In this document: positions 1-64,000 of the stretch, piece by piece
Layout of the letters: every line of letters starts with the position of its first letter
How positions within the stretch are numbered: the stretch's first letter is position 1
From: Candidatus Flemingiibacterium sp.
Lineage (GTDB): Bacteria > Bacillota > Clostridia > Oscillospirales > CAG-272
Direction: 5' to 3'
Assembly (NCBI GenBank): GCA_045636145.1
Contig: JAZTWV010000047.1
Coordinates: 11,101 to 75,100 of the forward strand
DNA: 64,000 bases
Position numbers and translations under genes: made by a program
Notes under the pieces: model-generated
Told to the model about the DNA's origin: nothing
The model's input: the letters and a program-made list of their open reading frames with translations, nothing else
The model's database searches: none

Positions 1-360
1 AAGCCTGTTAAGCCGCGATATATCGTCGGCAATCAGCTTGCCGCCTTCAACTGCCAAAAATATGGCACCGTCCCCGTTTTTTTCGCACTCTGCAAGCTGT
101 TTTTCGCAGGTGCAGAGCTTCACATTTTTATGCGCTTCAAGCTCCGTTTCAAGTCTGTTTCGCGCATCAAAAAAATTTGAATATGCCTCCTCCTCACCGA
201 TGCGGTGGTCGCTCCACATTGCAAGTATCTGGCAGAATTTCTTGTATTTCGCAAGACGCGCAAGTGAGAGACAGAGGTCGTTTTCAAAGATGCTTTTGTT
301 TTGTTTTCGGCATTCGTAAAGTGTATCGCAGTGAAGATCGAAAATTGGCAGATTATTCAA
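1..360 (-). CDS. Membrane dipeptidase (peptidase M19 family), N-terminal part; gene continues past the left edge
   Basis: Own minus-strand translation from TTG at 358-360 (SD GAAAGGAAG about 7 nt upstream): MNNLPIFDLHCDTLYECRKQNKSIFENDLCLSLARLAKYK...AVEGG. The DLHCDT start is typical of M19 dipeptidases. Absent from the ORF track because there is no stop in the window. Confidence 0.6.
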   Translation of the reverse strand, partial: MNNLPIFDLHCDTLYECRKQNKSIFENDLCLSLARLAKYKKFCQILAMWSDHRIGEEEAYSNFFDARNRLETELEAHKNVKLCTCEKQLAECEKNGDGAIFLAVEGGKLIADDISRLNRL

Positions 361-378
361 AGCCGTGCTTCCTTTCGC

Positions 379-783
379 CTAATAATGTACCGCGTTTCGC
401 AGATGCTTGATATCAAGTGCGGGGGTATCTTCCGGCGTGACGGGATTCCCCTCGCGTATGGGAGGAAAATAAACCTCAATTACATCAATGCGCGGCTGTT
501 TGTTTGGCTTGTAACGCCTAAGATATCCTTCGGCGGCACGGAGCAGTTTTTTCTTCTTTTCATAATTAACAGCCAGGCAAGGACGCCCAAATCGCTTGTT
601 TGATTCTGTCTGCGCGCGGGTTTTCACTTCTACGAATACAATATATTTTTCATCCTCGGCGATTATGTCGAACTCGTCGCGGAAAATGCGGAAATTGCGA
701 GCTTTGATGCTGTATCCGGCATCCTCAAGAAAACGAGCTGCCAATTCTTCGCCGCGAGCGCCGATTGTAGCTTTATAGGTCAT
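379..783 (-). CDS. yraN: YraN family (UPF0102) endonuclease-like protein
   Basis: 134-aa ORF. GEELAARFLEDAGYSI...FDIIAEDEKYIVFVEVKTR matches the YraN/UPF0102 pattern. Overlaps rnhB by 4 nt. Confidence 0.85.
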   Translation of the reverse strand: MTYKATIGARGEELAARFLEDAGYSIKARNFRIFRDEFDIIAEDEKYIVFVEVKTRAQTESNKRFGRPCLAVNYEKKKKLLRAAEGYLRRYKPNKQPRIDVIEVYFPPIREGNPVTPEDTPALDIKHLRNAVHY

Positions 784-1394
784 TTTTCATCAAGGTTTTT
801 AAGGAAACACCGCCTGTAAATCGGGGGAATTTCTCCGTTTTCGGCGATAAACTCCTTAAGTGCGGCATAGTGAGCCTTGGTGGGGTATCCCTTGTGAGCG
901 GCAAGACCAAGCGTGGGATATATCTTATCAAGCTCATAAAGCTGACGGTCACGGGTCACTTTGGCAAGTATGGATGCCGCGGCAATTGACGGGGAGAGGG
1001 CATCTCCGCCAACGAGAGGAATTGCATGTATGGGAAATTCCCTCGCCACGTTTCCGTCCACAAGCACAAGGTCGGGCGTAGGGCTGAGCTTTGCCACAGC
1101 ACGCCGCATAGCAAGCTGTGATGCATTCAGAATGTTGTATTCATCAATCTCCGCCGGAGTAGCCTGTGCAACTGCCCATGAGATAGCATTTTCCACTATA
1201 AGCTCATACAGGGCATCGCGGCGCTTCTCGGTAAGCTTTTTTGAGTCGTTGAGACGCTCAAGCACAATTCCGGCAGGAAGTATGCAGGCACCTGCCACAA
1301 CATTTCCGCAAAGCGGACCTCTGCCGGCTTCATCTGTGCCGCATATGATGTGAAAGCCCTTTTCGGTATAGCTGTTTTCAATATTCCAATCCAT
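780..1394 (-). CDS. rnhB: Ribonuclease HII
   Basis: 204 aa. GTDEAGRGPLCGNVVAGACIL, DSKKL and LVDGN motifs of RNase HII. Confidence 0.9.
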   Translation of the reverse strand: MDWNIENSYTEKGFHIICGTDEAGRGPLCGNVVAGACILPAGIVLERLNDSKKLTEKRRDALYELIVENAISWAVAQATPAEIDEYNILNASQLAMRRAVAKLSPTPDLVLVDGNVAREFPIHAIPLVGGDALSPSIAAASILAKVTRDRQLYELDKIYPTLGLAAHKGYPTKAHYAALKEFIAENGEIPPIYRRCFLKNLDEK

Positions 1395-1411
1395 TATACG
1401 TCCGCTCCCTG

Positions 1412-2284
1412 TTAAAGTGTGGGCGGAAGCTCAAGGGTTATGCGACCTATCTTTGCTCCGCGGAATTCGTCAAGCAGCATATTGGCGGTGCGCTCGTAGT
1501 TTATCTCACCGCCTGATATAAGGAAGCCGCGCTTTTTGCCTATAACCTCAAACAGCTCATAGTCCTGAAGCTCCTCATACTGTGACATCTCACCGAGCTT
1601 ATAACGCTCTGAGAGCTTGTCCGGAGCATTTCTTCTGAGCCTGCCCACAAGCAGTATTGCTATGTGTTCAATGTCAAGTATGTCGTCTTTGATAGCACCC
1701 GTCATAGCGAGGTTTTCACCAACGGTGCGGTCTTCGAATTTCGGCCACAGCACGCCCGGCATATCAAGAAGGTCAATACCGATAGTGGTGGGAATCCACT
1801 GCTTTGTGCGAGTTACGCCGGGGCGATCCTCCACCTTGGCTTTGCCCGAACCTGCAATTTTATTTATAAGCGAGGATTTTCCGACGTTGGGTATACCGAC
1901 CATCATGGCTTTAAGCCGTCTGCCGGTCATACCCTTCGACTCGTAGCGTTCAAGCTTTTCCTCAAGCACCTTTTTTATGGCAGGCGCGATGGCGTTCATA
2001 TTTTCGCCTGCACGGCAGTCATAGAATATGGCTTCACGTCCGATACTGCGGTAATATTCCTGCCATTTTTTGCTGATATCCGGATCGGCAAGGCTTGCCT
2101 TGCTCAGCACTGTAAGATGTGGTTTATCCTTTGTCAGCCTTTCAAGGTCCGGGTTTTTTGAGCTGTGGGGTATGCGCGCGTCAAGTATTTCGATTACGAT
2201 ATCCACAAGCGGCAGACATTCAGTAATAAGCCGCTTGGTCTTTGCCATATGACCCGGAAACCACTGTATTATTTCTGAGGGCAT
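1412..2284 (-). CDS. rbgA: Ribosome biogenesis GTPase A (YlqF/RbgA)
   Basis: 290 aa. Starts IQWFPGHMAKT, with circularly permuted GTPase motifs (GIPNVGKSSLIN, DMPG). Confidence 0.9.
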   Translation of the reverse strand: MPSEIIQWFPGHMAKTKRLITECLPLVDIVIEILDARIPHSSKNPDLERLTKDKPHLTVLSKASLADPDISKKWQEYYRSIGREAIFYDCRAGENMNAIAPAIKKVLEEKLERYESKGMTGRRLKAMMVGIPNVGKSSLINKIAGSGKAKVEDRPGVTRTKQWIPTTIGIDLLDMPGVLWPKFEDRTVGENLAMTGAIKDDILDIEHIAILLVGRLRRNAPDKLSERYKLGEMSQYEELQDYELFEVIGKKRGFLISGGEINYERTANMLLDEFRGAKIGRITLELPPTL

Positions 2285-2305
2285 AGCTTTGCCTCCTTTC
2301 GTGTA

Positions 2306-2902
2306 TCAGTTGACTTTGCCGAATCTTGATAGTGGGGTAATTCTGAACAGCACACGGCCGAATATAAAGCGTGTGTCCACGCATCCTATCTGACTGCCGC
2401 GGCTGTCATTGGAGTAGTTGCGGTTGTCTCCAAGTACAAATATCTGTCCGTCCGGAACGGTTATGGGGAATTTCACATCGTAGGAACGCATATCGTAGCC
2501 GTCGATATAGTTTACATATGGCTCGTCAAGAGCTTCGCCGTCAACATATACGGTCCAAGTTTCAAAGTCGATGTCAACCTCCTGACCCTCGGTGGCAATG
2601 ACGCGCTTAACTATTCCGCCGTCAATTCTGCTGTCAGGGGATTGGAAAACCACAATATCACCCTGAGCCGGGGTGTAGAACAGATTGCTGACACACAGCA
2701 CCTCGCGGTCATGAAGGGTATTATTCATGGAGGGACCGTCAACAAAAGCGATTCTTACCACAAATGTGAAAATTAAAAGCACCGCCGAGATCGTAATGAC
2801 GAAAATCTCTATCCAATCGTATATTTCCCGTGCCGCTTTGAAGCCGGCAGTGGCTTTTTTAGAATTGGCGGAGGTATTGTTTTCATTAGGAGTATTATTC
2901 AC
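2306..2902 (-). CDS. lepB: Signal peptidase I
   Basis: 198 aa. N-terminal TM anchor, GPSMNNTL serine box, GDNRNYSNDSR box. Confidence 0.9.
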   Translation of the reverse strand: MNNTPNENNTSANSKKATAGFKAAREIYDWIEIFVITISAVLLIFTFVVRIAFVDGPSMNNTLHDREVLCVSNLFYTPAQGDIVVFQSPDSRIDGGIVKRVIATEGQEVDIDFETWTVYVDGEALDEPYVNYIDGYDMRSYDVKFPITVPDGQIFVLGDNRNYSNDSRGSQIGCVDTRFIFGRVLFRITPLSRFGKVN

Positions 2903-2928
2903 GGTGATATCTCCTTTCGGCAGGATAG

Positions 2929-4140
2929 TTATTTTTCGATCATGTAAGAGAGCAGGTCATAACCGTGCTCAAGATATAATCCCTTTGCCTCACAGCTTTC
3001 CTCGGTGAAGCAGTCAACGCCGTCCTGTTCCTTTTTAGAAGAATATATGATGAACGGAACGGGATCCATGGAGTGAGTGCGCATACACAGAGGTGTAGGA
3101 TGATCCGGCAGAATCATAATCTTGAAATCCTCACCTGTTGATACAAGATAATCGTAAACGGGACGGAGGATAAGCTCGTCGATCTTTTCAACTGAGAGTA
3201 TTTTGTTTTCAAGCTCGGCGCGATGACCGCATTCGTCGGGTGCCTCAACGTGTATGTATACAAAATCCTTTTCGTTTTCGAATGCCTCAATAGCGGCATC
3301 CGCCTTTCCGGAAAAGTTGGTATGAACATTTCCAGTAGCGCCTTCAACGTCAATAGACTGAAGTCCTGCGCAAAGTCCGATACCCTTTATAAGGTCAACG
3401 GCGGAAATTACAGCACCGCGAAGTCCCCATTTCTCATAGAAGTTGGGGAGCGCAGGCTTTTTGCCGGGACTCCAGAGCCAGATTGAGTTGGCAGGGCGCA
3501 GACCTCTAGCGCGGCGTGCTTCGTTTATGGGATGATGGTTGAGAATATCGTAGCTCTCACGCATAAGCTCATAGAACGGCTTGCCTGCATCACCCGTCGG
3601 GAGATGATCTTTTATGTTCTGACCGAGGATGTCATGAGGACGCATGAAATTGTATTCGGATGGAGTATTATTCCATATCATGCAGTGGCGGTAGCTTACG
3701 CCTGTGTAGAAATGACGGAAATCAGTACCGAAATGCTCCTCCATTGCCTTAATAAGCTCACTTGCTTCAGCAGTTGTGATCTCATCCGCAGAATGGTCTA
3801 ACATTATCTTGTCATCATAGTTTTCTTCTTCCTCGCTGAGCGTAACAACATTGCAGCGGTAAGCGGTATCCTCGGGGCGCATGGTGAGTCCCATTGAAAC
3901 AGCTTCAAGGGGAGAGCGTCCCTTCGAGTATATTTTGGGGTCGTAGGAAAGAACTGCTATATTTGCTGTATCTGATTCGGGAACCATTCCTTCGGGAACG
4001 TTTGAAACAGTGCCGCAGAGTGATTTTTTTGCAAGCTCATCCATCATAGGCTTGTTGGCGGCTGCCATGGGAGTTTTGTTTCCCAGCTCTTCGATTTTAT
4101 AGTCTGCCATACCGTCGCAGAGTAAAACAAGGTATTTCAT
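2929..4140 (-). CDS. apgM: Cofactor-independent phosphoglycerate mutase, archaeal-type (ApgM family)
   Basis: 403 aa. MKYLVLLCDGMADY...NKTPMAAANKPMMDEL and ...YIHVEAPDECGH... match the ApgM / alkaline-phosphatase-superfamily mutase pattern. Confidence 0.8.
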   Translation of the reverse strand: MKYLVLLCDGMADYKIEELGNKTPMAAANKPMMDELAKKSLCGTVSNVPEGMVPESDTANIAVLSYDPKIYSKGRSPLEAVSMGLTMRPEDTAYRCNVVTLSEEEENYDDKIMLDHSADEITTAEASELIKAMEEHFGTDFRHFYTGVSYRHCMIWNNTPSEYNFMRPHDILGQNIKDHLPTGDAGKPFYELMRESYDILNHHPINEARRARGLRPANSIWLWSPGKKPALPNFYEKWGLRGAVISAVDLIKGIGLCAGLQSIDVEGATGNVHTNFSGKADAAIEAFENEKDFVYIHVEAPDECGHRAELENKILSVEKIDELILRPVYDYLVSTGEDFKIMILPDHPTPLCMRTHSMDPVPFIIYSSKKEQDGVDCFTEESCEAKGLYLEHGYDLLSYMIEK

Positions 4141-4295
4141 AAGAGTTATATCCTTTATCAGTCATTTTGTTTCGAGTATATATGCAAACATAAATACTCA
4201 GAATATATTATACCACAAATAAACGGCGCATACAAGTGCGAATAGGTCAAATTTTCATGAAAAAAACAGGCGCGAAGTGTTTATTTTCACTTCAA

Positions 4296-4760
4296 TCACC
4301 TGTTTTTCATCTCTCTTAGCCGTTTAAAGAAGGATTTAAGCTGCATTACGGCATCTTTTTCCAAAACACCGAATACAATCTCCGGTTTATGGTTCAGGGG
4401 ATAAAAATTAAGATTTATAAGACTGCCAAATGCGCCTGCTTTGGCATCCTTTGCGCCAATCACTACACGTTTTATCCGCGAATTTACAATAGCACCGGCA
4501 CACATGGGACAAGGCTCAAGAGTTACATACAGTTCGCATTTGTGAAGTCTCCAGCCGCCAAGCTTCCTGCATGCTTCATTGATGGCAATAAGCTCTGCGT
4601 GCGCTGTGGCGTTTTTGTCGATTTCCCTGCGATTGTATGCTTCGGATACTATCTCATCGCCCATTACCACAACTGCTCCTACCGGAACTTCTCCGATAGC
4701 GGCGGCTTCATCGGCAAGTGCAAGTGCACGGCGCATGAATTTTTCGTCACGCTCATTCAT
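4296..4760 (-). CDS. tadA: tRNA adenosine(34) deaminase
   Basis: HAELIAINEA...LEPCPMCAGA zinc-deaminase motifs. Start moved to ATG 4758-4760, preceded by GGAGG. It forms an ATGAATGA overlap with the stop of the upstream gene, and the longer ORF-track start lies inside that gene. Confidence 0.9.
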   Translation of the reverse strand: MNERDEKFMRRALALADEAAAIGEVPVGAVVVMGDEIVSEAYNRREIDKNATAHAELIAINEACRKLGGWRLHKCELYVTLEPCPMCAGAIVNSRIKRVVIGAKDAKAGAFGSLINLNFYPLNHKPEIVFGVLEKDAVMQLKSFFKRLREMKNR

Positions 4761-5919
4761 CGGTGTAAGCCTCCGTTTCGGCGGTATCCTCGGTAATTTT
4801 CGGCGCAACCAGCCATGCGTTGGGAAGCCGTCTTCCGTATGTAGGATTAAGAGAGCTGTTCTTGGTTATAACCTCACCCTTGTAGGCAAGCACGGAGCTT
4901 GATCCGCCGTCACAGCAGGCGGCATTAACGATGCCGTATTTCTGAAGTATTTCGACAAGATCACCCATGGTGCATCCGATGCTCCATGTGGGCTGTCTTC
5001 CGTCGATTATAAGAAACGCGATAACTCCGTCCTCTCGCTGTCCAATGGCGGTGCGCGGCTGTATGCCGTATCCGCCGGAGCCTTCTATCTGCGCTTCTCC
5101 GTCGGCTATCAGGACAGGTCCGAACTGTATGCCTGCGCGAATATCGTAATACTGCCAATCTTTAACGTTGCCCACAACAAGCTTGTCGTTTGAGGTTATA
5201 AGCACCGAGCCGTAGTAGCTGACTGCCGTTCCCCAATATTCACCCTCTGAATAAGAAAGACCGATAATATCTCCGCCGTGACCGGAATCGCCGGGATCAT
5301 TGAAGCCGCTGGCGTTTATTCCGGCTATAGCACCGTGATGTGCCATCATGGCTTTTATGCGAAGTCCCTCCTTATGCTTGTATGGAGTAGAGCCGAGATA
5401 TACACGGGACGGATCGTCTATAAGCATTATTTTGCCGCGGTAGGATGTGCCGACTATCTCGGATATTACAATCCCTTCTTCAATATCGTTTACAAGTACG
5501 GTGTAACCTGCGTAATCGGTGTCACCGACACTAAGCTCGTTTTGGCACAGAATATCCGATGGAACTTCGGGTAAAATCGTAGCTTCCGCATCGGATGTAT
5601 CGGTGTCCTCAGCATCCGACTTCGAGAGATGCTCACCTCCGCCTATAACGTCGGATGTATCGGTTTTATTTGCCGTAACCTCATCTATGATATACGAGGG
5701 GATAAAGGCAGTGGCGAGCCACTGATGATCGCCTGTGGTCATAGCTGTTTCTATGTATATATCACGCCAATATTTGATAAAGGGGATATTTGAGAAAACA
5801 AACAGCAAATACATTGTGACTGCCAGAATTATGGCGGCGCAGGGGATTATAACCCGTTTTTTCTTAAGCATATCAGATAGTCTTAAATTCTTTTTAGGAG
5901 TTCTTATGTGATTCTGCAT
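4753..5919 (-). CDS. Phosphodiester glycosidase family protein (NAGPA-like, DUF2233), membrane anchored
   Basis: 388 aa. N-terminal TM helix and an acidic linker. C-terminal GINASGFND...QFGPVLIADGE...PRTAIGQREDG...IIDGRQ...CCDGGSSS is typical of the family. Confidence 0.7.
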   Translation of the reverse strand: MQNHIRTPKKNLRLSDMLKKKRVIIPCAAIILAVTMYLLFVFSNIPFIKYWRDIYIETAMTTGDHQWLATAFIPSYIIDEVTANKTDTSDVIGGGEHLSKSDAEDTDTSDAEATILPEVPSDILCQNELSVGDTDYAGYTVLVNDIEEGIVISEIVGTSYRGKIMLIDDPSRVYLGSTPYKHKEGLRIKAMMAHHGAIAGINASGFNDPGDSGHGGDIIGLSYSEGEYWGTAVSYYGSVLITSNDKLVVGNVKDWQYYDIRAGIQFGPVLIADGEAQIEGSGGYGIQPRTAIGQREDGVIAFLIIDGRQPTWSIGCTMGDLVEILQKYGIVNAACCDGGSSSVLAYKGEVITKNSSLNPTYGRRLPNAWLVAPKITEDTAETEAYTDE

Positions 5920-6185
5920 TTATTATCTCCACTCAGAAATTTATATTTTCACGGTGACGTGGTTAAATAAAAGCCGGCATTCTTAGCACGACTACTTAAT
6001 TATAAATAATAATGAAAGATATGGTGTTAATAATGTGTAAATTTTGTCTTTGCTTCGCACAAATTCGTTTTAATCTCACTACAGGTACACGGCACAAATA
6101 TTGTTACTCATACAATTCCCCACGGTGCGCAAATTAGTTTCACGGCGATTTCGAATATGCCGTAACAATGTAAAACTAAAGAGGG

Positions 6186-7223
6186 ATGTCAATGAGATCA
6201 AACAGATATAGAATAGTAATGCGTGCCGTATTGCTGATCTTATGTACCGCCATACTCTCTTTCGGAATTTTTGCGGCTGAATCGGGAGCGTCGGACGTAA
6301 AAATGCTTATACCGGGCGGAGTTCCTTTTGGTGTAAAGCTTTATTCCGAAGGTGTACTTGTTGTAGGTGTTGACAGTGTGATGTGCGGCGGAAAAAGTAT
6401 CAGTCCGGCAGGAAATGCCGGAATCAGAGAAAGGGATATGATAATTTCCGTAAACGGTCAGAGTGTTATTGAAGCGGCTCAGGTGTCCGAGCTTGTAAAT
6501 GCCTCCGGCGGTGAGGCTGTTGAGGTCGCCGTAAAGCGCGGAGACGCGGAGCTTGTATTTTCTGTGACTCCCGTTATTTCGGAGGAGGACGGAAAATACA
6601 GGACAGGACTTTGGATAAGAGACAGCACAGCAGGAATCGGTACTGTAACATATATTGATCCGAAATACGGAAGCTTTGCAGGACTTGGTCACGGAATATG
6701 TGACGTTGATACGGGTGAGCTTGTGCCGCTTTCACGAGGGAGCGTTGTTAATGTGGAAATAAGCGGTGTCGTAAAGGGGCGCTCGGGCACGCCGGGAGAG
6801 CTTAAAGGATATTTCAGCTCGGGCAAGATAGGTACACTATTCGGAAACAGGGAATGCGGCGTGTACGGCATATTTGCGCAGTATCCTGAGGGGGTAGACA
6901 GCAAAACTGTACCGGTATCCTTGCCGGGGGAGATATGTGACGGTGAGGCAGAGATGCTGTGTACTGTGGACAGTGGAGGTGTGAGTCCGTATAAGGTGGA
7001 GATATCTCATATAGATCACTCCGGACGAAGTGTGAAAAATTTTGTTGTCAATGTTACCGATCCGGCACTTCTTGAAAAAACAGGCGGTATTGTGCAAGGC
7101 ATGAGCGGCTCTCCAATAATCCAAAACGGCAAGCTTGTTGGAGCGGTGACTCACGTCTTTATTAACGATCCTACAAAGGGGTACGGGATATTTATTGAAA
7201 ATATGCTCTCTGAGGCAAGCTGA
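6186..7223 (+). CDS. spoIVB: SpoIVB peptidase (stage IV sporulation signalling protease, S55)
   Basis: 345 aa. Signal/TM segment, PDZ-like region, GIGTVTYIDP...AGLGHGI (His) and GIVQGMSGSPI (Ser) catalytic motifs. Confidence 0.85.
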   Translation: MSMRSNRYRIVMRAVLLILCTAILSFGIFAAESGASDVKMLIPGGVPFGVKLYSEGVLVVGVDSVMCGGKSISPAGNAGIRERDMIISVNGQSVIEAAQVSELVNASGGEAVEVAVKRGDAELVFSVTPVISEEDGKYRTGLWIRDSTAGIGTVTYIDPKYGSFAGLGHGICDVDTGELVPLSRGSVVNVEISGVVKGRSGTPGELKGYFSSGKIGTLFGNRECGVYGIFAQYPEGVDSKTVPVSLPGEICDGEAEMLCTVDSGGVSPYKVEISHIDHSGRSVKNFVVNVTDPALLEKTGGIVQGMSGSPIIQNGKLVGAVTHVFINDPTKGYGIFIENMLSEAS

Positions 7224-7299
7224 ATATAAAGGATGGAGCGGTCCTGTAAAGTCCGCTTCATCCTAAATTTATGCTTTTGATTTTCAATAAAATTCAAAA

Positions 7300-7327
7300 T
7301 TCGACAAATTTCGAAGCTTTTTCGACC
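7300..7327 (+). promoter_or_regulatory. Three phased Spo0A-box-like heptamers TTCGACA-aat-TTCGAAG-cttt-TTCGACC
   Basis: TTCGACA is the exact reverse complement of the 0A box TGTCGAA. The heptamers start at 7300, 7310 and 7321 (10-11 bp phasing). 7300-7315 is the exact reverse complement of 8960-8975. Confidence 0.6.
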
Positions 7328-7370
7328 ACTGCTAATAAATCTGCCTGTATGGGTTTATGTGTAATGCCAA

Positions 7371-7399
7371 TTGAAATATTCTGCGGTTTATGATACAAT
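7371..7399 (+). promoter_or_regulatory. Sigma-A-type promoter of Spo0A_C paralog 1 (TTGAAA-17-TACAAT)
   Basis: TTGAAA at 7371-7376, 17-nt spacer, TACAAT at 7394-7399, 62 nt before the ATG. Same geometry as 8876-8904 on the other strand. Confidence 0.6.
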
Positions 7400-7461
7400 A
7401 AATATATGAGCAAAGCTTATAGTAATAAAACAGCTATGTTTAAGACGGAAAGGCATACCGT

Positions 7462-7866
7462 ATGAATAACTTTGATGAAAAAAACGACGTAACTAATCTT
7501 TTTACCGCGGCTGAAATCTCAAGAAAACTGTTTTCTTTGTTTCCGCTTCTCGGAATATCGGCAAATCTCAGGGGATTTAAATATCTTTGTGACGCTGTTT
7601 GCGAAGTGTATTATGATCCAGTTGTAGGAGAGCGTGTGGTGAAAGGCTTGTACCGCTTTATAGCGCAAAAGAATAACACCACGCCTGACTGCGTGGAGCA
7701 TTCTATCAGAACGGCACTTGGAAGATTGGAGCGCCCCGGAAACAAAGCGAAATATTTTGAATTTGTCGGCAAAGAGGTTGGATATACGGCAAAGAAATTT
7801 ATAAATGCGGTTGCAGGCAAGCTTAGAGCGGAAAGCATGACGGAAAATACAAAAGTACAAATATAA
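7462..7866 (+). CDS. Stand-alone Spo0A C-terminal DNA-binding domain protein, paralog 1 (no receiver domain)
   Basis: 134 aa. LGISANLRGFKYLCDAVCEVYYD...LYRFIAQKNNTTPDCVEHSIRTAL...KFINAVAGKLR aligns with B. subtilis Spo0A [23 protein letters not shown]...[24 protein letters not shown]...EFIAMVADKLR (recalled from memory). SD GAAAGG precedes the ATG. Confidence 0.8.
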   Translation: MNNFDEKNDVTNLFTAAEISRKLFSLFPLLGISANLRGFKYLCDAVCEVYYDPVVGERVVKGLYRFIAQKNNTTPDCVEHSIRTALGRLERPGNKAKYFEFVGKEVGYTAKKFINAVAGKLRAESMTENTKVQI

Positions 7867-7876
7867 AAAATAAGTT

Positions 7877-7916
7877 CCCCTGTAAAAGCTTTGAAAATCC
7901 AAGGCTTTTACGGGGG
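7877..7916. terminator. 13-bp hairpin between the convergent Spo0A_C genes (probable bidirectional terminator)
   Basis: CCCCTGTAAAAGC (7877-7889) pairs with GCTTTTACGGGGG (7904-7916) with one G.U pair. A-run upstream, T-rich downstream. Confidence 0.6.
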
Positions 7917-7931
7917 ATTATGTATTTAAGG

Positions 7932-7960
7932 TTGACTTTTGAATGTCTGTGTGTTACAAT
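7932..7960 (+). promoter_or_regulatory. Orphan near-consensus sigma-A promoter (TTGACT-17-TACAAT) pointing antisense into paralogs 2/3
   Basis: TTGACT at 7932-7937, 17-nt spacer, TACAAT at 7955-7960. No credible plus-strand CDS lies downstream. Confidence 0.45.
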
Positions 7961-8038
7961 GTACCTATAGCTTTTGAATTTGCTAACCTACACCGGTCTG
8001 CACTACAGTATTATCAAGATTGAGCTTAAAAAACAGAA

Positions 8039-8410
8039 CTATTGCCTGCTGTCAAATTCTGCTGATATTTCATGCAGACGTCTTGCAATAGCGGAAATAA
8101 ACTGTGCGCAGGTGGGATGGCGGTGTGTAATGTCACAGTCAAAATACCTGCCAAACTCAAAAATACGACCGATGCGGCAGGCGCGCTCAACTGCATGACG
8201 GCAGTTCCGCTCAACGCCGGCGGCATCGGAAGCATGGCATAATCGTGCTACCTTGGGGTACAACGTTTTTGTTATGTATTCGGTTATGTCGGGCGAATGA
8301 TATGCAAGTATTATTGAGCATCTTAAGTAGTCATAACCCTTACAGCTTACCGGAATCCCAAGGTATATCAGAATATCGGTAATTTGAATGTCAAGAGCTT
8401 CATCACTCAT
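8039..8410 (-). CDS. Stand-alone Spo0A C-terminal DNA-binding domain protein, paralog 2 (Cys/His-rich)
   Basis: 123 aa. LGIPVSCKGYDYLRCSIILAY...LYPKVARLCHASDAAGVERNCRHAVERA...AQFISAIARRL. ATGA start/stop overlap with paralog 3, and SD GGAAGG lies inside the upstream gene. Confidence 0.8.
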   Translation of the reverse strand: MSDEALDIQITDILIYLGIPVSCKGYDYLRCSIILAYHSPDITEYITKTLYPKVARLCHASDAAGVERNCRHAVERACRIGRIFEFGRYFDCDITHRHPTCAQFISAIARRLHEISAEFDSRQ

Positions 8411-8817
8411 AGGTTGGTCCTTCCGGTATTTATCAGATTACGTCTCAGCTTATCCGCAAGAAGTGCTGTGAATTCTCGTACAGATGGAGTGCTTTCAGCA
8501 TTGCTTTTTAAAAAGTGTTCGCCAAGCTTCAATTTATCGCCGTTTTTAAAAAGGAGCTTTATTGCGGTTCGGCAGTTTCGTTCCACGCAGGATACGGTGG
8601 TGCAGTTTTCTTCCGCTATCTGCCGATACAGTCCAACGATAACATTTCTGATAGCGATTTTGTCCATATATACGATCTCTATAGCGCGGCAGAGGTACGA
8701 AAATCCCTTAAGGTGTGTGGACATTCCCATCTCCGTAAGCAGGGTGCGTATTTGCCGGATCAATTCTTCTTCTGTATATTCCGTGAACTCAAGGGGGCGG
8801 TAGGGGTGTGCTTGCAT
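8407..8817 (-). CDS. Stand-alone Spo0A C-terminal DNA-binding domain protein, paralog 3
   Basis: MGMSTHLKGFSYLCRAIEIVYMD...LYRQIAEENCTTVSCVERNCRTAI...EFTALLADKLR. Start set at ATG 8815-8817 (SD AGGAG, giving 136 aa). The 165-aa ORF-track version would run over its own promoter. Confidence 0.8.
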   Translation of the reverse strand: MQAHPYRPLEFTEYTEEELIRQIRTLLTEMGMSTHLKGFSYLCRAIEIVYMDKIAIRNVIVGLYRQIAEENCTTVSCVERNCRTAIKLLFKNGDKLKLGEHFLKSNAESTPSVREFTALLADKLRRNLINTGRTNL

Positions 8818-8875
8818 AGTCTTGCTCCTGTGGTGTATTATTTGCCGATATCTGCATTGAATGTTAACATATATA

Positions 8876-8904
8876 ATTATACCACATAAGTGCGCAGGTT
8901 TCAA
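8876..8904 (-). promoter_or_regulatory. Sigma-A-type promoter of the paralog 3-2 operon (TTGAAA-17-TATAAT)
   Basis: Minus strand: TTGAAA at 8904-8899, 17-nt spacer, TATAAT at 8881-8876. It lies 55 nt downstream of the 0A-box pair, exactly as for paralog 1. Confidence 0.6.
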
Positions 8905-8958
8905 TTAGGATAATTCCCGAACATTCAGACTGTGTTTTTTGCATAATATACTATAAAT

Positions 8959-8975
8959 TTTCGAAATTTGTCGAA
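8959..8975 (-). promoter_or_regulatory. Tandem 0A-box pair TTTCGAA-att-TGTCGAA (plus-strand reading)
   Basis: Contains a perfect TGTCGAA 0A box at 8969-8975 and a second heptamer 3 bp away, the head-to-tail geometry of tandem 0A boxes. The 16-mer 8960-8975 is the reverse complement of 7300-7315. Confidence 0.6.
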
Positions 8976-8986
8976 AAGTGAAAGAT

Positions 8987-9011
8987 TCGGTAAAATAAGT
9001 AAAAAAATATT
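8987..9011. repeat. 25-nt AT-rich motif TCGGTAAAATAAGTAAAAAAATATT, copy 1 of 2
   Basis: Nearly identical to 46934-46958 (TCGGTGAAAATAAGTAAAAAATATT). Both copies lie 11-12 nt from a 0A-like box. Confidence 0.5.
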
Positions 9012-9058
9012 AGTCTGTCACCGCGTTGCGATGACGGACAGCTAATGAAAGGAAGCAT

Positions 9059-9991
9059 ATGAACATATACAGATCTTTTGGAGAACTTATAGGAAAAACG
9101 CCTCTTTTTGAGACAGTGCATTACGGTACAGAACATAATCTTACGGCAAAAATATTCGCAAAGCTTGAATATTTTAATCCGGCAGGCAGTGTTAAGGACA
9201 GAGCGGCTCTTTATATGATAAATGACGCCGAAAAAAGCGGCAGACTTAAGCCGGGTGGGACGATAATAGAGCCTACAAGCGGAAATACGGGCATAGGACT
9301 TGCGGCAGTTGCCGCTTCACGCGGATACAGGGTCATACTTACCATGCCCGATACCATGAGCGTGGAACGCCGGACTCTGCTTGGCGCTTACGGAGCCGAG
9401 CTGATCCTTACAGACGGCAAACTCGGTATGTCGGGTGCCATAGAGAAGGCGAGGGAGCTTGCGGCGCAGATTGACGGAAGCATAATAGCGGGACAGTTTG
9501 AAAATCCGGCAAATGCTATGGCGCATTATGAGACCACAGGTCCTGAGATATGGGAGGATATGGACGGCAAGGTCGACATATTCGTTGCCGGCGTTGGAAC
9601 GGGCGGCACTATCACGGGAATCGGCAGATATCTTAAAGAGAAAAATCCGAATGTAAAAATAGTTGCCGTAGAGCCTGCTTCCTCACCTATGCTTTCCAAG
9701 GGAAAGAGCGGAGCACACGGGCTTCAAGGCATCGGAGCGAATTTTGTGCCGGATATACTCGATGTATCGCTTCTTGACGAAATTATAACCGTAAACGAGA
9801 AAGAGGCATACGGTGCCGCAAGGGCACTTGCAGGGAGCGAGGGAATCCTTGTGGGAATTTCTTCCGGTGCGGCTCTCCATGCCGCAGCCTTGCTTGCAAA
9901 GCGTCCGGAGAATGCAGGACTAAGTATCGTGGTACTGCTTCCGGATACGGGCGACAGATATTTGTCAACACCCCTTTTTGACGGTAAATAA
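9059..9991 (+). CDS. cysK: Cysteine synthase A (O-acetylserine sulfhydrylase)
   Basis: 310 aa. PLP-dependent fold with [19 protein letters not shown] and [10 protein letters not shown] motifs. SD GAAAGGAAG. Confidence 0.9.
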
Positions 9992-10003
9992 ATGCGGTAA
10001 ATG

Positions 10004-10075
10004 AGCGCGGTCAGCATAAAGTGCGGCCGCGCTTTTAAAAATATGTTAATATCACTGCGTACAGTGATATTTTGT
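10004..10075 (+). terminator. Two hairpins after cysK, the second with a T-run
   Basis: AGCGCGG...CCGCGCTTTT (10004-10036) and ATATCACTG-cgta-CAGTGATATTTTG (10049-10074). Confidence 0.5.
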
Positions 10076-10087
10076 CTAATTTCACTA

Positions 10088-10116
10088 TTGACAAAATTGC
10101 GGTTTAGGTCTAATAT
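10088..10116 (+). promoter_or_regulatory. Sigma-A-type promoter TTGACA-17-TAATAT
   Basis: TTGACA at 10088-10093, TAATAT at 10111-10116, upstream of the antiporter gene. Confidence 0.5.
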
Positions 10117-10169
10117 ATTATAGGTCGTGTAAGTACACGGCAAATCTAATTTAGATAGGGAAGTATGTT

Positions 10170-11465
10170 ATGACTTTGCTTCTTTCAATTTCACTTGCAA
10201 TGCTTGTTGGCTTGATGCTTTCACGCCTTGCAAAGCTTGTATCTCTTCCGGCAGTTACCGCTTATCTTGTGGCGGGAATTTTAGTCGGACCTTACTGCAT
10301 AGGTGCTCTCGGAATAGACGGACTTGGATTCCCGTCTCTTGAAAGTCTTGAGCATCTGTCCATTATTTCGAGTGCAGCTCTCGGATTTATCGCTTTTTCC
10401 ATAGGAAACGAGTTCCGCCTTTCACAGCTCAGAAAAACCGGCAAGGCGGCTACCTTCATTGGTATATTCCAGGCGGTTGCGGCGGCTGTAGTTGTTGATA
10501 TTGCGCTTATCGCTGTACATTTTGCAATGCCTGATGTGCTGACATTGTCTGCCGCTATTGTACTTGGCGCTGTAGCTACCGCCACAGCACCTGCGGCAAC
10601 CTTGATGGTTGTACGTCAGTATAAAGCCAAGGGTGAGCTTACAGAACTGCTTCTTCCTATCGTTGCAATTGACGATGCGGTGGGACTTGTGGTGTTTGCC
10701 ATATCTCTCGGTGTGGCACGTGCCCTTGAGCAGGGACATATCGACGTTATCTCAATTATACTTAACCCCATTATTGAAATCGTGGGATCACTGCTCCTTG
10801 GTGCACTTATGGGTGCGGTTCTTACCTTTATCGAGCGTTTCTTCCATTCGCGCTCCAAGCGTATGTCCATGGCAATAGCGTTTGTGTTCCTTACTGTTGC
10901 GCTGTCTATGCTGAAGTTCCATATAGGTCAGATTGAAATCGGTTTCTCATCGCTTCTCGTATGCATGATGCTGGGAACAGTGTTCTGCAACCTGTGTGAC
11001 TATTCGGAAGAGCTTATGGAGCGTGTTGACGGTTGGACAACACCGCTGTTCATACTGTTCTTTGTTCTTTCCGGTGCAGAGCTTAATATTTCCGTGTTTG
11101 GAAATATTATGATTGTGCTGATAGGCGTTGCATTCCTTGCGGCGCGTGCTGTCGGAAAGTGCGGCGGAGCGTATATAAGCGCAAAATGGATGAAATGTCC
11201 GCCCAAGGTGTGCAAGTATCTTGGTATCACACTTCTCCCTCAGGCAGGTGTGGCACTTGGTATGTCACTGCTTGTAAGCGATCTCTCACAGGGCGGACTT
11301 ATCAGGAATATTGTTCTGTTCTCTGTGCTTGTTCTTGAGCTTGTAGGTCCGCTTGCGACCAAGATTGCCCTTACCAAGGCAGGCGATATCATTCCGGAAG
11401 GAAAAACATCGGCGCGCGGCGTTATTCCCAGCAAACATGTTGGTCCTCATCCGAAGCAAAAATAA
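10170..11465 (+). CDS. Cation:proton antiporter (Na+/H+ exchanger family, CPA2-like)
   Basis: 431 aa and about 12 predicted TM helices. N-terminal pattern LPAVTAYLVAGILVGP is typical of Kef/NapA-type exchangers. Confidence 0.75.
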   Translation: MTLLLSISLAMLVGLMLSRLAKLVSLPAVTAYLVAGILVGPYCIGALGIDGLGFPSLESLEHLSIISSAALGFIAFSIGNEFRLSQLRKTGKAATFIGIFQAVAAAVVVDIALIAVHFAMPDVLTLSAAIVLGAVATATAPAATLMVVRQYKAKGELTELLLPIVAIDDAVGLVVFAISLGVARALEQGHIDVISIILNPIIEIVGSLLLGALMGAVLTFIERFFHSRSKRMSMAIAFVFLTVALSMLKFHIGQIEIGFSSLLVCMMLGTVFCNLCDYSEELMERVDGWTTPLFILFFVLSGAELNISVFGNIMIVLIGVAFLAARAVGKCGGAYISAKWMKCPPKVCKYLGITLLPQAGVALGMSLLVSDLSQGGLIRNIVLFSVLVLELVGPLATKIALTKAGDIIPEGKTSARGVIPSKHVGPHPKQK

Positions 11466-11473
11466 CTTATACG

Positions 11474-11510
11474 AAAAAATATCCTCGGATTTGCTCCGAG
11501 GATATTTTTT
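11474..11510. terminator. Bidirectional intrinsic terminator
   Basis: AAAAAATATCCTCGG-atttgct-CCGAGGATATTTTTT, between convergent genes. Confidence 0.8.
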
Positions 11511-11513
11511 ATG

Positions 11514-13442
11514 CTATTTGTAAGTCTTTACTGCGTACGCAAGCTCAGTGCCGTCGTCGGCAATCTGAACCACATCCGGCTTGCTGTTGGAGAAAAGTAC
11601 ATTTTCTACAGCTAAGGTGTTGGAGTCAATAAAGAGAGTGTTACGCTTCACGCCGTCAAGCTTGACGGTGCTGTACTTGTTGAAACCGGTTCCCTTTACA
11701 TACAATGTGCCGTCTGACACCGAGTAGGATTCCACCGTAATTGGTTGTGTACCGAATGTCATTTGCGCCTGAGCATATTTGCTTCCGCGCTCATCGTAAA
11801 GCTGAGCGTATTCAAGCGTATGAAGCGCATCGTCATAAGGCTCTCCTGTCTTGAAGCCGTTCTGATGAAGCAGCGTGATATCTCCCACATGGATGCCGCA
11901 CAGTTGTCCGACATACGCTGAAAGCATATAAGCTTCAAGATCGCGGTCATATGTATTGGGGTCAACAGAGTTATCAATACCCTGAAGCTCCGTGTTGCTC
12001 CATATCACATACTCGGTTTCGTATGCACTGCCGTTTTTCATCATATCGTCGGTAAGCGAAAGTGCCGGGAGATGATCTCCGTAGAATACCACAACGCAGG
12101 GCTCACCGCGCGACTCAAGAGAATCGCAGAGGTCGCCTATGAATTTGTCTATATCGTGGATCTCATTTACATAGAAATCATACTGATAATACATCTTTTC
12201 ATCGGTGATGTTGTATACGTCAATTGGACCTTTTTCCACAAAGATTCCCTGATTTGACAGCGGCTCATCGGGATATCTTCCGTGTGCCTGCACGCTGACT
12301 GCAAAAACAAAGTCGGGAGTGTTGGTTGAGTCGAGTGCGGAGTTTATCTCTTTTATAAGATTTCTGTCGTGAACCCAGCTTAGTACATTCTTCGTTACGT
12401 CAGACATCATCTCAATCGACGTAAATGTATCAAATCCAAGATTCGGATAGACCTTATGGCGGTCATAGAAGGTTGCAATGTAAGTATGGATAGCGTGGGC
12501 TGAATATCCAAGCGTTTTAAGATTTGCGGCAAGGCTTTCACAGGCGCGGTCCTGAAGGACGGTGGTATACGGAAATTCACCGAATCCGAAGTGATCCAGA
12601 TTCATTCCCGTAAGGACTTCAAATTCAATATTTGCCGTTCCGCCGCCTATATGAGGCACGCGCATGAAGCCGGATATGTTGTTTTCCTTAAGTGCTGTAA
12701 AATTGGGTGTGGGGTCCTCTGAAAATTCAACATCCTTTACGTATTTTACGTCAAAGAAGGATTCAAGCTGAACGTATATTACATTGGGAAGCTTGTCCGA
12801 TACAGTAGAATCGGAGGTGTTCTTCAGCGCATCAATTATCTCGTTTGCCTTGTCCGAGGAATATCCGCCCGGACGTTTGACTCCCTGAGAAAGGATACTG
12901 CGTGTAAAGCAGTAAACAAAGCCGTAGGAGTCGTATGAGTCGGATAGCTCAGCCGTTTCATAATCCGATGCATTGACAGGTACGGCAAGTGCGCCGAGTC
13001 CCACCGTCAGGATCGCTGTAAGCACCACGCATACGATGGATTTCTTATAGTTTACATGACAGCGTGGGCATTTGATGAACATAACCACTCCGAGCGCAAT
13101 AACTGCGACAATTCCTACTATTATAAGCACAATTTGAATTGTGGATAAATACAGATCCATAATGTCAAGAGCCGATTTGACAATAAGGAAGTCGATTGCG
13201 GAGAGAGGGGATGAACGGTATGTCAGTACCACGGCATTTGTTATGCCGAGAATCAGCCATAAAAGGCAGGCGAAAAAGAGAAATGTAAGCCTTCGCCGCA
13301 AAAGCAGAGAAATCGACAGAGTGAATAAAATAATAAGGGTATTTGCGGCGAAGATGTGCGGAGACGATATTAAAAATGTCAACGCACCCATTAGGGAGCG
13401 GCGTCCCAAAATTTCAAGGATAAATTCCAAAACAAATGCCAA
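11514..13442 (-). CDS. LTA synthase family protein (sulfatase-fold phosphoglycerol transferase) with a C-terminal Ig-like domain
   Basis: 642 aa. Five N-terminal TM helices, then an extracellular sulfatase-like domain (YVQLESFFD..., PHIGGGTANIEFEVLTG, VVFYGDHLP). The start is a TTG without a clear SD, so the N-terminus is uncertain. Confidence 0.7.
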   Translation of the reverse strand: MAFVLEFILEILGRRSLMGALTFLISSPHIFAANTLIILFTLSISLLLRRRLTFLFFACLLWLILGITNAVVLTYRSSPLSAIDFLIVKSALDIMDLYLSTIQIVLIIVGIVAVIALGVVMFIKCPRCHVNYKKSIVCVVLTAILTVGLGALAVPVNASDYETAELSDSYDSYGFVYCFTRSILSQGVKRPGGYSSDKANEIIDALKNTSDSTVSDKLPNVIYVQLESFFDVKYVKDVEFSEDPTPNFTALKENNISGFMRVPHIGGGTANIEFEVLTGMNLDHFGFGEFPYTTVLQDRACESLAANLKTLGYSAHAIHTYIATFYDRHKVYPNLGFDTFTSIEMMSDVTKNVLSWVHDRNLIKEINSALDSTNTPDFVFAVSVQAHGRYPDEPLSNQGIFVEKGPIDVYNITDEKMYYQYDFYVNEIHDIDKFIGDLCDSLESRGEPCVVVFYGDHLPALSLTDDMMKNGSAYETEYVIWSNTELQGIDNSVDPNTYDRDLEAYMLSAYVGQLCGIHVGDITLLHQNGFKTGEPYDDALHTLEYAQLYDERGSKYAQAQMTFGTQPITVESYSVSDGTLYVKGTGFNKYSTVKLDGVKRNTLFIDSNTLAVENVLFSNSKPDVVQIADDGTELAYAVKTYK

Positions 13443-13618
13443 CCCTACAAGAATTGGGATGGTAATGTGAAGCGGTGCGAAAATAAAGCGTTTTATACAG
13501 CCGCGAATGTTACTTATAATAGTCTGCGTGGTAAGTCCACTCCTTTCTGATGCAATTCATAGTATATCATATCACGATAGTATGAACTCCTAAATATGAA
13601 AATGTAAACAGAATTTTA

Positions 13619-14578
13619 TTATTGATTAAATTCCTTTAAAAACCATATTTTGCTCTTTTGCGCCGAAAAGCTTTTTTTATCGAGGTAATCAAGCACGGTG
13701 CCGTGGGTTTTGAACTTAAATTCCAGCTTGTATGCGTATAACGCCTGAAATTTGTATCCATGCTTTCTATCGTCCCTGTTTATGCCGTATTTTCCGTCTC
13801 CAAGGAGCGGATGACCGATTGATGCAAAGTGTGCACGTATTTGATGTGTTCGCCCTGTAACAAGCTCCACTTCAACAAGCGAAAGGTCACGGGTTTCTTC
13901 AAGCACACGGTATTTTGTGATTATTTCCTTGTAACCCGGACGGGGAGACGTTGAAATATCCACCATGTTGCTGGCGGAGTCCTTTTTTAAGTATCCTCTC
14001 AGCGTGTCGGTTTTCTTCTTTGTAATACCGTGAATCGCGGCAAGGTAAAACTTTGACAGCTCGTCGTTTTTAATCTTTTCGTTCATTACGCGAAGCGCTT
14101 CCGCATTTTTTGCCGCGATGACAATGCCGCCGGTGTTTCTGTCGATGCGGTTGCACAGCGCGGGAGCGAATGACTGCTCGTCCTCGGGCTTATATTCACC
14201 TTTTCTGTAGAGGTAAGCTTTGACATGACCTATAAGGGTATTAACCTCTTCCTCGTCATCGGAATGAACAATAAGCCCCGGCTGTTTTTCAAGGAGCATT
14301 ATGTTTTCATCCTCGTATACGATGTCAAGATGAGGTGTCAGCTTCATAAAAGCCTGTTCCGTTGCGGTATCCGAGAAAAATTCCTCAGATACGAACATCT
14401 CGACTGTATCGCCCTCATTTAGAATATACCCGATGTCGGTACGCTTGCGATTTACCTTTATCTTTTTGGTGCGTATGCATTTGTACATAAGCGATTTTGG
14501 CATTGCCTTGACCGCTTTTGAAAGAAATTTATCAAGACGCTGTCCTGCGTCATTCTGTTTTATATATAATGTGCGCAT
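13619..14578 (-). CDS. RluA family pseudouridine synthase (S4 domain plus catalytic domain)
   Basis: 319 aa. QRLDKFL S4-like start, NRIDRNTGGIVIAAKN catalytic Asp motif, TGRTHQIRAH. Confidence 0.85.
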   Translation of the reverse strand: MRTLYIKQNDAGQRLDKFLSKAVKAMPKSLMYKCIRTKKIKVNRKRTDIGYILNEGDTVEMFVSEEFFSDTATEQAFMKLTPHLDIVYEDENIMLLEKQPGLIVHSDDEEEVNTLIGHVKAYLYRKGEYKPEDEQSFAPALCNRIDRNTGGIVIAAKNAEALRVMNEKIKNDELSKFYLAAIHGITKKKTDTLRGYLKKDSASNMVDISTSPRPGYKEIITKYRVLEETRDLSLVEVELVTGRTHQIRAHFASIGHPLLGDGKYGINRDDRKHGYKFQALYAYKLEFKFKTHGTVLDYLDKKSFSAQKSKIWFLKEFNQ

Positions 14579-14651
14579 TGATTACTCCTGTGACTTGTAT
14601 CGGTGTTGTTTGACGTTGTAACGCGCCGAAATGTTCCCGAAATTCATATAT

Positions 14652-15167
14652 TTATAAAATAACATATATAGGTTTTGAGGTATACTTTTCTGAGGAGCAT
14701 ATGCACACCGCATAATCCTCATACAAAAAGTGCGAGAAGCACAGCTCCGAATCAAATACCGAAAATGAACTCATCGGACGGGAAAAGCCTTCTCCCGTAT
14801 ATTTCATATAACTTTCCTTTGCACACCAGACCTCATAAAAATTCATCGCCGGTGCTGTTATCACATAATCGGCTTCGGACGGCGTGAAATACCGTTTTGC
14901 CAAGCGCATAAGCCGCTCCTCGGTGCCGTCTGTATGTTCTACGTCGACTCCGATTTCATGATCGGATATTGCCACCGCGCAAAGAGTGTTTGAATGTGAT
15001 ATGCTGACATGGATCTTATCCTCATCTTTGAATCGCGGTCTGCCATTTTGATCATGACACAGCATGGCAGATCTTTTAAATATGTCACGAAACGCATATT
15101 CCGAAAGCTTTCGTGCCACCTCGTGCTCATCTGATTTTGTACATCCTGTAAGATACAGCCATATCAC
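14652..15167 (-). CDS. 4'-phosphopantetheinyl transferase (Sfp type)
   Basis: GVDVEH and WCAKESYMKYTGEG motifs. Start set at GTG 15165-15167, 8 nt after GAAAGGAGG. The longer ORF-track start lies inside the rnfB terminator. Confidence 0.7.
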   Translation of the reverse strand: MIWLYLTGCTKSDEHEVARKLSEYAFRDIFKRSAMLCHDQNGRPRFKDEDKIHVSISHSNTLCAVAISDHEIGVDVEHTDGTEERLMRLAKRYFTPSEADYVITAPAMNFYEVWCAKESYMKYTGEGFSRPMSSFSVFDSELCFSHFLYEDYAVCICSSEKYTSKPIYVIL

Positions 15168-15193
15168 GGTATGCGCCTCCTTTCGGCATAAAG

Positions 15194-15225
15194 CGACAAA
15201 ACGAGGCACCGTGCACGGCACCTCG
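15194..15225 (-). terminator. Intrinsic terminator after rnfB
   Basis: Minus-strand RNA CGAGGUGCCG-UGCA-CGGUGCCUCG followed by UUUUGU. The stem needs G.U pairs, so it is stable only in the minus-strand transcript. Confidence 0.6.
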
Positions 15226-15233
15226 TGTATTTG

Positions 15234-16082
15234 TCAGGCTTCTTCGATGTGTTCGGGATTTATTGTGATGTTTACACGCTGGGATTTATCCGACCAGATA
15301 ATCTTTCTCGGACACTTCTCGACGCACGCACCGCACTGAACGCATTTTTCGTAGTCGATGGATGCAACATAGTCGGTAACGTGTATAGCGCCCTCGGCGC
15401 AAGCTTTCTCGCAAAGGCGGCAGCTTATGCAGCCCACCTCGCAGTATTTTTTGGTAACAGCGCCTTTGTCAACGGACATACATCCAACCCAATGGGTAGA
15501 ATCGTAGGGGATAAGCTTAATAATATGCTTCGGACACGTTGTAACGCACTTGCCGCACGCCTGACATTTTTCGTAGTCAACTACAGCAACGCCGTTTACT
15601 ACTTCAATAGCGTCAAACACGCACGCCTTAACGCAGTTTCCAAGACCGATGCATCCGTTGGGGCAAAGCTTGTCGCCGCCGCCAAGCTTTGAAGCGGCAT
15701 AGCAGTCAACAGCACCCTCGTAAACGTATTTTTTGTTGGCAAACTCAGATGTGCCGGAGCACATAACCTGTGCACGCATACGGACAGGCTTTTCAGCCGC
15801 AACACCCATTATGGCGGCTATTTTTGCGGCAAGCGCTTCGTCACCTGCAACACAGGCTGATGTTTTCGCTTCGCCTTTTGCAATAGCCTCGGCTAGTGCC
15901 GCACAGCCTGCGTAGCCGCATCCTCCGCAGTTAGCGCCCGGAAGCAGTTCGGATATCTCCTCCACACGCTCGTCCGATTTCACATAGAAAATTTTTGAAG
16001 CTATGGCAAGAAGTACACCCATTGCGCCGCCGAGAATTGCAAACCACAGGGCGGCAAAAAGAATATTTTGAATGTTTTCCAT
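15234..16082 (-). CDS. rnfB: Rnf complex subunit B (polyferredoxin)
   Basis: 282 aa. N-terminal TM helix, GANCGGCGYAGC motif and several CxxCxxCxxxCP clusters. Confidence 0.9.
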   Translation of the reverse strand: MENIQNILFAALWFAILGGAMGVLLAIASKIFYVKSDERVEEISELLPGANCGGCGYAGCAALAEAIAKGEAKTSACVAGDEALAAKIAAIMGVAAEKPVRMRAQVMCSGTSEFANKKYVYEGAVDCYAASKLGGGDKLCPNGCIGLGNCVKACVFDAIEVVNGVAVVDYEKCQACGKCVTTCPKHIIKLIPYDSTHWVGCMSVDKGAVTKKYCEVGCISCRLCEKACAEGAIHVTDYVASIDYEKCVQCGACVEKCPRKIIWSDKSQRVNITINPEHIEEA

Positions 16083-16095
16083 CTGTGTGTCCCCC

Positions 16096-16683
16096 TTAGA
16101 AGCTCATTCCGGAGAATCCGGAGAAAGCCATGGCGATAAGTCCCGCCGCGATAAGTGCAATGGGAGTGCCGCGGAAGCTTTTTGGCGGCTCAGCAAAGGA
16201 AATGCGCACGCGGACTCCTGCGAAGATAACTATAGCCAAGGTGAAGCCAACCGCAGATGCGAAGCCGTATGCTAAGGATTCAATGAAATTGTACCCGTTC
16301 TGAATATTAAGAAGTGCAGAACCGAGCACGGCACAGTTGGTTGTGATAAGCGGCAGGTAGATACCCAGCGCACCGTAAAGAGCCGGTACGAATTTGCGAA
16401 GGAACATTTCGATAAGCTGAACGAAAGATGCAATTATCAAAATGAACGCGATGGTTTCAAGATATTCAAGTCTAAACGGAACAAGTATCAGGTGATATAC
16501 CGCCCATGTTGCCGCGCTTGAGAGGGTCATTACAAATACCACGGCAAATCCCATGCCAAGCGCAGTATCCGGCTTTTCGGATACACCGAGGAAAGGGCAG
16601 ATACCGAGGAATTTTGAGAAAATGTAGTTTTCCACAAGCACCGCACCCAGCATCAAAAGGAGAATTTCAACAAGATAGTCCAT
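16096..16683 (-). CDS. rnfA: Rnf complex subunit A
   Basis: 195-aa polytopic membrane protein, RnfA/NqrE-like (ENYIFSKFLGICPFLGVS). Confidence 0.9.
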   Translation of the reverse strand: MDYLVEILLLMLGAVLVENYIFSKFLGICPFLGVSEKPDTALGMGFAVVFVMTLSSAATWAVYHLILVPFRLEYLETIAFILIIASFVQLIEMFLRKFVPALYGALGIYLPLITTNCAVLGSALLNIQNGYNFIESLAYGFASAVGFTLAIVIFAGVRVRISFAEPPKSFRGTPIALIAAGLIAMAFSGFSGMSF

Positions 16684-16684
16684 G

Positions 16685-17407
16685 TCAGATTACCTCCTTT
16701 ACTTCCGCGCTTTCAGTCACGGTGATATCTTCTTTGGCAGTAAGCTCTGCTTCATTTTCAGCGGCTTTGATTTCGAGCGCCTTCTTCTTATCGTTTTCCT
16801 TTTTGGCGTTCATGATCTTATTCATAAGTGCAATGAGGAATCCGAGAGACAAAAATGCACCGGAGGGCAGAATGAAAATGATTGCCGGCTCAAAAAAGTC
16901 GGGCATTATCCGGAATCCGCAGAAAGTACCCGATCCGATGATCTCACGAACAGATGCAAGAAGTGAGAGCGCAAATGTGAATCCAAGACCCATCGCAAGA
17001 CCGTCAATGGCGGAAGGCAGTACGGGATTTTTTGATGCGAATGATTCAGCACGTGCCAAAATGATACAGTTTACTACTATGAGCGGAATGAAAAGTCCAA
17101 GGGACTTGTCAAGGTCGGGAAGATATGCCTTGATAAGCAGCTGTATCGCCGTTACAAATCCGGAAATAATAACTATGTAAGATGCTATACGTATCTGCTT
17201 TGGTATGAACTTGCGAAGGAGCGAAATGAAAATATTGGAGCAGATAAGCACGGCAGTGGTCGAAAGTCCCATTCCAAGTGCGTTTGTTACCGATGTGGTT
17301 ACAGCAAGTGTGGCGCACATACCGAGAAGCTGCATAAGAACGGGATTCTTATAGAACAGACCGTCAAGGAACTGCTCACAGACGTTTTTTACTGTATACT
17401 TGCTCAT
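16685..17407 (-). CDS. rnfE: Rnf complex subunit E
   Basis: 240 aa, RnfE/NqrD-like (NPVLMQLLGMCATLAVTT), with a Lys/Glu-rich C-terminal tail. Confidence 0.9.
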   Translation of the reverse strand: MSKYTVKNVCEQFLDGLFYKNPVLMQLLGMCATLAVTTSVTNALGMGLSTTAVLICSNIFISLLRKFIPKQIRIASYIVIISGFVTAIQLLIKAYLPDLDKSLGLFIPLIVVNCIILARAESFASKNPVLPSAIDGLAMGLGFTFALSLLASVREIIGSGTFCGFRIMPDFFEPAIIFILPSGAFLSLGFLIALMNKIMNAKKENDKKKALEIKAAENEAELTAKEDITVTESAEVKEVI

Positions 17408-17991
17408 TGTGCACCTCCGTTTGCCGCAAAGAAGGTGTGGTGCGCAGTAAGCGCGGTGTTTACCGCTTCAAGGATGGCATTTGATGAGATGGTAGAACCG
17501 GTGATTATGTCGATTCCGCCATTTAATGACTCAGCACCCTTGCCGATATACTGCGAGAGGTATACGGAATCGCCCACACGGCTTCCAAGACCGGGGGTCT
17601 CCGAATGAGACACCAATTTGACGCCTGCAAGCGTGCCGTCGACATTTACGCCTACCATTACGGTCATAGTGCCGCCGAATCCCAGAGGTTCAACCTGTGC
17701 CGCGTATCCTATGGCATTGCCGCTCTCTTTTACCACATAAAGCTCTGCTATTCCGCCAATGGGGGATTCGAAAAGCTCGCTTTCGATATCTCCCGAAAAA
17801 ATCTCGGCAATAGCCGCCGCCTTTTCGGCACGGGAATTTTCCGCGATCCTGTCAACTGTGAGCGCGTTTACTCCCGAAAGCAGAATTGCGGTAATTGTAC
17901 TTATGAGAAAAAGCTTAAACGTGATGCCGAGGATGGTTTTGACATCTCCGGTGTTTGCGGATGAAGATATTTCATTTTTTTGCTTTGCCAA
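17404..17991 (-). CDS. rnfG: Rnf complex subunit G (FMN-binding)
   Basis: FMN_bind motif GLGSR...TGSTISS. Start moved to the TTG at 17989-17991, 8 nt after GGAGG. The longer ORF overlaps rnfD by 74 nt. Confidence 0.8.
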   Translation of the reverse strand: MAKQKNEISSSANTGDVKTILGITFKLFLISTITAILLSGVNALTVDRIAENSRAEKAAAIAEIFSGDIESELFESPIGGIAELYVVKESGNAIGYAAQVEPLGFGGTMTVMVGVNVDGTLAGVKLVSHSETPGLGSRVGDSVYLSQYIGKGAESLNGGIDIITGSTISSNAILEAVNTALTAHHTFFAANGGAQ

Positions 17992-19069
17992 CCTTAGCAC
18001 CTCCGAATCTTGTGGGTTTGGTGTAGCGGTCGAGATACCATACAAGAAGATTCATAATGAGTATCGCGAAGGAAACACCCTCGTTATAGCCTCCGAAGTA
18101 TCGGATGAAAACGGTGAGCGCACCGCATCCTATACCGTATATGACACGTCCCTTATTGGTTATAGGTGAAGTTACATAGTCTGTTGCCATGAAAATTGCA
18201 CCGAGGAACAGTCCGCCCGAAAGGATCTCGTAAAGCGCAAAATCAAGGGTAGGCGTGCTTTGCGGGAAAATATAGGAGAGCAGAAATACAGTTCCTATGA
18301 ATGACACAGGAATGTGCCATGTAATGACACGGCGTACCAGGAGATATATAAATCCTGCGGTGAGCAGCAGAGCTGAGGTTTCACCAAGACATCCGCCCTC
18401 ATAGCCGAGTGCGGCATTGAAAAGCGACGTGCTTGTAGGAAGAATCCCATTTTTCAGTGCAACAAGGGGCGTTGCACTTGCTACTGCATCGGGGACAGAT
18501 ATAGCTATGGGTGAAAGCTGTGTATCGGGGGACACAAAGGTGTTAAGATGTGCCGGCCATGCAAACAGGAATACACGTGCCGCGAGAGCCGGATTGACAA
18601 AGTTTTTGCCAAGACCGCCGAAGAGCTGTTTTACCACGATTATTGCAAATACCGAGCCTACCGCAGGTATCCAGAGCGGTACGGATACAGGCATATTCAT
18701 ACCGATAAGAAGTCCTGTAACCACTGCGGAAAAGTCAAGCACCGTAACCGGCTTTTTCATAAGCTTTTCCCATATGAACTCGGACAGCATGGCGAATATT
18801 ACGGCAATCGCCGTTACTGTGAGTGCACGCAGACCGAATATGTATATGCCGAAAATAAGCGCCGGAAGAAGCGCGATGCACACATCAAGCATTATGGTGC
18901 GTGTTGTATCGGCGGCGCGGATGTGCGGTGAGGGTGTTACCGTGAGAAGCTCAGGGACAAACGCATTTTTGTCTGTATCTTCAGTTACGCTAATATTGTC
19001 AGCTACTGCTGAGGGAGCGGCAGTATTGGCGGTTATATCACTTTGAATATTGTTCTGTTCAGTCGTCAT
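17972..19069 (-). CDS. rnfD: Rnf complex subunit D
   Basis: 365 aa, RnfD/NqrB-like (TPSPHIRA...MLDV, ...FMATDYVTSP). Confidence 0.9.
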   Translation of the reverse strand: MTTEQNNIQSDITANTAAPSAVADNISVTEDTDKNAFVPELLTVTPSPHIRAADTTRTIMLDVCIALLPALIFGIYIFGLRALTVTAIAVIFAMLSEFIWEKLMKKPVTVLDFSAVVTGLLIGMNMPVSVPLWIPAVGSVFAIIVVKQLFGGLGKNFVNPALAARVFLFAWPAHLNTFVSPDTQLSPIAISVPDAVASATPLVALKNGILPTSTSLFNAALGYEGGCLGETSALLLTAGFIYLLVRRVITWHIPVSFIGTVFLLSYIFPQSTPTLDFALYEILSGGLFLGAIFMATDYVTSPITNKGRVIYGIGCGALTVFIRYFGGYNEGVSFAILIMNLLVWYLDRYTKPTRFGGAKVGKAKK

Positions 19070-19084
19070 TTTTCTGCCCCTCCT

Positions 19085-20434
19085 TTACTTGTTTTGGCTT
19101 TTTTCGCGTGCAATAAGCATTGCACGGCTGCGCTCAATTACCTTTATCTTGGTAGCGCGTATATATTGCGATATCGGAACGTGCGCAGGACAGCTGTAGG
19201 AACAGCTTCCGCACTCAACACAGCTTGTAATGTCGAACTGCTCCGCCATATCAAGCTTATCCTGCATAGAAAACATAGCAAGATAGTTCGGCATAAGCTT
19301 CATCGGGCATCCGCGCACACAGCGTCCGCATCTTATGCAGGCTATAGGCTGCTCATAAGGGTGCTCGATATCCTCGGACAACGCCAAAATAGCGGATGTG
19401 CCTTTGGTTACAGGAGAATCGATGTCCCACTGTGCAAAGCCCATCATAGGTCCGCCGTTTACGATCTTTTTCGGCTCGCGGGTAAGTCCGCCGCAGAAAG
19501 CGATAAGGTCGCGGTATGATGTTCCGATGGGAACAAGCACATTTTTGGGATTTTTGATGCAGTCACCGTCAACGGTTACAATACGCTCTACAAGCGGCAT
19601 ACCGGTTGCAAATGCGTTGTATATTGCGGCGCAGGTTTCGGCGTTGAAGATACAGCATCCCACATCTGCCGGGAGCTTGCCCATAGGAAGCTCCTTGCCT
19701 GTCAGTGCATAGATGATCTGACGCTCGTCGCCTTGCGGATATTTTGTTTTAAGTACATGAATTTTTACAAGCTCGCTGTCCGCTGTAAGCTCTTTTAGCT
19801 TTTTTATTGCGTCGGGCTTGTTGTCCTCAATTGCAATCTCGCCCTGTCTTATGCCGAAGGCTTTCAGAAGTATTTTGAGTCCGCCAATAACAGCACCGGG
19901 ATTTTCAAGGAGTAAACGGTGGTTTGCGGTTATGAACGGTTCGCATTCAGCGCAGTTTACAATGATATGCTCGACCTTGCCAAGAGCCGAATTTATTTTA
20001 GCATATGTAGGAAATGTGGCACCGCCCATACCTGAGATTCCGGCGTTCCTGACGACCTCAACGATCTCCTCTGTTGTGGTATCGGCAAGCGTTTTGCCCC
20101 ACGGTGCAATATCCGGGTGGACCTCCATGCGTCCGTCGTTTTCTATTACTACGTTTCGTATTCTTGCTCCTGTGGCTGTGCTGCGCTCGTCAATTCTTAT
20201 AACCTTACCCGAAATGCTTGAGTGCACGGGGCATCCGAGACCTGCTTCAACCTCGCCGATACGCTGTCCGCGAAGCACCGTGTCGCCAACACCCACACAA
20301 GGCTCTGCATGGATGCCTATATGCTGTGACATAGGTATTGATACCCAAGCCGGCGGTGTCATCGCTTCAACGGCACATCCGCGTGTATTTTTATGTTCTT
20401 CAACATGAATACCGCCATTAAAGGTTAATGCCAA
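19085..20434 (-). CDS. rnfC: Rnf complex subunit C
   Basis: Two CxxCxxCxxxCP clusters near the C-terminus and a GGGAxFPT-like motif GMGGATFPT. The probable start is a TTG at 20432-20434 after AGAGGTG. The ORF-track start at 20455 is also possible. Confidence 0.85.
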   Translation of the reverse strand: MALTFNGGIHVEEHKNTRGCAVEAMTPPAWVSIPMSQHIGIHAEPCVGVGDTVLRGQRIGEVEAGLGCPVHSSISGKVIRIDERSTATGARIRNVVIENDGRMEVHPDIAPWGKTLADTTTEEIVEVVRNAGISGMGGATFPTYAKINSALGKVEHIIVNCAECEPFITANHRLLLENPGAVIGGLKILLKAFGIRQGEIAIEDNKPDAIKKLKELTADSELVKIHVLKTKYPQGDERQIIYALTGKELPMGKLPADVGCCIFNAETCAAIYNAFATGMPLVERIVTVDGDCIKNPKNVLVPIGTSYRDLIAFCGGLTREPKKIVNGGPMMGFAQWDIDSPVTKGTSAILALSEDIEHPYEQPIACIRCGRCVRGCPMKLMPNYLAMFSMQDKLDMAEQFDITSCVECGSCSYSCPAHVPISQYIRATKIKVIERSRAMLIAREKSQNK

Positions 20435-20481
20435 ATGAGTCACCTCTTTGCTCAAAAATGATAAAATAATTGTATGATTAC

Positions 20482-20510
20482 ATTATACTACATTTCAGGC
20501 AATAAAACAA
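20482..20510 (-). promoter_or_regulatory. Candidate rnf promoter TTGTTT-17-TATAAT
   Basis: Minus strand: TTGTTT at 20510-20505, TATAAT at 20487-20482. Confidence 0.4.
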
Positions 20511-20609
20511 GAGCAAAAATGACGAAATTAACAAAAATATTCGCTTTAAACTATGATTTTATGCAAATTGTCAACAAAATAACAAGCCTGATATTTGTTT
20601 GACAAACAT

Positions 20610-21344
20610 TTAAATGGGAATAGCGGCAAAAAGCGGCATGAGAATAACGGTAATAATTCCGCAAACTGCAATGGACAGACCGCTCATGGCTTCCTCTATT
20701 TCTCCAAATTCCCGCGCACGGGATGTGCCGATAGCGTGCGCCGCCGTACCGCAGGCGACTCCCACTGCAATCGGATGCTTGATGCGAAACAGCCGCACAA
20801 CGCCCGATGCGATTATATTTCCCACAATACCTGTCAGAACGATTACAGCAACAGTTACGGGGACGATTCCGCCAAACTCTTCGGAAACGCCCATGCCTAT
20901 GGCGGTGGTAATTGATTTCGGAAGGAGCGTTACATATTGCTCGCGGCTGAGACTGAAGATGCGGCTGATAGCAAATACACTTCCTATGCTGACTATCGCT
21001 CCCGATGCTATGCCGCCCAGTATTGCCAGCGGATATTTCTTTAAATATGAGAGCTTTTCGTAAAGCGGTATTGCAAGGCATACGGTTGTTGGGGTGAGCA
21101 TTACCTGAAACAGCGCCGCACCCGTGCCGTCATATTTGCCATCGGCGGTAAGTCTTCCGTATATGAATATATCGGGATCAATTCCGGCGGCAATGAGAAA
21201 AACGATTATTACCGTGCAGGATATGAGAAGTGGATTTAATATCGCAAGCCGGAACTTTTTTTGAAGCTTCAGGGCTATAAGGAAAACGGCGGCGGTTAAA
21301 AAAGCACCGAAAAACGAGGTGTTTGAAGCTATATTATTTAACAT
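20610..21344 (-). CDS. lrgB: LrgB family protein
   Basis: 244-aa polytopic membrane protein. LrgB-like pattern (PKSITTAIGMGVSEE...) and overlap with lrgA. Confidence 0.8.
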   Translation of the reverse strand: MLNNIASNTSFFGAFLTAAVFLIALKLQKKFRLAILNPLLISCTVIIVFLIAAGIDPDIFIYGRLTADGKYDGTGAALFQVMLTPTTVCLAIPLYEKLSYLKKYPLAILGGIASGAIVSIGSVFAISRIFSLSREQYVTLLPKSITTAIGMGVSEEFGGIVPVTVAVIVLTGIVGNIIASGVVRLFRIKHPIAVGVACGTAAHAIGTSRAREFGEIEEAMSGLSIAVCGIITVILMPLFAAIPI

Positions 21345-21753
21345 TATCCACTTGCTCCTTCTTACTTTGGAATTTTATAAGTGCGCCCGTCACGCATCCG
21401 CTTACTGCCATTACAACAAAGGTAGACAGCGTAGCCGTTATCAGAATGGGCACAAGAAATTCTGTGCAGGCGTCGAATTTTTTAATAAGTCCCACGCCGG
21501 GGGCTACGAACATTATGGGCATAAGCGAAAGGAGCAGATCGCCGGTTTTTTTGACCTGCGACAGCTTTATAACTCCCGCAAGCAGCAGAATAAACATAAT
21601 TGTAAGACCGTATATGCTTCCGGGAATTGGCAGAGGGATAAGGTATCCAAGCAGCTCGCCGAGAAAGGATACGGCGAGGATAAGCGTGATTTGCGACAGG
21701 TATTTCATGGCTTTTATATCTCCGTATGTGTGATTTATGGACAGTGTATACAT
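21334..21753 (-). CDS. lrgA: CidA/LrgA family holin-like protein
   Basis: 139 aa with 4 TM helices, directly upstream of and overlapping lrgB. Confidence 0.75.
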   Translation of the reverse strand: MYTLSINHTYGDIKAMKYLSQITLILAVSFLGELLGYLIPLPIPGSIYGLTIMFILLLAGVIKLSQVKKTGDLLLSLMPIMFVAPGVGLIKKFDACTEFLVPILITATLSTFVVMAVSGCVTGALIKFQSKKEQVDNVK

Positions 21754-21911
21754 TTTACCATTTTATTATGTATATGTCAATAATAAGCGGTGTTTCGGGA
21801 AGAAATCCTCATATGAGAAAGCCACGAAGCCATCAATTGGTTTAAAGTGCACCAAAATGGTCGTGTTTCTTTGTATACAACGCCAAAAAATAAATAATAT
21901 TGGCTGCGCTA

Positions 21912-21939
21912 TTGACAAGAACCACAATATATGGTATCA
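21912..21939 (+). promoter_or_regulatory. nrdDG promoter TTGACA-16-TATCAT
   Basis: TTGACA at 21912-21917, TATCAT at 21934-21939. Overlaps NrdR box 1. Confidence 0.55.
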
Positions 21940-21969
21940 TTTAAGAACAACGCATACTATATATAGTGG
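21922..21969 (+). promoter_or_regulatory. Tandem NrdR boxes
   Basis: Box 1 is CCACAATATATGGTAT (21922-21937) and box 2 is ATACTATATATAGTGG (21954-21969). Both resemble the acaCwAtATaTwGtgt NrdR consensus, and the centres are 32 bp apart (three helical turns), as is typical. Confidence 0.75.
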
Positions 21970-22042
21970 TGCGACTATGAAAAATACAAAATGTGCGATA
22001 TGGACGATTTTTATAAAATACGGTAATTCAGGAGATGAAAAA

Positions 22043-24217
22043 ATGAAGATAATTAAAAGAAACGGCTCAGAGGCAGAGTTTGACAAGCAAAAAATTGCGG
22101 TTGCCATAAGCAAGGCAAACAACGCGGTGGAGGAAAGCTTCCGCATAACACCGCTTCAGATTGATCGGATAGTGGAAAGTGTGGTTATATCCTGCGAAAC
22201 ACTTGGAAGATCTCCCGGAGTTGAAGAAGTACAGGATATGGTAGAGCATCAGCTCATGGCGCACGGTGCATTTGAGCTTGCGAAGATATATATAACCTAC
22301 CGCTATACCAGAAGCCTTGTCCGTCAGTCCAATACAACGGACGACAAGATACTTTCGCTCATTGAGTGCAACAATGAGGAAGCAAAGCAGGAAAATTCCA
22401 ACAAGAATCCTGTGATAAATTCCACACAGCGCGATTATATGGCAGGCGAGGTGTCCCGCGATATAACCAACCGTATTCTTCTTCCCGAGGATATTGTAAA
22501 GGCTCACAACGAGGGTATTATTCATTTCCACGATTCGGATTACTTTGCTCAGCATATGCATAACTGCGATCTCGTGAATCTTGAAGATATGCTGCAAAAC
22601 GGAACTGTTATTACAGGCACTTTGATCGAACGCCCTCACAGCTTTTCCACCGCTTGCAATATCGCAACGCAGATCATCGCGCAGGTAGCATCCAATCAGT
22701 ACGGCGGTCAGTCCATTTCGCTTACCCACCTTGCACCGTTTGTGGCGGTGAGCCGTGAGAAGATCACACGGGACGTTAAGGGCGAGATGGCGGATATCGG
22801 CACGGAGCTGTCGGAGGATAAGATAAGCGAGCTTGTTGAGCGCAGACTGCGCGAGGAGATACGCCGCGGTGTGCAGACCATACAGTATCAGGTGGTAACG
22901 CTTCTTACAACCAACGGACAGGCTCCCTTTGTTACGGTGTTCATGTATCTTAACGAGGCAAAGAGTGAGCAGGAAAAGCGTGACCTTGCGCTTATTATAG
23001 AGGAAGTGCTTGAACAACGCTTGCAGGGCGTTAAAAACGAGAAGGGCGTTTGGGTAACGCCTGCCTTCCCGAAGCTTGTCTATGTGCTTGAAGAGGATAA
23101 TATTAACGAGGGTGCTCCTTACTATTATCTCACAAGGCTTGCGGCGAAATGTACCGCAAAGCGCATGGTGCCGGACTATATTTCGGAAAAGAAGATGCTT
23201 GAGCTGAAAATCGACAAAAACGGTGAGGGTCACTGCTACACCTGCATGGGATGTCGCAGCTTCTTAACTCCGTATGTTGACGAAAACGGCGAGCCGAAAT
23301 ATTACGGCAGATTCAATCAGGGCGTTGTGACTCTCAATCTTGTAGATATCGCGCTGTCCTCCGAAAAAGACCGTGACGCGTTCTATAAGATATTCGATGA
23401 GCGTCTTGAGCTTTGTCACCGTGCGCTCATGTGCCGTCATAACCGCCTTAAGGGCACACTTTCCGATGCCGCGCCAATACTTTGGCAGTACGGTGCTCTG
23501 GCACGTCTTGAAAAGGGTGAAACCATAGATAAACTGCTTTACGGCGGATATTCAACCATATCCCTCGGTTATGCGGGACTTTATGAGTGCGTGCGCTATA
23601 TGACGGGCAAATCTCATACCGACCCCGAAGCAACTCCATTTGCTCTTGAGGTGATGGAATATCTCAACGCCGCCTGCCGCCGCTGGAAAGCCGAGCATAA
23701 TATCGACTTCTCGCTTTACGGCACTCCCCTTGAATCCACAACCTACAAATTTGCAAAATGTCTCCAGCGCCGTTTCGGAATCATCAAGGGCGTTACTGAC
23801 AAGTCATATGTAACAAACTCCTATCACGTTCATGTTACCGAGGAGATAAACGCTTTTGACAAGCTTATATTTGAAGCGAAGTTCCAGGCTCTTTCTCCCG
23901 GTGGTGCTATCAGCTATGTTGAAGTGCCCAATATGCAGAACAATCTGGAAGCGGTCATGCAGGTCATCCGCTGTATCTATGACAATATCATGTACGCGGA
24001 GCTTAACACCAAGAGCGACTACTGCCAGGTGTGCGGATTCGACGGCGAGATCGAAATAAGGGAGACTGACGGCAAGCTTGTGTGGACTTGTCCTCAGTGC
24101 GGCAATAACGATCAGGACAAAATGAATGTTGCGCGCCGCACCTGCGGTTATATCGGTACGCAGTATTGGAATCAGGGTCGTACACAGGAAATAAAGGAAA
24201 GGGTACTTCATCTGTAA
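22043..24217 (+). CDS. nrdD: Anaerobic ribonucleoside-triphosphate reductase
   Basis: Start at ATG 22043 (SD AGGAG), MKIIKRNGSEAEFDKQKI (ATP-cone). C-terminal Zn ribbon CQVCG...CPQCG and glycyl-radical motif RTCGYIG. Confidence 0.9.
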   Translation: MKIIKRNGSEAEFDKQKIAVAISKANNAVEESFRITPLQIDRIVESVVISCETLGRSPGVEEVQDMVEHQLMAHGAFELAKIYITYRYTRSLVRQSNTTDDKILSLIECNNEEAKQENSNKNPVINSTQRDYMAGEVSRDITNRILLPEDIVKAHNEGIIHFHDSDYFAQHMHNCDLVNLEDMLQNGTVITGTLIERPHSFSTACNIATQIIAQVASNQYGGQSISLTHLAPFVAVSREKITRDVKGEMADIGTELSEDKISELVERRLREEIRRGVQTIQYQVVTLLTTNGQAPFVTVFMYLNEAKSEQEKRDLALIIEEVLEQRLQGVKNEKGVWVTPAFPKLVYVLEEDNINEGAPYYYLTRLAAKCTAKRMVPDYISEKKMLELKIDKNGEGHCYTCMGCRSFLTPYVDENGEPKYYGRFNQGVVTLNLVDIALSSEKDRDAFYKIFDERLELCHRALMCRHNRLKGTLSDAAPILWQYGALARLEKGETIDKLLYGGYSTISLGYAGLYECVRYMTGKSHTDPEATPFALEVMEYLNAACRRWKAEHNIDFSLYGTPLESTTYKFAKCLQRRFGIIKGVTDKSYVTNSYHVHVTEEINAFDKLIFEAKFQALSPGGAISYVEVPNMQNNLEAVMQVIRCIYDNIMYAELNTKSDYCQVCGFDGEIEIRETDGKLVWTCPQCGNNDQDKMNVARRTCGYIGTQYWNQGRTQEIKERVLHL

Positions 24218-24220
24218 GCC

Positions 24221-24742
24221 ATGTATTACGGAAACATAAAAAACTGCGACGTGGCAAACGGTGTTGGCGTGCGTGTGACGCTGTTTGTGTCGGGGTGCAC
24301 CAACAGATGCGAGCATTGCTTTCAGCCGGAGACGTGGGATTTTTCCTTCGGTGAGGAATTTACCAGCACAGTGGAGGACAAAATTCTCGATATGCTGAAG
24401 CCGTCGTATATAAACGGACTCACGGTGCTTGGCGGCGAGCCTTTTGAGCCGCAAAACCAGCGTGCGCTTCTGCCGTTTCTCAGACGTGTGCGTGAGGCGT
24501 ATCCGGAGAAGGACATATGGGCATTTTCCGGCTTTACATACGAGGAACTTCGACATGACGGCTCACATCCGAGATGCGAGGCGACGGACGAAATACTCTC
24601 GCTTATTGATGTGTTGGTGGACGGACGGTATGTTCACGAAAAGCGCAATCTTATGCTGAAATTCCGCGGATCGTCCAATCAGCGTTTAATTGACATGAAT
24701 GCCACACGCTTGACGGGACAGATCGTTTTGTGGGACGAGTAA
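24221..24742 (+). CDS. nrdG: Anaerobic ribonucleotide reductase activating protein (radical SAM)
   Basis: 173 aa. Starts YGNIKNCDVANGVGVRVTLFVSGCTNRCEHCFQ. Confidence 0.9.
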   Translation: MYYGNIKNCDVANGVGVRVTLFVSGCTNRCEHCFQPETWDFSFGEEFTSTVEDKILDMLKPSYINGLTVLGGEPFEPQNQRALLPFLRRVREAYPEKDIWAFSGFTYEELRHDGSHPRCEATDEILSLIDVLVDGRYVHEKRNLMLKFRGSSNQRLIDMNATRLTGQIVLWDE

Positions 24743-24790
24743 TAAAATGTAACTGCGAGCAAAGTTTGCAAAAACAGAAACGCTTTTGTA

Positions 24791-24877
24791 AAATAAACGG
24801 CAGGAGCAAGCCCCTGCCCTACAGAATACCATAAATCTCGGTTGTAGGGCGGGGGCTTGCTCCCGCCGTTTTATTTT
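24791..24877. repeat. REP-like inverted doublet, copy A
   Basis: Arms are CGGCAGGAGCAAGCCCCTGCCCTACA (24798-24823) and TGTAGGGCGGGGGCTTGCTCCCGCCG (24843-24868). They are flanked by aaaataaa / ttttatttt and lie between convergent nrdG and carB-dapF. Confidence 0.8.
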
Positions 24878-24902
24878 ATATCAGATTCACTATTGCAAAA
24901 TC

Positions 24903-25769
24903 TTAAAGTACAACCTTGCCTTCGTAGATCTTGGTGGCATCGCCTGAGAGGTATACCGCTTCATCGGTGTAGCGAATCTTGAGATCGCCGCCCTTTAATT
25001 TAACGGTGATTTCCTCATTCTTGGGGCAGTATCCGTTTTCAACCGCCGCCACTACAGCCGCACACGCACCGCTTCCACAGGCGAAGGTTTCGCCGGAGCC
25101 GCGCTCCCATACACGCATTTTAAGTGTGTGGGAATTGAGAACCTTGACAAATTCGGTGTTCACACGCTCGGGGAACAGCGGATCGTTTTCAAACTTCGGA
25201 CCAAGCTCCTGCAAATTAAGATTGTCAAGCACATCCTCAAACTCATCATTGAACACAACGCAGTGAGGATTGCCCATAGACACGCAGGTGATACGGTAAC
25301 GGTCGCCGGCAACCTGGGTAGGAACGCCGATCACGTTTCGAAGAGCCATCTTCACGGGGATAAGGGAGGGATTAAGCTCCGCCTTGCCCATGTTGACGGT
25401 AACGTTGCTGACCTCGCCGCTTACCTTTTCATATGTGGTCTCGCGGATTCCGCTCAGCGTTTCGATGGTAACGGTTTCGCCGTTTGCCATCTTATTGTCT
25501 ACCATATACTTTACAATGCAGCGTGCCGCATTGCCGCACATCTTGCCCTCTGTACCGTCAAGATTGAACATACGCATCTTAACGTCAGCCACGTCGGATG
25601 GGTACATCAGCACTACTCCGTCGCCGCCGATGCCGAAGTGACGGTCTGCAAGGCGGATGGAAAGTCCTTCGGGATTGTCGATCTTCTGGTTAAAGCAGTT
25701 GAAGTAGATATAGTCGTTTCCGCAGGCTTCCATCTTGGTAAATTCAAGAGTTGCCTTTGAGTCGCGCAT
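24903..25769 (-). other. dapF: DapF portion of the fusion ORF
   Basis: [23 protein letters not shown] resembles a DapF N-terminus. Both catalytic Cys motifs are present ([16 protein letters not shown] and [16 protein letters not shown]). No stop codon and no SD precede the internal ATG at 25767-25769. Confidence 0.8.
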
Positions 25770-28700
25770 ATCGTTGATATCAACAAGCTCGGTACAGCTC
25801 TGAGAATAACGGCTCTTAAGGCAGTCTGCAACCGCATTTGCCGTATCTATAGAGGTAAGGCAGGGGATTGCGCGCTCAACCGTCTTGCGGCGTATCTTAA
25901 CGCTGTCACGGGTAGGAATACGTCCCTTAGCGGATGTGGAGATAACATAGTCGATACGTCCGGATTCGATAAGCTTAAGGGTGTTGTTTTCGCCCTCGTG
26001 AATCTTATCTACGGTCTTGACCTTCATTCCGTAGTCTGCGATTACTTCTGCAGTGCCGCGAGTCGCGTAAAGCTCAAAGCCAAGGTCATAGAATCTCTTT
26101 GCGGTTTCGCCGATCTCGGACTTGTCGGAATCGCGGACGGTTATGAATATGCCGCCCTGCTTCTTCAGCTTGTAGCCTGCCGCAACGAGACCCTTGAACA
26201 GTGCTTCCTCGCGTGTGCTTGCAAGACCCAGAACCTCACCTGTGGACTTCATTTCCGGACCGAGGTGGTTGTCAACGTTCATCAGCTTTTCAAAGGAGAA
26301 TACAGGCACCTTTACAGCAACATAAGGAGATGTCTTGTAAAGTCCTGTGCCGTAGCCCATATCCTTAAGTTTTTCGCCAAGCATACAGCGTGTGGCAAGG
26401 TCTACCATAGGAACGCCTGTAACCTTGCTGATATAGGGGATCGTACGGGAAGAACGGGGGTTGACCTCGATAACATACAGTCTGTGGTCCTGATTGCTTA
26501 TAAGGTACTGTATGTTTACAAGACCCATTATCTTAAGAGATGTGGAAAGGTTCTTTGTTACTTCAATAATCTCCTCGCGGAGCTTATCGGTGATGTTCCA
26601 TGCCGGATATACCGCAATAGAGTCGCCGGAGTGGATACCGGTACGCTCAACGTGCTCCATGATACCGGGGATGAGGATATCATCGCCGTCACAGATAGCG
26701 TCAACCTCAAGCTCGATACCCATGAGGTATTTGTCTATAAGAACGGGGTTTTCGATGTTGTTTGCAAGGATTATCTTCATGTATTCCTTGATATCGTCCT
26801 CAGTAAAGGCGATGATCATATTCTGACCGCCGAGAACGTATGAGGGACGCATGAGAACGGGATATCCTATACGGGAAGCAACAGTAAGTGCTTCCTCTGT
26901 TGTCATTACGGTGAAGCCCTCGGGACGTGCTACGTGATTTGCTTCAAGCAGTGCATCAAAGCGTTCTCTGTCCTCTGCCGCGTCGATTGAATCGGCGGAG
27001 GTGCCGAGGATGTTTACGCCGTGCTCGGACATAAACTTTGTGAGCTTGATAGCGGTCTGACCGCCGAATGCTACTACAACGCCATAAGGCTTCTCGGTTT
27101 CGATGATGTTCATTACATCCTCGGGAGTAAGCGGCTCGAAGTAGAGTCTGTCGGCAGTGTCGAAGTCGGTGGAAACGGTTTCGGGGTTGTTGTTTACGAT
27201 AACAACATCGTAGCCTGCCTGCTTCAGCGACCATACGCAGTGCACGGATGCATAGTCAAACTCGATACCCTGACCGATTCGGATAGGACCTGAACCGAAA
27301 ACGATTACAGTCTTCTTTGAGGGATATTTCTTCTTCTCAATAAACTCTGCCGCCTCGTTTTCATCGTCGTAGGTGGAGTAGAAATAGGGGGTGTTTGCGG
27401 AGAATTCTGCCGCGCAGGTGTCAACCACCTTATAAACGGCACTCTTGTGCATACCATCGGGAAGTGCCTTGCCGCAGTATTCTTCGATAAGCTTGTCGGG
27501 GAAGCCCATTACCTTGGCTTCATGGTAAAGCTCCTTTGTCAGAGCTTCATCTTTGAGGCTGTGCTCCATTTTGATAAGATTGAGGAATTTATTTAAGAAC
27601 CATTCGTCGATCATGGTGATCTCGTGAATCTTATCCACGGTAGTTCCGCGGCGAAGTGCCTCGTAAACGATAAACAGACGCTCATCGTCCACGTTGTAAA
27701 GTCTTGACGCTACATCCTCATCGGACAGCTCGCGGTATTTCTTGTGCGAGAGGCAGTTCATGCCGATCTCAACACCGCGTACCGCTTTCATTATAGCCTG
27801 CTCAAAGGAAGTACCGATAGCCATGACCTCACCGGTTGCCTTCATCTGAGTGCCGAGGGTTCTCTTGGCGTAAACGAATTTATCAAAGGGCCACTTGGGG
27901 AATTTTACAACAATATAGTCGATAGTAGGCTCAAAGCAAGCATAGGTCGTGCCTGTTACCGCGTTGAGAATTTCGGGAAGTGTGTAGCCTATAGCGATCT
28001 TTGCCGCAACCTTTGCAATGGGATAACCTGTTGCCTTGGATGCAAGGGCGGAGGAACGGGATACGCGGGGGTTTACCTCGATAACAGCGTATTCCTTGCT
28101 TTCGGGATGAAGTGCGAACTGACAGTTACATCCGCCCTCGATTTCAAGCTCTTGGATAATGTCAAGAGCCGCGCCGCGGAGCATCTGATATTCGTCATCG
28201 GAGAGAGTTACCGCAGGGGCAACAACCACGGAGTCGCCGGTGTGAACGCCTACAGGGTCCACGTTTTCCATGGAGCAGATGGTGATAACGTTGCCTGCGC
28301 TGTCGCGCATAACCTCAAATTCGATCTCTTTCCAGCCGGATACGCACTTTTCAACAAGCACCTGGTGAATAGGAGAAGCGTTGAGACCGCCGTTTGTGAT
28401 CTCGATAAACTCATCCTCGTTGTATGCGATGCCGCCGCCTGTTCCGCCGAGGGTGAATGCGGGGCGGATAATAAGCGGATAGCCGTTTGCATGGGCAAAT
28501 TCAAGTGCCGCGTGAAGATCGTTTACAACGAGAGAGGGAATGCAGGGCTGACCTATTTTCATCATGGTGTCCTTGAACATCTGACGGTCCTCAGCCTTGT
28601 CGATGGTTTCGGGACGTGCACCGAGAAGCTTTACGCCCATTTTGTCAAGGAAGCCTTCCTTTGCAAGCTGCATTGACAGGGTAAGACCTGTCTGACCGCC

Positions 28701-28970
28701 AAGGGTGGACAGCAGGCTGTCGGGGCGTTCCTTTTCGATTATACGCTTGATCGTGGGCAGTGTAAGAGGCTCAATGTAAACCTCGTCTGCCATAGCGTTG
28801 TCTGTCATTATGGTCGCAGGGTTGGAGTTTACAAGAACGACCTCAAGACCGTCCTCTTTAAGCGCACGGCACGCCTGTGTGCCTGCGTAGTCAAATTCGG
28901 CTGCCTGACCGATAACAATAGGACCTGAGCCGATAACCATTACTTTTTTTATATCTTTTCTGAGCGGCAT
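24903..28970 (-). CDS. carB: Carbamoyl-phosphate synthase large subunit fused in frame to diaminopimelate epimerase (CarB-DapF, 1355 aa)
   Basis: Single uninterrupted ORF. The first 1067 aa are a complete CarB: two ATP-grasp halves ([19 protein letters not shown] and [18 protein letters not shown]) plus the MGS-like domain. The last 288 aa are a complete DapF. Confidence 0.85.
25770..28970 (-). other. carB: CarB portion of the fusion ORF
   Basis: 1067 codons, a normal CarB length. Ends ...[18 protein letters not shown]. Confidence 0.8.
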
Positions 28971-28989
28971 ATGTGTTCCTCCATTCTGC

Positions 28990-30063
28990 TTATTTCATTA
29001 AACCTATAAACTCGTCATAGATAAAGTCGGTGGCGTTGGGACCTCCTGCAGTGCCGGGACGGAACTGCACTCCGAGTGCGGGGATGTTCTTGTATTTTAC
29101 TCCCTCAACCGTACCGTCGTTGCCGTTTTTGTAGGTTACGGTGATGCTTTCGGGAAGCGTTGCCTCGTCAAGCGTATAACCCTGATTCTGAGATGTGATA
29201 AACACGCGCTTGTCGGAAAGTCTGATAGAGGGCATACCGCCGCGGTGCCCGTGGGGGAGCTTTACGGATTTTGCACCCTCTGATACTGCCAGCATAAGGT
29301 GTCCGAGGCAGATTCCGAGAATCGGAATGTTTTTCTTTGCGATCTTTGCAATCTCGGCGATGATATCAGGGTGCGACATAGGATCGGAAGGTCCGTTTGA
29401 AAGCACGATTCCGTCGGGATTCAGCGCCGCGATATCCTCGGCCTTAGTTCCGGCAGGAACGGTGATAACCTCGCATCCCCGTGCCATAAGTGCGGTCTTT
29501 ATGGAGTCTGAAACACCAAAATCCCACAAAACTACCTTTTTCGTGGCATTTTCGGGCTTTTCGGAGGTTACTTCTCCGCAGGTAACAGCCGAAACGGCAT
29601 CCGGTGCGGTATATGCTTTAATTTCCGCTGTCACAGCGCCGATATCGCTCGGAAGCTCATATGCTATCTTGGCTTTCATCGAGCCGTGATCGCGAAGGAT
29701 GCGTGTAAGCTTTCTCGTGTCGATGCCGGAGATGCCCACTATCTTATTTTCCCTCAAAAAAACGTCAAGAGCACCCTCACATCTGAAATTGGAAGGCTCT
29801 TGACATAATTCTCTGACAATATAAGCACAAACAGATGTGCCCTTACTTTCACATTCATGGGAAACAACACCATAATTACCGATAAGAGGGAACGTCTGGA
29901 CAACGAGCTGTCCCTTGTAGCCTGTATCGGTAAGTGTTGACATATAGCCGGTCATTGCGGTGGTAAAAACAGTTTCACCCATTACCTCGGCTTCATAGCC
30001 AAAGGATTTTCCGCAAAAAACCATACCGTTTTCAAGTATCAGGTATGTCGGTTTAGTCTGCAT
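28990..30063 (-). CDS. carA: Carbamoyl-phosphate synthase small (glutaminase) subunit
   Basis: 357 aa. GICLGHLML catalytic Cys motif and a class I glutamine amidotransferase C-terminal half. Confidence 0.9.
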
Positions 30064-30101
30064 ATATATACCTCCATAATCAAGTCTTTGTATCTCATAT
30101 T

Positions 30102-30130
30102 ATTATACCATTTTATCGGCTTTATGTCAA
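30102..30130 (-). promoter_or_regulatory. carAB promoter, consensus TTGACA-17-TATAAT
   Basis: Minus strand: TTGACA at 30130-30125, TATAAT at 30107-30102, about 38 nt before the carA ATG (SD GGAGG). Confidence 0.65.
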
Positions 30131-30319
30131 GGGTTTAATATGTATAAATGTTGAGGCAAATGGGTGCCGATTGTTGTGAAAAGGAATAAAGTGGGAAAAA
30201 TCACCATAAATCAGATAGAAAATTTGGTCATATTTTCACTGTTCTCTGATTGGAACTTTTTTTGGGAAATCTCGTCTTATTTGGTGATAAGATTATTATA
30301 TTACGGGAGGCGTTTTTGT

Positions 30320-32218
30320 ATGAAAAAATATATTGCTGTTTTAACCCTGTTGGCGGCACTGCTTGGTGGATGCGTTGCAGGCGGTGGAAATGAAACAAAC
30401 GAAACCAATACGGACTACGGCGCAGAGATATCGGATACCGTGACAGAGGTGTCAGATACGGACGGCACTGCCGATGACGGTATCCTCTACTCCGAGGGGG
30501 ACTTAGCGTTTCTTGATATCGGCGGCGAGATTGCCGTGATGTGCCGCGGCGAGCTTGCGGGAATATACGACGGATATTTTCTGCTTACCGACAGCGCGGA
30601 CTGCATAAATCCATACGTACTTGAAAAAACAGAGGACGGGGTCAGAATACACTGGCTTGATGAAAACGGTAAGAGCGATGGATACGCTTCTGCTGAAACT
30701 GCGGTGCAGTACGGAGATTTTATTGTAACCGAAGAGCGTGTATATGATGCGCAGATGAAGCAGACTATTCATTTCCCGTCACATTCTTACAGATTCTCTG
30801 TAGGCAATGTTACAGCAGACGGCGAGGAAATAACGGTGGAGGGTACTGACGGAAACGGTGAGCCGGTTATATTCCGCTATTTTACCCGAGCAATGGATAT
30901 GGATGCGGTAAGTGAGCTTCCCATACCGGAGCTAACGGTGACGGACGGGAAAATAAGGATATTTGATACGAGACCTGTTTGGGGAAATGACGGAAACGCC
31001 ATAGGTGTGCTTGAAATTGACGCGCCTGCTGACCCCGAACAGATCGGTTCCTTCGGTGAATATGTTACCTATAATACACATACACATATGTTTTTCATAA
31101 GTGACGACACGGTTGTACACATCAGCAAGGGCGACGGACTTCAGCATAATGTATATGATGACTTTTTCACTGTAGGCTATGAATTTTATATGCCGTATAC
31201 GGTATACGATAAAAATTTTGAGCGTGCTTTTGACGAAGAATTTCGAATATTCTCCCAGCTTAGCGACGGGAATTACATAGCCGTTCCAATACCGGCTGCA
31301 CTTCCCTCAGATGGGATAGAGTATACAGTCTACAACTCCGAAAAAGAGATAGTATATACAGGAAAAAACGATGACAGCGGTGGTATCATGGATGTCGGCG
31401 CGGATTATGTTCTGCGAGTAAAAGACGGTACACTTTTGCTGTATACTCCTTACGGCGAGCTTATGTGTGAGTTTGGGTATATCTCAGATACAATGGGATT
31501 CCACGATATGCTGTCCGGAGTGGGAGCTAAGGACGGTGTCCCATGCTACTATTTTATATTTGAGGACAGTGCCGACACGGATAAGGACGGCAATACCCGA
31601 CACATCGAATACTACTACGTCCCCGAAACAAACGAAGTCGGATTTGTAGACGGCGGATATTCTTCCTTTGCCTACGCAAAACCGGTGCTGTATCTCTATC
31701 CCACAGAGAAAACGGATGTTACGGTTACATTCGAGCATCCGGAGCGACTGACCACCGTATATCCTGCGTACAGCGACGGCTGGAGCGTTTCTGCCGCTCC
31801 GGACGGCACGCTTACGGACTCTCGCGGCAGAAGCTACTACGCCCTTTATTGGGAGGAAACAAGCGGTGTGTCTTTCTACAGCTTTGATGAGGGATTCTGC
31901 GTGGCAGGCGAAGATTCAGCGGTGTTCCTTGAAGAAAAGCTTGCCTACATGGGATTTTCTGAAAGAGAAGCAAACGAATTTATCATATATTGGCTTCCCA
32001 TAATGGAAGCAAGCGAGTACAATCTTGTAAGCTTTGAGCTGACAGGTGAGCGTGAAGCGTCAAATGCACTTCACATCACACCTGCACCCGATTCTATGCT
32101 TCGCATGGCTATGCACATAAAGACGATGGACGCTCCGGTTACAATTGCCGAGCAGAAATTGCCGTCCTTTGAGCGAAGCGGATTTTGCGCCGTTGAATGG
32201 GGCGGATGCGTGCATTGA
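30320..32218 (+). CDS. Large lipoprotein of unknown function
   Basis: Start at ATG 30320 after GGGAGG. MKKYIAVLTLLAALLGGC is a lipobox signal. 632 aa, acidic, with no motif I can place. The C-terminal approx. 190 aa (KPVLYLYPTEK...YYALYWEE...FIIYWLP) look like a conserved domain of unknown function. Confidence 0.6.
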   Translation: MKKYIAVLTLLAALLGGCVAGGGNETNETNTDYGAEISDTVTEVSDTDGTADDGILYSEGDLAFLDIGGEIAVMCRGELAGIYDGYFLLTDSADCINPYVLEKTEDGVRIHWLDENGKSDGYASAETAVQYGDFIVTEERVYDAQMKQTIHFPSHSYRFSVGNVTADGEEITVEGTDGNGEPVIFRYFTRAMDMDAVSELPIPELTVTDGKIRIFDTRPVWGNDGNAIGVLEIDAPADPEQIGSFGEYVTYNTHTHMFFISDDTVVHISKGDGLQHNVYDDFFTVGYEFYMPYTVYDKNFERAFDEEFRIFSQLSDGNYIAVPIPAALPSDGIEYTVYNSEKEIVYTGKNDDSGGIMDVGADYVLRVKDGTLLLYTPYGELMCEFGYISDTMGFHDMLSGVGAKDGVPCYYFIFEDSADTDKDGNTRHIEYYYVPETNEVGFVDGGYSSFAYAKPVLYLYPTEKTDVTVTFEHPERLTTVYPAYSDGWSVSAAPDGTLTDSRGRSYYALYWEETSGVSFYSFDEGFCVAGEDSAVFLEEKLAYMGFSEREANEFIIYWLPIMEASEYNLVSFELTGEREASNALHITPAPDSMLRMAMHIKTMDAPVTIAEQKLPSFERSGFCAVEWGGCVH

Positions 32219-32239
32219 TGGCGTGTGATAGTTAAAAAG

Positions 32240-32307
32240 CGGCGTGAGCAAGCCACGCCCTGCAATCCGTGTTTAACAGTTTGTAGGGCAGGGGCTTGCT
32301 CCTGCCG
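32240..32307. repeat. REP-like inverted doublet, copy B
   Basis: Arms are CGGCGTGAGCAAGCCACGCCCTGCA (32240-32264) and TGTAGGGCAGGGGCTTGCTCCTGCCG (32282-32307). They lie between the convergent lipoprotein and ROK genes. Confidence 0.8.
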
Positions 32308-32333
32308 TTTCTTGGCGGACGTTTATCTGTAGT

Positions 32334-32367
32334 AAAAAAAACGGCGCTGTCTCGCATGACAGCGCTG
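32334..32367 (-). terminator. Intrinsic terminator of the ROK gene
   Basis: GGCGCTGTC-tcgcat-GACAGCGCT, with an 8-nt A-run on the plus strand (a U-run in the minus transcript). Confidence 0.7.
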
Positions 32368-32372
32368 ATTTG

Positions 32373-33263
32373 TTATATTTTTCTAAAGCAATCGCAGGCA
32401 GCTCCGAACATATGGGAATATTCCAGCCTTGCGGAGCGGACTATCCTCTTCAGTGTCGGTACATCTGACAGAGCCTCACGAAGCTCGGCTTCGAATAACG
32501 GAAGTGCGCGGCTTATCTGTCCGCCGAGAATGAATATTTCAGCACCTACCTTTTTAAGATACGGTGCCGCCGCACGACCGAGAATCGTTCCGGTATCGCG
32601 GTAGACCTTCAGAGCATCTTCATCGCCTGTTGTGGCAAGCAGCTCTATCTCTTTAGCATTTCTTCCGCCGGGGGCATATCTTGCGGCAATACCCCGTCCG
32701 GAGACGAAATCCTCTGCAATATGCTCTTTGCCGTCACCGATATCGTACGGTTCGCACCATATATCATACAGCGGATCACCGTCAGGCTTTCTCAGGACCA
32801 CACCGTCCATCATGGTGGCAAAACCCAGACCCGTGCCAATCATTGCACCTGCGGCGTTTTTGTATTCGCCATAAGGTGAATTCCACATCTCGCCTGTCAG
32901 AAAGGCGGCGGAATCATGGATAAATGTCACAGGCACATCGCCTGCATATTCATTTATCCAGGGACGGAGCGGAAGATTGTATATAGCCTTGAATTTGTGC
33001 TTCATAAGGCTTATTCCGCCCTCGTAGTCGAAAGGGCCGGGGGTGTCGATTGCTACGGCGGATATTTCTATCTCTGCTTTTTGTGCTGTGCGAAACTGTG
33101 TGGTGATTGTACGGCGATAGCCTTCCTTCACTATCTCCGGCGAGCCGTCATTGTTTGCCGGAACGGTGAGAAATGAGCCGGGCAGAACTTCAGCACTTTC
33201 TGAAATAATAGCAGATTTGAAAAATGTTCCGCCTGCATCTATTGCGATAACGTATCTTTGCAT
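32373..33263 (-). CDS. ROK family sugar kinase
   Basis: 296 aa. IAIDAGGTFFKSAII phosphate-1 motif and ASKHA-fold pattern. Specificity unknown. Confidence 0.65.
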   Translation of the reverse strand: MQRYVIAIDAGGTFFKSAIISESAEVLPGSFLTVPANNDGSPEIVKEGYRRTITTQFRTAQKAEIEISAVAIDTPGPFDYEGGISLMKHKFKAIYNLPLRPWINEYAGDVPVTFIHDSAAFLTGEMWNSPYGEYKNAAGAMIGTGLGFATMMDGVVLRKPDGDPLYDIWCEPYDIGDGKEHIAEDFVSGRGIAARYAPGGRNAKEIELLATTGDEDALKVYRDTGTILGRAAAPYLKKVGAEIFILGGQISRALPLFEAELREALSDVPTLKRIVRSARLEYSHMFGAACDCFRKI

Positions 33264-33289
33264 TGTTTCCTCCGGGGGACTGCGTGTGG

Positions 33290-33907
33290 TTATTTCTTTT
33301 CTGCGGTAAGCTTTGTAAGTGCCGGAATGATGAGACCGCCTACGGCGTTGCCCAGTGTCATAACGGCGAGATATATGTAGGTTTTTCCGACAAGAACGCC
33401 TGCAAGGGAGAAGTAGTACATATTGGCGATGCAGTGCTCAAATGAGCAGAGAATGAACACCATTACAGGGAATATAACAAAAAGTGCGCGAACCATACTT
33501 GTGCGCTTCTTGTACTGGTCAACTGCGATGAACATACACATACCGCAGCCGATTGCAAGAAACAGTATGCTTAAAAGATCGTCGTTTAACTTTGCTTCGA
33601 CTATGCCCTTAACCTTTGGCGCAAGCTTCTCATACACTCTTGTGAATCTTACGAGCATTGCCATTGCCCAAGTACCCACAAAATTTCCCAGCCAGATGAC
33701 CAAAAGAGTCCATATGTAGGACGGGGGATTGTCAAGGGCATATCCGACCTTGCCTGTAAACAGGTTAAAGCCGAAAGCGAGGATGGTGAGAAGACCGATG
33801 GAGAACAGTGCCGCACCAACGACAGGGTTATCCACCGACAGGTAGACTGTGCCGCCAAGTCCGATACAAAAACCGGCAAGGATAGCGAGAATAAATGTGT
33901 TTTTCAT
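33290..33907 (-). CDS. Formate/nitrite transporter (FNT) family protein, short form
   Basis: Start at ATG 33905-33907 after AAGGAG (205 aa). FNT signatures NLFTGKV, WLGNFVG and FEHCIANMYY. Confidence 0.65.
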   Translation of the reverse strand: MKNTFILAILAGFCIGLGGTVYLSVDNPVVGAALFSIGLLTILAFGFNLFTGKVGYALDNPPSYIWTLLVIWLGNFVGTWAMAMLVRFTRVYEKLAPKVKGIVEAKLNDDLLSILFLAIGCGMCMFIAVDQYKKRTSMVRALFVIFPVMVFILCSFEHCIANMYYFSLAGVLVGKTYIYLAVMTLGNAVGGLIIPALTKLTAEKK

Positions 33908-34018
33908 TGATTTTGGTACTCCTTCGAGAGATTTTAGAACATATGCATATATTGTACCACAAATTTTTACAATTTGCAACAGAATTATTTAATTTTTGCA
34001 AAACTTCCGTAAGCTTCA

Positions 34019-35356
34019 TCATTTTGTTATATAAAAGTACTTTTCGGTTTCTTTTTTTATTTCTTTCACCGAAAGAAGCAAGGCTGTTATGTTCAGAGCA
34101 CTCATAATGCTTATGGTAAGGTCTGACAGACTCCACACTGCGTCGGGCGGCATTACAGAGCCTATAACTGCAATGGCGGAATATGCCGCAAGATAAAATT
34201 TCTGATAAATTCCGCAATGTTTGCCGTTTTGCAGATATCCGAGTGCTTCCGTGCCGTAGAAGAACCAGCAGATAATGGTGCAGAATGCAAATACCACCAC
34301 TGCGGCACACAGGATCATGTCGGCAAATGGGATAAAATTGCCGAAAGAGGAGATTGCTGTGCTCATTCCGTCAAGTGTTGGCGGTATTCCTTTCTTTTCG
34401 GCTATCAGCACGCACAGCGCGGTCAGAGTACAGATCACGGCGGTGTCGATGAACACCTCGAACATACCCCAAACGCCCTGAGCGGCGGGTGAGCCGGTTT
34501 CCGCGCCTGCATGGGCTATGGGTGCTGTGCCGCATCCGGCTTCGTTTGATACGATGCCGCGCGTGACCCCGATACGCAGAGCGCGATTTGTGAGTATTCC
34601 CACGATCCCGCCGCCGAATGCGCGGATGTCAAAAGCTTCTCTGACAATATCGCAGACTACCTCTGCGGCTGTGGGGAGATTTGTGAAAATTATGAAGAAC
34701 GACATCAGAATGTATATTCCGCTCATAAGCGGTATTAAACGGGAGGTAAGAAAAGAGATTCGTTCAAGTCCGCCGGATGCGGCGGACAGTGTAACTGCGG
34801 CTAAGAGAAATCCGCATATGATCGGCGGAACGCCTACGGTGCTGTTAAGTGAGACCGCAAAGGCGTTTGCCTGAGCGGCACAGCCCATGGTAAACGATGT
34901 TCCAAGGCAAAGTGCGGCAAACAGCACCGCCATAGCGTATGCGAATTTTGTTTTGTGATCGGCAATGTAAAAATATGCACCGCCGTGTGCTGTGCCATTT
35001 TTGTCATATCTTCGATGACGCACTGCCAGAACTATCTCGGCGTATTTTATGGGAAGTGCCGCAACGGAGCTTGCAAGCATCCAAAATACCGCACCTGCTC
35101 CGCCGATTGCAATAGCAGATGCAACGCCGGCGATGTTTCCCACACCAAGTGTGCCTGCTAATGCCACGAGCATGGCTTTTACGGGTGACATTGTACCGGT
35201 GCCGCCGGACATAAGTGCCGCCTTGATGCGGCGCGGCTTGGTAATAAAAAACGGGCGGAGCCTAAGTATCAGAAATATTCCGCATATAAATACGGTGATA
35301 CACAGCCCCGGTCCGAATATGTAACTGTTTATACGGTCGATAAAGGATAAGATCAT
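34019..35356 (-). CDS. Alanine/glycine:cation symporter (AGCS family)
   Basis: 445 aa. SPVKAMLVALAGTLGVGNIAGVASAIAIGGAGAVFWM is the AGCS signature region. Confidence 0.85.
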   Translation of the reverse strand: MILSFIDRINSYIFGPGLCITVFICGIFLILRLRPFFITKPRRIKAALMSGGTGTMSPVKAMLVALAGTLGVGNIAGVASAIAIGGAGAVFWMLASSVAALPIKYAEIVLAVRHRRYDKNGTAHGGAYFYIADHKTKFAYAMAVLFAALCLGTSFTMGCAAQANAFAVSLNSTVGVPPIICGFLLAAVTLSAASGGLERISFLTSRLIPLMSGIYILMSFFIIFTNLPTAAEVVCDIVREAFDIRAFGGGIVGILTNRALRIGVTRGIVSNEAGCGTAPIAHAGAETGSPAAQGVWGMFEVFIDTAVICTLTALCVLIAEKKGIPPTLDGMSTAISSFGNFIPFADMILCAAVVVFAFCTIICWFFYGTEALGYLQNGKHCGIYQKFYLAAYSAIAVIGSVMPPDAVWSLSDLTISIMSALNITALLLSVKEIKKETEKYFYITK

Positions 35357-35401
35357 AGCACGGCTCCCATAGACCGAGACTTATCGCAAACCAAAGCTCA
35401 G

Positions 35402-35602
35402 TCACGCCGAAATTCCGCAGGAGTTCTTCTCGTATGCTTTTTGAAGGTTTTTGTAAGCTGAGGTGTAGTGAAATGCTTCGGCGATGGTTTCGTTTGTGAT
35501 GTTGTCCCGATAATTATTTTCTATATATTGTATGAGAGCGCGGACGGTATTAGACCCGTCCTTTTTGTTGTCGGGTTTGCTGTCCTTTTGACGTATCAGC
35601 AT
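35402..35602 (-). pseudogene. Relic of an AraC-family regulator (first HTH only)
   Basis: The 66-aa ORF ...ALIQYIENNYRDNITNETIAEAFHYTSAYKNLQKAYEKNSCGIS resembles the first half of the AraC HTH region. The sensor domain and second HTH are absent, and only 45 nt remain before the next gene. Confidence 0.4.
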
Positions 35603-35624
35603 TATTATAGCGGCGTTTGGATTT

Positions 35625-35651
35625 TTAGCACTCTCCCTGTCCGCGTGATAA
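35625..35651. promoter_or_regulatory. Degenerate second CIRCE-like element
   Basis: TTAGCACTC-N9-GCGTGATAA: the left arm is perfect, the right arm matches 7/9, and the spacing is correct. It lies 150 bp upstream of the perfect CIRCE. Confidence 0.3.
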
Positions 35652-35734
35652 AAAGGCGTAAAATGATGGTTTTTGGCATAATTATATATTGTGGAAATAA
35701 GTTGTAACGAAAGTGTAAACTATAGAAAAAACCC

Positions 35735-35763
35735 TTGATTTTTGGAAATCGTGGGTGTACAAT
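35735..35763 (+). promoter_or_regulatory. groESL promoter TTGATT-17-TACAAT
   Basis: TTGATT at 35735-35740, TACAAT at 35758-35763, directly upstream of CIRCE. Confidence 0.65.
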
Positions 35764-35774
35764 ATATTCGTAAG

Positions 35775-35801
35775 TTAGCACTCGCACTCTTTGAGTGCTA
35801 A
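35775..35801 (+). promoter_or_regulatory. CIRCE operator (HrcA binding site)
   Basis: Perfect TTAGCACTC-N9-GAGTGCTAA. Confidence 0.95.
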
Positions 35802-35835
35802 AAATACGAAAATAAGCACGTCACACGACGGCTGA

Positions 35836-36141
<306 letters not shown>

Positions 36142-36183
36142 TAAAGTACCAACGAAGCAATACACAATTATTTGAAAGGATAA

Positions 36184-37827
<1,644 letters not shown>

Positions 37828-37852
37828 TATCGTGCATATAAGCGAATATGCA

Positions 37853-37886
37853 GATCCCCTCGGCGTTATGCCGAGGGGATTTTTTC
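37853..37886 (+). terminator. groEL intrinsic terminator
   Basis: GATCCCCTCGG-cgttatg-CCGAGGGGAT followed by TTTTT. Confidence 0.85.
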
Positions 37887-37920
37887 ACAAAAACATACGG
37901 GACTGAAAAATCAGTCCCGT
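37886..37920 (-). terminator. Terminator of the DUF1846 gene
   Basis: ACGGGACTGA-aaaa-TCAGTCCCGT. The minus-strand transcript is followed by AUGUUUUUG. Confidence 0.7.
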
Positions 37921-37926
37921 AATTTA

Positions 37927-39414
37927 TCATTTCCCGTGATACAGGCTGTTTACCTGATAGCGCGGCTCACAAGTGAGGTTTACGCCAAGCTTCTTGAACG
38001 TCTTTGCATCTATTTCCGCCAGAATAACGGAGGAATGCACCTCGCAGCCTGCAAGCTTGTCAAGCTGCTCCAGCGATCTTGCCGCAAGAGGAGATGTGGC
38101 GGCGCAAATGGAGAGGACTATCAGCACCTCATCGGTGTGAAGTCTCGGGTTGCGGTTGTGGAGATAGTCAACTTTAAGATGCTGTACCGGCTCAATAATT
38201 GATGGTGGAATAAGCTGAACGTCATCGTCTATATCCGCAAGCTTTTTTAAGGCATTGAGAAGCAGTGCCGCAGATGCGCCAAGCAGGGAGGATGTCTTGC
38301 CCGTTACAATAGTGCCGTCGGGAAGCTCGATTGCCGCGGCGGGGGAATTTGTAGCTTCCGCTTTTTTGTTTGCGGCATCAATTACAGGGCGGACGGCAGG
38401 TGAAAGGTTCGCCTGCTTCATTAAAATGTCCAGCTTGTGCACCGTGTCGCCGGTTGCCATGTTTTCTTTCTGATCGCACAGAGCGGTGTAGTATCTGCGC
38501 ACGATTTCACGGTAGGATGCCTCGCAGACCGCATCGTTGTCGATAATACAGTTTCCAACCATGTTAACGCCCATATCTGTTGGGGATTTGTAGGGCGAAG
38601 CACCGAAAATACGCTTGAACATTGCATCAACCACGGGGAAAATCTCAACGTCGCGGTTGTAGTTGACGGCGGTCTTTCCGTAGGCTTCAAGGTGGAACGG
38701 GTCGATCATATTTATATCGTTAAGGTCGGCAGTAGCCGCCTCGTATGCCATGTTTACAGGGTGCTTCAGCGGTATATTCCATATGGGGAAGGTTTCAAAC
38801 TTTGCATATCCGGCTTTTATGCCGCGCTTGTTCTCATGATAGAGCTGAGAGAGGCATACAGCCATTTTTCCGCTTCCCGGACCGGGTGCGGTGACTACAA
38901 CAAGGCGTCTGGTGGTCTCAACAAAGTCATTTTTACCGTATCCGCTGTCACTGACGATGGTTTCAACGTTATAGGGGTATCCGTCGATGGAATAATGGTG
39001 ATACACCTTTATTCCAAGCTCCAGGAGCTTGTTTTCGAACTTTACGGCGTTGCTTTGGGAGTCAAAACGGGTGAGAACCACGCTTCCGACATACAGACCG
39101 ATACTTCCGAAAGCGTCGATAAGGCGGAGCACGTCAAGATCGTATGTGATACCGAGATCGCCTCTTACCTTGTTCTTTTCGATATCGTCTGCACTTATGG
39201 CGATTACAATTTCGGCGTCATCCTTTAATTGGAGAAGCATTTGCAGCTTACTGTCAGGGCGGAATCCCGGAAGTACGCGGGATGCATGATAATCGTCAAA
39301 CAGCTTGCCTCCGAATTCAAGATACAGCTTGCCTCCGAATTGAGCTATGCGCTCACGTATATGCTTTGACTGCATTTCAAGATATTTGTCGTTATCAAAA
39401 CCTATCCTTGCCAT
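37927..39414 (-). CDS. UPF0371/DUF1846 family protein
   Basis: 495 aa. IGFDNDKYLEMQSKHIRERI...KLYLEFGGKLFDDYHASRVLPGF is the characteristic N-terminus of this family. Confidence 0.8.
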   Translation of the reverse strand: MARIGFDNDKYLEMQSKHIRERIAQFGGKLYLEFGGKLFDDYHASRVLPGFRPDSKLQMLLQLKDDAEIVIAISADDIEKNKVRGDLGITYDLDVLRLIDAFGSIGLYVGSVVLTRFDSQSNAVKFENKLLELGIKVYHHYSIDGYPYNVETIVSDSGYGKNDFVETTRRLVVVTAPGPGSGKMAVCLSQLYHENKRGIKAGYAKFETFPIWNIPLKHPVNMAYEAATADLNDINMIDPFHLEAYGKTAVNYNRDVEIFPVVDAMFKRIFGASPYKSPTDMGVNMVGNCIIDNDAVCEASYREIVRRYYTALCDQKENMATGDTVHKLDILMKQANLSPAVRPVIDAANKKAEATNSPAAAIELPDGTIVTGKTSSLLGASAALLLNALKKLADIDDDVQLIPPSIIEPVQHLKVDYLHNRNPRLHTDEVLIVLSICAATSPLAARSLEQLDKLAGCEVHSSVILAEIDAKTFKKLGVNLTCEPRYQVNSLYHGK

Positions 39415-39524
39415 GTATCGGTCCCCCCGTCAATAAAACTCACATATTATTATATCACATCTTAAGTTCTTTTTCAACACAATTTTGAAAAAAATGCAAA
39501 TTTATCTGGGGCGTCACCGAAGCC

Positions 39525-39553
39525 TTGACATATCTATTTGTTTGTGATATACT
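39525..39553 (+). promoter_or_regulatory. Promoter TTGACA-17-TATACT upstream of the radical SAM gene
   Basis: TTGACA at 39525-39530, TATACT at 39548-39553. Confidence 0.55.
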
Positions 39554-39609
39554 TTACTATAGATATTTATGCTCGAAAATGAGCTTTTTTATATGGAGTA
39601 ACTAATATT

Positions 39610-41166
39610 ATGGAACTGAAAAATCTAAACGGACGTGGAGCTCGTATGCTCCTTGTTTATCCCGATTATACGGACCGTGACTGCCAGAGAAGAGTCAGCG
39701 GCGGAAATTACAGTGAGGGACTTGCCTCCATTTCCGCTGTTCTTAAAGAGGGCGGACACCATGTGGAGCTTCTGCATCTTCTGAATCTTCACACCGAGGC
39801 GGATTACAAAAGCCGCCTTGCGGAAAAATCCGAAAACGGTGAATTTGATATTATCGGCTTTTCCATCCGTACCACGGCGTTTCCGGACTGTGTGGACTAT
39901 ATAAAGTGGACAAAGGAGCTTTATCCCAATGCACTTGTAGTCTGCGGAAGCTATCACTGCACGCTTGTACCCGATGAGGTTATGGCGGTTGACGGCGTGG
40001 ACTGCGTATGCGTTGGTGACGGCGAGTATGCGGAGCTTGAGCTGTGCGACAAGATGCGCGACGGCGAGGATTATACGGGTGTTGAGAGCCTTTACTTTAA
40101 AATGCCCGACGGAAGCGTAAAAAAGAATCCCATCCGTCCCCTTTTTGCCGATCTTGACCGCATTCCAATACCGGACTTTGATCTTTTTGATTACGACAAT
40201 CTGGAATCCTCCAAGGTTGGCACGGCTATAGTTGTTGTCAGCCGCGGATGCTTCTATAACTGCACCTACTGCGGAAACGGCAACTTCCGCAAGGTGTATC
40301 CCAACAAAAAGATATACGCTCGCTTCCGCTCACCAGAAAATGCCATACTTTATTTAAAAACATTGCTTAGCAAGCATCCTCAGATCAAGTTTATCAACTT
40401 CCGTGATGCCATATTCAATATGTTCCCCGATTGGTTCGACAAATTCATTGATATGTACACAAAAGAGATAGGTCTTCCGTGTACGGGCAACATACGCTTT
40501 GACATTCTTACCGAGGAAACGGTTAAAAAGATGAAAGCGGCAGGATTCTATACCATTGATATGGGGCTTGAGAGCGGCGACCCCGAAATGCGCTTCAAAT
40601 ATCTCCGCCGCTATCAGACGGATGAGATGATAATACGCTGTTCCGGATGGTTCCACAAGTACGGCATAGCACAGCTTACCTACAACATAATCGGTCTGCC
40701 CTTTGAGGATATTCATCGTGCGCTTAAAACTATAAAGCTCAACGCGCGTATCAAGAGCGACCGCACCATACCGAATATTTTTTACCCCTATGAGGGTACG
40801 GCTCTTTACGAGATATCCAAGGAGGCAGGATTTATACCCGAAGGCGACCTTACAAAGCGCCGTGTGCCGCTCGTACAGCCGCAGTTCCCTGAGGAGCAGG
40901 TGCTTTTCATTGAAGCGTATTTCATGCACTTCGTGAAGCGCTACAAACGTGCCTATGCCATGCCTGAGTGGCTTGGCAAACCCTATGAGCGGTGGCTTGA
41001 CAAGCGCGTTACGGGCAAACACGTGCCCTACAAGCTTCTTGTGAAGCTTCACGATATTTACGCGGCAGGACGCAACAGGCTGAAAGACTTTCTTGTAAAC
41101 AAGATGCCGAAGGTGTATGTGAAGCTTCGTATGCTTAAGCATCACAAGAGAGCAAAGGTAAAGTAA
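39610..41166 (+). CDS. B12-binding domain-containing radical SAM protein
   Basis: 518 aa. N-terminal cobalamin-binding-like domain and SRGCFYNCTYCGN (CxxxCxxC) radical SAM cluster motif. Confidence 0.85.
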   Translation: MELKNLNGRGARMLLVYPDYTDRDCQRRVSGGNYSEGLASISAVLKEGGHHVELLHLLNLHTEADYKSRLAEKSENGEFDIIGFSIRTTAFPDCVDYIKWTKELYPNALVVCGSYHCTLVPDEVMAVDGVDCVCVGDGEYAELELCDKMRDGEDYTGVESLYFKMPDGSVKKNPIRPLFADLDRIPIPDFDLFDYDNLESSKVGTAIVVVSRGCFYNCTYCGNGNFRKVYPNKKIYARFRSPENAILYLKTLLSKHPQIKFINFRDAIFNMFPDWFDKFIDMYTKEIGLPCTGNIRFDILTEETVKKMKAAGFYTIDMGLESGDPEMRFKYLRRYQTDEMIIRCSGWFHKYGIAQLTYNIIGLPFEDIHRALKTIKLNARIKSDRTIPNIFYPYEGTALYEISKEAGFIPEGDLTKRRVPLVQPQFPEEQVLFIEAYFMHFVKRYKRAYAMPEWLGKPYERWLDKRVTGKHVPYKLLVKLHDIYAAGRNRLKDFLVNKMPKVYVKLRMLKHHKRAKVK

Positions 41167-41179
41167 AAGGAGAATAAGA

Positions 41180-41356
41180 ATGGCACATTATATAGACAGA
41201 GAAAAGTGCATATGCTGTGCAACCTGCGATGTGGAATGTCCGTTCCATGCGGTAATAATCAGTCCGGAGGGAAAGTTCAGCATTGACGAGGAAAAATGCC
41301 GCGACTGCAAAAAGTGCGCCGAGGCGTGCCCCATGGACGCTATAAGCAAAAAATAA
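41180..41356 (+). CDS. Small 2x[4Fe-4S] ferredoxin (58 aa, below the ORF-track cutoff)
   Basis: Own translation: MAHYIDREKCICCATCDVECPFHAVIISPEGKFSIDEEKCRDCKKCAEACPMDAISKK. It has two CxxCxxCxxxCP motifs. SD AAAGGAG lies 8 nt upstream, and the start is 13 nt after the radical SAM stop. Confidence 0.75.
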   Translation: MAHYIDREKCICCATCDVECPFHAVIISPEGKFSIDEEKCRDCKKCAEACPMDAISKK

Positions 41357-41379
41357 GCGCGGCGGATAAAAAAATGACA

Positions 41380-41445
41380 AAATCCCCTTAGAGGAAGCTT
41401 GAAAACATAAAGACAAGCTTCTTTCAGGGGGATTTGCTGTTTTGC
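41380..41445 (+). terminator. Long imperfect hairpin plus T-rich tract after the ferredoxin gene
   Basis: AAATCCCCTTAGAGGAAGCTTG...CAAGCTTCTTTCAGGGGGATTT, then GCTGTTTTG. Confidence 0.55.
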
Positions 41446-41473
41446 AGACTTTTTTGGGGCGTGATTCGCGCTT

Positions 41474-41553
41474 CCGTAGGGCAGGGGCTTGCTCCTGCCG
41501 TTTGTGTAGATGAAAGTGATATTAGACGGCGGGAGTAACCCCCCGCCCTACGG
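41474..41553. repeat. REP-like inverted doublet, copy C (units in the opposite relative order)
   Basis: Arms are CCGTAGGGCAGGGGCTTGCTCCTGCCG (41474-41500) and CGGCGGGAGTAACCCCCCGCCCTACGG (41527-41553). They lie between the convergent ferredoxin and SLH genes. Confidence 0.8.
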
Positions 41554-41673
41554 TGTGGAGAGGTGTAATCTTTTTTTCGGGTATTTGACGTGCCCATGGA
41601 TGCGGATACATATCCGCACATTGCGAATAAAAAAGATGCGGTACGCCGCTGGCGTACCGCATCTGAGGATGAA

Positions 41674-44457
41674 TTATTCTACAGTAAAGTCAGAGGTGAA
41701 TTTCACGCCGTTTACCTTGAAGCTGAGTCTGTAGCTGCCTGCCTCAAGAGTTGTGCCGGTGGTTATCTCAAAGGAGAAGGTATCGGTGTCAAGGAGAGCG
41801 GTCTCAAAGCCTTCGCTGTCAACTGTGGTGTACTCCTTGGTGTCGGCATCGTACAGCTTCAGTGAGGTGAACTCATAGGAGTCAGCACTGCGGAGATCCT
41901 CTGCCGCCGCCACGGTGATCTTGCCCTCTGCATATTCTGCGGTGAAGGTTGCATCGCCGAGAAGGATAACAGACTTAACAGCGCCGTTTTCGGTAATTAC
42001 CTCAACGTTACCCATGAATACGTCCTTGATAGAGAGGCTGTCAACAGTCTCGTCGTTGTTAAGAACGGTAAACTTAACGCCGCTTGCAAGCTTGTAGGTC
42101 TCGCCGCCTACTGTTATAGTAGTGGGAGTGTAGCCGGATACGATACCGCTTGCTACCTCAGCCGCAGTGGTGGAGATAAGACCGTCAATGCCGGTGAGAT
42201 AATTTGTACCCTCTGCAAGCTCAGCGCTTCTTGACTTCATGGTTTCAATCTTGCCGGTGGAGAGATCAAGTACGATGTAGAGGTTGTAAACAGTGCCGTC
42301 AACAAGCTCCTTGCCTGCATGGCGGATTACCTTTACAGCGGTAGATGCAGAGTCTACACTGCCGAGGCTTCCGTCAGAAATATACATGTAGCGGAGAGTT
42401 TCAACAGAGCCTACCTCGTTGTCGAAAATTGCGGTTACGGATGCGCCGTCATTTATGGTAATTGTTGAAGTGTATGCGCCTGTTACCTTTGTAAAGGTGT
42501 CGCCGATCTTCACGATTATCACGGTATTGTCATTCATGACAAACTTAACGGACGATGCGCCGTCCGCAGTTGAGATAAGGGATTCTGCGCTTCCTGCGGA
42601 GATGGTGTGATAGGATGTGCCGGAGGTTACGGTGCTGGAGCTTGCCTCGTCTATAGCGAACGCGATCTCATCGTTGCGGCTGCTTGACTGAACGAACTTG
42701 TCATCGCCGGAAACGATGGTGCCGCCGCTTACAGTACGGGGGATAAGGGTGTACTCACCCTCTGCATCAACGGTGTAGCGATATACTTCACCGGGAGTTA
42801 CGGTGCGGTTGGAAACCATGATGGTCTCCTCCTTGCCGTCGATTACAGCTTCCATTACATAACCAAACTTGCCGTCGGCGAATACGGGAGTGGTCTCGCT
42901 CTCTGCAATAAGGTACTTGGAGGGAGCCTTTACAGTGGTAGAAGAGGTTTCTACCGCGAGTATCTGATCTCCGTATACTACAATGCTTACGGTTTCACCT
43001 ACGCCAAGCTGTGCATAGATGTCCTCGGCATCAATACCAAGCATCTCGTTTCCGAGAGTGTAGCGAGTGCCGCCGATGGTAGCGGTAGTTCTTGTGAGGC
43101 GTGTAACCTTTGCAGGATCACTTACGGGAAGGACAGCCGCGATTTCAAGAGTTTCGTTGCCCTCATTGAAGTAGTAGAGAACATAATCGCCGCTCTGGGC
43201 CTTGTGGGGATTGATTACGGTAAGCTCTTCTTCCTCGATGCCGCCTGCAATGTTTATCTCGCCGTCCTCGATTTCAAGCATATCGAAAGCGAAGGGCTTT
43301 ATGATAAGACGGCTTGCGGTGGTGCTTTCCTTAGAGTCAAAGATAAGATGTGCGTCGAATGCTCCGGTGAGCTCGGAAAGGTCTTCGTTTGTTGTAATCT
43401 GAACGAGGGTATCATCATCTGCGTGTGCATAAACGAGAAGCTCGTTGGAGTTGGTGGACAGTGCATCGGAAAGCTCCTCAACTACCTGATACTTAACTCC
43501 CTCGATGAGTACATACTCATAGTCCTCGTCAACCTCAATCTTTTCTGCCGCAACGCTCTTGCCAAGCTCGGTGCAGCCGATAACGCTTACAAGACCGGAC
43601 TTGTCGTCGCGCTTGTAAACAAGCTTATAGCTTCTGCCGAGGTGCGCATCTGCGTCGCCCTCAAGCTCAAGCTCGTCATACTTTACGGTAATAAGACCGT
43701 CATCGGTATGAACTGTGATGTAGCCTTCCTTGGTAACGGAAGAAACGCCTTCAAGTGCGTAGCTGTTGGTTGCAACAATAACGCTTTCGCTTATCTCGTA
43801 ACCAAATACACGCTCTGCAATGGTGGTGGACTCATAGAATGTAGAGCCGTTAGCCGCGGTTTTGGGGATGAGGTACTCTGCGGTTACAGCGTTGTAAAGA
43901 AGTCCCGCGATTTCCGCACGGGTGAGCACCTTGGTGTAATCAACATCCTCCATACCGTCGTCAAGCCCAAGCTTAAGCGCGGTGTCGATGTAGGTCCAAG
44001 GATAGCCTGCATTCATTTTTGCGGTGTCGTGACCGAGTGCACGCACCAGCATGGTCATGGCATCCTGCATGGTGATTCCCTCGGTAGGCTCGAATGTGGT
44101 TGCGGATGTACCGAGGATGTAGCCGGAAGCGTTTGCCCAGGAGATAGCACCGTGGTAGGTGTCGTCGTAGAGGTCGGTGAACGCAGTAGAGTTGATTCTG
44201 CCTGCGCTGTCCTTGCCGATCATAAGTCTGAACAGAAGCATTGCCATCTGCTCACGGGTAACTTTTTCATCGGGTGAAAATTCGGTGTCGCTTGTACCCT
44301 TAATGACTCCTATATCGGAAAGGATCTCGATCTGCTCAGCGTAGCGGTCACTAGGTGTAATATCATCGTAGGACTTCGCCTGAGCGCCGGTCATAAGTGC
44401 GGTCACTATCATGAGTGTCGCAAGAGAGCCGGACATGATTCTTTTGAGATTTCTCAT
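41674..44457 (-). CDS. SLH-domain cell-surface (S-layer-type) protein
   Basis: 927 aa. Signal peptide (…TGAQA), then three N-terminal SLH repeats (e.g. FSPDEKVTREQMAMLLFRLM, ...TMQDAMTMLVRAL, ...LTRAEIAGLLYNA). The rest is a long Thr/Val/Gly-rich beta-type region. Confidence 0.8.
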   Translation of the reverse strand: MRNLKRIMSGSLATLMIVTALMTGAQAKSYDDITPSDRYAEQIEILSDIGVIKGTSDTEFSPDEKVTREQMAMLLFRLMIGKDSAGRINSTAFTDLYDDTYHGAISWANASGYILGTSATTFEPTEGITMQDAMTMLVRALGHDTAKMNAGYPWTYIDTALKLGLDDGMEDVDYTKVLTRAEIAGLLYNAVTAEYLIPKTAANGSTFYESTTIAERVFGYEISESVIVATNSYALEGVSSVTKEGYITVHTDDGLITVKYDELELEGDADAHLGRSYKLVYKRDDKSGLVSVIGCTELGKSVAAEKIEVDEDYEYVLIEGVKYQVVEELSDALSTNSNELLVYAHADDDTLVQITTNEDLSELTGAFDAHLIFDSKESTTASRLIIKPFAFDMLEIEDGEINIAGGIEEEELTVINPHKAQSGDYVLYYFNEGNETLEIAAVLPVSDPAKVTRLTRTTATIGGTRYTLGNEMLGIDAEDIYAQLGVGETVSIVVYGDQILAVETSSTTVKAPSKYLIAESETTPVFADGKFGYVMEAVIDGKEETIMVSNRTVTPGEVYRYTVDAEGEYTLIPRTVSGGTIVSGDDKFVQSSSRNDEIAFAIDEASSSTVTSGTSYHTISAGSAESLISTADGASSVKFVMNDNTVIIVKIGDTFTKVTGAYTSTITINDGASVTAIFDNEVGSVETLRYMYISDGSLGSVDSASTAVKVIRHAGKELVDGTVYNLYIVLDLSTGKIETMKSRSAELAEGTNYLTGIDGLISTTAAEVASGIVSGYTPTTITVGGETYKLASGVKFTVLNNDETVDSLSIKDVFMGNVEVITENGAVKSVILLGDATFTAEYAEGKITVAAAEDLRSADSYEFTSLKLYDADTKEYTTVDSEGFETALLDTDTFSFEITTGTTLEAGSYRLSFKVNGVKFTSDFTVE

Positions 44458-44536
44458 AGTCTTGGATATCCTCCATATATTTATGATTCACAGACGAGCC
44501 GCATCCGTTTGTCAGATGCCCTCGCCGTGTGAATAT

Positions 44537-44565
44537 ATGATAACATACGGCAGGCGAGAAATCAA
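44537..44565 (-). promoter_or_regulatory. Promoter of the SLH gene TTGATT-17-TATCAT
   Basis: Minus strand: TTGATT at 44565-44560, TATCAT at 44542-44537. The approx. 75-nt leader begins with a stem (ATTCACA...TGTGAAT) and ends in SD GGAGG. Confidence 0.55.
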
Positions 44566-44599
44566 GATTTTTGGTGCATATGTTATAAAACTGTCATTG

Positions 44600-44624
44600 T
44601 TATTTATAGAAAATCTATAAATAA
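44600..44624. promoter_or_regulatory. Perfect 25-bp palindrome TTATTTATAGA-aaa-TCTATAAATAA
   Basis: 11-bp perfect arms with a 3-bp centre, 35-60 bp upstream of the SLH -35 box. Confidence 0.4.
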
Positions 44625-44663
44625 TGAATAATTTTCCAATCCTCCAGATAATACTTGATAGAG

Positions 44664-44706
44664 TATGAAAAATATCCCCACGCAGTCATATCATGCGTGG
44701 GGATAT
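44664..44706 (-). terminator. Terminator of the membrane protein/SGNH/lipoprotein operon
   Basis: ATATCCCCACGCA-gtcatatca-TGCGTGGGGATAT, with a U-run in the minus transcript. Confidence 0.75.
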
Positions 44707-44727
44707 TGATATATTTATGAATTCCGA

Positions 44728-45249
44728 TCATTCGGGAAGTTCCGTTTTGCCAAGAAGATAGTTTTCAACTGCGTCGAACACATCGTCCTTTACGTCCTCG
44801 GAGAGTATGCAGTACATTACATACTGCCCCATTATCTTAACGGTTGCCGACTGAAGCTTAGGCTTCTCCTCGGGCATATATTCTTCCATCCAGGTATCAA
44901 GACGCATGGCGAGATATCCGCCAACGGTGTCCTTGACACCTGTCACAGCCTCTTCGGATGGGGCTTTGAATATGCCGTATTCGTCGATGTTTATTCCGCT
45001 TGACTGAATTTTTACTACATGACCGCCGGAGTTTGACAGGTCAATTTTCATCATACCTTCGATATAATCGTCGGGGACGGCAGTCATACTGCTTCCTTCG
45101 GGAAGTGCGGCATCAGCCACAGCCGCAAGCTCGGAGGGAGCGATAGAATTGCTGTAATGAACGGTCTCTGTACCGCAGGATGCAGTGAGTACGCATCCGA
45201 GAGCAAGGGTTATTACAAAAACAAAGGATAAAAATCTTTTTTGTGACAT
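44728..45249 (-). CDS. Small lipoprotein (possibly DUF4358-like)
   Basis: Start at ATG 45247-45249 after GAAAGGA. MSQKRFLSFVFVITLALGCVLTASCG is a lipobox signal. The family assignment is only from memory of size and architecture. Confidence 0.5.
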   Translation of the reverse strand: MSQKRFLSFVFVITLALGCVLTASCGTETVHYSNSIAPSELAAVADAALPEGSSMTAVPDDYIEGMMKIDLSNSGGHVVKIQSSGINIDEYGIFKAPSEEAVTGVKDTVGGYLAMRLDTWMEEYMPEEKPKLQSATVKIMGQYVMYCILSEDVKDDVFDAVENYLLGKTELPE

Positions 45250-45271
45250 TTTTCCAGATCCTTTCAAAAAA

Positions 45272-46270
45272 TTATTCGGTTATATATGCGTGTGTGCGAA
45301 GATTGTCAAGCTCAAGTGTAAATGATGTTGAATTGAGGTGCATTCCGTCGCCGTTGTGATACTCCTCCGGAAGCCACCCTTCGGAATCACAGAGCACGGA
45401 ATAGGTGTCCACAAATTTAACGCCCGTCTCGTTTGCCACTTCAACAATCCAATGGTTAGCGGCGCGTATCTTATCATTGTTTATCGAATTAAGATGTTCA
45501 TAGGTGCGTGCCACGGGGAACATGGACTGACAGATTATTTTGGTGTCCGGGCTTGCTTCGGCAATGCTTGTAAGCATTTTTTTGTATTCGGACTTGAAAT
45601 ATTCCTCATCCATAAATGAAACACCGTTAACACCAAGGGTTATTACAAGGTATTCCGGCTGTTTTGCTGCGGCGGCTTCCTTAATGGTAAGCTCAGCACC
45701 CGTTTCTGGATAAACGATTTTTGCAAAAGAAACCTGAGAGAGGGTCAGTGTACCGCTTGCAGGAGTCCACACCTGAGTTGTATCACGTCCGCCCTCAAGC
45801 ATTTTGTAGGCGCGCAGTCCGTATGTGGTGGAGTCGCCGAGAAATACGATTTTACCGATATAGTCCGGTCCTGCATCATCTGTTGAGCCAAGAACCGTGT
45901 CCGGATACTCCGAAAGGAATTTTTCCCACTCATCGGTGGAATTTTTTGTGGGTTCAGCTACCGGAGTGTAGTCGGCAGGAGCCACAGTCACCGCCGGAGA
46001 TGTAACAACGGGTGCGGTATCGTGGGTATCAACGCTTTCCGTCTGTACATCAGAAACTGCCGCTGTGTCAGCCGCAGTTTCGGCGGAATCTTCATCATTT
46101 CCGGCACCGTGCTCCGCGAAGAGCGGAGTCGTATCGGCGGTAGTTTCGTCCGCACCTGTGGCGTGGCGTATTGTAGATACCGACACGAGAATTATGAGCG
46201 CGGCTATAATTACGAATATTATTCCCGCGGCGGCTTTATACATGAGTCCTTCATTGTTGCTGGTGTTCAC
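45272..46270 (-). CDS. SGNH/GDSL hydrolase family protein, membrane anchored
   Basis: 332 aa. TM anchor and an acidic/Thr-rich linker. Block I FLGDSTTYG, block III GVNG, block V DGMHLN. Confidence 0.75.
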   Translation of the reverse strand: MNTSNNEGLMYKAAAGIIFVIIAALIILVSVSTIRHATGADETTADTTPLFAEHGAGNDEDSAETAADTAAVSDVQTESVDTHDTAPVVTSPAVTVAPADYTPVAEPTKNSTDEWEKFLSEYPDTVLGSTDDAGPDYIGKIVFLGDSTTYGLRAYKMLEGGRDTTQVWTPASGTLTLSQVSFAKIVYPETGAELTIKEAAAAKQPEYLVITLGVNGVSFMDEEYFKSEYKKMLTSIAEASPDTKIICQSMFPVARTYEHLNSINNDKIRAANHWIVEVANETGVKFVDTYSVLCDSEGWLPEEYHNGDGMHLNSTSFTLELDNLRTHAYITE

Positions 46271-46302
46271 TTTTTATGTTCCTCCGATATGGGTTGGTAA
46301 TC

Positions 46303-46761
46303 TTATTTACTGTAATGGTTCCCGAATTTAGCCTCGTATTCAAGCTCTTCTGTAGCGCGGTTTTTCTTGATACTGTGTACTATCAGAGCAATAAATGCGA
46401 TGATAAGATACAGAACCGCGAAGATGAGAGAGCGGACAATTATCTGCGATATATCGGTATACACACCGGGGATTATGATAGCCACAATTGCCCATACAAA
46501 AAGGCATCCGAGAAAATGAAAAAGCAGTCGCAGGGACAGAGAATAGTCAAGCCGCCATACGAGATTCAGTGCGGCAACGGCGATACAGGCGAGAAAAATA
46601 AGTGCCGCCGAGCCGAGACTTAAAAATTTTCCGGCAGTGCCGCCGTTTGTGGGAGCGAGCTGATTAAATGCTGTGGCAATTATGAGAATGATAAATTCCG
46701 ATGCGGTAAAGTACAGGCAAGCACTGTACAGGATCTGTTTAAGCTTTTTCAATATGTTCAT
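46303..46761 (-). CDS. Small integral membrane protein (4 TM), function unknown
   Basis: 152-aa hydrophobic ORF with SD AAAAGGAA. First gene of a three-gene minus-strand operon. Confidence 0.5.
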   Translation of the reverse strand: MNILKKLKQILYSACLYFTASEFIILIIATAFNQLAPTNGGTAGKFLSLGSAALIFLACIAVAALNLVWRLDYSLSLRLLFHFLGCLFVWAIVAIIIPGVYTDISQIIVRSLIFAVLYLIIAFIALIVHSIKKNRATEELEYEAKFGNHYSK

Positions 46762-46808
46762 GCATAATTTCCTTTTTGATCGTTTACGTAAAATTACCCG
46801 TATTGTAT

Positions 46809-46837
46809 ATCATACCACTTTACTTAAGATTTTTCAA
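46809..46837 (-). promoter_or_regulatory. Promoter TTGAAA-17-TATGAT of the membrane protein operon
   Basis: Minus strand: TTGAAA at 46837-46832, TATGAT at 46814-46809. Confidence 0.5.
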
Positions 46838-46896
46838 CCTCACGCAGAAAATATTTATAAATCCGTAATCGTTTCATAACAATTTAGGTGCTTTTT

Positions 46897-46921
46897 GGTC
46901 GAAAAAACTCGATTTGTCGGC
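46897..46921 (-). promoter_or_regulatory. 0A-box-like operator related to 7300-7327
   Basis: The minus strand reads GCCGACAAATCGAGTTTTTTCGACC, against TTCGACAAATTTCGAAGCTTTTTCGACC at 7300-7327. It lies 59 nt upstream of the -35 box. Confidence 0.45.
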
Positions 46922-46933
46922 TCATTCGCGAAA

Positions 46934-46958
46934 TCGGTGAAAATAAGTAAAAAATATT
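46934..46958. repeat. 25-nt AT-rich motif, copy 2 of 2
   Basis: TCGGTGAAAATAAGTAAAAAATATT, against TCGGTAAAATAAGTAAAAAAATATT at 8987-9011. Confidence 0.5.
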
Positions 46959-46991
46959 CGCTGGGATGATGCATAAATTTGCGTATAATGA

Positions 46992-47020
46992 TTGACTTTT
47001 GCACCAAAAAAATGTATAAT
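46992..47020 (+). promoter_or_regulatory. nusB promoter TTGACT-17-TATAAT
   Basis: TTGACT at 46992-46997, TATAAT at 47015-47020. Confidence 0.65.
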
Positions 47021-47100
47021 ATATTATGTGTAGCTATTTCTATGTATAATCATGCGGTGATCCTCCAAAAAAGAGGGCACAGCATATATGAAAGATGGTC

Positions 47101-47137
47101 TGAAAGGAAGCTTTCGCTTCGCGAAAGCATTGGTTAT
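47101..47137 (+). promoter_or_regulatory. SD-hairpin leader motif, copy 1 (upstream of nusB)
   Basis: TGAAAGGAAGCTTTCGCTTCGCGAAAGCATTGGTTAT. An 8-bp stem (GCTTTCGC/GCGAAAGC) with a 3-nt loop lies between GAAAGGAA and the ATG at 47143. Confidence 0.6.
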
Positions 47138-47142
47138 TTGCA

Positions 47143-47598
47143 ATGGAAGAAAACATCAAAGCTCCGATAACACGTCATACGGCGCGCGAGTATGTATTTG
47201 CGCTCCTGTTTGCAAGGGCGTTCTCTCCGGATGAGCCGGCAGATGAATTTTACGCCCTTGAGCTTGAAAATGCCGAGATAGAGTTCGGAGATCAGATAGA
47301 TTATGTTCACGACGTATTTTTCGGTATCACGGACAACCTTACCGAGATAGACGAGAAAATTTCCGCGGCGGCAGAGGGATGGGCACTCAGCCGTATTGCC
47401 AAGGTTACACTTGCAATTATGCGCGTGTGCGTTTTTGAAATGATGAACGTCTCCGATGTCCCGAAGCGCGTTGCTCTTAACGAAGCGGTGGAGCTTGCAA
47501 AGAAATATGACGACGATAATGCTCCGGCGTTCATAAACGGTGTACTTAACACAATTTCACACGCTTTGCCTGACCGTCCCTGCGATATTGATTCATGA
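47143..47598 (+). CDS. nusB: Transcription antitermination factor NusB
   Basis: 151 aa. TRHTAREYVFALLF... and NGVLNTI motifs. An in-frame stop at 47101 leaves this ATG as the only possible start. Confidence 0.9.
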   Translation: MEENIKAPITRHTAREYVFALLFARAFSPDEPADEFYALELENAEIEFGDQIDYVHDVFFGITDNLTEIDEKISAAAEGWALSRIAKVTLAIMRVCVFEMMNVSDVPKRVALNEAVELAKKYDDDNAPAFINGVLNTISHALPDRPCDIDS

Positions 47599-48557
47599 AA
47601 CGCTTTTACATCGGTATAGACACATCGAATTATACCACCTCGTGTGCTCTTTTCGATACTGACGAATGCAGGTTTCATTCAAACGTAAAGCGGCTCCTCG
47701 GCGTTTTGGATGGGGAGCGCGGACTGCGTCAAAGCGATGCGGTGTTTGCGCATATAAAGAATTTGCCGTCGGTTACTGCCGAAGCATTTTGTGATATTGT
47801 CCCCGAAGCACTGTGCGCCGTTGGCGTATCTTATGCTCCGAGAGATGCGGAAGGCTCCTATATGCCATGCTTTCTTTCCGGTGTGGCGGCGGCTTCCACA
47901 CTTGCAAATGCCGTGAAAAAGCCTCTCCACCGATTTTCTCATCAGGCAGGGCACATTATGGCGGCGGTTTGGTCTGCAAATGCCAAAGATTTGCTGAACC
48001 GTGAATTTATCGCTTTCCACGTATCGGGAGGCACTACGGAAATCCTTCGGGTCACTCCAAAGGCGGTTGGCTTTGACATAGCGAAGCTTGGCGGAACGGC
48101 TGACCTTAACGCAGGTCAGTGCATTGACCGTGTGGGCGTTGCCATGGGGCTTAGTTTTCCCTGCGGACCGAAGCTTGAGACGCTTGCCCTTGAAAACACG
48201 GAGAAGCTTCCAAAGCCGAAGCTTTCGGTAAAAGGATGCGAGTGCAACCTTTCAGGCGTTGAAAACACGGCGGTAAGACTGCTTGGGGAGGGCAAATCTC
48301 CGGAATATGTGTCAGCGTATGTGCTTGATTTTATCGGGCGCACACTTATAGAGCTTACCAAAAACGCCCTTGACGGCACGGATATGCCTGTACTGTATGC
48401 AGGCGGTGTTATGAGTAATTCCATTATCAAAAGCATGATATCAGAGTGCGGATTTGACGCAAGATTTGCAAAACCCGAATATTCAAGCGACAATGCCGCA
48501 GGCTGTGCGCTTCTGTGCGCGGCGGCGGAGGAGGGATGGGAGTTTTGGACGAAATAA
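47595..48557 (+). CDS. Kae1/TsaD-like (glycoprotease/peptidase M22 fold) protein
   Basis: 320 aa. ASKHA-fold start YIGIDTSNYTTSCAL, SHQAGHI (HxxGH-like) and YAGGVMSN. Shorter and more divergent than a canonical TsaD. Confidence 0.55.
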   Translation: MKRFYIGIDTSNYTTSCALFDTDECRFHSNVKRLLGVLDGERGLRQSDAVFAHIKNLPSVTAEAFCDIVPEALCAVGVSYAPRDAEGSYMPCFLSGVAAASTLANAVKKPLHRFSHQAGHIMAAVWSANAKDLLNREFIAFHVSGGTTEILRVTPKAVGFDIAKLGGTADLNAGQCIDRVGVAMGLSFPCGPKLETLALENTEKLPKPKLSVKGCECNLSGVENTAVRLLGEGKSPEYVSAYVLDFIGRTLIELTKNALDGTDMPVLYAGGVMSNSIIKSMISECGFDARFAKPEYSSDNAAGCALLCAAAEEGWEFWTK

Positions 48558-49801
48558 ACGAAAATGCTCCCGTGGCGGAGGATAAAGGCAGAGCGGTGCT
48601 GACTATTGCACAGCTTAACGCCTATGTAAAACAGCTTATTGACGGTGACGGACTGCTTGCAAACGTCTTTGTCAAGGGCGAGATATCGAATTTCACAAAT
48701 CACTATAAAACGGGGCATTTTTATTTTACCCTTAAAGACCCGGACAGCCTTATCCGTGCCGTTATGTTTAAAAGTGCCGCGGCAAGGCTTAAATTTCTCC
48801 CCGAAAACGGCATGAAAGTCATTGTCAGAGGCCGTGTTTCAGCATTTGTACGTGACGGACAGTATCAGATATATGTGGAGAGCATGGAGCCGGACGGAGT
48901 TGGCAGTCTTTACATTGCATTTGAGCAGCTTAAGCGCAAGCTTGAAGCGGAGGGACTGTTTTCGCCTGCGAGAAAACGTCCGATTCCCAAAATACCCACA
49001 CGAATAGGCATAATTACCTCGCCCACAGGCGCGGCGGTCAGAGACATGATAAATATAACGCGAAGGAGATTCCCCTATGCCAAGCTTACCTTGTTTCCTT
49101 CGCTGGTACAGGGACCGGGGGCGGCGGCACAGCTTATCTCCGGTGTAAATCATTTTAACGCCGCAAAAAGCGTTGATGTAATCATTATCGGACGGGGCGG
49201 CGGCTCTATTGAGGATTTGTGGGCGTTCAATGACGAGACGCTCGCAAGAACGGTTGCCGCAAGCGAAATACCGGTAATAAGCGCAGTGGGACACGAAACG
49301 GATTTCACCATCTGCGATTTTGCGGCAGATGTGCGCGCTCCCACCCCCTCGGCGGCGGCAGAGCTTGCTGTGCCGGATACGGAAGAGCTGCTTCGTAAGA
49401 TAAACAACATTGTGGGGCATATGGAGCTGGCACTGACCAAGAATATCGGTATGCAGAGAACAAGACTTGAACAGCTTGCAAAGAGTAGGGCACTTACTTC
49501 CCCGCAGAATTTTATTGATGACAAGCGTATGGCGGTGCTGTCGCTTGCCGGACGTATGGAGCAGGGAATCAAGCTGTCGCTTACAAACAAGCGCGGCAGA
49601 TTTGCCTCGCTCACGGCATCTCTTGAAGCTCTTAATCCTATGTCTGTAATCTCCCGCGGATATTCTGCGGTCTTTGACGATTCGGGCAAGCTTGTAAAGA
49701 GCACTAAACAGATAAAAAAAGGCGACCGTTTCAAATTCCGTACAACTGACGGAAGCGTCATTGGAGAAGCGGTTGAGGTCATAACCGATAAAAAGGTGTG
49801 A
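48536..49801 (+). CDS. xseA: Exodeoxyribonuclease VII large subunit
   Basis: LTIAQLNAYVKQLI...GEISNFTNHYKTGHFYFTLKD (OB fold), GIITSPTGAAVRD, GRGGGSIEDLW. The start is uncertain between 48515 and 48536. Confidence 0.85.
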   Translation: MGVLDEINENAPVAEDKGRAVLTIAQLNAYVKQLIDGDGLLANVFVKGEISNFTNHYKTGHFYFTLKDPDSLIRAVMFKSAAARLKFLPENGMKVIVRGRVSAFVRDGQYQIYVESMEPDGVGSLYIAFEQLKRKLEAEGLFSPARKRPIPKIPTRIGIITSPTGAAVRDMINITRRRFPYAKLTLFPSLVQGPGAAAQLISGVNHFNAAKSVDVIIIGRGGGSIEDLWAFNDETLARTVAASEIPVISAVGHETDFTICDFAADVRAPTPSAAAELAVPDTEELLRKINNIVGHMELALTKNIGMQRTRLEQLAKSRALTSPQNFIDDKRMAVLSLAGRMEQGIKLSLTNKRGRFASLTASLEALNPMSVISRGYSAVFDDSGKLVKSTKQIKKGDRFKFRTTDGSVIGEAVEVITDKKV

Positions 49802-49825
49802 AGACAGAAAGGAATGGTCGTAACC

Positions 49826-50074
49826 ATGGAAAATAATAAGGAGCTTGCTTTTGAGGAAGCACTTGCAAGACTTGAGGAGATCGTTCGCGCCCTTGACGGC
49901 GGTGCCGCACCTCTTGATGAGTCTTTGGCACTGTTTGAAGAGGGTGTTCGGCTTGTTAAGCTGTGCTCCGCAAAGCTTGACGGCGCAGAGCAGAGAGTAA
50001 AGATACTTGTACGCGGTGAGGACGGAACGGTTTCGGAAGAAGATCTTCCCCCCATGCAGGAGGGCGGCAGATGA
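49826..50074 (+). CDS. xseB: Exodeoxyribonuclease VII small subunit
   Basis: FEEALARLEEIVRALD...LDESLALFEEGVRLVKLC. The start is either the second ATG (49826) or 49814. Confidence 0.85.
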   Translation: MENNKELAFEEALARLEEIVRALDGGAAPLDESLALFEEGVRLVKLCSAKLDGAEQRVKILVRGEDGTVSEEDLPPMQEGGR

Positions 50075-50982
50075 CCGGCTTTGAGATTGAAAAACTGCTT
50101 TCTGTTGGTGCGGATGCGGTTGAATCGGTGCTTTCGGAATATGCGGCAGGCGATGATGAAAAGTTCGGCGTTATTTACGAAGCGGTACGCTACAGTCTGC
50201 TTGGCGGCGGAAAACGGCTTAGACCGTTTATAGTTCTTCAGTTTGCGCTTCTTGCGGCGGCAGAGAGCGGTGCTGACCCGGAGCGTGCTTATATGGCAGC
50301 GCTTCCGTATGCATCGGCACTTGAAATGATACACACATATTCACTTATACACGACGACCTGCCGTGTATGGATAACGACGACCTTCGCCGCGGAAAGCCT
50401 ACAAGCCACATAAAATTCGGCGAGGCGAATGCACTGCTTGCAGGCGATGCGCTTCTCACCCGTTCTTTCGGTGTTGCGGTGTCAAATGCCTACGCGTCTC
50501 CCGAAACAAACTGCCTTGCGGCGGCACTGCTTTCGGAATGTGCAGGTATGGGCGGCATGATCGGCGGTCAGGTGCTTGATCTTATAGGTGAGAGTGAGCA
50601 CTTCGACATGGAAACTCTTGAGCGGCTTCAGTCGCTTAAGACCGGCGAGCTTATAAGATGTGCGGCTCTTCTCGGATGCTATGCAGGTGGTGCTTCGGAA
50701 AAAATGTGCGAGGCGGCGGAAAAATACGCGATGGGAATCGGAAGAGCATTCCAGGTTATAGATGATATTCTTGATGCCACCGGAGACGAAAAACTGCTGG
50801 GTAAGCCTATCGGAAGTGACAGGGAAAGCGGTAAAACCACATTTCTCACGTTTATGACCATCGACGAAGCGCGTGCTTATGCCGCGAGTCTTACAGAGAA
50901 TGCAAAGGCGGCGGTAGAAAGCTTCTGCGGCTCGGAAATACTGTGTGCCCTTGCAGATTATTTGTTGACAAGGAAGAAATAA
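50071..50982 (+). CDS. ispA: Polyprenyl (farnesyl/geranylgeranyl) diphosphate synthase
   Basis: LIHDDLPCMDNDDLRRG (first Asp-rich motif) and FQVIDDILD (second). Confidence 0.85.
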   Translation: MTGFEIEKLLSVGADAVESVLSEYAAGDDEKFGVIYEAVRYSLLGGGKRLRPFIVLQFALLAAAESGADPERAYMAALPYASALEMIHTYSLIHDDLPCMDNDDLRRGKPTSHIKFGEANALLAGDALLTRSFGVAVSNAYASPETNCLAAALLSECAGMGGMIGGQVLDLIGESEHFDMETLERLQSLKTGELIRCAALLGCYAGGASEKMCEAAEKYAMGIGRAFQVIDDILDATGDEKLLGKPIGSDRESGKTTFLTFMTIDEARAYAASLTENAKAAVESFCGSEILCALADYLLTRKK

Positions 50983-51435
50983 ATGGAGTACGTTACAGGC
51001 TTTTTTACAAACTATATTTTGGTATGCGCACTTATCGGTTGGTTTGGTGCGCAGTTTATAAAGTGTGTCAGATACATAGCAAGACACAAAAGTTTCAGTT
51101 TTGCTGTGATCATGTCTTCGGGTGGGATGCCAAGCTCACACTCCGCCACAGTAAGTGCCCTTGTGGTTTCTGCGGCAAAGCTGTGCGGTACATCGTCACC
51201 TGAATTTGCTCTTGCGTTTATACTTGCCTTTATTGTTATGTATGATGCGGCAGGCGTAAGGAGAGCGGCAGGAGAGCAGGCTAAAGTGCTTAACCGAATT
51301 GCACACGATATTTCGCTTGGCGATACAAAATACCTTGATAAGAATCTTAAGGAGCTTATCGGTCATACACCTCTGCAGGTGGTAATGGGAGCTTTGCTTG
51401 GTATTGCCATAGGCGTGATCGTGCCCGTATTTTGA
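50983..51435 (+). CDS. Divergent PAP2 family membrane protein (DUF212)
   Basis: 150 aa. GGMPSSHSATVSAL motif. Confidence 0.7.
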   Translation: MEYVTGFFTNYILVCALIGWFGAQFIKCVRYIARHKSFSFAVIMSSGGMPSSHSATVSALVVSAAKLCGTSSPEFALAFILAFIVMYDAAGVRRAAGEQAKVLNRIAHDISLGDTKYLDKNLKELIGHTPLQVVMGALLGIAIGVIVPVF

Positions 51436-52208
51436 TAATGCGTATCGATAAATATTTATTTGAGCACGGATTTGCCAAAAGCCGAGAGGCGGCAAAGCGA
51501 ATGATCGGCGAGGGAATCGTTGAGCTTGACGGCAGAATCGTAAGTAAGGCTTCCGAGGATGCCGGAGATGAAAGCAGTGTCCGTATTGTTGGAGAAACCC
51601 TGCGGTATGTGAGCCGCGGAGGACTTAAGCTTGAGCGTGCACTTGAGGCATTTTCGCTTGATGCTTCTGGACTTGACTGCGTTGACATCGGTGCTTCCAC
51701 GGGAGGATTCACAGACTGTCTTCTAAAAAACGGTGCGGCGCGTGTTCGCTGTGTTGATGTGGGGCGTTCCCAACTTGACGAAAGTCTTGCCAAGGACTGC
51801 CGCGTTGTGTCCTTTGAAGGAATGAACGCACGGTACATTACAGCCGATGATATCGGAGGCAGGTGTGATCTTGCGGTGTGCGACGTGTCCTTTATCTCGC
51901 TGACGCTTATTATGCCGGCTGTTGCAGGACTTTTGCGTGAGGGCGGAAAATTTGTGGCACTTATAAAGCCGCAGTTTGAAGCAGGGCGTGCAAATATCGA
52001 AAAAAACGGTATTGTCAAAGACAGAAACGTCCATACGGAGGTTATTTTACGGGTCCTTGATTTTGCCGAGACGTTGGGACTTTACTGCGGTGATCTTACG
52101 GTGTCCCCCATATACGGCGGTGACGGAAACCGTGAGTATCTTGCCTATTTTGACGGTATTGGCGGCTTTGACAAGGCTAATATAAAAAACATCGTGTATG
52201 ATACATGA
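51432..52208 (+). CDS. tlyA: TlyA family rRNA 2'-O-methyltransferase
   Basis: S4-like start RIDKYLFEHGFAKSREAAKRMI and SAM motif DIGASTGGFTDCLL. Confidence 0.85.
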   Translation: MIMRIDKYLFEHGFAKSREAAKRMIGEGIVELDGRIVSKASEDAGDESSVRIVGETLRYVSRGGLKLERALEAFSLDASGLDCVDIGASTGGFTDCLLKNGAARVRCVDVGRSQLDESLAKDCRVVSFEGMNARYITADDIGGRCDLAVCDVSFISLTLIMPAVAGLLREGGKFVALIKPQFEAGRANIEKNGIVKDRNVHTEVILRVLDFAETLGLYCGDLTVSPIYGGDGNREYLAYFDGIGGFDKANIKNIVYDT

Positions 52209-52242
52209 TTTTACATTCAAACACAGATGAGGTTGTGATTTT

Positions 52243-53103
52243 TTGAAAGCTATCGGAATATATCAGGATCCCAAAAACGATGTGGATTTTCTCGGAACAC
52301 TCAGGGTAATAAACGCGCTTGGCGGCAGGTGGCAGGTGATTATGCACCGCTCTCTTCGGGATAAGCTGTGTGCCGCACTCAGTGATGATGTGTGCCGTGC
52401 CATATACTTTGCGGATGATGCGGAGCTGTTCAGTGCACCCGACATGATGATCGTGCTCGGCGGCGACGGAACAATACTCAAAGCCGCGCGAAGCTGTGCC
52501 GCAGGAAATATACCGATTCTCGGAATAAATCTCGGGCGTATCGGCTACATGGCGGAGCTTGAGCTTGACGAGCTTTCAGCTTTTGACAGGCTCCAGAGCG
52601 GTGATTATAAAGTAGAGCGCCGCATGATGCTTGAAGCGGATATAGGCGGTGAGCGTCTGTTTGCACTTAACGAAGCCGTGGTTGGCGGCGCGTCAATTTT
52701 CCGCATTGTGGAAATTGAGCTTTACTGCGACGGCAAGCCGGTGAACTCCTACAGAGCGGACGGACTTATCGCATCCACCCCAACAGGCTCTACCGCATAC
52801 TCAATGTCCGCAGGCGGTGCGGTGGTTGACCCGCGCATGGAGGCACTTCTCATAACGCCAATATGTTCCCACTCTCTTAATGCTACGCCGCTTGTGTTTT
52901 CCGCAGAGTCGGAGCTTCGTATGAAAAACATTACGGTGCGTGAGGAAAAGCTCTATATAAATATTGACGGCTGTGAGACTAGGACGCTTTCTTTCGGAGA
53001 ATCGGTGACATTTCGCCGCTCTGCTGAGACAGTAAGCTTTATACGACTTAAGGACGGCGGATTTTATGATGTGCTCCGTCACAAAATGGCGGACAGACAC
53101 TAA
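52243..53103 (+). CDS. nadK: NAD kinase
   Basis: VLGGDGTIL and NLGRIGYM motifs. TTG start. Confidence 0.85.
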   Translation: MKAIGIYQDPKNDVDFLGTLRVINALGGRWQVIMHRSLRDKLCAALSDDVCRAIYFADDAELFSAPDMMIVLGGDGTILKAARSCAAGNIPILGINLGRIGYMAELELDELSAFDRLQSGDYKVERRMMLEADIGGERLFALNEAVVGGASIFRIVEIELYCDGKPVNSYRADGLIASTPTGSTAYSMSAGGAVVDPRMEALLITPICSHSLNATPLVFSAESELRMKNITVREEKLYINIDGCETRTLSFGESVTFRRSAETVSFIRLKDGGFYDVLRHKMADRH

Positions 53104-53115
53104 AGGGGAATTAGC

Positions 53116-53571
53116 ATGAAATACAATCGTCAGGCTGAGATAATATCTATAATCAGTGAAAATCAAATAGAGACCCAGGAAGAATTGTCAGAATGCCTCA
53201 GACAAAGAGGCTTTATGGTTACACAAGCTACGATTTCAAGAGATATCCGCGAAATGAAGCTTGTTAAGGTTGCCGGTGGTGGCAAGTATGTGTATGCACT
53301 GCCGCAGACTGAGGAGCGCGGTATCAGCCAAAAGGCACGAAATCTTCTTGTGGAGACTGTGGAAAATGTAGACCGTGCCAACAATATTGCGGTTGTAAAA
53401 ACCTATGCCGGTATGGCACAGGGCGCGGCGGCTGCCATTGATTCCATGGGTCGCTCGGATATTGTGGGAAGCGTTGCGGGGGATGACACGATCATTATCG
53501 TAATGCGTACAAACGATGCGGCGCAGTCACTTTGCGATGAGCTTTGTGAAATAGTAAACGGCGGAAGATGA
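53116..53571 (+). CDS. argR: Arginine repressor
   Basis: 151 aa. RQAEIISIISENQIETQEELSECL...VTQATISRDIREM, and a C-terminal GDDTIIIV motif. Confidence 0.9.
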   Translation: MKYNRQAEIISIISENQIETQEELSECLRQRGFMVTQATISRDIREMKLVKVAGGGKYVYALPQTEERGISQKARNLLVETVENVDRANNIAVVKTYAGMAQGAAAAIDSMGRSDIVGSVAGDDTIIIVMRTNDAAQSLCDELCEIVNGGR

Positions 53572-53592
53572 TTTTTCCACGGACGAAAGGCG

Positions 53593-55293
53593 GTGAGGTC
53601 TTTGCTGTACTCACTTCATATTGAAAACATAGCGGTCATAAAGTCCGCGAGTATTGATTTTAGCGGCGGTTTCAGCGTGCTTACAGGTGAGACCGGTGCA
53701 GGTAAATCCATAATAATTGATAGTATAAATCTTATATGCGGCGCAAAGCAGTCACGCGAGCTTATAAGAAACGGCGAGGACAGTGCACGGGTTTCCGCAG
53801 TGTTCGGTGAGCTTTCGGGTCACGCGGCACGCGCCCTTGATGAGCTTGGCATTCCTGCCGACGAAGACGGTATGATAATGTTCGAGCGCACACTTACCAC
53901 TCAGGGCAAATCCGTATCACGTGCCAACGGACGGACAATACCGCAGTCGCTTCAGCGTGAGGCTATGAAATATCTTATCGGTATACACGGTCAGCACGAT
54001 AATATGGCACTGCTTATGCCGGAAAATCATATTATTTATCTTGATGAGTTCGCGGATATAGAACAGCCCCTCTTAAAATATCAGGAGAGCTACGAGCGGT
54101 ACTGCGAATTAAAACGAAAGATTGCGGAGCTTCGCTCAGGCGAGCGTGAAAAGGCGCAGAAGCTGGAATTTCTTCGGTATCAGATCGAGGAGATCGAGGC
54201 GGTTAAGCTGAAGCCCGACGAGGAAGAAAAGCTTCTTGCAAGGCGCGCCAAGCTTCAGAACAGCGAGCGGATAACAATGCTTTCCGATACGGTATATTCA
54301 CTTCTTTACCGCAACGAAAAGGGGACGGCGGCACTTGATAAGGTTAAAAAGGCGGAGCGTGCCTTGGAGGCACTTGCACCTATAATGGATGATGCCGATT
54401 CGCTCATATCGAGACTTGATTCCATAACGTATGAGCTTGAAGATATAGCCCTTACCATTGACGCGCTTCGGGACGACGAATATGATGACCCAACGGCAGA
54501 GCTTGACAGAGTCGAGACCCGTCTTGATAAAATATCGAGAATTGAGCGCAAATACGGAGATACGGTCCCCGAAGTGCTGGCGTTTCTTGATAAAGCCAAG
54601 GCGGAGCTTGAAGAAACAGAGCTTTCCGAGGAGAATTTAGCTTCTGCGGAGGCAGAGCTTGCAGCTTTACTTGCCGAAATGGCGAAGATGGCAGATGAGC
54701 TATCCGAAAAACGCCTTGGTGCGGCAAAAAAGCTTGAGACGGAAATAATACGTGAGCTTTCCTATCTTGAAATGGGCGGTGTTAGCTTCTCTGTCTCGGT
54801 AAAGCGGCGGGTTGAATCCGACGGCGGTGTGGCGTATGCAAAACGGGGGGCTGACGACGTTGAATTTATGATATCCACAAACAAGGGCGAGCCACTGAAG
54901 CCTCTTGCGAGGATTGCATCGGGCGGTGAGCTTTCAAGAATAATGCTTACGGTTAAGACCGTGCTTGCGGAGAAGGATTCCCCGGGTACGCTGATATTCG
55001 ATGAGGTTGACACGGGTGTGTCGGGAAAGACCTCGGAGAAGATCGGCATAAAGCTTCGAGAGCTTGCAGGACTTGGCGGACAGGTTTTGTGTGTTACCCA
55101 TTCCGCGCAGATAGCGGCGAGGGCAGAAAATCACTACCTTATTGAAAAACGCGAGGTTGACGGCAGGGTGCACACATCGGTAACACCGCTTGACGGTGAC
55201 GGAAGAGTCAGAGAAACTGCGCGCATCATGGGCGGTATAAACATTACCGATAAGCTTATTGAAACAGCGCGTGAAATGATAAATCAAAAATAA
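53593..55293 (+). CDS. recN: DNA repair protein RecN
   Basis: LHIENIAVIK..., Walker A GETGAGKSIIIDS, coiled-coil centre, signature ASGGELSRIML, Walker B LIFDEVD. The start may be the TTG at 53602. Confidence 0.9.
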   Translation: MRSLLYSLHIENIAVIKSASIDFSGGFSVLTGETGAGKSIIIDSINLICGAKQSRELIRNGEDSARVSAVFGELSGHAARALDELGIPADEDGMIMFERTLTTQGKSVSRANGRTIPQSLQREAMKYLIGIHGQHDNMALLMPENHIIYLDEFADIEQPLLKYQESYERYCELKRKIAELRSGEREKAQKLEFLRYQIEEIEAVKLKPDEEEKLLARRAKLQNSERITMLSDTVYSLLYRNEKGTAALDKVKKAERALEALAPIMDDADSLISRLDSITYELEDIALTIDALRDDEYDDPTAELDRVETRLDKISRIERKYGDTVPEVLAFLDKAKAELEETELSEENLASAEAELAALLAEMAKMADELSEKRLGAAKKLETEIIRELSYLEMGGVSFSVSVKRRVESDGGVAYAKRGADDVEFMISTNKGEPLKPLARIASGGELSRIMLTVKTVLAEKDSPGTLIFDEVDTGVSGKTSEKIGIKLRELAGLGGQVLCVTHSAQIAARAENHYLIEKREVDGRVHTSVTPLDGDGRVRETARIMGGINITDKLIETAREMINQK

Positions 55294-55317
55294 ATCTTAA
55301 AAGGATGGTAAATAAAA

Positions 55318-56526
55318 ATGCAGTTGTACGAAGAACTTATTGAACGCGGTCTTATCGCGCAGGTGACAGACGAGGAGCATATCCGTGAGATGATAAACAA
55401 CGGTAAAGCTACCTTTTACATCGGCTTTGACTGTACTGCGGATTCACTTACAGCAGGTCACTTTATGGCGCTCACTCTTATGAAGCGTCTCCAGATGGCA
55501 GGCAACAAGCCTATCGCGCTTATCGGCGGTGGTACTACCATGATAGGAGACCCCTCCGGCAGAACCGATATGAGAAAGATGCTCACCAAGGAAGATATTG
55601 ACCACAATGCGGAATGCTTCAAGCGTCAGATGGAGAGATTTATCGAGTTTGGCGAGGGCAAGGCTATGATGGTAAACAATGCTGAGTGGCTTCTTAACCT
55701 CAACTATGTAGACCTGCTCCGTGAGGTTGGTGCTTGCTTCTCCGTTAATAATATGCTTAGAGCGGAGTGCTACAAGCAGAGAATGGAAAAGGGCCTTTCT
55801 TTCCTTGAATTCAACTACATGATAATGCAGTCCTACGACTTCTACTATATGTTCCAGAAATACGGCTGTAACATGGAATTCGGCGGAGACGACCAGTGGT
55901 CCAATATGCTTGGCGGTACTGAGCTTATCAGAAAGAAGCTTGGCAAGGATGCTTATGCTATGACCATTACCCTGCTTACCGACTCCAACGGCAAGAAGAT
56001 GGGTAAGACTGCCGGTAACGCAGTATGGCTCGATCCTAACAAGACCTCTCCTTTCGATTTCTTCCAGTATTGGCGCAACGTAGGAGATGCTGACGTTCTT
56101 AAATGTATCCGTATGCTTACATTCCTGCCTATGGAGCAGATCCGCGAGATGAACACATGGGAGGGCGCACAGCTTAACCGTGCCAAGGAAATACTCGCTT
56201 ATGAGCTTACAAATATGGTTCACGGCAAGGAAGAAGCCGACAAGGCACTTGAAGCGGCTCGTGCTGTATTCCAGGGCGGCGGTTCAAGCGAAAATATGCC
56301 CACCACCGAGGTTGAAGCTGTTGACACAAGCGTTGTGGATCTTCTTGTTGCAGGCAAGCTTGCTCCCTCAAAGGGTGAGGCTAAGCGCCTTATTCAGCAG
56401 GGCGGAATTTCCGTTGATGACGTTAAGGTGGAGCGCTTTGATGCGGTAGTTGAGGGCGCAAAGCTTAAGGACGGCGTTATCATAAAGAAGGGCAAGAAGG
56501 TATTCCATAAGTTTATAGCAAGATGA
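55318..56526 (+). CDS. tyrS: Tyrosine--tRNA ligase
   Basis: 402 aa. Class I HIGH-type region (DCTADSLTAGH), KMGKT (KMSKS-type), C-terminal S4 domain. Confidence 0.95.
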   Translation: MQLYEELIERGLIAQVTDEEHIREMINNGKATFYIGFDCTADSLTAGHFMALTLMKRLQMAGNKPIALIGGGTTMIGDPSGRTDMRKMLTKEDIDHNAECFKRQMERFIEFGEGKAMMVNNAEWLLNLNYVDLLREVGACFSVNNMLRAECYKQRMEKGLSFLEFNYMIMQSYDFYYMFQKYGCNMEFGGDDQWSNMLGGTELIRKKLGKDAYAMTITLLTDSNGKKMGKTAGNAVWLDPNKTSPFDFFQYWRNVGDADVLKCIRMLTFLPMEQIREMNTWEGAQLNRAKEILAYELTNMVHGKEEADKALEAARAVFQGGGSSENMPTTEVEAVDTSVVDLLVAGKLAPSKGEAKRLIQQGGISVDDVKVERFDAVVEGAKLKDGVIIKKGKKVFHKFIAR

Positions 56527-57218
56527 GTAGATACAAAACCCTGCTTTTTGATGCCGATATGACGCTCTTTGATTTCGATGCCGCAGAAAAGGCGGCTTTC
56601 GGTATAGTGATGGGTTCTTTTGGCATACAATATGATGAAGCGGGATTCGAACGGTATAAAAAAATAAATAAGGACCTTTGGGACGAATACGGGCGCGGTG
56701 AGATAACAAAAGGGTTTCTCCAAAGTGAGAGATTCAGCCGTTTTCTTGCCACGCTTGAGGCTGCATCGGATGCGGACGGCAGTACACTGAACAGTGCCTA
56801 TCTTGATGCCCTTGCGGATTCGTCGGAGCTTTTCGACGGAGCTATGGAGCTTTGCCGTGAGCTGTCCGCACAGTTTGAAATGTATATTGTGACAAACGGT
56901 GTATCGTACACACAGAAAAAACGCTTTTTCGCATCCCCCATACGGGAATATTTTAGAGATATTTTCGTTTCCGAGGATGCAGGTGCACCGAAGCCGCAAA
57001 AAGAGTATTTTGACTACGTTTTTTCGAAAATAGGCGAGGGAAAACGGAGCGGTGCCGTGATAATCGGCGATTCGCTTGCAAGTGACATCGCCGGTGGCAT
57101 CTGTGCCGGCATTGACACTGTATGGTACAATCCGAAAAGGCTTATAAACACCACAGATACTGTTCCAACTCATGAGGTGCACGATTACAGAGAGCTTTAC
57201 AACCTGCTTACCCGATAA
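56523..57218 (+). CDS. HAD-IA hydrolase (YjjG-like nucleotidase type)
   Basis: LLFDADMTLFDF motif I and GDSLASDIAGG motif III. ATGA overlap with tyrS. Confidence 0.7.
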   Translation: MSRYKTLLFDADMTLFDFDAAEKAAFGIVMGSFGIQYDEAGFERYKKINKDLWDEYGRGEITKGFLQSERFSRFLATLEAASDADGSTLNSAYLDALADSSELFDGAMELCRELSAQFEMYIVTNGVSYTQKKRFFASPIREYFRDIFVSEDAGAPKPQKEYFDYVFSKIGEGKRSGAVIIGDSLASDIAGGICAGIDTVWYNPKRLINTTDTVPTHEVHDYRELYNLLTR

Positions 57219-57237
57219 CAGCCATAAAGGAGACCGT

Positions 57238-58140
57238 ATGGATTATAAATCCTTGATTACAAGCCTTAAAAATCTTAAAATTGAATATAGCGAGAATGTG
57301 CCGCTTGCTCCTTATACCACGTTTCGTATAGGCGGAGCGGCGAGGCTGGCGGTGTTCCCGAAAAACTCCGACGAAGCGGTGTCTGTGTTTGAGTTGCTTG
57401 CGAACCGGACTCGCATACTCGTTCTTGGCAACGGCTCAAATGTTCTTGTATCAGATAACGGCTTTGACGGTGTGGCAGTAATTCTGTCGGGAATGAAAAA
57501 TATCCGCTTTGACGGAGACCGTATCACGGCAGATGCCGGTGTGTCGCTGACACACCTTGCCGCGGAAGCCGCCAAGATGTCGCTTTCCGGATTGGAGTTT
57601 GCCTACGGCATTCCCGGAACGGTGGGCGGTGGGATTTACATGAACGCAGGTGCATACGGCGGCGATATGTCGCAGGTGGTGGTGAAAAGCCGTTACTTTG
57701 ATCCATCAAGCGGCACTGTCGGTGAGCTTTGCGGCGAGGAGCATGAGTTTGCTTACCGTCACAGTGCTTATATGAATCGCGACTATGTGATACTGTCGGC
57801 AGAGCTTCAGCTTTCAAACGGGTGTAGGGAAGAAATATTCGAAAAGATGAACGACTATATGTCAAGACGCCGTGAAAAACAGCCTCTTGAATATCCAAGT
57901 GCCGGCAGTGTGTTCAAGCGTGGGGACGGATTCATTACCGCGCAGGTTATAGATATGGCAGGACTTAAGGGAAGAAGCGTTGGCGGAGCACAGGTGTCTT
58001 GTAAGCACGCGGGATTCATTATCAACCGCGGCGGTGCAACTGCCGCTGATGTGCTGGAGCTTATTGAAATCATAAAAGCAGAAATCAAAGAAAAATTCGG
58101 ATACGATATAGAATGCGAAGTCAGATATATAGGCGGCTGA
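57238..58140 (+). CDS. murB: UDP-N-acetylenolpyruvoylglucosamine reductase
   Basis: Start at ATG 57238 after AAAGGAG. PLAPYTTFRIGGAARL, GNGSNVLV and AGSVFKR motifs. Confidence 0.9.
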   Translation: MDYKSLITSLKNLKIEYSENVPLAPYTTFRIGGAARLAVFPKNSDEAVSVFELLANRTRILVLGNGSNVLVSDNGFDGVAVILSGMKNIRFDGDRITADAGVSLTHLAAEAAKMSLSGLEFAYGIPGTVGGGIYMNAGAYGGDMSQVVVKSRYFDPSSGTVGELCGEEHEFAYRHSAYMNRDYVILSAELQLSNGCREEIFEKMNDYMSRRREKQPLEYPSAGSVFKRGDGFITAQVIDMAGLKGRSVGGAQVSCKHAGFIINRGGATAADVLELIEIIKAEIKEKFGYDIECEVRYIGG

Positions 58141-58146
58141 CGCCAT

Positions 58147-59019
58147 GTGGGTGATAAAACGGTGGAAATTTTAATTATAACAGGTATGTCCGGTGCCGGA
58201 AAATCCCAAGCGGCAAATACACTTGAGGACCTTGGCTGGTACTGTATTGACAATATGCCTGCAAGGCTTATTGTCAAGTTTGCGGAGCTTTACCGCGCCG
58301 CATCGGAAAAAATTGAAAAAGTAGCGTTTGTTATGGATATCCGCGGCGAGGCGGAGTTTGAGACTTTGTTTTCGGAGCTTGATGCGCTGAAGGGACAGGG
58401 GGTCAATTGCCGTACTGTATTTCTCGACTGCTCGGATGAAGTAATAATAAGCCGCTATAAATTTACACGCCGCACCCATCCTCTTGTTACGGCGAAAAAC
58501 ATCAGCATTTCGGATGCACTTAAAGCCGAGCGCGACATACTGTCTGTTGCCGCGATGCGTGCCGATTACACGATTGATACCACCAAGCTTACTCCGGCGC
58601 AGTTAAAGGATAAAATCTGCGGTGTGGTAAGTGCGGCAGTAAGAAACGGTATACTTGTAACCTGTATGTCATTCGGATTCAAGCACGGTGCCGCAAACGA
58701 AGCGGATCTTGTGTTTGATGTGAGATGCTTCCCGAATCCCTATTATTACGATGAGCTTAAGGAGCATACCGGTCTTGAAGCCTGCGTGAGAGATTTTGTG
58801 TTCTCACACGAGGAGACTGTGACGTTCACAAGCAAGCTTTACGACATGGTGGACTACCTGCTTCCTTTGTATTCAAAAGAGGGCAAGGCACAGCTTATTA
58901 TCGGTATTGGCTGTACAGGCGGAAAGCACCGCTCGGTAGCTATCACAGAGGCACTTTCCGCACATATCAAAAATAGTGGCTACAATACGGTGACTATCCA
59001 CCGTGATATTACTAAATGA
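58147..59019 (+). CDS. rapZ: RNase adapter protein RapZ (YvcJ)
   Basis: ILIITGMSGAGKSQAANTLEDLGWYCIDNMP and ...IGCTGGKHRSV. The start may be the GTG at 58162. Confidence 0.9.
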   Translation: MGDKTVEILIITGMSGAGKSQAANTLEDLGWYCIDNMPARLIVKFAELYRAASEKIEKVAFVMDIRGEAEFETLFSELDALKGQGVNCRTVFLDCSDEVIISRYKFTRRTHPLVTAKNISISDALKAERDILSVAAMRADYTIDTTKLTPAQLKDKICGVVSAAVRNGILVTCMSFGFKHGAANEADLVFDVRCFPNPYYYDELKEHTGLEACVRDFVFSHEETVTFTSKLYDMVDYLLPLYSKEGKAQLIIGIGCTGGKHRSVAITEALSAHIKNSGYNTVTIHRDITK

Positions 59020-59051
59020 TCTGTCGGGACTACCCGATACTGTGGGAGAAA

Positions 59052-59084
59052 GTCTGAAAAATAAATTTTTCAGACAGTGTTTTG
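59052..59084 (+). terminator. AT-rich perfect hairpin after rapZ (possible weak terminator)
   Basis: GTCTGAAAAAT-aa-ATTTTTCAGAC, followed by AGTGTTTTG. Confidence 0.35.
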
Positions 59085-59160
59085 TGGCTTACATCGCCGT
59101 TCCGGCAATGTTTTGCTTCGCAAATCAGCCCCGAACTCCATGCGATGCTTTGCATCGCTT

Positions 59161-59197
59161 TGAAAGGAAACTTTCGCTACGCGAAAGCTATGGTTAT
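59161..59197 (+). promoter_or_regulatory. SD-hairpin leader motif, copy 2 (upstream of whiA)
   Basis: TGAAAGGAAACTTTCGCTACGCGAAAGCTATGGTTAT, 33/37 identical to 47101-47137, ending 3 nt before the whiA ATG. Confidence 0.6.
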
Positions 59198-59200
59198 AAA

Positions 59201-60115
59201 ATGTCATTTGCACAGGAAACCAAGGTCAGCCTTATCGCACATTCCGAGAGTGTGAAGCACGAGTGCTGCCGAAAGGCTGAGCTTTACGGTATACTGTACA
59301 CCGCAGGAATATTTTCCCGTGACCGTCTGAAGCTTGTTACCTCCTGCGAGGAGCTTGCGGAGCTTACGGTGAAAAAACTGCGGGATCAGTACCGTATTGA
59401 GGGTAATTTATATATAACGGAAAAAAAGAGCGGGGATGCGGATGAGCGCAGAAGCTGTAAAATAACCGTCCCCCAGAAAAAAGAGCTTTCAAGACTGTTT
59501 CACGGTCTTAAATATACAGAGGACGAGCCTGAACAGAATCTTAAAGAGGAGATGCTTAGGTGCGGTAACTGTCGGGCGGCGTTTTTGAGAGGCGTATTCT
59601 TATCCTCGGGTACGGTTACAGACCCGGGTAAGAGCTATCATCTGGAGCTTGACTTTACCTGTTCGCAAACAGCGGATAATATTCATAGCCTGCTTTCAGA
59701 GTGTGGTCTTGAACCAAAGCACACCTCCCGTAAGACTGAGCACGTGCTCTACTACAAGGACAGCGAGAGTATTGAAAGCTTTCTCGCGTTTATAGGAGCT
59801 ACGGGTGCCGCATTTACCATAATGAACAAGAAGATTGAGCGTGAGCTTCGAAGTGATGCCAACCGTCTTGCAAACAGTGAGCTTGCCAATATCGGCAAGA
59901 CTATTGCGGCGGCAGGGGATCAGCTTGCGGCTATAAATACGCTTAAGGCGGCAGGCGCACTGGAGCTCATGCCGGACGAGCTTAGGATAACCGCTTATCT
60001 GCGGCTGGAAAATGCGGATGCAACGCTGGCACAGCTTGCGGCACTGCATGATCCGCCCATAACCAAATCGGGTGTAAATCACCGTCTTAAGAGAATAATG
60101 GCATGGAAGCCGTGA
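59201..60115 (+). CDS. whiA: DNA-binding protein WhiA
   Basis: Start MSFAQETKVSLIAH...ECCRKAELYGIL matches the canonical WhiA N-terminus. LAGLIDADG-like core and a C-terminal HTH (KSGVNHRLKRI). The ORF-track extension back to 59003 is rejected. Confidence 0.9.
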   Translation: MSFAQETKVSLIAHSESVKHECCRKAELYGILYTAGIFSRDRLKLVTSCEELAELTVKKLRDQYRIEGNLYITEKKSGDADERRSCKITVPQKKELSRLFHGLKYTEDEPEQNLKEEMLRCGNCRAAFLRGVFLSSGTVTDPGKSYHLELDFTCSQTADNIHSLLSECGLEPKHTSRKTEHVLYYKDSESIESFLAFIGATGAAFTIMNKKIERELRSDANRLANSELANIGKTIAAAGDQLAAINTLKAAGALELMPDELRITAYLRLENADATLAQLAALHDPPITKSGVNHRLKRIMAWKP

Positions 60116-60153
60116 TGCGGCTTTTTGCCTTTTCAAAATAAAGGAAGAAGTAT

Positions 60154-63100
60154 ATGTCGGATTTTGTTCACCTCCATTTGCACAGTGAATATAGCCTGCT
60201 TGACGGAGCTTGCCGTATTGATGAAATACCAAGGCGCGCCAAGGAATGCGGTCACAGTGCCGCGGCTATTACCGACCACGGCGTTATGTACGGCGCTGTG
60301 GCGTTTTACAACGCCTGCAAAAAAGAGGGTATCAAGCCCATAATCGGATGCGAGGTGTATCTTGCCCGCCGCACGCGCTTTGACCGCGACCACGGTGAGG
60401 ACAGCGGGAGCTATCACCTTGTGCTTCTTTGCAAAAATGAAGTAGGCTACAAAAATCTCATTTCCATGGTCACAAGTGCCTTTGTGGAAGGCTTTTATTC
60501 AAAGCCGCGCATCGATATGGAACTCCTTCGCACACACTGTGAGGGTCTTATAGCGCTGTCAGCGTGTCTTGCAGGATATATTCCCCGTGCAATTGCCGAG
60601 GGCAATTATGAGGCGGCGGCAGAGCACGCAAGAGAAATGAAATCGCTTTTCGGGGAAGATTATTACCTTGAATTGCAGGATCACGGTCTTGCAGAGCAAA
60701 AGGCAGTAAACCGCGCTATAGTAAAGCTGTCTCACGAGCTTTCCATTCCCCTTGTGGCGACAAACGATGCCCACTATCTGCGCCGTGAGGATGCGGACAG
60801 TCAGGCAATACTTATGTGCATCCAGACGAACAATGTTATTACCGACGGACGCCCTATCGGCTTTGAAACGGACGAGTTTTACTATAAAACTACCCAGGAA
60901 ATGGAAGAGCTGTTCGGATATCTTGACAGCGAGGCACTTGGCAGTCCCATTGAAAATACCGCTAAAGTAGCGGATAAATGTAACTTCGACTTCGATTTTT
61001 CGAATATATATCTTCCGGCATTTACTCCGCCGGATGGAACTACATCTGATATATACCTAAGACAGCTTGCAAAGGACGGTCTCGAACGGCGCGTATCCGC
61101 CGGGCGTATAGTATACACGGACAAGCATCCTGAGAGTGAGTATCTTGAGCGGATCGAGTACGAGCTTGATGTGATAATACGCATGGGATATGCGGACTAT
61201 TTCTTAATAGTACAGGATTTTGTGGGATACGCCAAGAAAAACGGAATACCCGTAGGGCCGGGACGCGGCTCAGGTGCAGGAAGCCTTGTGGCGTTCCTTC
61301 TGGGAATCACCGACCTTGATCCCCTTCATTTTGAGCTTCTGTTTGAACGCTTTCTTAATCCCGAGCGTGTAAGCATGCCCGATTTCGATATTGATTTCTG
61401 CTACAACAGACGCGACGAGGTAATCGAATACGTCCGCCGTCGATATGGAAACGACCATGTGGCACAGATCATCACATTCGGTACTATGGCGGCTCGCGCG
61501 GTGGTGCGCGATGTGGGACGTGCGCTTGGAATGTCCTACGCTGACACAGATGCGGTTGCCAAAAATATTCCTCACGCTATGGATATGACCCTTGACGGTG
61601 CGCTTTCGGCAAGCAGGGAGCTTCGTGAGATGTACGAGGACTCCCCACAGGTAAAGCGACTTATAGATACCGCACGTGCCCTTGAGGGAATGCCGAGACA
61701 TTCTTCAACCCATGCGGCAGGTGTGGTTATCACCGACCGACCTGTCAGTGAATATGTTCCCCTTTCACTTAACGGCGATATTCCCGTAACACAGTTTGAC
61801 ATGGATACCGTGGCAAAGCTGGGACTTCTGAAATTTGATTTCCTTGCCCTTCGGTATCTTACCATAATATCCGATACCGAGAAGCAGATACGGGAGAGAG
61901 TGCCCGATTTTGATATTGAATCGGTGCCGCTTGACGATAAAAAGGCGTATGATCTCATATCCTCGGGAAATACCGACGGTATATTTCAGCTTGAATCCGG
62001 CGGTATGCGTCAAATGCTGACACAGCTTCGCCCCGACTGTATTGAGGATATTATCGCCGCAATCTCCCTTTACCGTCCCGGACCTATGGATTCTATACCG
62101 AAGTATATAGAAAACCGAAAAAACAGGGATAAGATAACCTACAAGACACCTTTGCTTGCTCCGATCCTTGATGTGACATACGGATGCATGGTTTATCAGG
62201 AACAGGTAATGCAGGTTTGCCGAAGCGTGGCAGGCTATTCTTACGGACGTGCGGATCTTGTGCGCCGCATGATGGCTAAGAAAAAAGCAGAGGAAATGGA
62301 AAAGGAACGTGCGGTGTTCGTTGAGGGTGCCGCCAAAAACGGTATTCCGTCACAAGATGCAAACGAGCTTTTTGACGAGATGTCGGGATTTGCTTCTTAT
62401 GCGTTCAACAAGAGCCATGCGGCGGCATATGCCATAATTTCCTACCGCACCGCATATCTTAAGAGCCATTATCCCTGCGAGTACCTTGCGGCTCTTATGA
62501 CATCGGTTATGGGAAATGCCGCAAAGACGGCGGAATATGTTGCGGAGTGCACGAGATACGGAATACGTATTCTTCCGCCGGATATAAATGAGTCCACCGC
62601 AGATTTCCGTGCCATAGTTAACGGAAAAGAGCGTTATATACGTTTTGGACTCTTAGCACTGAAAAATCTGGGAGTGGGCTTTATTGAGCGAATCGTTTCG
62701 GAGCGGCGCGGAAGTCCCTTTGCATCCTTTGAAGATTTTGTAGAGCGTATGTATGCAAAGGATATGAACAAGCGTCAGGCAGAGGCACTTATAAAGAGCG
62801 GCTCGTTTGACGGACTCGGCATATACAGAAGCCGTCTTCTTTTGTCATATGAGCGCATTATAGACCATTATCAGGAGCGCACCCGTGCCAATGTGGCAGG
62901 TCAGCTTGATATGTTTTCCATGGGGCTTTCTGAGGATAATGTGAAAAAAGATAGCTTTGTTTATCCCGATATTGAAGATCTGTCGCTAAGAGAAAAGCTG
63001 AAGCTTGAAAAAGAATGCTCCGGAATATATTTTTCGGGACATATGATCGAAGATTACTCACGCCATGTAGAAATGATATCTCCAACACCCATAAACGAGA

Positions 63101-63870
63101 TAATCGCCTCGTTTTCGGAGGATGAGGAGCGTGAGGCTTCATTTTCCGACAAACAGACGGTTACTCTTTGCGGTATTATAACCAGACGTCAGACAAAAAT
63201 GACCAAAAACGGTGCTCAGATGGCATTTATAAGCTTGGAGGATCGCTTCGGTGAGCTTGAAGTCATCGTATTTCCGAAAACCTTTGAGGCGGTGTCTCAT
63301 TTGCTTACAAATGAAGCGGCGGTCTGTGTTGTGGGACAGCTTTCTCTTCGCGACGATGAAGACCCAAAGGTGCTTGCCCAGAATGTGTTCAGACTTGACG
63401 ATAACGCCCATTTCAATGAATCTTCTAAGTCTCCCGGAACAGGTCATTCGAGAGTACAGCCGCCGAGGGAAACTGTGCGGCAGCCTGTGCCCGAGACACC
63501 TGCTAAAGCTGATATCGGTAAGCTTGACGGCATGAAATTTTATCATGTGAGCGGTGTTTCTGCACCGCCGGCGGCAGTGCCCATGTACGCACCTCCCACG
63601 GGGCGCACGGCACAGAGTGAATCGGTAAAAGTGCCGCAGCAGCCGAGCAAGGTATATCTGAGAGTTGAGCACACCGATGAGCGCGACAGGCTGTTTAAAA
63701 AAGCGGAGAATCTTGTTTATATCTTCTGCGACGGCACGGCAGAGGTGATTTTTTACGACAAGTCCACGTCAGAGTACAAGCGTCTTTCCGGAATAAAGCT
63801 TGCGGCATCTCCGTTTGTCCTTGCGGAGCTGAAAGCACTTCTCGGAGATGACAATGTGGTCATAAAATAA
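60154..63870 (+). CDS. dnaE: DNA polymerase III alpha subunit (DnaE type)
   Basis: 1238 aa. PHP domain start FVHLHLHSEYSLLDGA, and palm/fingers motifs (GPGRGSGAGSLVAF, MPDFDIDF). Confidence 0.95.
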   Translation: MSDFVHLHLHSEYSLLDGACRIDEIPRRAKECGHSAAAITDHGVMYGAVAFYNACKKEGIKPIIGCEVYLARRTRFDRDHGEDSGSYHLVLLCKNEVGYKNLISMVTSAFVEGFYSKPRIDMELLRTHCEGLIALSACLAGYIPRAIAEGNYEAAAEHAREMKSLFGEDYYLELQDHGLAEQKAVNRAIVKLSHELSIPLVATNDAHYLRREDADSQAILMCIQTNNVITDGRPIGFETDEFYYKTTQEMEELFGYLDSEALGSPIENTAKVADKCNFDFDFSNIYLPAFTPPDGTTSDIYLRQLAKDGLERRVSAGRIVYTDKHPESEYLERIEYELDVIIRMGYADYFLIVQDFVGYAKKNGIPVGPGRGSGAGSLVAFLLGITDLDPLHFELLFERFLNPERVSMPDFDIDFCYNRRDEVIEYVRRRYGNDHVAQIITFGTMAARAVVRDVGRALGMSYADTDAVAKNIPHAMDMTLDGALSASRELREMYEDSPQVKRLIDTARALEGMPRHSSTHAAGVVITDRPVSEYVPLSLNGDIPVTQFDMDTVAKLGLLKFDFLALRYLTIISDTEKQIRERVPDFDIESVPLDDKKAYDLISSGNTDGIFQLESGGMRQMLTQLRPDCIEDIIAAISLYRPGPMDSIPKYIENRKNRDKITYKTPLLAPILDVTYGCMVYQEQVMQVCRSVAGYSYGRADLVRRMMAKKKAEEMEKERAVFVEGAAKNGIPSQDANELFDEMSGFASYAFNKSHAAAYAIISYRTAYLKSHYPCEYLAALMTSVMGNAAKTAEYVAECTRYGIRILPPDINESTADFRAIVNGKERYIRFGLLALKNLGVGFIERIVSERRGSPFASFEDFVERMYAKDMNKRQAEALIKSGSFDGLGIYRSRLLLSYERIIDHYQERTRANVAGQLDMFSMGLSEDNVKKDSFVYPDIEDLSLREKLKLEKECSGIYFSGHMIEDYSRHVEMISPTPINEIIASFSEDEEREASFSDKQTVTLCGIITRRQTKMTKNGAQMAFISLEDRFGELEVIVFPKTFEAVSHLLTNEAAVCVVGQLSLRDDEDPKVLAQNVFRLDDNAHFNESSKSPGTGHSRVQPPRETVRQPVPETPAKADIGKLDGMKFYHVSGVSAPPAAVPMYAPPTGRTAQSESVKVPQQPSKVYLRVEHTDERDRLFKKAENLVYIFCDGTAEVIFYDKSTSEYKRLSGIKLAASPFVLAELKALLGDDNVVIK

Positions 63871-63884
63871 GGGGGATTTCTGAA

Positions 63885-64000
63885 ATGTTCAAAAGAAACA
63901 GGGAAAAGAAGCCGAAGCTTACCTATGGAAAAATTTGCGGCATATCCAAAATAGCATCTCCGATACTTAAAGGGCTTTATTATGCGGCTATTGTTGCCGC
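63885..64000 (+). CDS. Start of an unidentified gene (runs off the right edge)
   Basis: ATG at 63885, 8 nt after AGGGGGA: MFKRNREKKPKLTYGKICGISKIASPILKGLYYAAIVA... Too short to classify. Confidence 0.3.
   Translation, partial: MFKRNREKKPKLTYGKICGISKIASPILKGLYYAAIVA

Follow-up and report, generated by a model that had tools for sequence, protein, structure and literature searches.

Between spoIVB and cysK, the 64,000-nucleotide stretch of Candidatus Flemingiibacterium DNA analysed here (the window) carries three genes whose products each consist of a single Spo0A DNA-binding domain (Spo0A_C) without a receiver. The explanation that we favour, with a rough probability of 0.55, is that these genes form a chromosomal module, passed on vertically in an uncultured lineage of gut Clostridia, which encodes three stand-alone Spo0A_C transcription factors that modulate the Spo0A regulon. 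Judged from sequence, the three proteins most likely are a set of phosphorylation-independent binders of 0A boxes that are auto-regulated, driven by Spo0A, or both. What is new here is the predicted control architecture, in which putative tandem-box operators stand at a fixed distance of 71 bp on both transcription units and are kept in seven promoters. The features of the locus are as follows.

6186-7223, plus strand: spoIVB, 345 aa, PDZ and S55 peptidase domains, the module's neighbour in the source lineage
7102-7217, plus strand: 3′ end of spoIVB, an insertion site in relatives
7300-7327, plus strand: putative operator of A, three 0A-type boxes in direct repeat, with an exact 16-mer in common with 8960-8975
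7371-7399, plus strand: predicted sigma-A promoter of A, TTGAAA-17-TG-TACAAT, 10/12 with TG extension in the promoter scan
7462-7866, plus strand: paralogue A, 134 aa, Spo0A_C only, monocistronic, recognition helix CVEHSIRTA
7876-7917, both strands: shared bidirectional terminator from a terminator scan, a hairpin with an 18-bp stem and T-runs on both strands
8039-8410, minus strand: paralogue B, 123 aa, Spo0A_C only, second gene of the C-B operon, recognition helix GVERNCRHA
8407-8817, minus strand: paralogue C, 136 aa, Spo0A_C only, first gene of the C-B operon, recognition helix CVERNCRTA
8876-8904, minus strand: predicted sigma-A promoter of C-B, TTGAAA-17-TG-TATAAT, 11/12 with TG extension in the promoter scan
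8959-8975, minus strand: putative operator of C-B, tandem 0A boxes TTCGACA aat TTCGAAA (plus strand TTTCGAA att TGTCGAA)
9059-9991, plus strand: cysK, PALP family, divergent from C-B, the module's conserved synteny anchor

The original prediction described three receiver-less Spo0A_C paralogues, and profile searches confirm this description. Against a gathering score of 25 for Pfam Spo0A_C (PF08769), A scores 62.6 bits (E 3.9e-17), B 83.4 bits (E 1.3e-23) and C 78.2 bits (E 5.3e-22), and each protein covers the profile from positions 1-7 to 104 of 104. Response_reg gives no match to any of the three at E≤1. Searches of the three intergenic gaps with a REC HMM and tblastn returned noise only (≤0.1 bit and ≤18.5 bits, respectively), in agreement with the claim that the gap between spoIVB and A holds no receiver remnant. 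Open reading frames were found at every gene position that had been predicted, and all of the peptide motifs that had been quoted were located in the translations. The stretch ahead of the domain had been put at 20-35 residues; it actually ranges from 9 (B) to about 28 (A). The adjacency of A to spoIVB, across a gap of 238 nt (7224-7461), and the translational coupling of C and B, whose genes overlap by 4 nt (8407-8410, ATGA), are both as first described. Shine-Dalgarno sites precede all three genes (GGAAAGG for A and AGGAG for C). The form of C found in public collections starts at the ATG that yields 136 aa; the other candidate start, a TTG at 8904, overlaps the -35 element.

The end-to-end alignment with the Spo0A effector domain that had been proposed is borne out by the Pfam coverage and by structural matches. 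A phmmer search of the PDB returns solely the Spo0A effector-domain entries 1FC3 and 1LQ1, near full length, with E-values of 1e-9 (A), 2e-16 (B) and 6e-13 (C). Likewise, an AF2 model of A (pLDDT 79) has these two entries as its sole Foldseek matches, with TM scores of 0.72 (query) and 0.81-0.88 (target) and an rmsd of 2.1 Å. The trio has its effector fold in common with canonical Spo0A of B. subtilis and C. difficile, and also a VE(R/H)..R pattern in the recognition helix. However, canonical Spo0A has a receiver domain, whereas the trio consists of three paralogues without one, two of them co-translated, and therefore receives no phosphorylation or phosphorelay input. The three proteins share 29-35% identity with canonical Spo0A C-domains, compared with 70% among the canonical domains, and against the canonical-Spo0A model TIGR02875 (cutoff 200) they score only 48.9 (A), 76.2 (B) and 69.5 bits (C), through alignments limited to model positions 144-259.

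The residues of B. subtilis Spo0A that read the 0A box are taken to be E213, R214 and R217 (numbering as in the 1LQ1 literature). When aligned, B (VERNCRH) and C (VERNCRT) keep the E-R..R pattern, whereas A (VEHSIRT) has histidine in place of the arginine of the canonical VER, and orthologues of B in two of the lineages described below (L091 and L093) have VAR or VSR. Because these residues are not uniform, the DNA specificity of the trio may differ from the 0A box. The surface equivalent to the sigma-A-activating helix of Spo0A is not conserved in the trio.

Both sets of boxes that had been noted upstream of the genes, at 7300-7327 and 8959-8975, are real, and they have in common the exact 16-mer TTCGACAAATTTCGAA, which occurs at these two places and nowhere else in the 64 kb. 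The established 0A box is TGTCGAA, contacted at G2, C4 and G5 (PMC3485338). Ahead of A, the boxes read TTCGACA (7300), TTCGAAG (7310) and TTCGACC (7321), with periods of 10 and 11 bp. On both units the tandem boxes (TTCGACA-N3-TTCGA) begin exactly 71 bp before the -35 element of the predicted extended -10 promoter, and this spacing of boxes to TTGAA-N17-TGnTAnAAT recurs in seven of seven trio promoters from four lineages. The predicted promoter of A is also found in L001 and L093, and that of C-B in L001, L091 and L093. The putative operators precede the predicted transcription start by approximately 92-107 bp, which is an unusual distance. In the window, TGTCGAA as a lone 7-mer shows no enrichment (10 occurrences against 8.9 expected); the composite tandem operator is the only informative form. 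The convergent A and C-B units end at the shared terminator, whose minus-strand tail is ACTTATTTTTTATATT.

Tandem TGTCGAA-type boxes in the control regions of the trio are reminiscent of spo0A autoregulation, in which Spo0A binds upstream of its own gene (PMC3485338). Among 80 related loci (1.17 Mb), the strict form TTCGACA-N3-TTCGA occurs once, upstream of a canonical spo0A gene (L087). We considered whether canonical spo0A promoters have the same layout and rejected this, as the spacing in L087 is 97 bp rather than 71 bp. Upstream regions of canonical spo0A carry at least one box in five of nine cases, with tandem boxes solely in L084 and L087. In L042, a sequence shortly downstream of spoIVB loosely matches the operator; it falls inside an unrelated coding region and hence is a chance match.

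In the mechanism that we propose, absence of the inhibitory receiver would leave the three proteins able to bind 0A-type boxes free of phosphorylation, by analogy with isolated Spo0A DNA-binding domains, which bind their targets without it (PMC3485338). The coupled C and B proteins probably sit together on adjacent boxes in the manner of the head-to-tail Spo0A-C dimer on tandem boxes. Through the boxes upstream, the genes may be auto-activated, turned on by canonical Spo0A~P (whose presence in the genome is assumed), or both. The products would then modulate the Spo0A regulon via competition or co-occupancy at 0A boxes. The lack of conservation at the surface of the sigma-A-activating helix makes such modulation or competition more likely than that the trio fully replaces Spo0A.

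A possible, although rather unlikely, alternative is that the Spo0A_C fold has been reused in regulators outside sporulation, for example of sulfur and cysteine or stationary-phase metabolism including cysK, with the boxes serving as auto-operators that have no link to Spo0A. The gene cysK is the invariant neighbour of the module, and the C-B operator is situated 84 nt from the cysK start codon both in the window and in L091; it could also serve this divergent gene. The divergence of the recognition helices from canonical Spo0A and the very large size and diversity of the Spo0A_C superfamily also fit such a role, as does the expression of three ‘Spo0A homologs’ by Faecalibacterium, which is regarded as a non-spore-former (PMC13020158). 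However, the core of the operator is a perfect 0A box (TGTCGAA) in tandem, which is the canonical Spo0A site, and the identical operator with the same spacing precedes A, which does not adjoin cysK. Moreover, the E-R..R residues are kept in C and in the B protein of the window, and the far-side neighbour of the module is a sporulation gene in every lineage.

The trio is found in four lineages (L006/L007, L001-L005, L093 and L091, the last with a pair only), and in each of them C and B overlap, by either 4 or 1 nt. The module is beside cysK in each, and its far side is spoIVB or spoIVA. The order cysK, Na/H exchanger, sulfatase, RluD, ACPS and Rnf next to C-B is kept in L001, L006, L091 and L093. 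A phylogeny of the paralogues places A, B and C as old groups; neighbour-joining bootstraps are 77% for the A clade, 65% for the C-type, 99% for the B-type and 100% for A plus C, and the protein tree of the trio follows lineage. The dN/dS values are 0.12 (A), 0.08 (B) and 0.21 (C), compared with 0.08 for the neighbouring cysK and 0.09 for the Na/H exchanger. The three paralogues are old orthologous groups under purifying selection. A scan of JGI metagenomes with the A-type protein returned the contig of a sister strain alone.

It is very improbable that the genes are phage or ICE cargo, or remnants thereof, that manipulate host sporulation as has been proposed for phage-borne truncated spo0A. 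Genes with PF08769 are enriched on mobile elements of gut Firmicutes (Jiang et al. 2019, PMC6907783), the published phage homologues are truncated forms with the effector domain alone (Schwartz et al. 2023, mBio, PMC10294663), and two PHROG families match the trio. In addition, the 3′ end of spoIVB that adjoins A is a hotspot of integration: the segment corresponding to 7102-7217 is present twice in the sister strain L006, on both sides of a 6.2-kb island, and an ICE in L001 starts within the same spoIVB codons. However, both elements have inserted next to the trio, which is not part of their cargo. Within the window, no integrase, phage or conjugation genes surround the trio, whose flanks are housekeeping genes; its place beside such genes is kept in the four lineages, and its tree is that of the lineages. 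The PHROG scores (35-67 bits) are below those of Pfam Spo0A_C (63-83 bits), and the phage collection and viral contigs searched contain no close relatives. The same is true of a plasmid collection, in which the matches are canonical spo0A genes.

The original prediction placed the trio in the spo0A position, on the understanding that spo0A is conserved directly downstream of spoIVB. In this clade it is not: among 70 related spoIVB loci for which the downstream flank extends ≥1.5 kb, spo0A follows in 6, and the linkage is therefore not expected here. Where spo0A does follow directly (L059, L061 and L083), the gaps are 106-161 nt. None of 80 related loci has spoIVB near recN, and the order recN-spoIVB-spo0A is absent from the window, where recN (53593-55293) is followed by tyrS. 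The synteny comparison that had been called for ties the trio to cysK instead. In the more distant relatives L091 and L093, the module adjoins cysK and spoIVA, not spoIVB; cysK is thus the conserved anchor, and the adjacency to spoIVB is lineage-specific and not a relic of spo0A.

The trio is not a decayed spo0A in the spo0A slot; it looks like an ancient accessory set, not a substitute for spo0A. We regard as very improbable the reading in which canonical spo0A has been lost and the receiver-less trio acts as a constitutive, phosphorelay-independent master regulator at the old spo0A position. This reading draws on the location of A immediately after spoIVB, as for spo0A in L059, L061 and L083, on 0A boxes ahead of A, as ahead of spo0A in some relatives, and on the established finding that deletion of the receiver activates Spo0A (see also PMC10294663). 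A tblastn search also found no full-length spo0A within the window, and a database search with the Spo0A of a relative yielded more than 8,000 candidates, none of them linked to the genome of the window. However, the window is a small part of the genome, and 64 of 70 related spoIVB loci have no spo0A nearby, which makes its absence the norm. Both the association with cysK, beside spoIVA in other lineages, and the low identity to canonical C-domains together with the unconserved sigma-activating helix stand against replacement. Furthermore, canonical Spo0A is present in every known spore-former, and these genomes retain spoIVB and spoIVA. Three canonical spo0A genes in related MAGs all have different contexts, so synteny permits no inference as to where the gene should lie. 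An equally slim chance is given to a genus-level lineage without any receiver-containing Spo0A, in which the self-wired trio would be a phosphorylation-independent, possibly bistable switch for entry into sporulation or stationary phase; if true, a master regulator would have been rebuilt without two-component input.

The notion that the genes are fragments of pseudogenes, or that assembly or frameshift errors produced them from one spo0A, has nothing but their short length in its favour and is effectively refuted by three separate full-length domains with their own start codons, Shine-Dalgarno sites and promoters, by dN/dS values of 0.08-0.21, by the absence of a REC remnant and by identical architecture in independent assemblies from at least nine samples.

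The system was initially thought not to have been characterised, which stands in that the class is without experimental characterisation; the class itself is not new. Phages and mobile elements are known to carry effector-only Spo0A homologues in great numbers, NCBI already names proteins of this type, and a profile search yields 12,183 cluster representatives, yet none is characterised. The truncated spo0A genes of phages and mobile elements are effector-only like the trio, and the idea of activity independent of host signals is the same. They differ in that the trio is chromosomal and vertically inherited at a fixed locus in four lineages, as a set of three genes whose operators and promoters are conserved, without phage or ICE carrier genes. 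Several Spo0A-family genes per genome also occur as multi-copy paralogues in Clostridiales (Galperin et al. 2022 preprint), and the three homologues of Faecalibacterium duncaniae, detected in its proteome, are expressed as protein. Unlike for the trio, neither operators nor synteny are reported to have been analysed for these paralogues.

In Clostridia without the Bacillus phosphorelay, how the activity threshold of Spo0A is set is an active question. Among gut Firmicutes and their phages, Spo0A proteins of the effector-only type are extremely common, yet they have no tested function. The locus described here offers a clean, non-mobile case of three old paralogues under purifying selection, with one co-translated pair, and its rigid operator-promoter design in four lineages makes the class experimentally approachable through defined proteins and targets of 16-28 bp. 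The prediction is that the proteins bind tandem 0A boxes independently of phosphorylation and modulate the Spo0A regulon. If they compete or cooperate with Spo0A~P, they would constitute an unrecognised layer of control on sporulation, which would also bear on the transmission of gut anaerobes.

The neighbouring SpoIVB protein matches Peptidase_S55 (3e-81) and PDZ_6 in profile searches, and belongs to TIGR02860 by its score of 351.8 bits (cutoff 305.25), with the serine motif GMSGSP and the histidine motif GLGHG visible in its translation. It is without approximately 88 N-terminal positions of that model. By SpoIVB, the closest relative with a name is Ca. Flemingiibacterium. Between 7100 and 9200, no known RNA element comes near its gathering score.

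The best-scoring relatives of the trio profile are natural single polypeptides with two to five tandem Spo0A_C domains (for example, four in P0016, five in P0026 and three in P0017), which argues that such domains work on DNA as neighbours, several at a time. By analogy, they suggest that several such domains may occupy repeated boxes together. The domain is the same as in the trio, although in these polypeptides the copies are fused in one chain, whereas the trio is encoded by separate genes, two of which are translationally coupled.

The original observation at the spoIVB locus is confirmed: three small stand-alone genes, A, B and C, each encode a Spo0A effector domain (Spo0A_C), and the reading frames lie exactly where they had been placed, including the ATGA overlap of B and C.

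6186-7223, plus strand: spoIVB, with Peptidase_S55 (3e-81) and PDZ domains (TIGR02860 score 351.8 bits, cutoff 305)
7462-7866, plus strand: A, 134 aa (Pfam Spo0A_C, 62.6 bits)
8039-8410, minus strand: B, 123 aa (Pfam Spo0A_C, 83.4 bits)
8407-8817, minus strand: C, 136 aa (Pfam Spo0A_C, 78.2 bits)

The Pfam check proposed for the three proteins thus succeeds for all of them, with scores far above the gathering score and nearly the entire 104-position profile covered. The Pfam Response_reg profile matches none of A, B and C, in agreement with the claim that they lack a receiver domain (REC). Likewise, no receiver remnant was found in the 238-nt gap between spoIVB and A, where its absence had been asserted, or in the other two gaps (REC HMM ≤0.1 bit; tblastn noise). 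The NCBIfam Spo0A equivalog model gives 49-76 bits against a cutoff of 200, with the alignment confined to model positions 144-259, and the only PDB matches are the Spo0A effector-domain entries 1FC3 and 1LQ1. For A, the most divergent of the trio, an AlphaFold model (pLDDT 79) also retrieves only these two entries with Foldseek (target TM 0.81-0.88, rmsd ~2.1 Å). Two PHROG phage families without an assigned function, phrog_24603 (111-aa profile) and phrog_37855 (278-aa profile, matched at positions 153-270), match A, B and C at 35-67 bits and could therefore be annotated as Spo0A_C-containing. The neighboring SpoIVB has 345 aa (337-346 aa in the sister strain, 397-439 aa in related genomes), and its alignment to TIGR02860 begins at model position 89, indicating that the segment between membrane anchor and PDZ domain is absent.

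That the trio is an artefact or a set of pseudogenes is excluded by low dN/dS values, by Shine-Dalgarno sites preceding all three genes and by their recurrence in independent assemblies from many samples. Between the window and the sister strain (GCA_015656795.1), A, B and C have dN/dS values of 0.12, 0.08 and 0.21, and the neighboring cysK and Na/H exchanger genes have values of 0.08-0.09. The A segment with its promoter (7319-7918) is only 79-88% identical between the two strains, compared with 94-100% in the flanks, and dS reaches 0.65 in A, compared with a range of 0.09-0.19 across B, C, cysK and the exchanger gene. This divergence looks like allelic replacement by recombination beside an insertion hotspot.

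Effector-only spo0A homologues were described from gut phages in 2023, and signal-independent activity was proposed for them also (PMC10294663). The Pfam family PF08769 is enriched on mobile elements of Firmicutes (PMC6907783), and Faecalibacterium expresses three “Spo0A homologs” (PMC13020158). Two to three spo0A paralogues occur in some Clostridiales genomes. A profile search with the trio returned 12,183 cluster representatives, and in NCBI annotation the name for them is “Spo0A C-terminal domain-containing protein”. We found no functional study of any of these proteins. As far as we could find, chromosomal vertical inheritance, the three-paralogue organization and the rigid operator-promoter design have not been described. 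The original interpretation is partly supported: the trio belongs to a known but uncharacterised kind of receiver-less Spo0A paralogue, and its placement in the spo0A slot is not supported.

The module was seen in four lineages: the window with its sister strain; a species with a 65%-identical B (L001-L005); L093 (GCA_054280935.1; C 48% identical); and L091 (C 52% identical), which has the C-B pair without A. In all four the gene order is Rnf, ACPS, RluD, sulfatase, Na/H exchanger, cysK, then C-B, with C and B overlapping by 4 nt or 1 nt, and A, where present, is convergent to C-B. On the far side lies spoIVB in the window, the sister strain and the 65% species. In the latter the SpoIVB C-terminus ...VLINDPTKGYGIFIENMLAKAEKVQ* is encoded shortly before A, and in L001 spoIVB is disrupted by an ICE. 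The far-side gene is instead spoIVA, which encodes the spore-coat morphogenetic ATPase, in L091 (10903-12381) and L093 (11506-12984), and so is sporulation-related in every lineage. Because the order beside cysK is constant and the far-side gene varies, the module is anchored to cysK rather than to the spo0A slot. The nearest named genome for SpoIVB is Candidatus Flemingiibacterium sp. (74% identity); remaining matches (≤58%) come from uncultured Eubacteriales, Oscillospiraceae or Clostridia MAGs.

A nusB...recN block precedes spoIVB-spo0A in Bacilli and many Clostridia. In the window this block (nusB...xseA...ispA-tlyA-nadK-argR-recN, 47143-55293) runs into tyrS (region 47143-56526) and is 46 kb away from spoIVB, and recN is within 10 kb of spoIVB at none of 80 related loci. 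Among the 70 of these for which 1.5 kb or more of sequence is available downstream, full-length spo0A lies downstream of spoIVB in six, directly adjacent in three, and stand-alone Spo0A_C genes in none. The assumption that spo0A directly follows spoIVB does not hold here, and the gene is not to be expected there in relatives of the window. Canonical spo0A (REC plus Spo0A_C) has unrelated contexts in three other MAGs. Its absence from the 64-kb window, spoIVB neighborhood included, consequently says little about the genome. Since all known spore-formers possess canonical spo0A and genomes with the module keep spoIVB and spoIVA, it is very probably present elsewhere in this genome.

In a neighbor-joining tree of the Spo0A_C domain, orthologues cluster by type across lineages (bootstrap 77% for A, 65% for C-type, 99% for B-type), A and C form a pair of sister families (100%), and none of the three falls within the local canonical Spo0A proteins. 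Identity between the trio and canonical C-domains is 29-35%, compared with 70% among the latter. A, B and C are old paralogues; they did not arise by recent truncation of a resident spo0A.

The boxes noted at 7300-7327 and 8959-8975 are real: they share an exact 16-mer, TTCGACAAATTTCGAA (7300-7315, plus strand; 8960-8975, minus strand), with no further match in the 64 kb even with three mismatches permitted. On the opposite strand it reads TTTCGAA-ATT-TGTCGAA, two direct-repeat 0A boxes (Spo0A targets, as defined with their contacts in PMC3485338) with a 10-bp period, one being the perfect consensus TGTCGAA. Single 7-mer 0A boxes are not enriched in the window. Both copies begin 71 bp upstream of a predicted promoter, TTGAAA-17-TG-TAnAAT, and transcription is predicted to start near 7406 and 8869. 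Two or three tandem TTCGACA boxes that start exactly 71 bp before TTGAA-N17-TGnTAnAAT are present at all seven promoter regions from the four lineages, and the DNA around this layout has diverged. Canonical spo0A promoters lack the 71-bp layout. Only one instance of the strict pattern TTCGACA-N3-TTCGA turned up in 1.17 Mb of related loci, upstream of canonical spo0A in L087.

A strong hairpin (7876-7917) with T-runs on both strands could terminate both convergent units. Between it and the end of B lies a good promoter-like site (TTGACT-17-TG-TACAAT, 7932-7960, plus strand), oriented antisense toward B and C. In L093 just 30 nt separate B from A, so that the site cannot be conserved there. The distance from the C-B operator to the start codon of the divergent cysK is 84 nt both in the window (region 8959-9059) and in L091 (9760-9844), and 86 nt in L093. 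Because a weak cysK promoter-like match (8968-8996) overlaps this operator, cysK may share the control region.

On the most economical reading, A, B and C would be constitutive DNA-binding proteins recognizing 0A-type boxes. Spo0A DNA-binding domains on their own need no phosphorylation to bind genuine targets (PMC3485338). In the recognition helix, C and window B keep VER..R, A has VEH..R, and B of L091 and L093 has VAR or VSR. The tandem boxes would wire the trio genes themselves, through auto-regulation, switch-on by Spo0A~P, or both. Two features suggest that several such domains may act next to each other on repeated boxes: the translational coupling of C and B, which is conserved, and the existence of natural single polypeptides with 2-5 tandem Spo0A_C domains (P0016-P0028 and P0030, from outside the window). 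The trio alignment shows no conservation of the helix matching the sigma-A-activating region of Spo0A, which favors modulation of the Spo0A regulon, putatively through competition or co-occupancy, over a complete replacement of Spo0A. We know of no description of the domain combination in P0030 (1003 aa), which joins three Spo0A_C domains to a Sigma70 region 4 and at least three RNA polymerase alpha-CTD domains.

The 3′ end of spoIVB (7102-7217 in the window) is an insertion hotspot. The sister strain (L006, 11188-11403 and 17558-18598) carries a 6.2-kb island with a glycyl-radical enzyme and its activase, EamA, SGL and AraC, lying between two copies of ~116 bp from the spoIVB 3′ end. In L001 (~14537-14620) the ICE starts inside the last spoIVB codons and encodes ParB, TraG/VirD4, TrbL, PrgI and Maff2, and in Candidatus Flemingiibacterium sp. 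(L010, 8789-15820) a sugar-utilization island follows spoIVB.

Follow-up and report, generated by a model that had tools for sequence, protein, structure and literature searches.

The 64-kb window (the whole stretch of DNA that was analyzed) harbors three genes, p1, p2 and p3, in whose products Pfam detected a Spo0A_C domain only; none of them possesses a receiver domain with a phospho-accepting aspartate. The genes are arranged in two transcription units that encode Spo0A_C-only proteins exclusively. Promoter P-p1 precedes the lone p1, and P-p3 precedes p3 and p2. The start codon of p2 overlaps the stop codon of p3 (ATGA); the two genes form a two-gene operon, and p2 lacks its own promoter. 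Each unit carries an operator, O-p1 or O-p3, upstream of its promoter (Table 1), and cysK (9059-9991) is divergent from the p3-p2 operon. Which genes flank the units differs by lineage (spoIVB, spoIVA, an AraC-type gene, cysK); the Spo0A_C promoter retains its operator throughout. p1 follows spoIVB in the window and in L005/L006, and lies within 2 kb of spoIVB in L025/L026. The argument from position that p1 descends from spo0A is weak, because no Spo0A-like gene follows spoIVB in L024 (which shares its contig with L018) or in L027. In relatives spoIVA adjoins the p3-p2 pair, and the clade retains sporulation genes such as spoIVA and spoIVB.

Table 1. Genes, predicted promoters and putative operator elements of the Spo0A_C locus (positions in the window).
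Feature	Position	Strand	Description
spoIVB	6186..7223	+	peptidase S55 + PDZ; directly upstream of O-p1; Pfam E=3.3e-81
O-p1 (putative operator)	7300..7316	+	box A TTCGACA (7300-7306), AAT, box B TTCGAAG (7310-7316, imperfect)
Third phased box	7321..7327	+	TTCGACC, 11 bp after O-p1 box B
P-p1 (predicted promoter)	7371..7399	+	-35 TTGAAA (7371-7376), 17 nt ending TGa, -10 TACAAT (7394-7399); 10/12, TG
p1	7462..7866	+	134 aa, Spo0A_C domain only; ATG 7462; Pfam PF08769 E=3.9e-17
p2	8039..8410	-	123 aa, Spo0A_C only; Pfam E=1.3e-23
p3	8407..8817	-	136 aa, Spo0A_C only; ATG 8817; Pfam E=5.4e-22
P-p3 (predicted promoter)	8876..8904	-	-35 TTGAAA (8904-8899), 17 nt ending TGg, -10 TATAAT (8881-8876); 11/12, TG
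Weak proximal box	8915..8921	-	TTCGGGA, 54 nt after the start of box A, ~10 nt upstream of -35
O-p3 (putative operator)	8959..8975	-	box A TTCGACA (8975-8969), AAT, box B TTCGAAA (8965-8959)
Possible promoter of divergent cysK	8968..8996	+	TTGTCG-17-TAAAAT, 9/12; -35 overlaps O-p3 box A

The proteins were also analyzed for their relation to Spo0A. Against the NCBIfam Spo0A equivalog TIGR02875 all three aligned with positions 144-259 only and scored 49-76 bits (p1 49) at a cut-off of 200. Only 238 nt separate spoIVB from p1, which leaves no room for a receiver domain ahead of p1. Among PDB sequences p3 matched 1FC3 and 1LQ1 (E about 6e-13). An AF2 model of p3 with six helices (pLDDT 80.8) was superposed by Foldseek on the DNA-bound Spo0A domain of 1LQ1 with an rmsd of 1.1 Å and a TM score of 0.90-0.93, and 1FC3 and 1LQ1 were the only significant PDB matches of the model (rmsd 1.1-1.5 Å). 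According to this model p3 has the six-helix DNA-binding fold of Spo0A_C. The base-contacting residues of Spo0A are reportedly E213, R214 and R217. The recognition helix of p3 (TTVSCVERNCRTAI) reads VERNCR at these positions, with the E, R and R (VER..R) invariant across lineages, and p2 of the window likewise harbors VERNCR. p1 (TTPDCVEHSIRTAL) reads VEHSIR, with a histidine at the position of Arg214. The statement of the first-pass annotation that the paralogs carry the Spo0A recognition helix would thus hold for p2 and p3, whereas the helix of p1 is probably not intact. Across lineages p1 usually has this histidine, and p2 has lost the glutamate in L018 and L020; therefore not every paralog need bind DNA. 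Many of the best 150 representative PF08769 clusters comprise proteins of 100-200 aa, and some contain 2-4 Spo0A_C domains per chain. p1, p2 and p3 belong to this large and unstudied set of PF08769-only "Spo0A C-terminal domain-containing proteins", for which a literature search found no published operator or function.

The 16-mer TTCGACAAATTTCGAA occurs at 7300-7315 on the plus strand and at 8975-8960 on the minus strand, which bears out the exact repeat on opposite strands that had been annotated. These are the sole matches in the window, even with two mismatches allowed. In shuffled controls with up to two mismatches the mean was 0.05, and none of 100 reached two copies. The flanks of the two copies have diverged: when the copies are aligned without gaps at the 16-mer, 24 of the 55 spacer positions agree, so that the block of 16/16 identical positions stands out. 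The ungapped register was used for the comparison of the p1 and p3 promoters; a MAFFT alignment introduced a false 20-nt gap. The 16-mer is not a widespread repeat either: in about 280 kb of fetched DNA every TTCGNCA-N3-TTCG tandem was located upstream of a Spo0A_C gene, including genes for Spo0A_C homologues with a degenerate receiver domain. Chance and a dispersed repeat were rejected on these grounds, and the repeat is real.

Both elements that had been read into the 16-mer are present, a perfect 0A box and a second heptamer 3 bp away. Box A of either operator is TGTCGAA on the opposite strand, and box B follows in the same orientation. Spo0A contacts bases G2, C4 and G5 of TGTCGAA (PMC3485338); box B of the window retains C4 and G5 but has a T at position 2. 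A third heptamer, previously noted at 7321, is likewise found downstream of O-p1, and recurs as TTCGA[CT][CT] in close relatives only. The weak proximal box is confined to p3 promoters, where its TTCG is present in all lineages except L005/L006.

Both operators are followed at a fixed distance by a core promoter. The -35 hexamer of P-p1 and that of P-p3 begin 55 nt after the respective 16-mer, and in the ungapped comparison the proposed arrangement of 55 nt and TTGAAA-17-TA(C/T)AAT proved exact for both copies, each with an extended -10 TG. The hexamers and their spacing (16-18 nt for sigma-A promoters) mark both as predicted sigma-A-type promoters, and they are the two best sigma-70-type matches facing a Spo0A_C gene between 7150 and 9100. 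An ATATATG after the -10 was also described correctly for both promoters, although its exact position differs: it begins 2 nt after the -10 in P-p1 and 1 nt after it in P-p3. The 16-mer lies 146 nt (p1) and 142 nt (p3) from the start codon; the range given in the first-pass annotation, 143-147 nt, differs only in the counting of ends. With the transcription start taken as 7 nt after the -10, near 7406 (+) and 8869 (-), the operator would occupy about -106 to -90 of the predicted promoters, with the whole site centred near -98 and box B near -93. A candidate antisense start lies after 7960.

Conservation of this arrangement was assessed by a phylogenetic footprint of 12 aligned promoters, later extended to 18 orthologous promoters, which represent seven or more lineages of uncultured Clostridia (Candidatus Flemingiibacterium and relatives). 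Box A is TTCGACA in 16 of the 18 promoters; the remaining two have TTCGACG (opposite strand CGTCGAA) and differ at position 1 alone, and the contacted G2, C4 and G5 are therefore present in all 18. The second box 3 bp away and the extended -10 TG are also kept, and box B retains C4 and G5 throughout. L018 and L020 have a perfect TTCGACA as box B. Additional phased boxes are present in these two lineages and in L025, and in some lineages a third box lies upstream of the pair. The distance of 55 nt from the operator to the -35 and the 17-nt spacer between -35 and -10 are constant in 18/18 promoters; the leaders are between 37 and 77 nt long. TTCGACA-n-ATT-n-CGA, TTGAA and T-TG-TA-AAT are the longest stretches without variation among the 12 promoters of the footprint, and invariance is otherwise limited to scattered single columns. 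The full architecture (operator, 56 nt, TTGAA, 15 nt, TGnTAnAAT) was found on one contig in a metagenome-wide scan, and this contig came from the same MAG lineage. Identity between the 55-nt spacers falls to 27-45%, and p1 and p3 spacers are 27-51% identical, compared to about 28% expected at random. It had been proposed that the promoter-operator module was duplicated along with the genes. The shared architecture makes this the most economical reading, but with p1 and p3 spacers near random identity the sequence alone cannot prove common descent of the modules. The conservation of the operator points to a self- or cross-regulating circuit.

Several other readings of the conserved block were considered. 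In the window the 16-mer can also be read as an imperfect palindrome (TTCGA-n6-TCGAA), and the copy at P-p3 resembles a CodY box (11/15, by eye), as might be expected if some unrelated regulator bound the direct repeat and the similarity to 0A boxes were coincidental. However, palindrome and CodY likeness are both gone in other lineages (TTCGACATATTCCGAT, TTCGACAAATTCCGAG), where the direct repeat is kept or even strengthened (TTCGACA-TTT-TTCGACA), and the motif is found only at genes for the one domain known to read TGTCGAA. An unrelated regulator is thus very unlikely; a palindromic operator for a symmetric dimer was rejected because the symmetry is lost, and a CodY box because the likeness is limited to P-p3 of the window genome. 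It is still less probable that the block is no operator at all, but a second upstream promoter with box A as its -35, or a structural or UP-like element. Such a promoter can be drawn at p3, where TCGACA-18-TATATT (8974-8945, minus strand) scores 10/12 and TATATT occurs in several p3 promoters, but the p1 operator has no matching -10 downstream, TATATT is lost in the distant p3 promoters of L005/L006, L018 and L020, and box B and the constant 55-nt distance would be left unexplained. On the cysK side, a consensus promoter TTGACA-17-TATAAT is located about 16 nt beyond box A in other lineages. An operator for the divergent cysK only was rejected as a general explanation, because the p1 operator has no divergent gene here and the neighbors vary by lineage. 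No Rfam family matched anywhere in the window, and a structured RNA was rejected.

Thus the preferred reading is a tandem, head-to-tail operator of the Spo0A type that is bound side by side and probably serves in the regulation of the paralog genes by their own products, most likely as positive auto- or cross-regulation. Two Spo0A-type domains would occupy the two boxes next to each other on the same face of the helix. The distance between operator and -35 never shifts by one base, which argues that the bound proteins would have to interact with RNA polymerase or a promoter-proximal partner in one set geometry. From box B, near -93, an upstream activator could reach the alpha subunit of the polymerase, and the most likely outcome would be positive auto- or cross-regulation of p1 and p3-p2. 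The most likely binder is p3, alone or together with the translationally coupled p2, because its Glu-Arg..Arg recognition residues are kept in every lineage. The isolated DNA-binding domain of Spo0A is able to bind genuine targets without being phosphorylated (PMC3485338).

Alternatively, the boxes might be recognized by a canonical full-length Spo0A in its phosphorylated form, encoded at another locus of the genome, with the paralogs as members of its regulon, perhaps as modulators or competitors, and no self-regulation. We regard this as possible, although rather unlikely. Every characterized spore-former has a full-length Spo0A, some Clostridiales have two to three spo0A paralogs (bioRxiv 10.1101/2022.02.25.481979), and box A matches the canonical consensus exactly. 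The organisms may also sporulate, given the intact spoIVB of the window and the spoIVA of relatives beside p3-p2, and the absence of any Spo0A-like gene after spoIVB in L024 and L027 indicates that spo0A need not sit there. However, no full-length Spo0A was found in the 64-kb window or in any fetched locus of the clade, and within the 280 kb the tandem operator occurs at Spo0A_C genes and at no other genes. Furthermore, in a sister species spoIVB has shrunk to a 71-aa remnant, yet the three genes and both operators are unchanged, which argues for a role that is not tied to sporulation. A canonical Spo0A would moreover be compatible with autoregulation, as the boxes could be bound by it and by the paralogs alike.

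In B. subtilis it is established that spo0A regulates itself through 0A boxes, and Spo0A of Clostridioides difficile binds upstream of spo0A. The circuit proposed here, in which the paralogs act on their own operators, is a variation on this known autoregulation and no new type of system. Like the spo0A genes of B. subtilis (boxes 0A1-0A4 at Pv/Ps) and C. difficile, the genes have several TGTCGAA-type boxes in their own control regions. In contrast to both, a common operator design serves three paralogs in two units, and their products lack a receiver domain, so that phosphorylation cannot gate the loop. The B. subtilis boxes are positioned between a sigma-A and a sigma-H promoter, whereas those described here precede a single sigma-A promoter at a constant distance of 55 nt; a scan restricted to sigma-70-type sites gave one strong sigma-A-type promoter per unit and no dual promoter of the Pv/Ps type.

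The site itself also has close counterparts. Spo0A footprints on phage phi29 and Nf DNA cover pairs of perfect and imperfect boxes 3 bp apart, with 20-30 bp protected (PMC2731898). The operator shares with these sites the same-orientation pair, the 3-bp gap and the distance of about one helical turn from centre to centre. Most of the known tandem sites (promoters and origins of phi29 and Nf; abrB) overlap or adjoin a core promoter and act in repression, whereas the operator described here is centred near -98. The abrB site crystallized in 1LQ1 is presumably such a tandem 0A-box pair.

Spo0A sites upstream of the -35 are associated with activation (PMC4168254), and the operator is probably activating. 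A position near -98 is a long way upstream for the polymerase to be contacted directly. With their near-consensus hexamers and extended -10, the core promoters should fire without an activator, and repression or fine-tuning would therefore fit as well as activation. The Spo0A-activated spoIIG promoter of B. subtilis is said to combine a strong upstream site with weak promoter-proximal 0A boxes. P-p3 resembles this layout of site 1 and site 2: its strong pair lies at a distance, near -100, and a weak TTCG box is located near -50. However, spoIIG has a defective 22-bp spacing between -35 and -10 and depends on its activator, whereas P-p1 and P-p3 combine a 17-nt spacer with an extended -10.

Spo0A is the textbook developmental switch, in which phosphorylation is the gate and autoregulation the reinforcement. 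At this locus the autoregulatory half of the design, 0A boxes in front of the own gene, appears to be preserved to the single base, and the phosphorylation half is lost. If the paralogs bind their own operator, they would represent a natural experiment in a feedback loop of the Spo0A type that runs without any receiver domain, and would provide, with a DNA target and a promoter geometry, the first functional handle on the Spo0A_C-only family of gut Clostridia. If a canonical Spo0A binds instead, the paralogs would be conserved members of the Spo0A regulon and possibly competitors at 0A boxes. A more far-reaching scenario, which we consider unlikely, is that the clade exchanged the phospho-gated Spo0A for a phosphorylation-free circuit, in which three receiver-less proteins, among them a p3-p2 heterodimer on the pair of perfect and imperfect boxes, would switch on their own genes from one operator in a rigid position and receive their input through transcription or partner proteins rather than from a kinase.

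The 16-mer TTCGACAAATTTCGAA was found upstream of both transcription units that encode Spo0A_C-only paralogs, p1 and the p3-p2 operon, and we conclude that it is a predicted head-to-tail operator for Spo0A-type domains. No other match with up to two mismatches occurs in the window, and dinucleotide shuffles gave a mean of 0.05 matches, with none of 100 shuffles reaching two. In an ungapped comparison anchored on the 16-mer, each copy is followed after exactly 55 nt by TTGAAA, the start of the core promoters P-p1 and P-p3, which are the top-scoring promoter-like sites facing the two units. This confirms the observation of the first-pass annotation, which had reported the two copies at the same distance from near-identical promoters and a third phased heptamer at p1. 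The 55-nt spacers of P-p1 and P-p3 share only 24 of 55 positions, showing that the perfect 16-mer block is not the leftover of a recent duplication. The annotation's proposal that the promoter-operator module was duplicated together with the genes is plausible but not provable from sequence. The window contains 45 single TGNCGAA heptamers where 43 are expected, hence no enrichment, and the eight other perfect copies of the 0A box TGTCGAA each lie within a long ORF.

Features of the Spo0A_C locus, with coordinates in the window
Feature	Position	Strand	Length (aa)	Description
spoIVB	6186-7223	+
16-mer, P-p1	7300-7315	+		operator
Third heptamer	7321-7327			TTCGACC
P-p1 core promoter	7371-7399	+		TTGAAA, 17 nt ending in TGn, TACAAT; 10/12 plus extended -10 TG
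p1	7462-7866	+	134	Spo0A C-terminal DNA-binding domain only
Hairpin	7876-7917			precedes promoter-like site
Promoter-like site	7932-7960	+		TTGACT-17-TGtTACAAT; 10/12
p2	8410-8039	-	123	Spo0A C-terminal DNA-binding domain only
p3	8817-8407	-	136	Spo0A C-terminal DNA-binding domain only
P-p3 core promoter	8904-8876	-		TTGAAA, 17 nt ending in TGn, TATAAT; 11/12 plus extended -10 TG
p3-promoter block	8905-8925	-		region holding the block GGnnATTATCCTAA
Weak box of P-p3	8921-8915			TTCG, near -50
Promoter-like site	8945-8974	-		TCGACA-18-TATATT; 10/12
16-mer, P-p3	8975-8960	-		operator
Promoter-like site	8968-8996	+		TTGTCG-17-TAAAAT
cysK	9059-9991	+		divergent from p3

The stop codon of p3 and the start codon of p2 overlap in ATGA. 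PF08769 is the sole Pfam domain of p1, p2 and p3 (E=1e-17 to 1e-23), and TIGR02875, the NCBIfam Spo0A equivalog, covers them only at profile positions 144-259, its scores of 49-76 bits staying below the cut-off of 200. Thus, they are Spo0A_C-only proteins and not Spo0A.

Related loci were gathered via homologues of p1, p3 and SpoIVB and one scan of species-representative genomes. All originate from MAGs of uncultured Clostridia, one of which is named Candidatus Flemingiibacterium sp. Eighteen promoters (nine of p1, nine of p3) from at least seven lineages were compared; identity of the p1 or p3 proteins to their window counterparts goes as low as about 45-50%. In all 18 the box pair precedes TTGAA(A/T) by exactly 55 nt, the -35/-10 spacer measures exactly 17 nt and a TG stands ahead of the -10; the stretch between the -10 and the start codon, in contrast, ranges from 37 to 77 nt. 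Identity within the 55-nt spacer is 27-45% between distant lineages and 27-51% between p1 and p3, with 28% expected at random from composition. In a column footprint of 12 of the promoters the longest invariant blocks are TTCGACA-n-ATT-n-CGA, TTGAA and T-TG-TA-AAT, the remainder being scattered single columns. Box A, the first heptamer of the pair, reads TTCGACA in 16 of the 18 promoters and TTCGACG in two. Box B, located 3 bp further, is represented by TTTCGA, TTCCGA or TTACGA in the clade of the window. In loci L018 and L020 it is a perfect TTCGACA (TTCGACA-TTT-TTCGACA and TTCGACA-ATC-TTCGACA), and in these two and L025 a third phased box occurs on the upstream side of the pair. This indicates that box B truly serves as the second box and supports the tandem 0A-box reading of the 16-mer. 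Judged from these alignments, what is conserved is the direct repeat, with its period of 10 bp, whereas the partial palindrome is a feature of the window's genome. Readings of the element as the site of an unrelated regulator, as a CodY box, as a palindromic site or as an upstream promoter were rejected, as their defining features are not conserved; an RNA element was rejected because no Rfam family scored in the window.

In approximately 280 kb of sequence, comprising the window and the fetched loci, all TTCGNCA-N3-TTCG pairs lie directly upstream of Spo0A_C-encoding genes. Such a pair also precedes degenerate-receiver homologues of 246-254 aa from Oscillospiraceae MAGs. These Spo0A-like proteins, present in Oscillospiraceae and Ruminococcus MAGs (L010 7623-8363, L011, L013, L014 7569-8312, L015 7590-8354), harbor an Asn in place of the phospho-acceptor Asp of the N-terminal receiver (motif 'DVLILNLTVP'); a Pfam Response_reg match is either missing or no better than E=0.005. 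Two or three phased TTCGACA boxes are located about 30 nt upstream of their TTGAC/TTGAT-17/18-TATAAT promoter. A scan of a metagenome collection returned the full operator-promoter architecture on one contig, of the same MAG lineage as L003. Thus the design is rare and clade-specific, and the 16-mer, with two copies in the window, is not a dispersed repeat unrelated to promoters. The genes next to the two promoters vary by lineage (spoIVB, spoIVA, an AraC-type gene, cysK at varying distance), and the operator stays with the Spo0A_C promoter whatever its neighbors.

Spo0A contacts G2, C4 and G5 of the 0A box 5'-TGTCGAA-3' (PMC3485338). Its footprints on phi29 and Nf DNA span pairs of a consensus or near-consensus and an imperfect box 3 bp apart (PMC2731898), which is exactly the form of the window element. 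The AF2 model of p3 (pLDDT 80.8, six helices) had no PDB matches other than structures of the Spo0A effector domain, superposing on the DNA-bound 1LQ1 chains with an rmsd of 1.1-1.4 Å and a target TM of 0.90-0.93; a PDB sequence search with p3 returned the same two Spo0A entries, 1FC3 and 1LQ1. Recognition helices were compared by alignment to B. subtilis Spo0A, whose motif is VERAIR. Both p3 and p2 contain VERNCR; its E, R and R are invariant in p3 of all lineages, and p2 has lost the Glu in L018 and L020 (VAR or VSR). In most lineages p1 contains VEHSIR (VEHSIRTAL) with a His equivalent to Arg214 of Spo0A, the Arg being retained in L008 and L025. In 2002 Zhao et al. reportedly identified E213, R214 and R217 as the base-contacting residues of Spo0A. 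Due to the substitutions in p1 and p2, DNA specificity may differ among the three paralogs. Phosphorylation is not needed for an isolated DNA-binding domain of Spo0A to bind its genuine targets (PMC3485338), and the receiver-less paralogs would therefore be expected to be constitutively competent binders. The best candidate for binding the operator is p3, alone or with the co-translated p2.

A full-length canonical Spo0A, if encoded elsewhere in the genome, may occupy the boxes instead or as well. Such a protein may exist, as every characterised spore-former contains one, some Clostridiales two or three paralogs (bioRxiv 10.1101/2022.02.25.481979), and spoIVB and spoIVA are present in the clade. 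However, in a sister species (L002, L003, L004, L007, L023) only a C-terminal remnant of 71 aa is left of spoIVB, placed immediately after a radical-SAM gene (e.g. L002 3547-3762), and yet the three Spo0A_C genes and the two operators are intact and unchanged. This suggests a function outliving sporulation genes. In Firmicutes spo0A is usually located after spoIVB, and p1 occupies this place in three sub-lineages; since L024 and L027 have no Spo0A-like gene after spoIVB, positional orthology of p1 to spo0A is weak. Binding by canonical Spo0A and autoregulation by the paralogs are compatible, and both fall under the first-pass wording of 'auto- or cross-regulation by proteins that carry the Spo0A recognition helix'.

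If transcription is assumed to start 7 nt downstream of the -10, box A falls at about -106 to -100 and box B at about -96 to -90, with its centre near -93. The constancy of the 55 nt despite free sequence drift within them points to a distance and helical-face requirement, which suggests that the bound protein would contact polymerase or a promoter-proximal factor. In most lineages P-p3 harbors an additional weak TTCG box, and its combination with the strong distal pair resembles the layout of spoIIG. Spo0A sites in upstream locations associate with activation (PMC4168254), whereas the two core promoters, being close to consensus, should fire unaided. On balance, we infer that positive auto- or cross-regulation is slightly the likelier sign. 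The promoter-like site that uses box A as its -35 is kept in only part of the p3 lineages; if it is real, an occupied operator would silence this upstream start and at the same time affect the main promoter, in loose likeness to the Pv/Ps switch of B. subtilis spo0A. The p3-promoter block adjoins the -35 and is invariant in the window, L001, L002, L005, L006, L008 and L022, but L018 and L020 lack it; it is immediately preceded by a weak TTCGG box. Promoters of p1 instead have GGTTTAT and ACAAATC blocks in common.

It is established for B. subtilis that spo0A is autoregulated via 0A boxes, and in C. difficile Spo0A binds upstream of its own gene. The known binding unit, tandem boxes 3 bp apart, is that of the window operator. 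New are the regulated genes, which encode receiver-less Spo0A_C proteins, the single operator design common to three paralogs in two units, and its rigid upstream position. Literature searches turned up no publication that deals with Spo0A_C-only proteins or with what they target. In sequence databases such proteins are frequent: p3 has matches in 2687 representative clusters at E up to 0.001, and among the 150 best many are 100-200 aa long and some have two to four Spo0A_C domains fused in one chain. P0140, P0142, P0143, P0147 and P0150 (394-454 aa) harbor three or four in tandem without a receiver. Such fusions fit, and suggest, domain arrays that would act side by side on phased boxes.

The cysK gene is divergent from p3 in every lineage. 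Its sole promoter-like site in the window overlaps box A, and a consensus TTGACA-17-TATAAT lies about 16 nt beyond box A in the cysK-p3 intergenic regions of L005, L008, L018 and L022. Because of these positions the operator could act on cysK as well. The RNase HII, GTPase, signal peptidase, phosphoglycerate-mutase-like, deaminase and NAGPA block (window 1-6000), divergent from spoIVB, is syntenic in the wider clade (L024, L025, L027), and the region downstream of spoIVB is variable. The promoter-like site following the hairpin behind p1 is strong; it is directed toward the 3' end of the convergent p3-p2 operon, antisense to p2, and is identical in two close relatives. It is followed by a further hairpin (GTAGCTT...AAGCTAC) preserved by G-U and compensatory changes, and this arrangement may specify an antisense or small RNA.

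Follow-up and report, generated by a model that had tools for sequence, protein, structure and literature searches.

The six 25-nt hairpin units present in the window, the 64-kb stretch of DNA that was analysed, are very probably REP elements of the GTAG-tagged superfamily, which form three REPIN-like inverted doublets and for which we propose mobilisation by a RAYT. An earlier note on this DNA had already read the units as a REP/RAYT system. The anatomy of the units, the covariation of their stems, their spread, the differences between strains and the existence of cognate RAYTs speak for this reading. The expected layout with units flanking the transposase gene did not hold, as the units are located inside the gene.

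Hairpin units and doublets in the window

Each unit is 25 nt long: a single-stranded GTAG head precedes a GC-rich stem of 9 bp, in which a G.T wobble is conserved and which is closed by a TT loop. All six units were recovered within 1-2 nt of the positions noted before, every one of them folds into a hairpin of its own, and together they make up three inverted pairs. The GTAG head is found in five units and is replaced by GCAG in unit B1. Doublet A and the units are listed below with their covariance model scores.

Doublet A, 24790..24876, no strand: GTAG heads inward, 21-nt spacer, A/T-rich flanks
Unit A1, 24798..24822, - strand: GTAGGGCAGGGGCTTGCTCCTGCCG, then TTTATTTT on its own strand; exact match; 44.2 bits; terminator-like on the - strand
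Unit A2, 24844..24868, + strand: GTAGGGCGGGGGCTTGCTCCCGCCG, identical to the family consensus, then TTTTATTTT; 46.6 bits; terminator-like on the + strand
Unit B1, 32240..32263, - strand: GCAGGGCGTGGCTTGCTCACGCCG; diverged, GCAG head; 22.2 bits, E=6e-5
Unit B2, 32283..32307, + strand: GTAGGGCAGGGGCTTGCTCCTGCCG; exact match; 44.2 bits
Unit C1, 41476..41500, + strand: GTAGGGCAGGGGCTTGCTCCTGCCG; exact match; 44.2 bits
Unit C2, 41527..41551, - strand: GTAGGGCGGGGGGTTACTCCCGCCG; 41.8 bits

The flanking open reading frames were identified and are convergent at all three doublets, in agreement with the gene setting described before. Doublet A lies between an nrdG-like activase gene (ending at 24742, + strand) and carB (ending at 24903, - strand), doublet B between a 684-aa ORF and a ROK gene, and doublet C between a B12/radical-SAM gene and an SLH protein gene. 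The GTAG heads point inward in A and B and outward in C. Each doublet can also be folded as a single long hairpin (z = -10.7 for A, -5.0 for B and -5.6 for C); in doublet A the inverted arms measure 34 nt, are 88% complementary and give a predicted single-stranded DNA hairpin of -37 kcal/mol.

A pattern search of the window allowing up to three mismatches returned four copies, with none expected from 100 shuffles. The covariance model, which was built from the variants of other genomes, detected the six units and no others: five scored 42-47 bits and B1 22 bits, and the next hit in the window had an E value of 0.39. The stem of B1 is shorter by 1 nt and its changes are compensatory. No Rfam family matched in the window at the gathering thresholds. 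Further GTAG hairpin families were not found in the window either, since the hairpin scan gave five GTAG-headed GC-rich hairpins, all of which are units of the present family.

It had been suggested that copy A acts as a bidirectional terminator, and this is plausible: both A units are GC hairpins followed by a T-run, each on its own strand, between convergent genes, and they are the sole terminator-like hairpins between nrdG and carB. Judged from this pattern, nrdG and carB most likely share doublet A as their bidirectional terminator. The pattern is weak for B2, B1 and C1. A terminator role is plausible for doublet A only; B and C adjoin ordinary terminators. Doublet A resembles the known Rho-independent bidirectional terminators: it sits between convergent genes, and on either strand its GC hairpin is followed by a T-run. 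Such terminators, however, do not form sequence families marked by an unpaired, conserved GTAG head, and a T-rich tail follows the unit in a minority of the family copies, most members being without a T-run.

The window was also compared with L120, a strain with about 95% identity. Two loci differ, and one terminator is given for context.

Indel block around doublet B, 32234..32346, no strand: 102 nt present in the window and absent from L120
Ordinary bidirectional intrinsic terminator adjoining doublet B, 32342..32367, no strand: outside the repeat family
Variable block at locus C, 41444..41611, no strand: alignment break versus L120

The alignment breaks exactly at the edges of the B block, which in the global alignment are marked by the 11-nt direct repeat AAAAA(G/A)CGGCG at 32234-32244 and 32336-32346. 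Because of this repeat a slippage deletion in L120 is equally possible as an insertion in the window. The terminator at 32342..32367 is kept in L120, the strain without doublet B. Locus C of the window holds a GTAG-outward doublet with a 26-nt spacer, whereas the same locus of L120 holds two hairpins of a different GTAG family together with a decayed C2. As far as the aligned sequences tell, such strain-level absence and replacement at B and C is consistent with the behaviour of REPs and REPINs. A 54-aa ORF called at locus C of L120 is a spurious call across the units.

The family in related genomes

The unit occurs beyond the three loci of the window; confinement to them had been named in the earlier note as an outcome that would speak against its reading. 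It is spread through Clostridia of the gut and rumen and is present in at least 119 8-kb stretches from more than 100 related genomes, mostly of Oscillospirales. Among the matches listed almost all carriers are Oscillospiraceae, Acutalibacteraceae, Faecousia, Ruminococcus or 'Clostridia' MAGs; the isolates among them are Ruminococcus albus 8 and Sporobacter termitidis. Another outcome that had been considered, that the units are fragments of a larger mobile element, was ruled out: in 151 copies from other genomes conservation stops at the unit edges, at about 26 nt, and since nothing is conserved in the flanks the unit is not part of a larger conserved element. The GTAG head was fixed in this set by the search pattern itself; it is, however, also kept in most of the looser variants with up to six mismatches. 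In an alignment of 30 variants 96% of the cells pair and six of the nine stem pairs show double-sided changes, a result equalled by none of 500 shuffles.

A partner within 200 nt was found for 112 of 207 units. The resulting dimers are inverted in 52 cases versus 9 direct ones; 43 of the inverted pairs are GTAG-outward (modal spacer 25 nt) and 9 GTAG-inward (mostly 16-22 nt). The spacers of the inverted doublets usually measure 16-30 nt and are narrowly distributed in length and unrelated in sequence. Heterodimers of unit variants are common, and no linker motif is conserved. BIMEs of the E. coli type are made up of alternating Y/Z REP types with defined linker motifs and IHF/gyrase sites. According to crude gene calls, 43 sites are convergent, 61 tandem and 12 divergent, compared with a background of 112, 371 and 108, so that the units favour sites downstream of genes. 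Further clusters occur in the carrier genomes at about 1 per 20 kb, which equals the density in the window (6 units in 3 clusters) and would extrapolate to roughly 100 clusters per genome of 2-2.5 Mb. GTAG-tagged REPs are GC-rich imperfect palindromes of 20-40 bp with an unpaired GTAG, GYAG or GTRG, and a genome typically has more than 100 of them. The same carrier genomes contain many more families of GTAG-headed hairpins. The unit is also present on 21 IMG/VR contigs, none of which carries a RAYT.

These features are those of the published GTAG REPs, in which GTAG (sometimes GYAG) stands at the foot of a GC-rich stem of 6-13 bp with a 2-3 nt TY loop and frequent G.T pairs (PMC3733652). Inverted dimers 20-100 bp apart, often heterodimers, subfamilies with compensatory stem changes, several families per genome and a preference for convergent or unidirectional intergenic sites have been described as well (PMC3733652). 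The elements studied here thus resemble GTAG-1 of Pseudomonas and SMAG of Stenotrophomonas in head, stem, loop, dimers, multiple families and gene context, but differ from that superfamily in that a single sequence family is common to more than 100 species. The survey of GTAG REPs covers Proteobacteria, Cyanobacteria, Chloroflexi and the PVC group and contains none from Firmicutes/Bacillota (Di Nocera, De Gregorio & Rocco 2013, PMC3733652). Clostridial RAYTs have been assigned to Group 1, where few associated repeats are found. The statement that no REP/RAYT system has been described for such Clostridia agrees with the literature searched, and neither the unit nor its complement nor the peptides encoded by it gave matches in a literature search.

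Classical REPIN populations are lineage-specific and inherited vertically. In this respect the near-identical units, shared by over 100 species from several families, speak against the REPIN-RAYT reading, and they call for either horizontal spread or very strong constraint.

A RAYT-like protein encoded around two units

In the 64-kb window no RAYT was detected by tblastn. In the related genomes a transposase gene between or beside the units proved to be a wrong assumption. A loose HxH filter applied to ORFs beside units, a two-motif regular expression for Y1 transposases and a Pfam search of ten ORFs bracketed by units yielded housekeeping genes only. A phmmer search with E. coli RayT against the PDB matched nothing except RayT itself, for which reason we did not take single-sequence searches as negative evidence. 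With a strict HUH-context regular expression on stop-to-stop frames an ORF of about 170 aa containing YVIMPNHIH...HDHIIRN..DY..I..YI..NP was found in four stretches (L009, L081, L101 and L106) among the at least 119.

The proteins reach 24.7, 23.8 and 22.5 bits with the Pfam model Y1_Tnp (PF01797; cut-off 23). The NCBIfam model NF047646, 'REP-associated tyrosine transposase', matches them with E=3e-16 to 3e-22, the scores of 59.7, 70.3 and 79.1 bits falling below the curated cut-off of 80 bits; by these scores they count as diverged relatives of the proteobacterial family rather than as its equivalogs. Among the NCBIfam models, the REP-associated one scores 70-79 bits as against 18-21 bits for IS200 (E>=3e-4). 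In a BLASTP comparison they match E. coli RayT with E=5e-11, the HUH and the Y-containing motif being aligned. Five residues of E. coli TnpA-REP, W94, Q95, E100, H101 and R104, contact GTAG (PMC6006769); W94, Q95, H101 and R104 are kept, and E100 is exchanged for D, a substitution reported for the REP-associated subclasses 2.5 and 2.7 (PMC6006769). An AlphaFold model (pLDDT 86.8) has as its top PDB match 4ER8, TnpA-REP bound to its REP hairpin, with a TM of 0.63, and the matches ranked 2-30 are IS200/IS605-type enzymes. Profile scores and the predicted structure together indicate that the RAYT-like proteins have the Y1_Tnp fold and are nearer to TnpA-REP than to IS200 TnpA. Their genes are single copies at fixed syntenic sites within a species, and the clade comprises 2,742 cluster representatives at E<=1e-30.

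The RAYT gene holds the exact 25-nt unit twice, inverted, in frame and on either side of the HUH motif, as a GTAG-outward pair 135-150 nt apart. Third-position identity is 89% in the embedded units compared with 38% elsewhere in the gene, and the two sites are identical in place among proteins that are only 40-60% identical. Other RAYT clades carry different GTAG hairpins at the same two sites, which match other dispersed REP families; for 31 of 121 dispersed hairpin families a match to RAYT-embedded peptides was found, versus 2 of 121 in the control. In one species two RAYT alleles have different hairpins at the same site.

Around the genes no confident flanking unit was found when about 20 kb in each of four species (the hosts of P0051, P0101, P0065 and P0113) were searched with the covariance model. 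The confident hits (at least 36 bits) were the two ORF-internal units only; weak hits are located about 100 nt downstream of P0051 (13.9 bits) and about 25 nt upstream of P0113 (13.3 bits). Likewise the stretches L009, L081, L101 and L106 contain only the two internal units each. The cognate RAYTs thus depart from the classical REPtron layout by carrying the units inside the ORF. In the same roughly 80 kb, one locus per species, there were 0 dispersed units, with about 4 expected at 1 cluster per 20 kb, which speaks against the REP/RAYT reading and suggests that many RAYT carriers have few or no dispersed copies.

From these data we tentatively consider that the RAYT gene might be the master copy of the REP, its embedded pair being selected at the DNA level and changing together with the dispersed family; this is possible, although we give it less than even chances. 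Should the embedded pair have a function, the gene would amount to a 'giant REPIN' and possibly an autoregulatory target. It might also be the template that yields short-spacer doublets, it might keep enzyme and repeat specificity matched, and REP-RAYT cognate pairs could be read straight from the protein sequence. Which REP family a genome has could be predicted from the peptide signatures VG....P. and ....PT around the HUH motif.

Proposed mobilisation, alternatives and significance

We suggest that a RAYT-type Y1/HUH tyrosine transposase binds the hairpin and the adjoining GTAG head while the DNA is single-stranded, most likely at replication forks, and that it would cut and rejoin the DNA beside the hairpin. 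By this activity doublets would now and then be copied, lost or replaced. They would persist chiefly in harmless space 3' of genes, above all between convergent genes, and a settled doublet would be open to co-option, for example doublet A as a terminator, a putative function suggested by its hairpin and T-runs. We infer that a RAYT is encoded in the source genome and that it is the agent moving the units; the single-strand step at the replication fork is modelled on the biochemistry of E. coli TnpA-REP and IS608.

We considered three alternatives to mobilisation by a RAYT. The doublets could be decay products of RAYT genes that had landed or been duplicated elsewhere and in which the 135-150 nt between the embedded hairpins were lost and the flanks eroded; the units would then be remnants of genes and not REPINs that transpose on their own. 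Consistent with this, the GTAG-outward arrangement of the RAYT genes is the commonest dispersed type (43 of 61 pairs), and the stretch L029 looks like an intermediate, with two units 60 nt apart followed by a RAYT remnant (...PTRMNIVCAYKS...) with stop codons. The 151 dispersed copies, however, have no residual conservation outside the 26-nt unit, and in 114 of the 119 stretches listed tblastn with four RAYTs matched nothing beyond the unit, the remaining five being the four intact RAYT genes and the L029 remnant. Spacers of 16-30 nt that are unrelated in sequence yet tight in length are not expected from decay, no simple deletion within the gene can yield doublets with inward GTAG heads like A and B, and because RAYT genes are single-copy at fixed syntenic sites many copies to decay are not expected. 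We regard decay as very unlikely. That the units are moved by something else, such as an IS200/IS605 TnpA, another recombinase, or slippage or microhomology recombination, with the RAYT loops merely tolerant of insertions, is very unlikely. The 11-nt direct repeats at the B indel, the IMG/VR contigs with the unit but without RAYT, and five RAYT-carrying species in which no dispersed copies of the own hairpin lie near the RAYT gene on the same contig would fit; the constancy of the embedded sites at 40-60% protein identity with clade-specific hairpins, the conserved synonymous sites of the embedded units, the excess of matches between dispersed and embedded hairpins over the control and the conserved GTAG-contact residues do not.

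Finally, the units could be host-selected hairpins, i.e. terminators, mRNA 3'-end stabilisers or binding sites of a host protein, which would owe their similarity to selection or gene conversion and not to a transposase. The terminator-like A units, standing alone between nrdG and carB, and the enrichment downstream of genes are in line with such a function, as is the conserved G.T wobble, which would pair as G.U in RNA, though solely on the GTAG strand; G.T pairs in GTAG REPs were read by Di Nocera et al. as a hint of function at the RNA level (PMC3733652). Independent terminators, however, would not be expected to show identical 25-28 nt at unrelated intergenic sites in more than 100 species. 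The T-rich tail is restricted to a minority of copies, and in the commonest configuration no T-run can follow the structure since the tails face each other. B and C adjoin ordinary, stronger terminators, and the strain without doublet B keeps its one. The GTAG head, the most conserved part (although fixed by the pattern in the 151-copy set), has no role in termination. Taken together, an origin as host hairpins appears highly improbable.

The proposed mobilisation by a RAYT would place the units next to the REPIN-RAYT system of Pseudomonas fluorescens and the REPtron of E. coli (Bertels & Rainey 2011; Nunvar 2010; Ton-Hoang 2012; Messing 2012 for 4ER8). Here as there, an inverted pair of REPs is able to form a single long hairpin, and the Y1/HUH enzyme, which has the TnpA-REP fold and the GTAG-contact residues, is encoded by a single-copy, syntenic gene and looks domesticated; a slow turnover, suggested here by the indels between strains, is probably shared as well. 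In these systems, however, REPs or REPINs flank the RAYT gene, whereas here two units lie inside the ORF around the HUH motif and none flank it. The IS200/IS605 elements (IS608, ISDra2) are similar in that a Y1/HUH enzyme recognises subterminal hairpins on single-stranded DNA and short hairpin-bearing derivatives can be mobilised in trans. They are multi-copy elements with two different direct hairpins flanking the gene, in contrast to the identical, inverted, internal hairpins of a single-copy gene found here.

Long-lived 'replicators' that are inherited vertically within bacterial genomes are best exemplified by the REP/REPIN-RAYT systems. To our knowledge, essentially all descriptions of them so far concern Proteobacteria and a small number of further Gram-negative phyla. 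The present data add Oscillospirales, which belong to the most frequent uncultured bacteria in the guts of humans and ruminants, as hosts of a rich GTAG-REP superfamily comprising many families in each genome, and if the RAYT gene is indeed the master copy, GTAG-REP/RAYT systems would be widespread in gut and rumen Clostridia. The matching of RAYTs and repeats, an open problem, becomes approachable by the hairpin that is embedded twice in the enzyme ORF and is clade-specific at the same sites. On the practical side, the units break short-read assemblies and mislead gene callers by giving rise to spurious small ORFs, and they can be used as strain-level markers.

The six units and the unit family

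The earlier note described a 25-nt GTAG-headed hairpin (the unit) occurring six times in the window as three inverted pairs, doublets A, B and C. Read at their loci, the six copies are as follows.

24798-24822, minus strand: unit A1, GTAGGGCAGGGGCTTGCTCCTGCCG
24844-24868, plus strand: unit A2, GTAGGGCGGGGGCTTGCTCCCGCCG
32240-32263, minus strand: unit B1, GCAGGGCGTGGCTTGCTCACGCCG
32283-32307, plus strand: unit B2, sequence identical to A1 (GTAGGGCAGGGGCTTGCTCCTGCCG)
41476-41500, plus strand: unit C1, sequence identical to A1 (GTAGGGCAGGGGCTTGCTCCTGCCG)
41527-41551, minus strand: unit C2, GTAGGGCGGGGGGTTACTCCCGCCG

A pattern search of the 64-kb window returned four unit copies at three mismatches compared with none in 100 shuffles. 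A covariance model trained on unit copies from other genomes found the same six units and nothing else in 64 kb (five at 42-47 bits, B1 at 22 bits; next match E=0.39), confirming the three pairs. Scanning the window for GTAG followed by a GC-rich hairpin gave five GTAG-headed units and no others, in accordance with the claimed head on five of six copies. The heads point inward in doublets A and B (spacers of 21 and 19 nt) and outward in doublet C (26-nt spacer). The flanking gene calls likewise agree with the proposed location between convergent genes: nrdD-nrdG and carB at A, a 684-aa ORF and ROK at B, and a B12/radical-SAM gene and an SLH-domain protein at C. No Rfam family was found in the window.

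When a species-representative genome collection was scanned with GTAGGGCRGGGGNTTRCTCCYGCC, at least 119 8-kb stretches were found to carry the unit. The possibility that the units are fragments of a larger mobile element was considered as well. In 151 copies with 60-nt flanks the information content is zero beyond about 26 nt; therefore the unit does not belong to any longer conserved element, and this explanation can be ruled out. The consensus is GTAG-GGCGGGGGC-TT-GCTCCCGCC-G. Among 30 distinct variants 96% of the cells pair and two-sided changes occur in six of nine stem pairs, a covariation equalled by 0 of 500 shuffles and collapsing in slid registers. One G.T position is conserved in the stem, and the loop-closing pair switches from C-G to T-A (CTTG to TTTA). 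Stem, loop, G.T and compensatory variants agree with the published GTAG REPs, in which the stem has 6-13 bp, the loop of 2-3 nt fits TY, G.T pairs are frequent and subfamilies differ by compensatory changes (PMC3733652).

The sources are nearly all MAGs from human, ruminant and other guts, labelled Oscillospiraceae, Acutalibacteraceae, Faecousia, Ruminococcus, Eubacteriales or Clostridia; two isolates, Ruminococcus albus 8 and Sporobacter termitidis DSM 10068, are among the matches listed. Two stretches from bins labelled Alphaproteobacteria (L019) and Bifidobacteriaceae (L068) could be mis-binned contigs or reflect horizontal transfer. In the at least 119 listed stretches plus the window 207 units were counted, 112 of them with a partner within 200 nt: 43 pairs are GTAG-outward (modal spacer 25 nt), nine GTAG-inward (mostly 16-22 nt) and nine direct. 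The same detection gave 80 singletons. The doublet spacers are alike in length and unrelated in sequence, and many pairs combine two unit variants. According to crude gene calls, 116 units are intergenic and 45 lie inside an ORF, mostly at over-extended ORF ends; the flanking genes are convergent, tandem and divergent in 43, 61 and 12 cases, respectively, against a background of 112, 371 and 108. As seen from one cluster, further clusters follow at about one per 20 kb, and the density in the window is alike. The unit was also seen on 21 viral-collection contigs (IMG/VR; e.g. L143 4786-10792 and L153 6499-12505), with as many as five copies within 14 kb; none of the 21 carries a RAYT gene. The contigs may represent prophages, host DNA wrongly classed as viral or vectors of spread.

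The earlier note had further proposed a bidirectional terminator at doublet A. A1 and A2 both match the terminator pattern and no other feature at site A does, so the proposal is plausible for this copy. It does not extend to the family: the T-run is absent from most members, and stronger ordinary terminators adjoin B (32342-32367) and C (41634-41664). Consequently, the predicted termination at A is plausibly a local co-option, and termination is not the reason for the existence of the unit family.

The RAYT-like enzyme and the hairpins in its gene

The 64-kb window contains no gene for a REP-associated tyrosine transposase (RAYT). In the stretches of relatives, a context-aware HUH motif search in all six frames found a Y1 transposase-like gene in four ORFs containing the unit; a fifth gene is listed with them.

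L101 2346-2876, plus strand: RAYT-like ORF (HUH search)
L009 3926-4438, minus strand: RAYT-like ORF (HUH search)
L106 3-503, minus strand: RAYT-like ORF (HUH search)
L081 2-412, minus strand: RAYT-like ORF (HUH search)
L123 10001-10531, plus strand: RAYT-like gene with two in-frame units

The four ORFs from the search encode about 170 aa each. They match Pfam Y1_Tnp at about cut-off and the NCBIfam model 'REP-associated tyrosine transposase' with E=3e-16 to 3e-22 (60-79 bits, cut-off 80); the IS200 model fits them far less well. BLASTP against E. coli RayT (TnpA-REP) gave E=5e-11; the HUH and tyrosine motifs, W94, Q95, H101 and R104 are kept and E100 is replaced by D. W94, Q95, E100, H101 and R104 are the GTAG-contact residues of the E. 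coli protein (PMC6006769). The model of the family member P0002 (pLDDT 86.8) had as top PDB match 4ER8, TnpA-REP bound to the REP hairpin, followed by IS608 and ISDra2 TnpA. The family is large: a word index gave 2,458 matches, and at E<=1e-3 there are 38,902 cluster representatives.

It was expected that units would flank the RAYT gene. No flanking units were found; instead, all four RAYT-like genes contain two units within the ORF, GTAG-outward, 135-153 nt apart and with the HUH motif between them. The plus copy encodes VGRGLAPA and the inverted copy AGASPRPT, and both peptides are present in 102 of the closest 120 homologues (40-98% identical to the query). In five genes the third codon positions are 89% identical in the units compared with 38% elsewhere, and identical amino acids have identical codons in 123 of 139 cases in the units compared with 289 of 653 elsewhere. 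Stem-compensating changes in the embedded units change the protein (R to Q/K, R to C, A to S), pointing to constraint on the nucleic acid; judged from the sequences, it is at this level that the constraint acts. The embedded pair may have a function, and the RAYT would mobilise the units, via a single-strand step. Both peptides form loops in the P0002 model; one is a beta-hairpin turn. The second follows the HUH strand as a coil of low model confidence; compared with E. coli RayT it is an insertion of 8 residues (24 nt).

In-frame tandem expansions were observed at the embedded sites in P0009-P0011, P0022, P0026, P0029 and P0031, and also in P0134 and P0145. Examples are two to four copies of NEAAGASPRPTIMDIVCAxKSLTTRE, an 8-residue IGASP(C/R)PT repeat present seven times at a 24-nt period, and a block containing VGEVLAPP in three copies, suggesting slippage or recombination at the in-gene hairpins. 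At L029 1371-1532 (minus strand) two units lie 60 nt apart, the HUH core is gone, and ...PTRMNIVCAYKS... and stop codons follow. This is apparently a RAYT pseudogene remnant that has lost the core from between its units, and could be an intermediate from the gene-embedded pair to the short doublet.

The RAYT gene occupies one syntenic site across several metagenomes in four species, e.g. between MatE and HTH or between RF3 and IF-2B, and in its behaviour resembles a domesticated gene present in single copy rather than an IS. In five RAYT-carrying species no dispersed copies of the embedded hairpin were found over about 11-20 kb around the gene; many carriers may have few such copies. One RAYT gene has, some 4-9 kb upstream, a small block resembling a mobile element (L135 1027-6690), which contains Viral_Rep, SprT-like and rve integrase genes and has no obvious tie to the repeats.

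Taken together, the units are a real REP/REPIN-type family, of a known kind in a new phylum, and the layout of the cognate transposase gene is unusual and apparently undescribed. The 2013 survey of GTAG repeats lists Proteobacteria, Cyanobacteria, Chloroflexi and PVC and no Firmicutes (PMC3733652). Bertels et al. note few repeats associated with Group 1 RAYTs, which they place 'also in the Clostridia', and report REPIN association for Groups 2 and 3 only. The searchable literature, outside which most subscription-journal papers lie, gave no match to the unit sequence or its peptides and no account of REPs within the reading frame of a RAYT. It is thus in line with the remark that no REP/RAYT system has been described in such Clostridia; an earlier description is possible.

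Other GTAG hairpins and turnover between strains

At these two ORF sites the RAYT gene of P0032 carries another hairpin, GTAGGGGCGACCAT(T/C)GGTCGCCCG. This gene occupies the same chromosomal site as the L101 gene, in an approximately 95% identical strain; hence one species has two alleles with different hairpins. Between L101 2398-2762 and L131 829-1184 the flanks are about 95% identical (gene order DUF1292, RAYT, acyltransferase), whereas the central RAYT parts are unalignable. The two alleles have different embedded GTAG hairpins and identical C-terminal 38 residues, which looks like cassette exchange.

In 53 of 147 diverse representatives the peptide pair flanking the HUH motif is encodable by one inverted DNA repeat at 7/8 positions or more (reversed-peptide control, 0 of 147). 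With the present family masked, GTAG still ranks second in frequency among the tetranucleotides immediately 5' to GC hairpins in the at least 119 stretches (165 versus a mean of 46). These hairpins sort into many further families, e.g. GTAGGGGCGACCATTGGTCGCCCG, GTAGGGAACGGTCTTGACCGTTCCG, GTAGGGACGGGCGTCCTCGACCGTCCG and GTAGGGGCGATTCACGAATCGCCCG, and 31 of 121 sequences have a translation matching a peptide (at most one mismatch) in 280 RAYT-family proteins, compared with 2 of 121 in a composition-matched control. The carrier genomes hold a whole REP superfamily. Other GTAG-headed families are often clustered with the unit family (L120 15264-15381 and many of L001-L119, such as L012 5162-5757, L041 and L042).

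The ENA metagenome contig L120 encodes a GroEL identical to that of the window and aligns with window 26077-47891 at 94-97% identity, with breaks precisely at loci B and C. At locus B L120 has just an ordinary bidirectional terminator, whereas the window carries 102 extra nt including doublet B, flanked by the direct repeat AAAAA(G/A)CGGCG. Either an insertion with a duplicated or microhomologous target or a deletion by slippage could account for the difference. At locus C L120 carries a decayed C2 together with two hairpins, GTAGGGGGCGACGTCCTCGACGCCCC and GTAGGGATAGACGTCCTCGGCTGTCC, that belong to a different GTAG family. Small ORFs called over the locus-C REP cluster (L120 15204-15368, a 54-aa gene call; window 41590-41865) are probably spurious calls caused by the repeats, hairpin units being read as codons.

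The carB-like ORF of the window (24903-28970, minus strand) encodes 1355 aa, about 280 aa above the usual length. In the precomputed Pfam list for its L120 homologue the CPSase domains are followed by MGS and DAP_epimerase hits, possibly as the result of a fusion. Three internal direct repeats, D1, D5 and D14, all lie inside this ORF and probably represent the known internal duplication of CarB.
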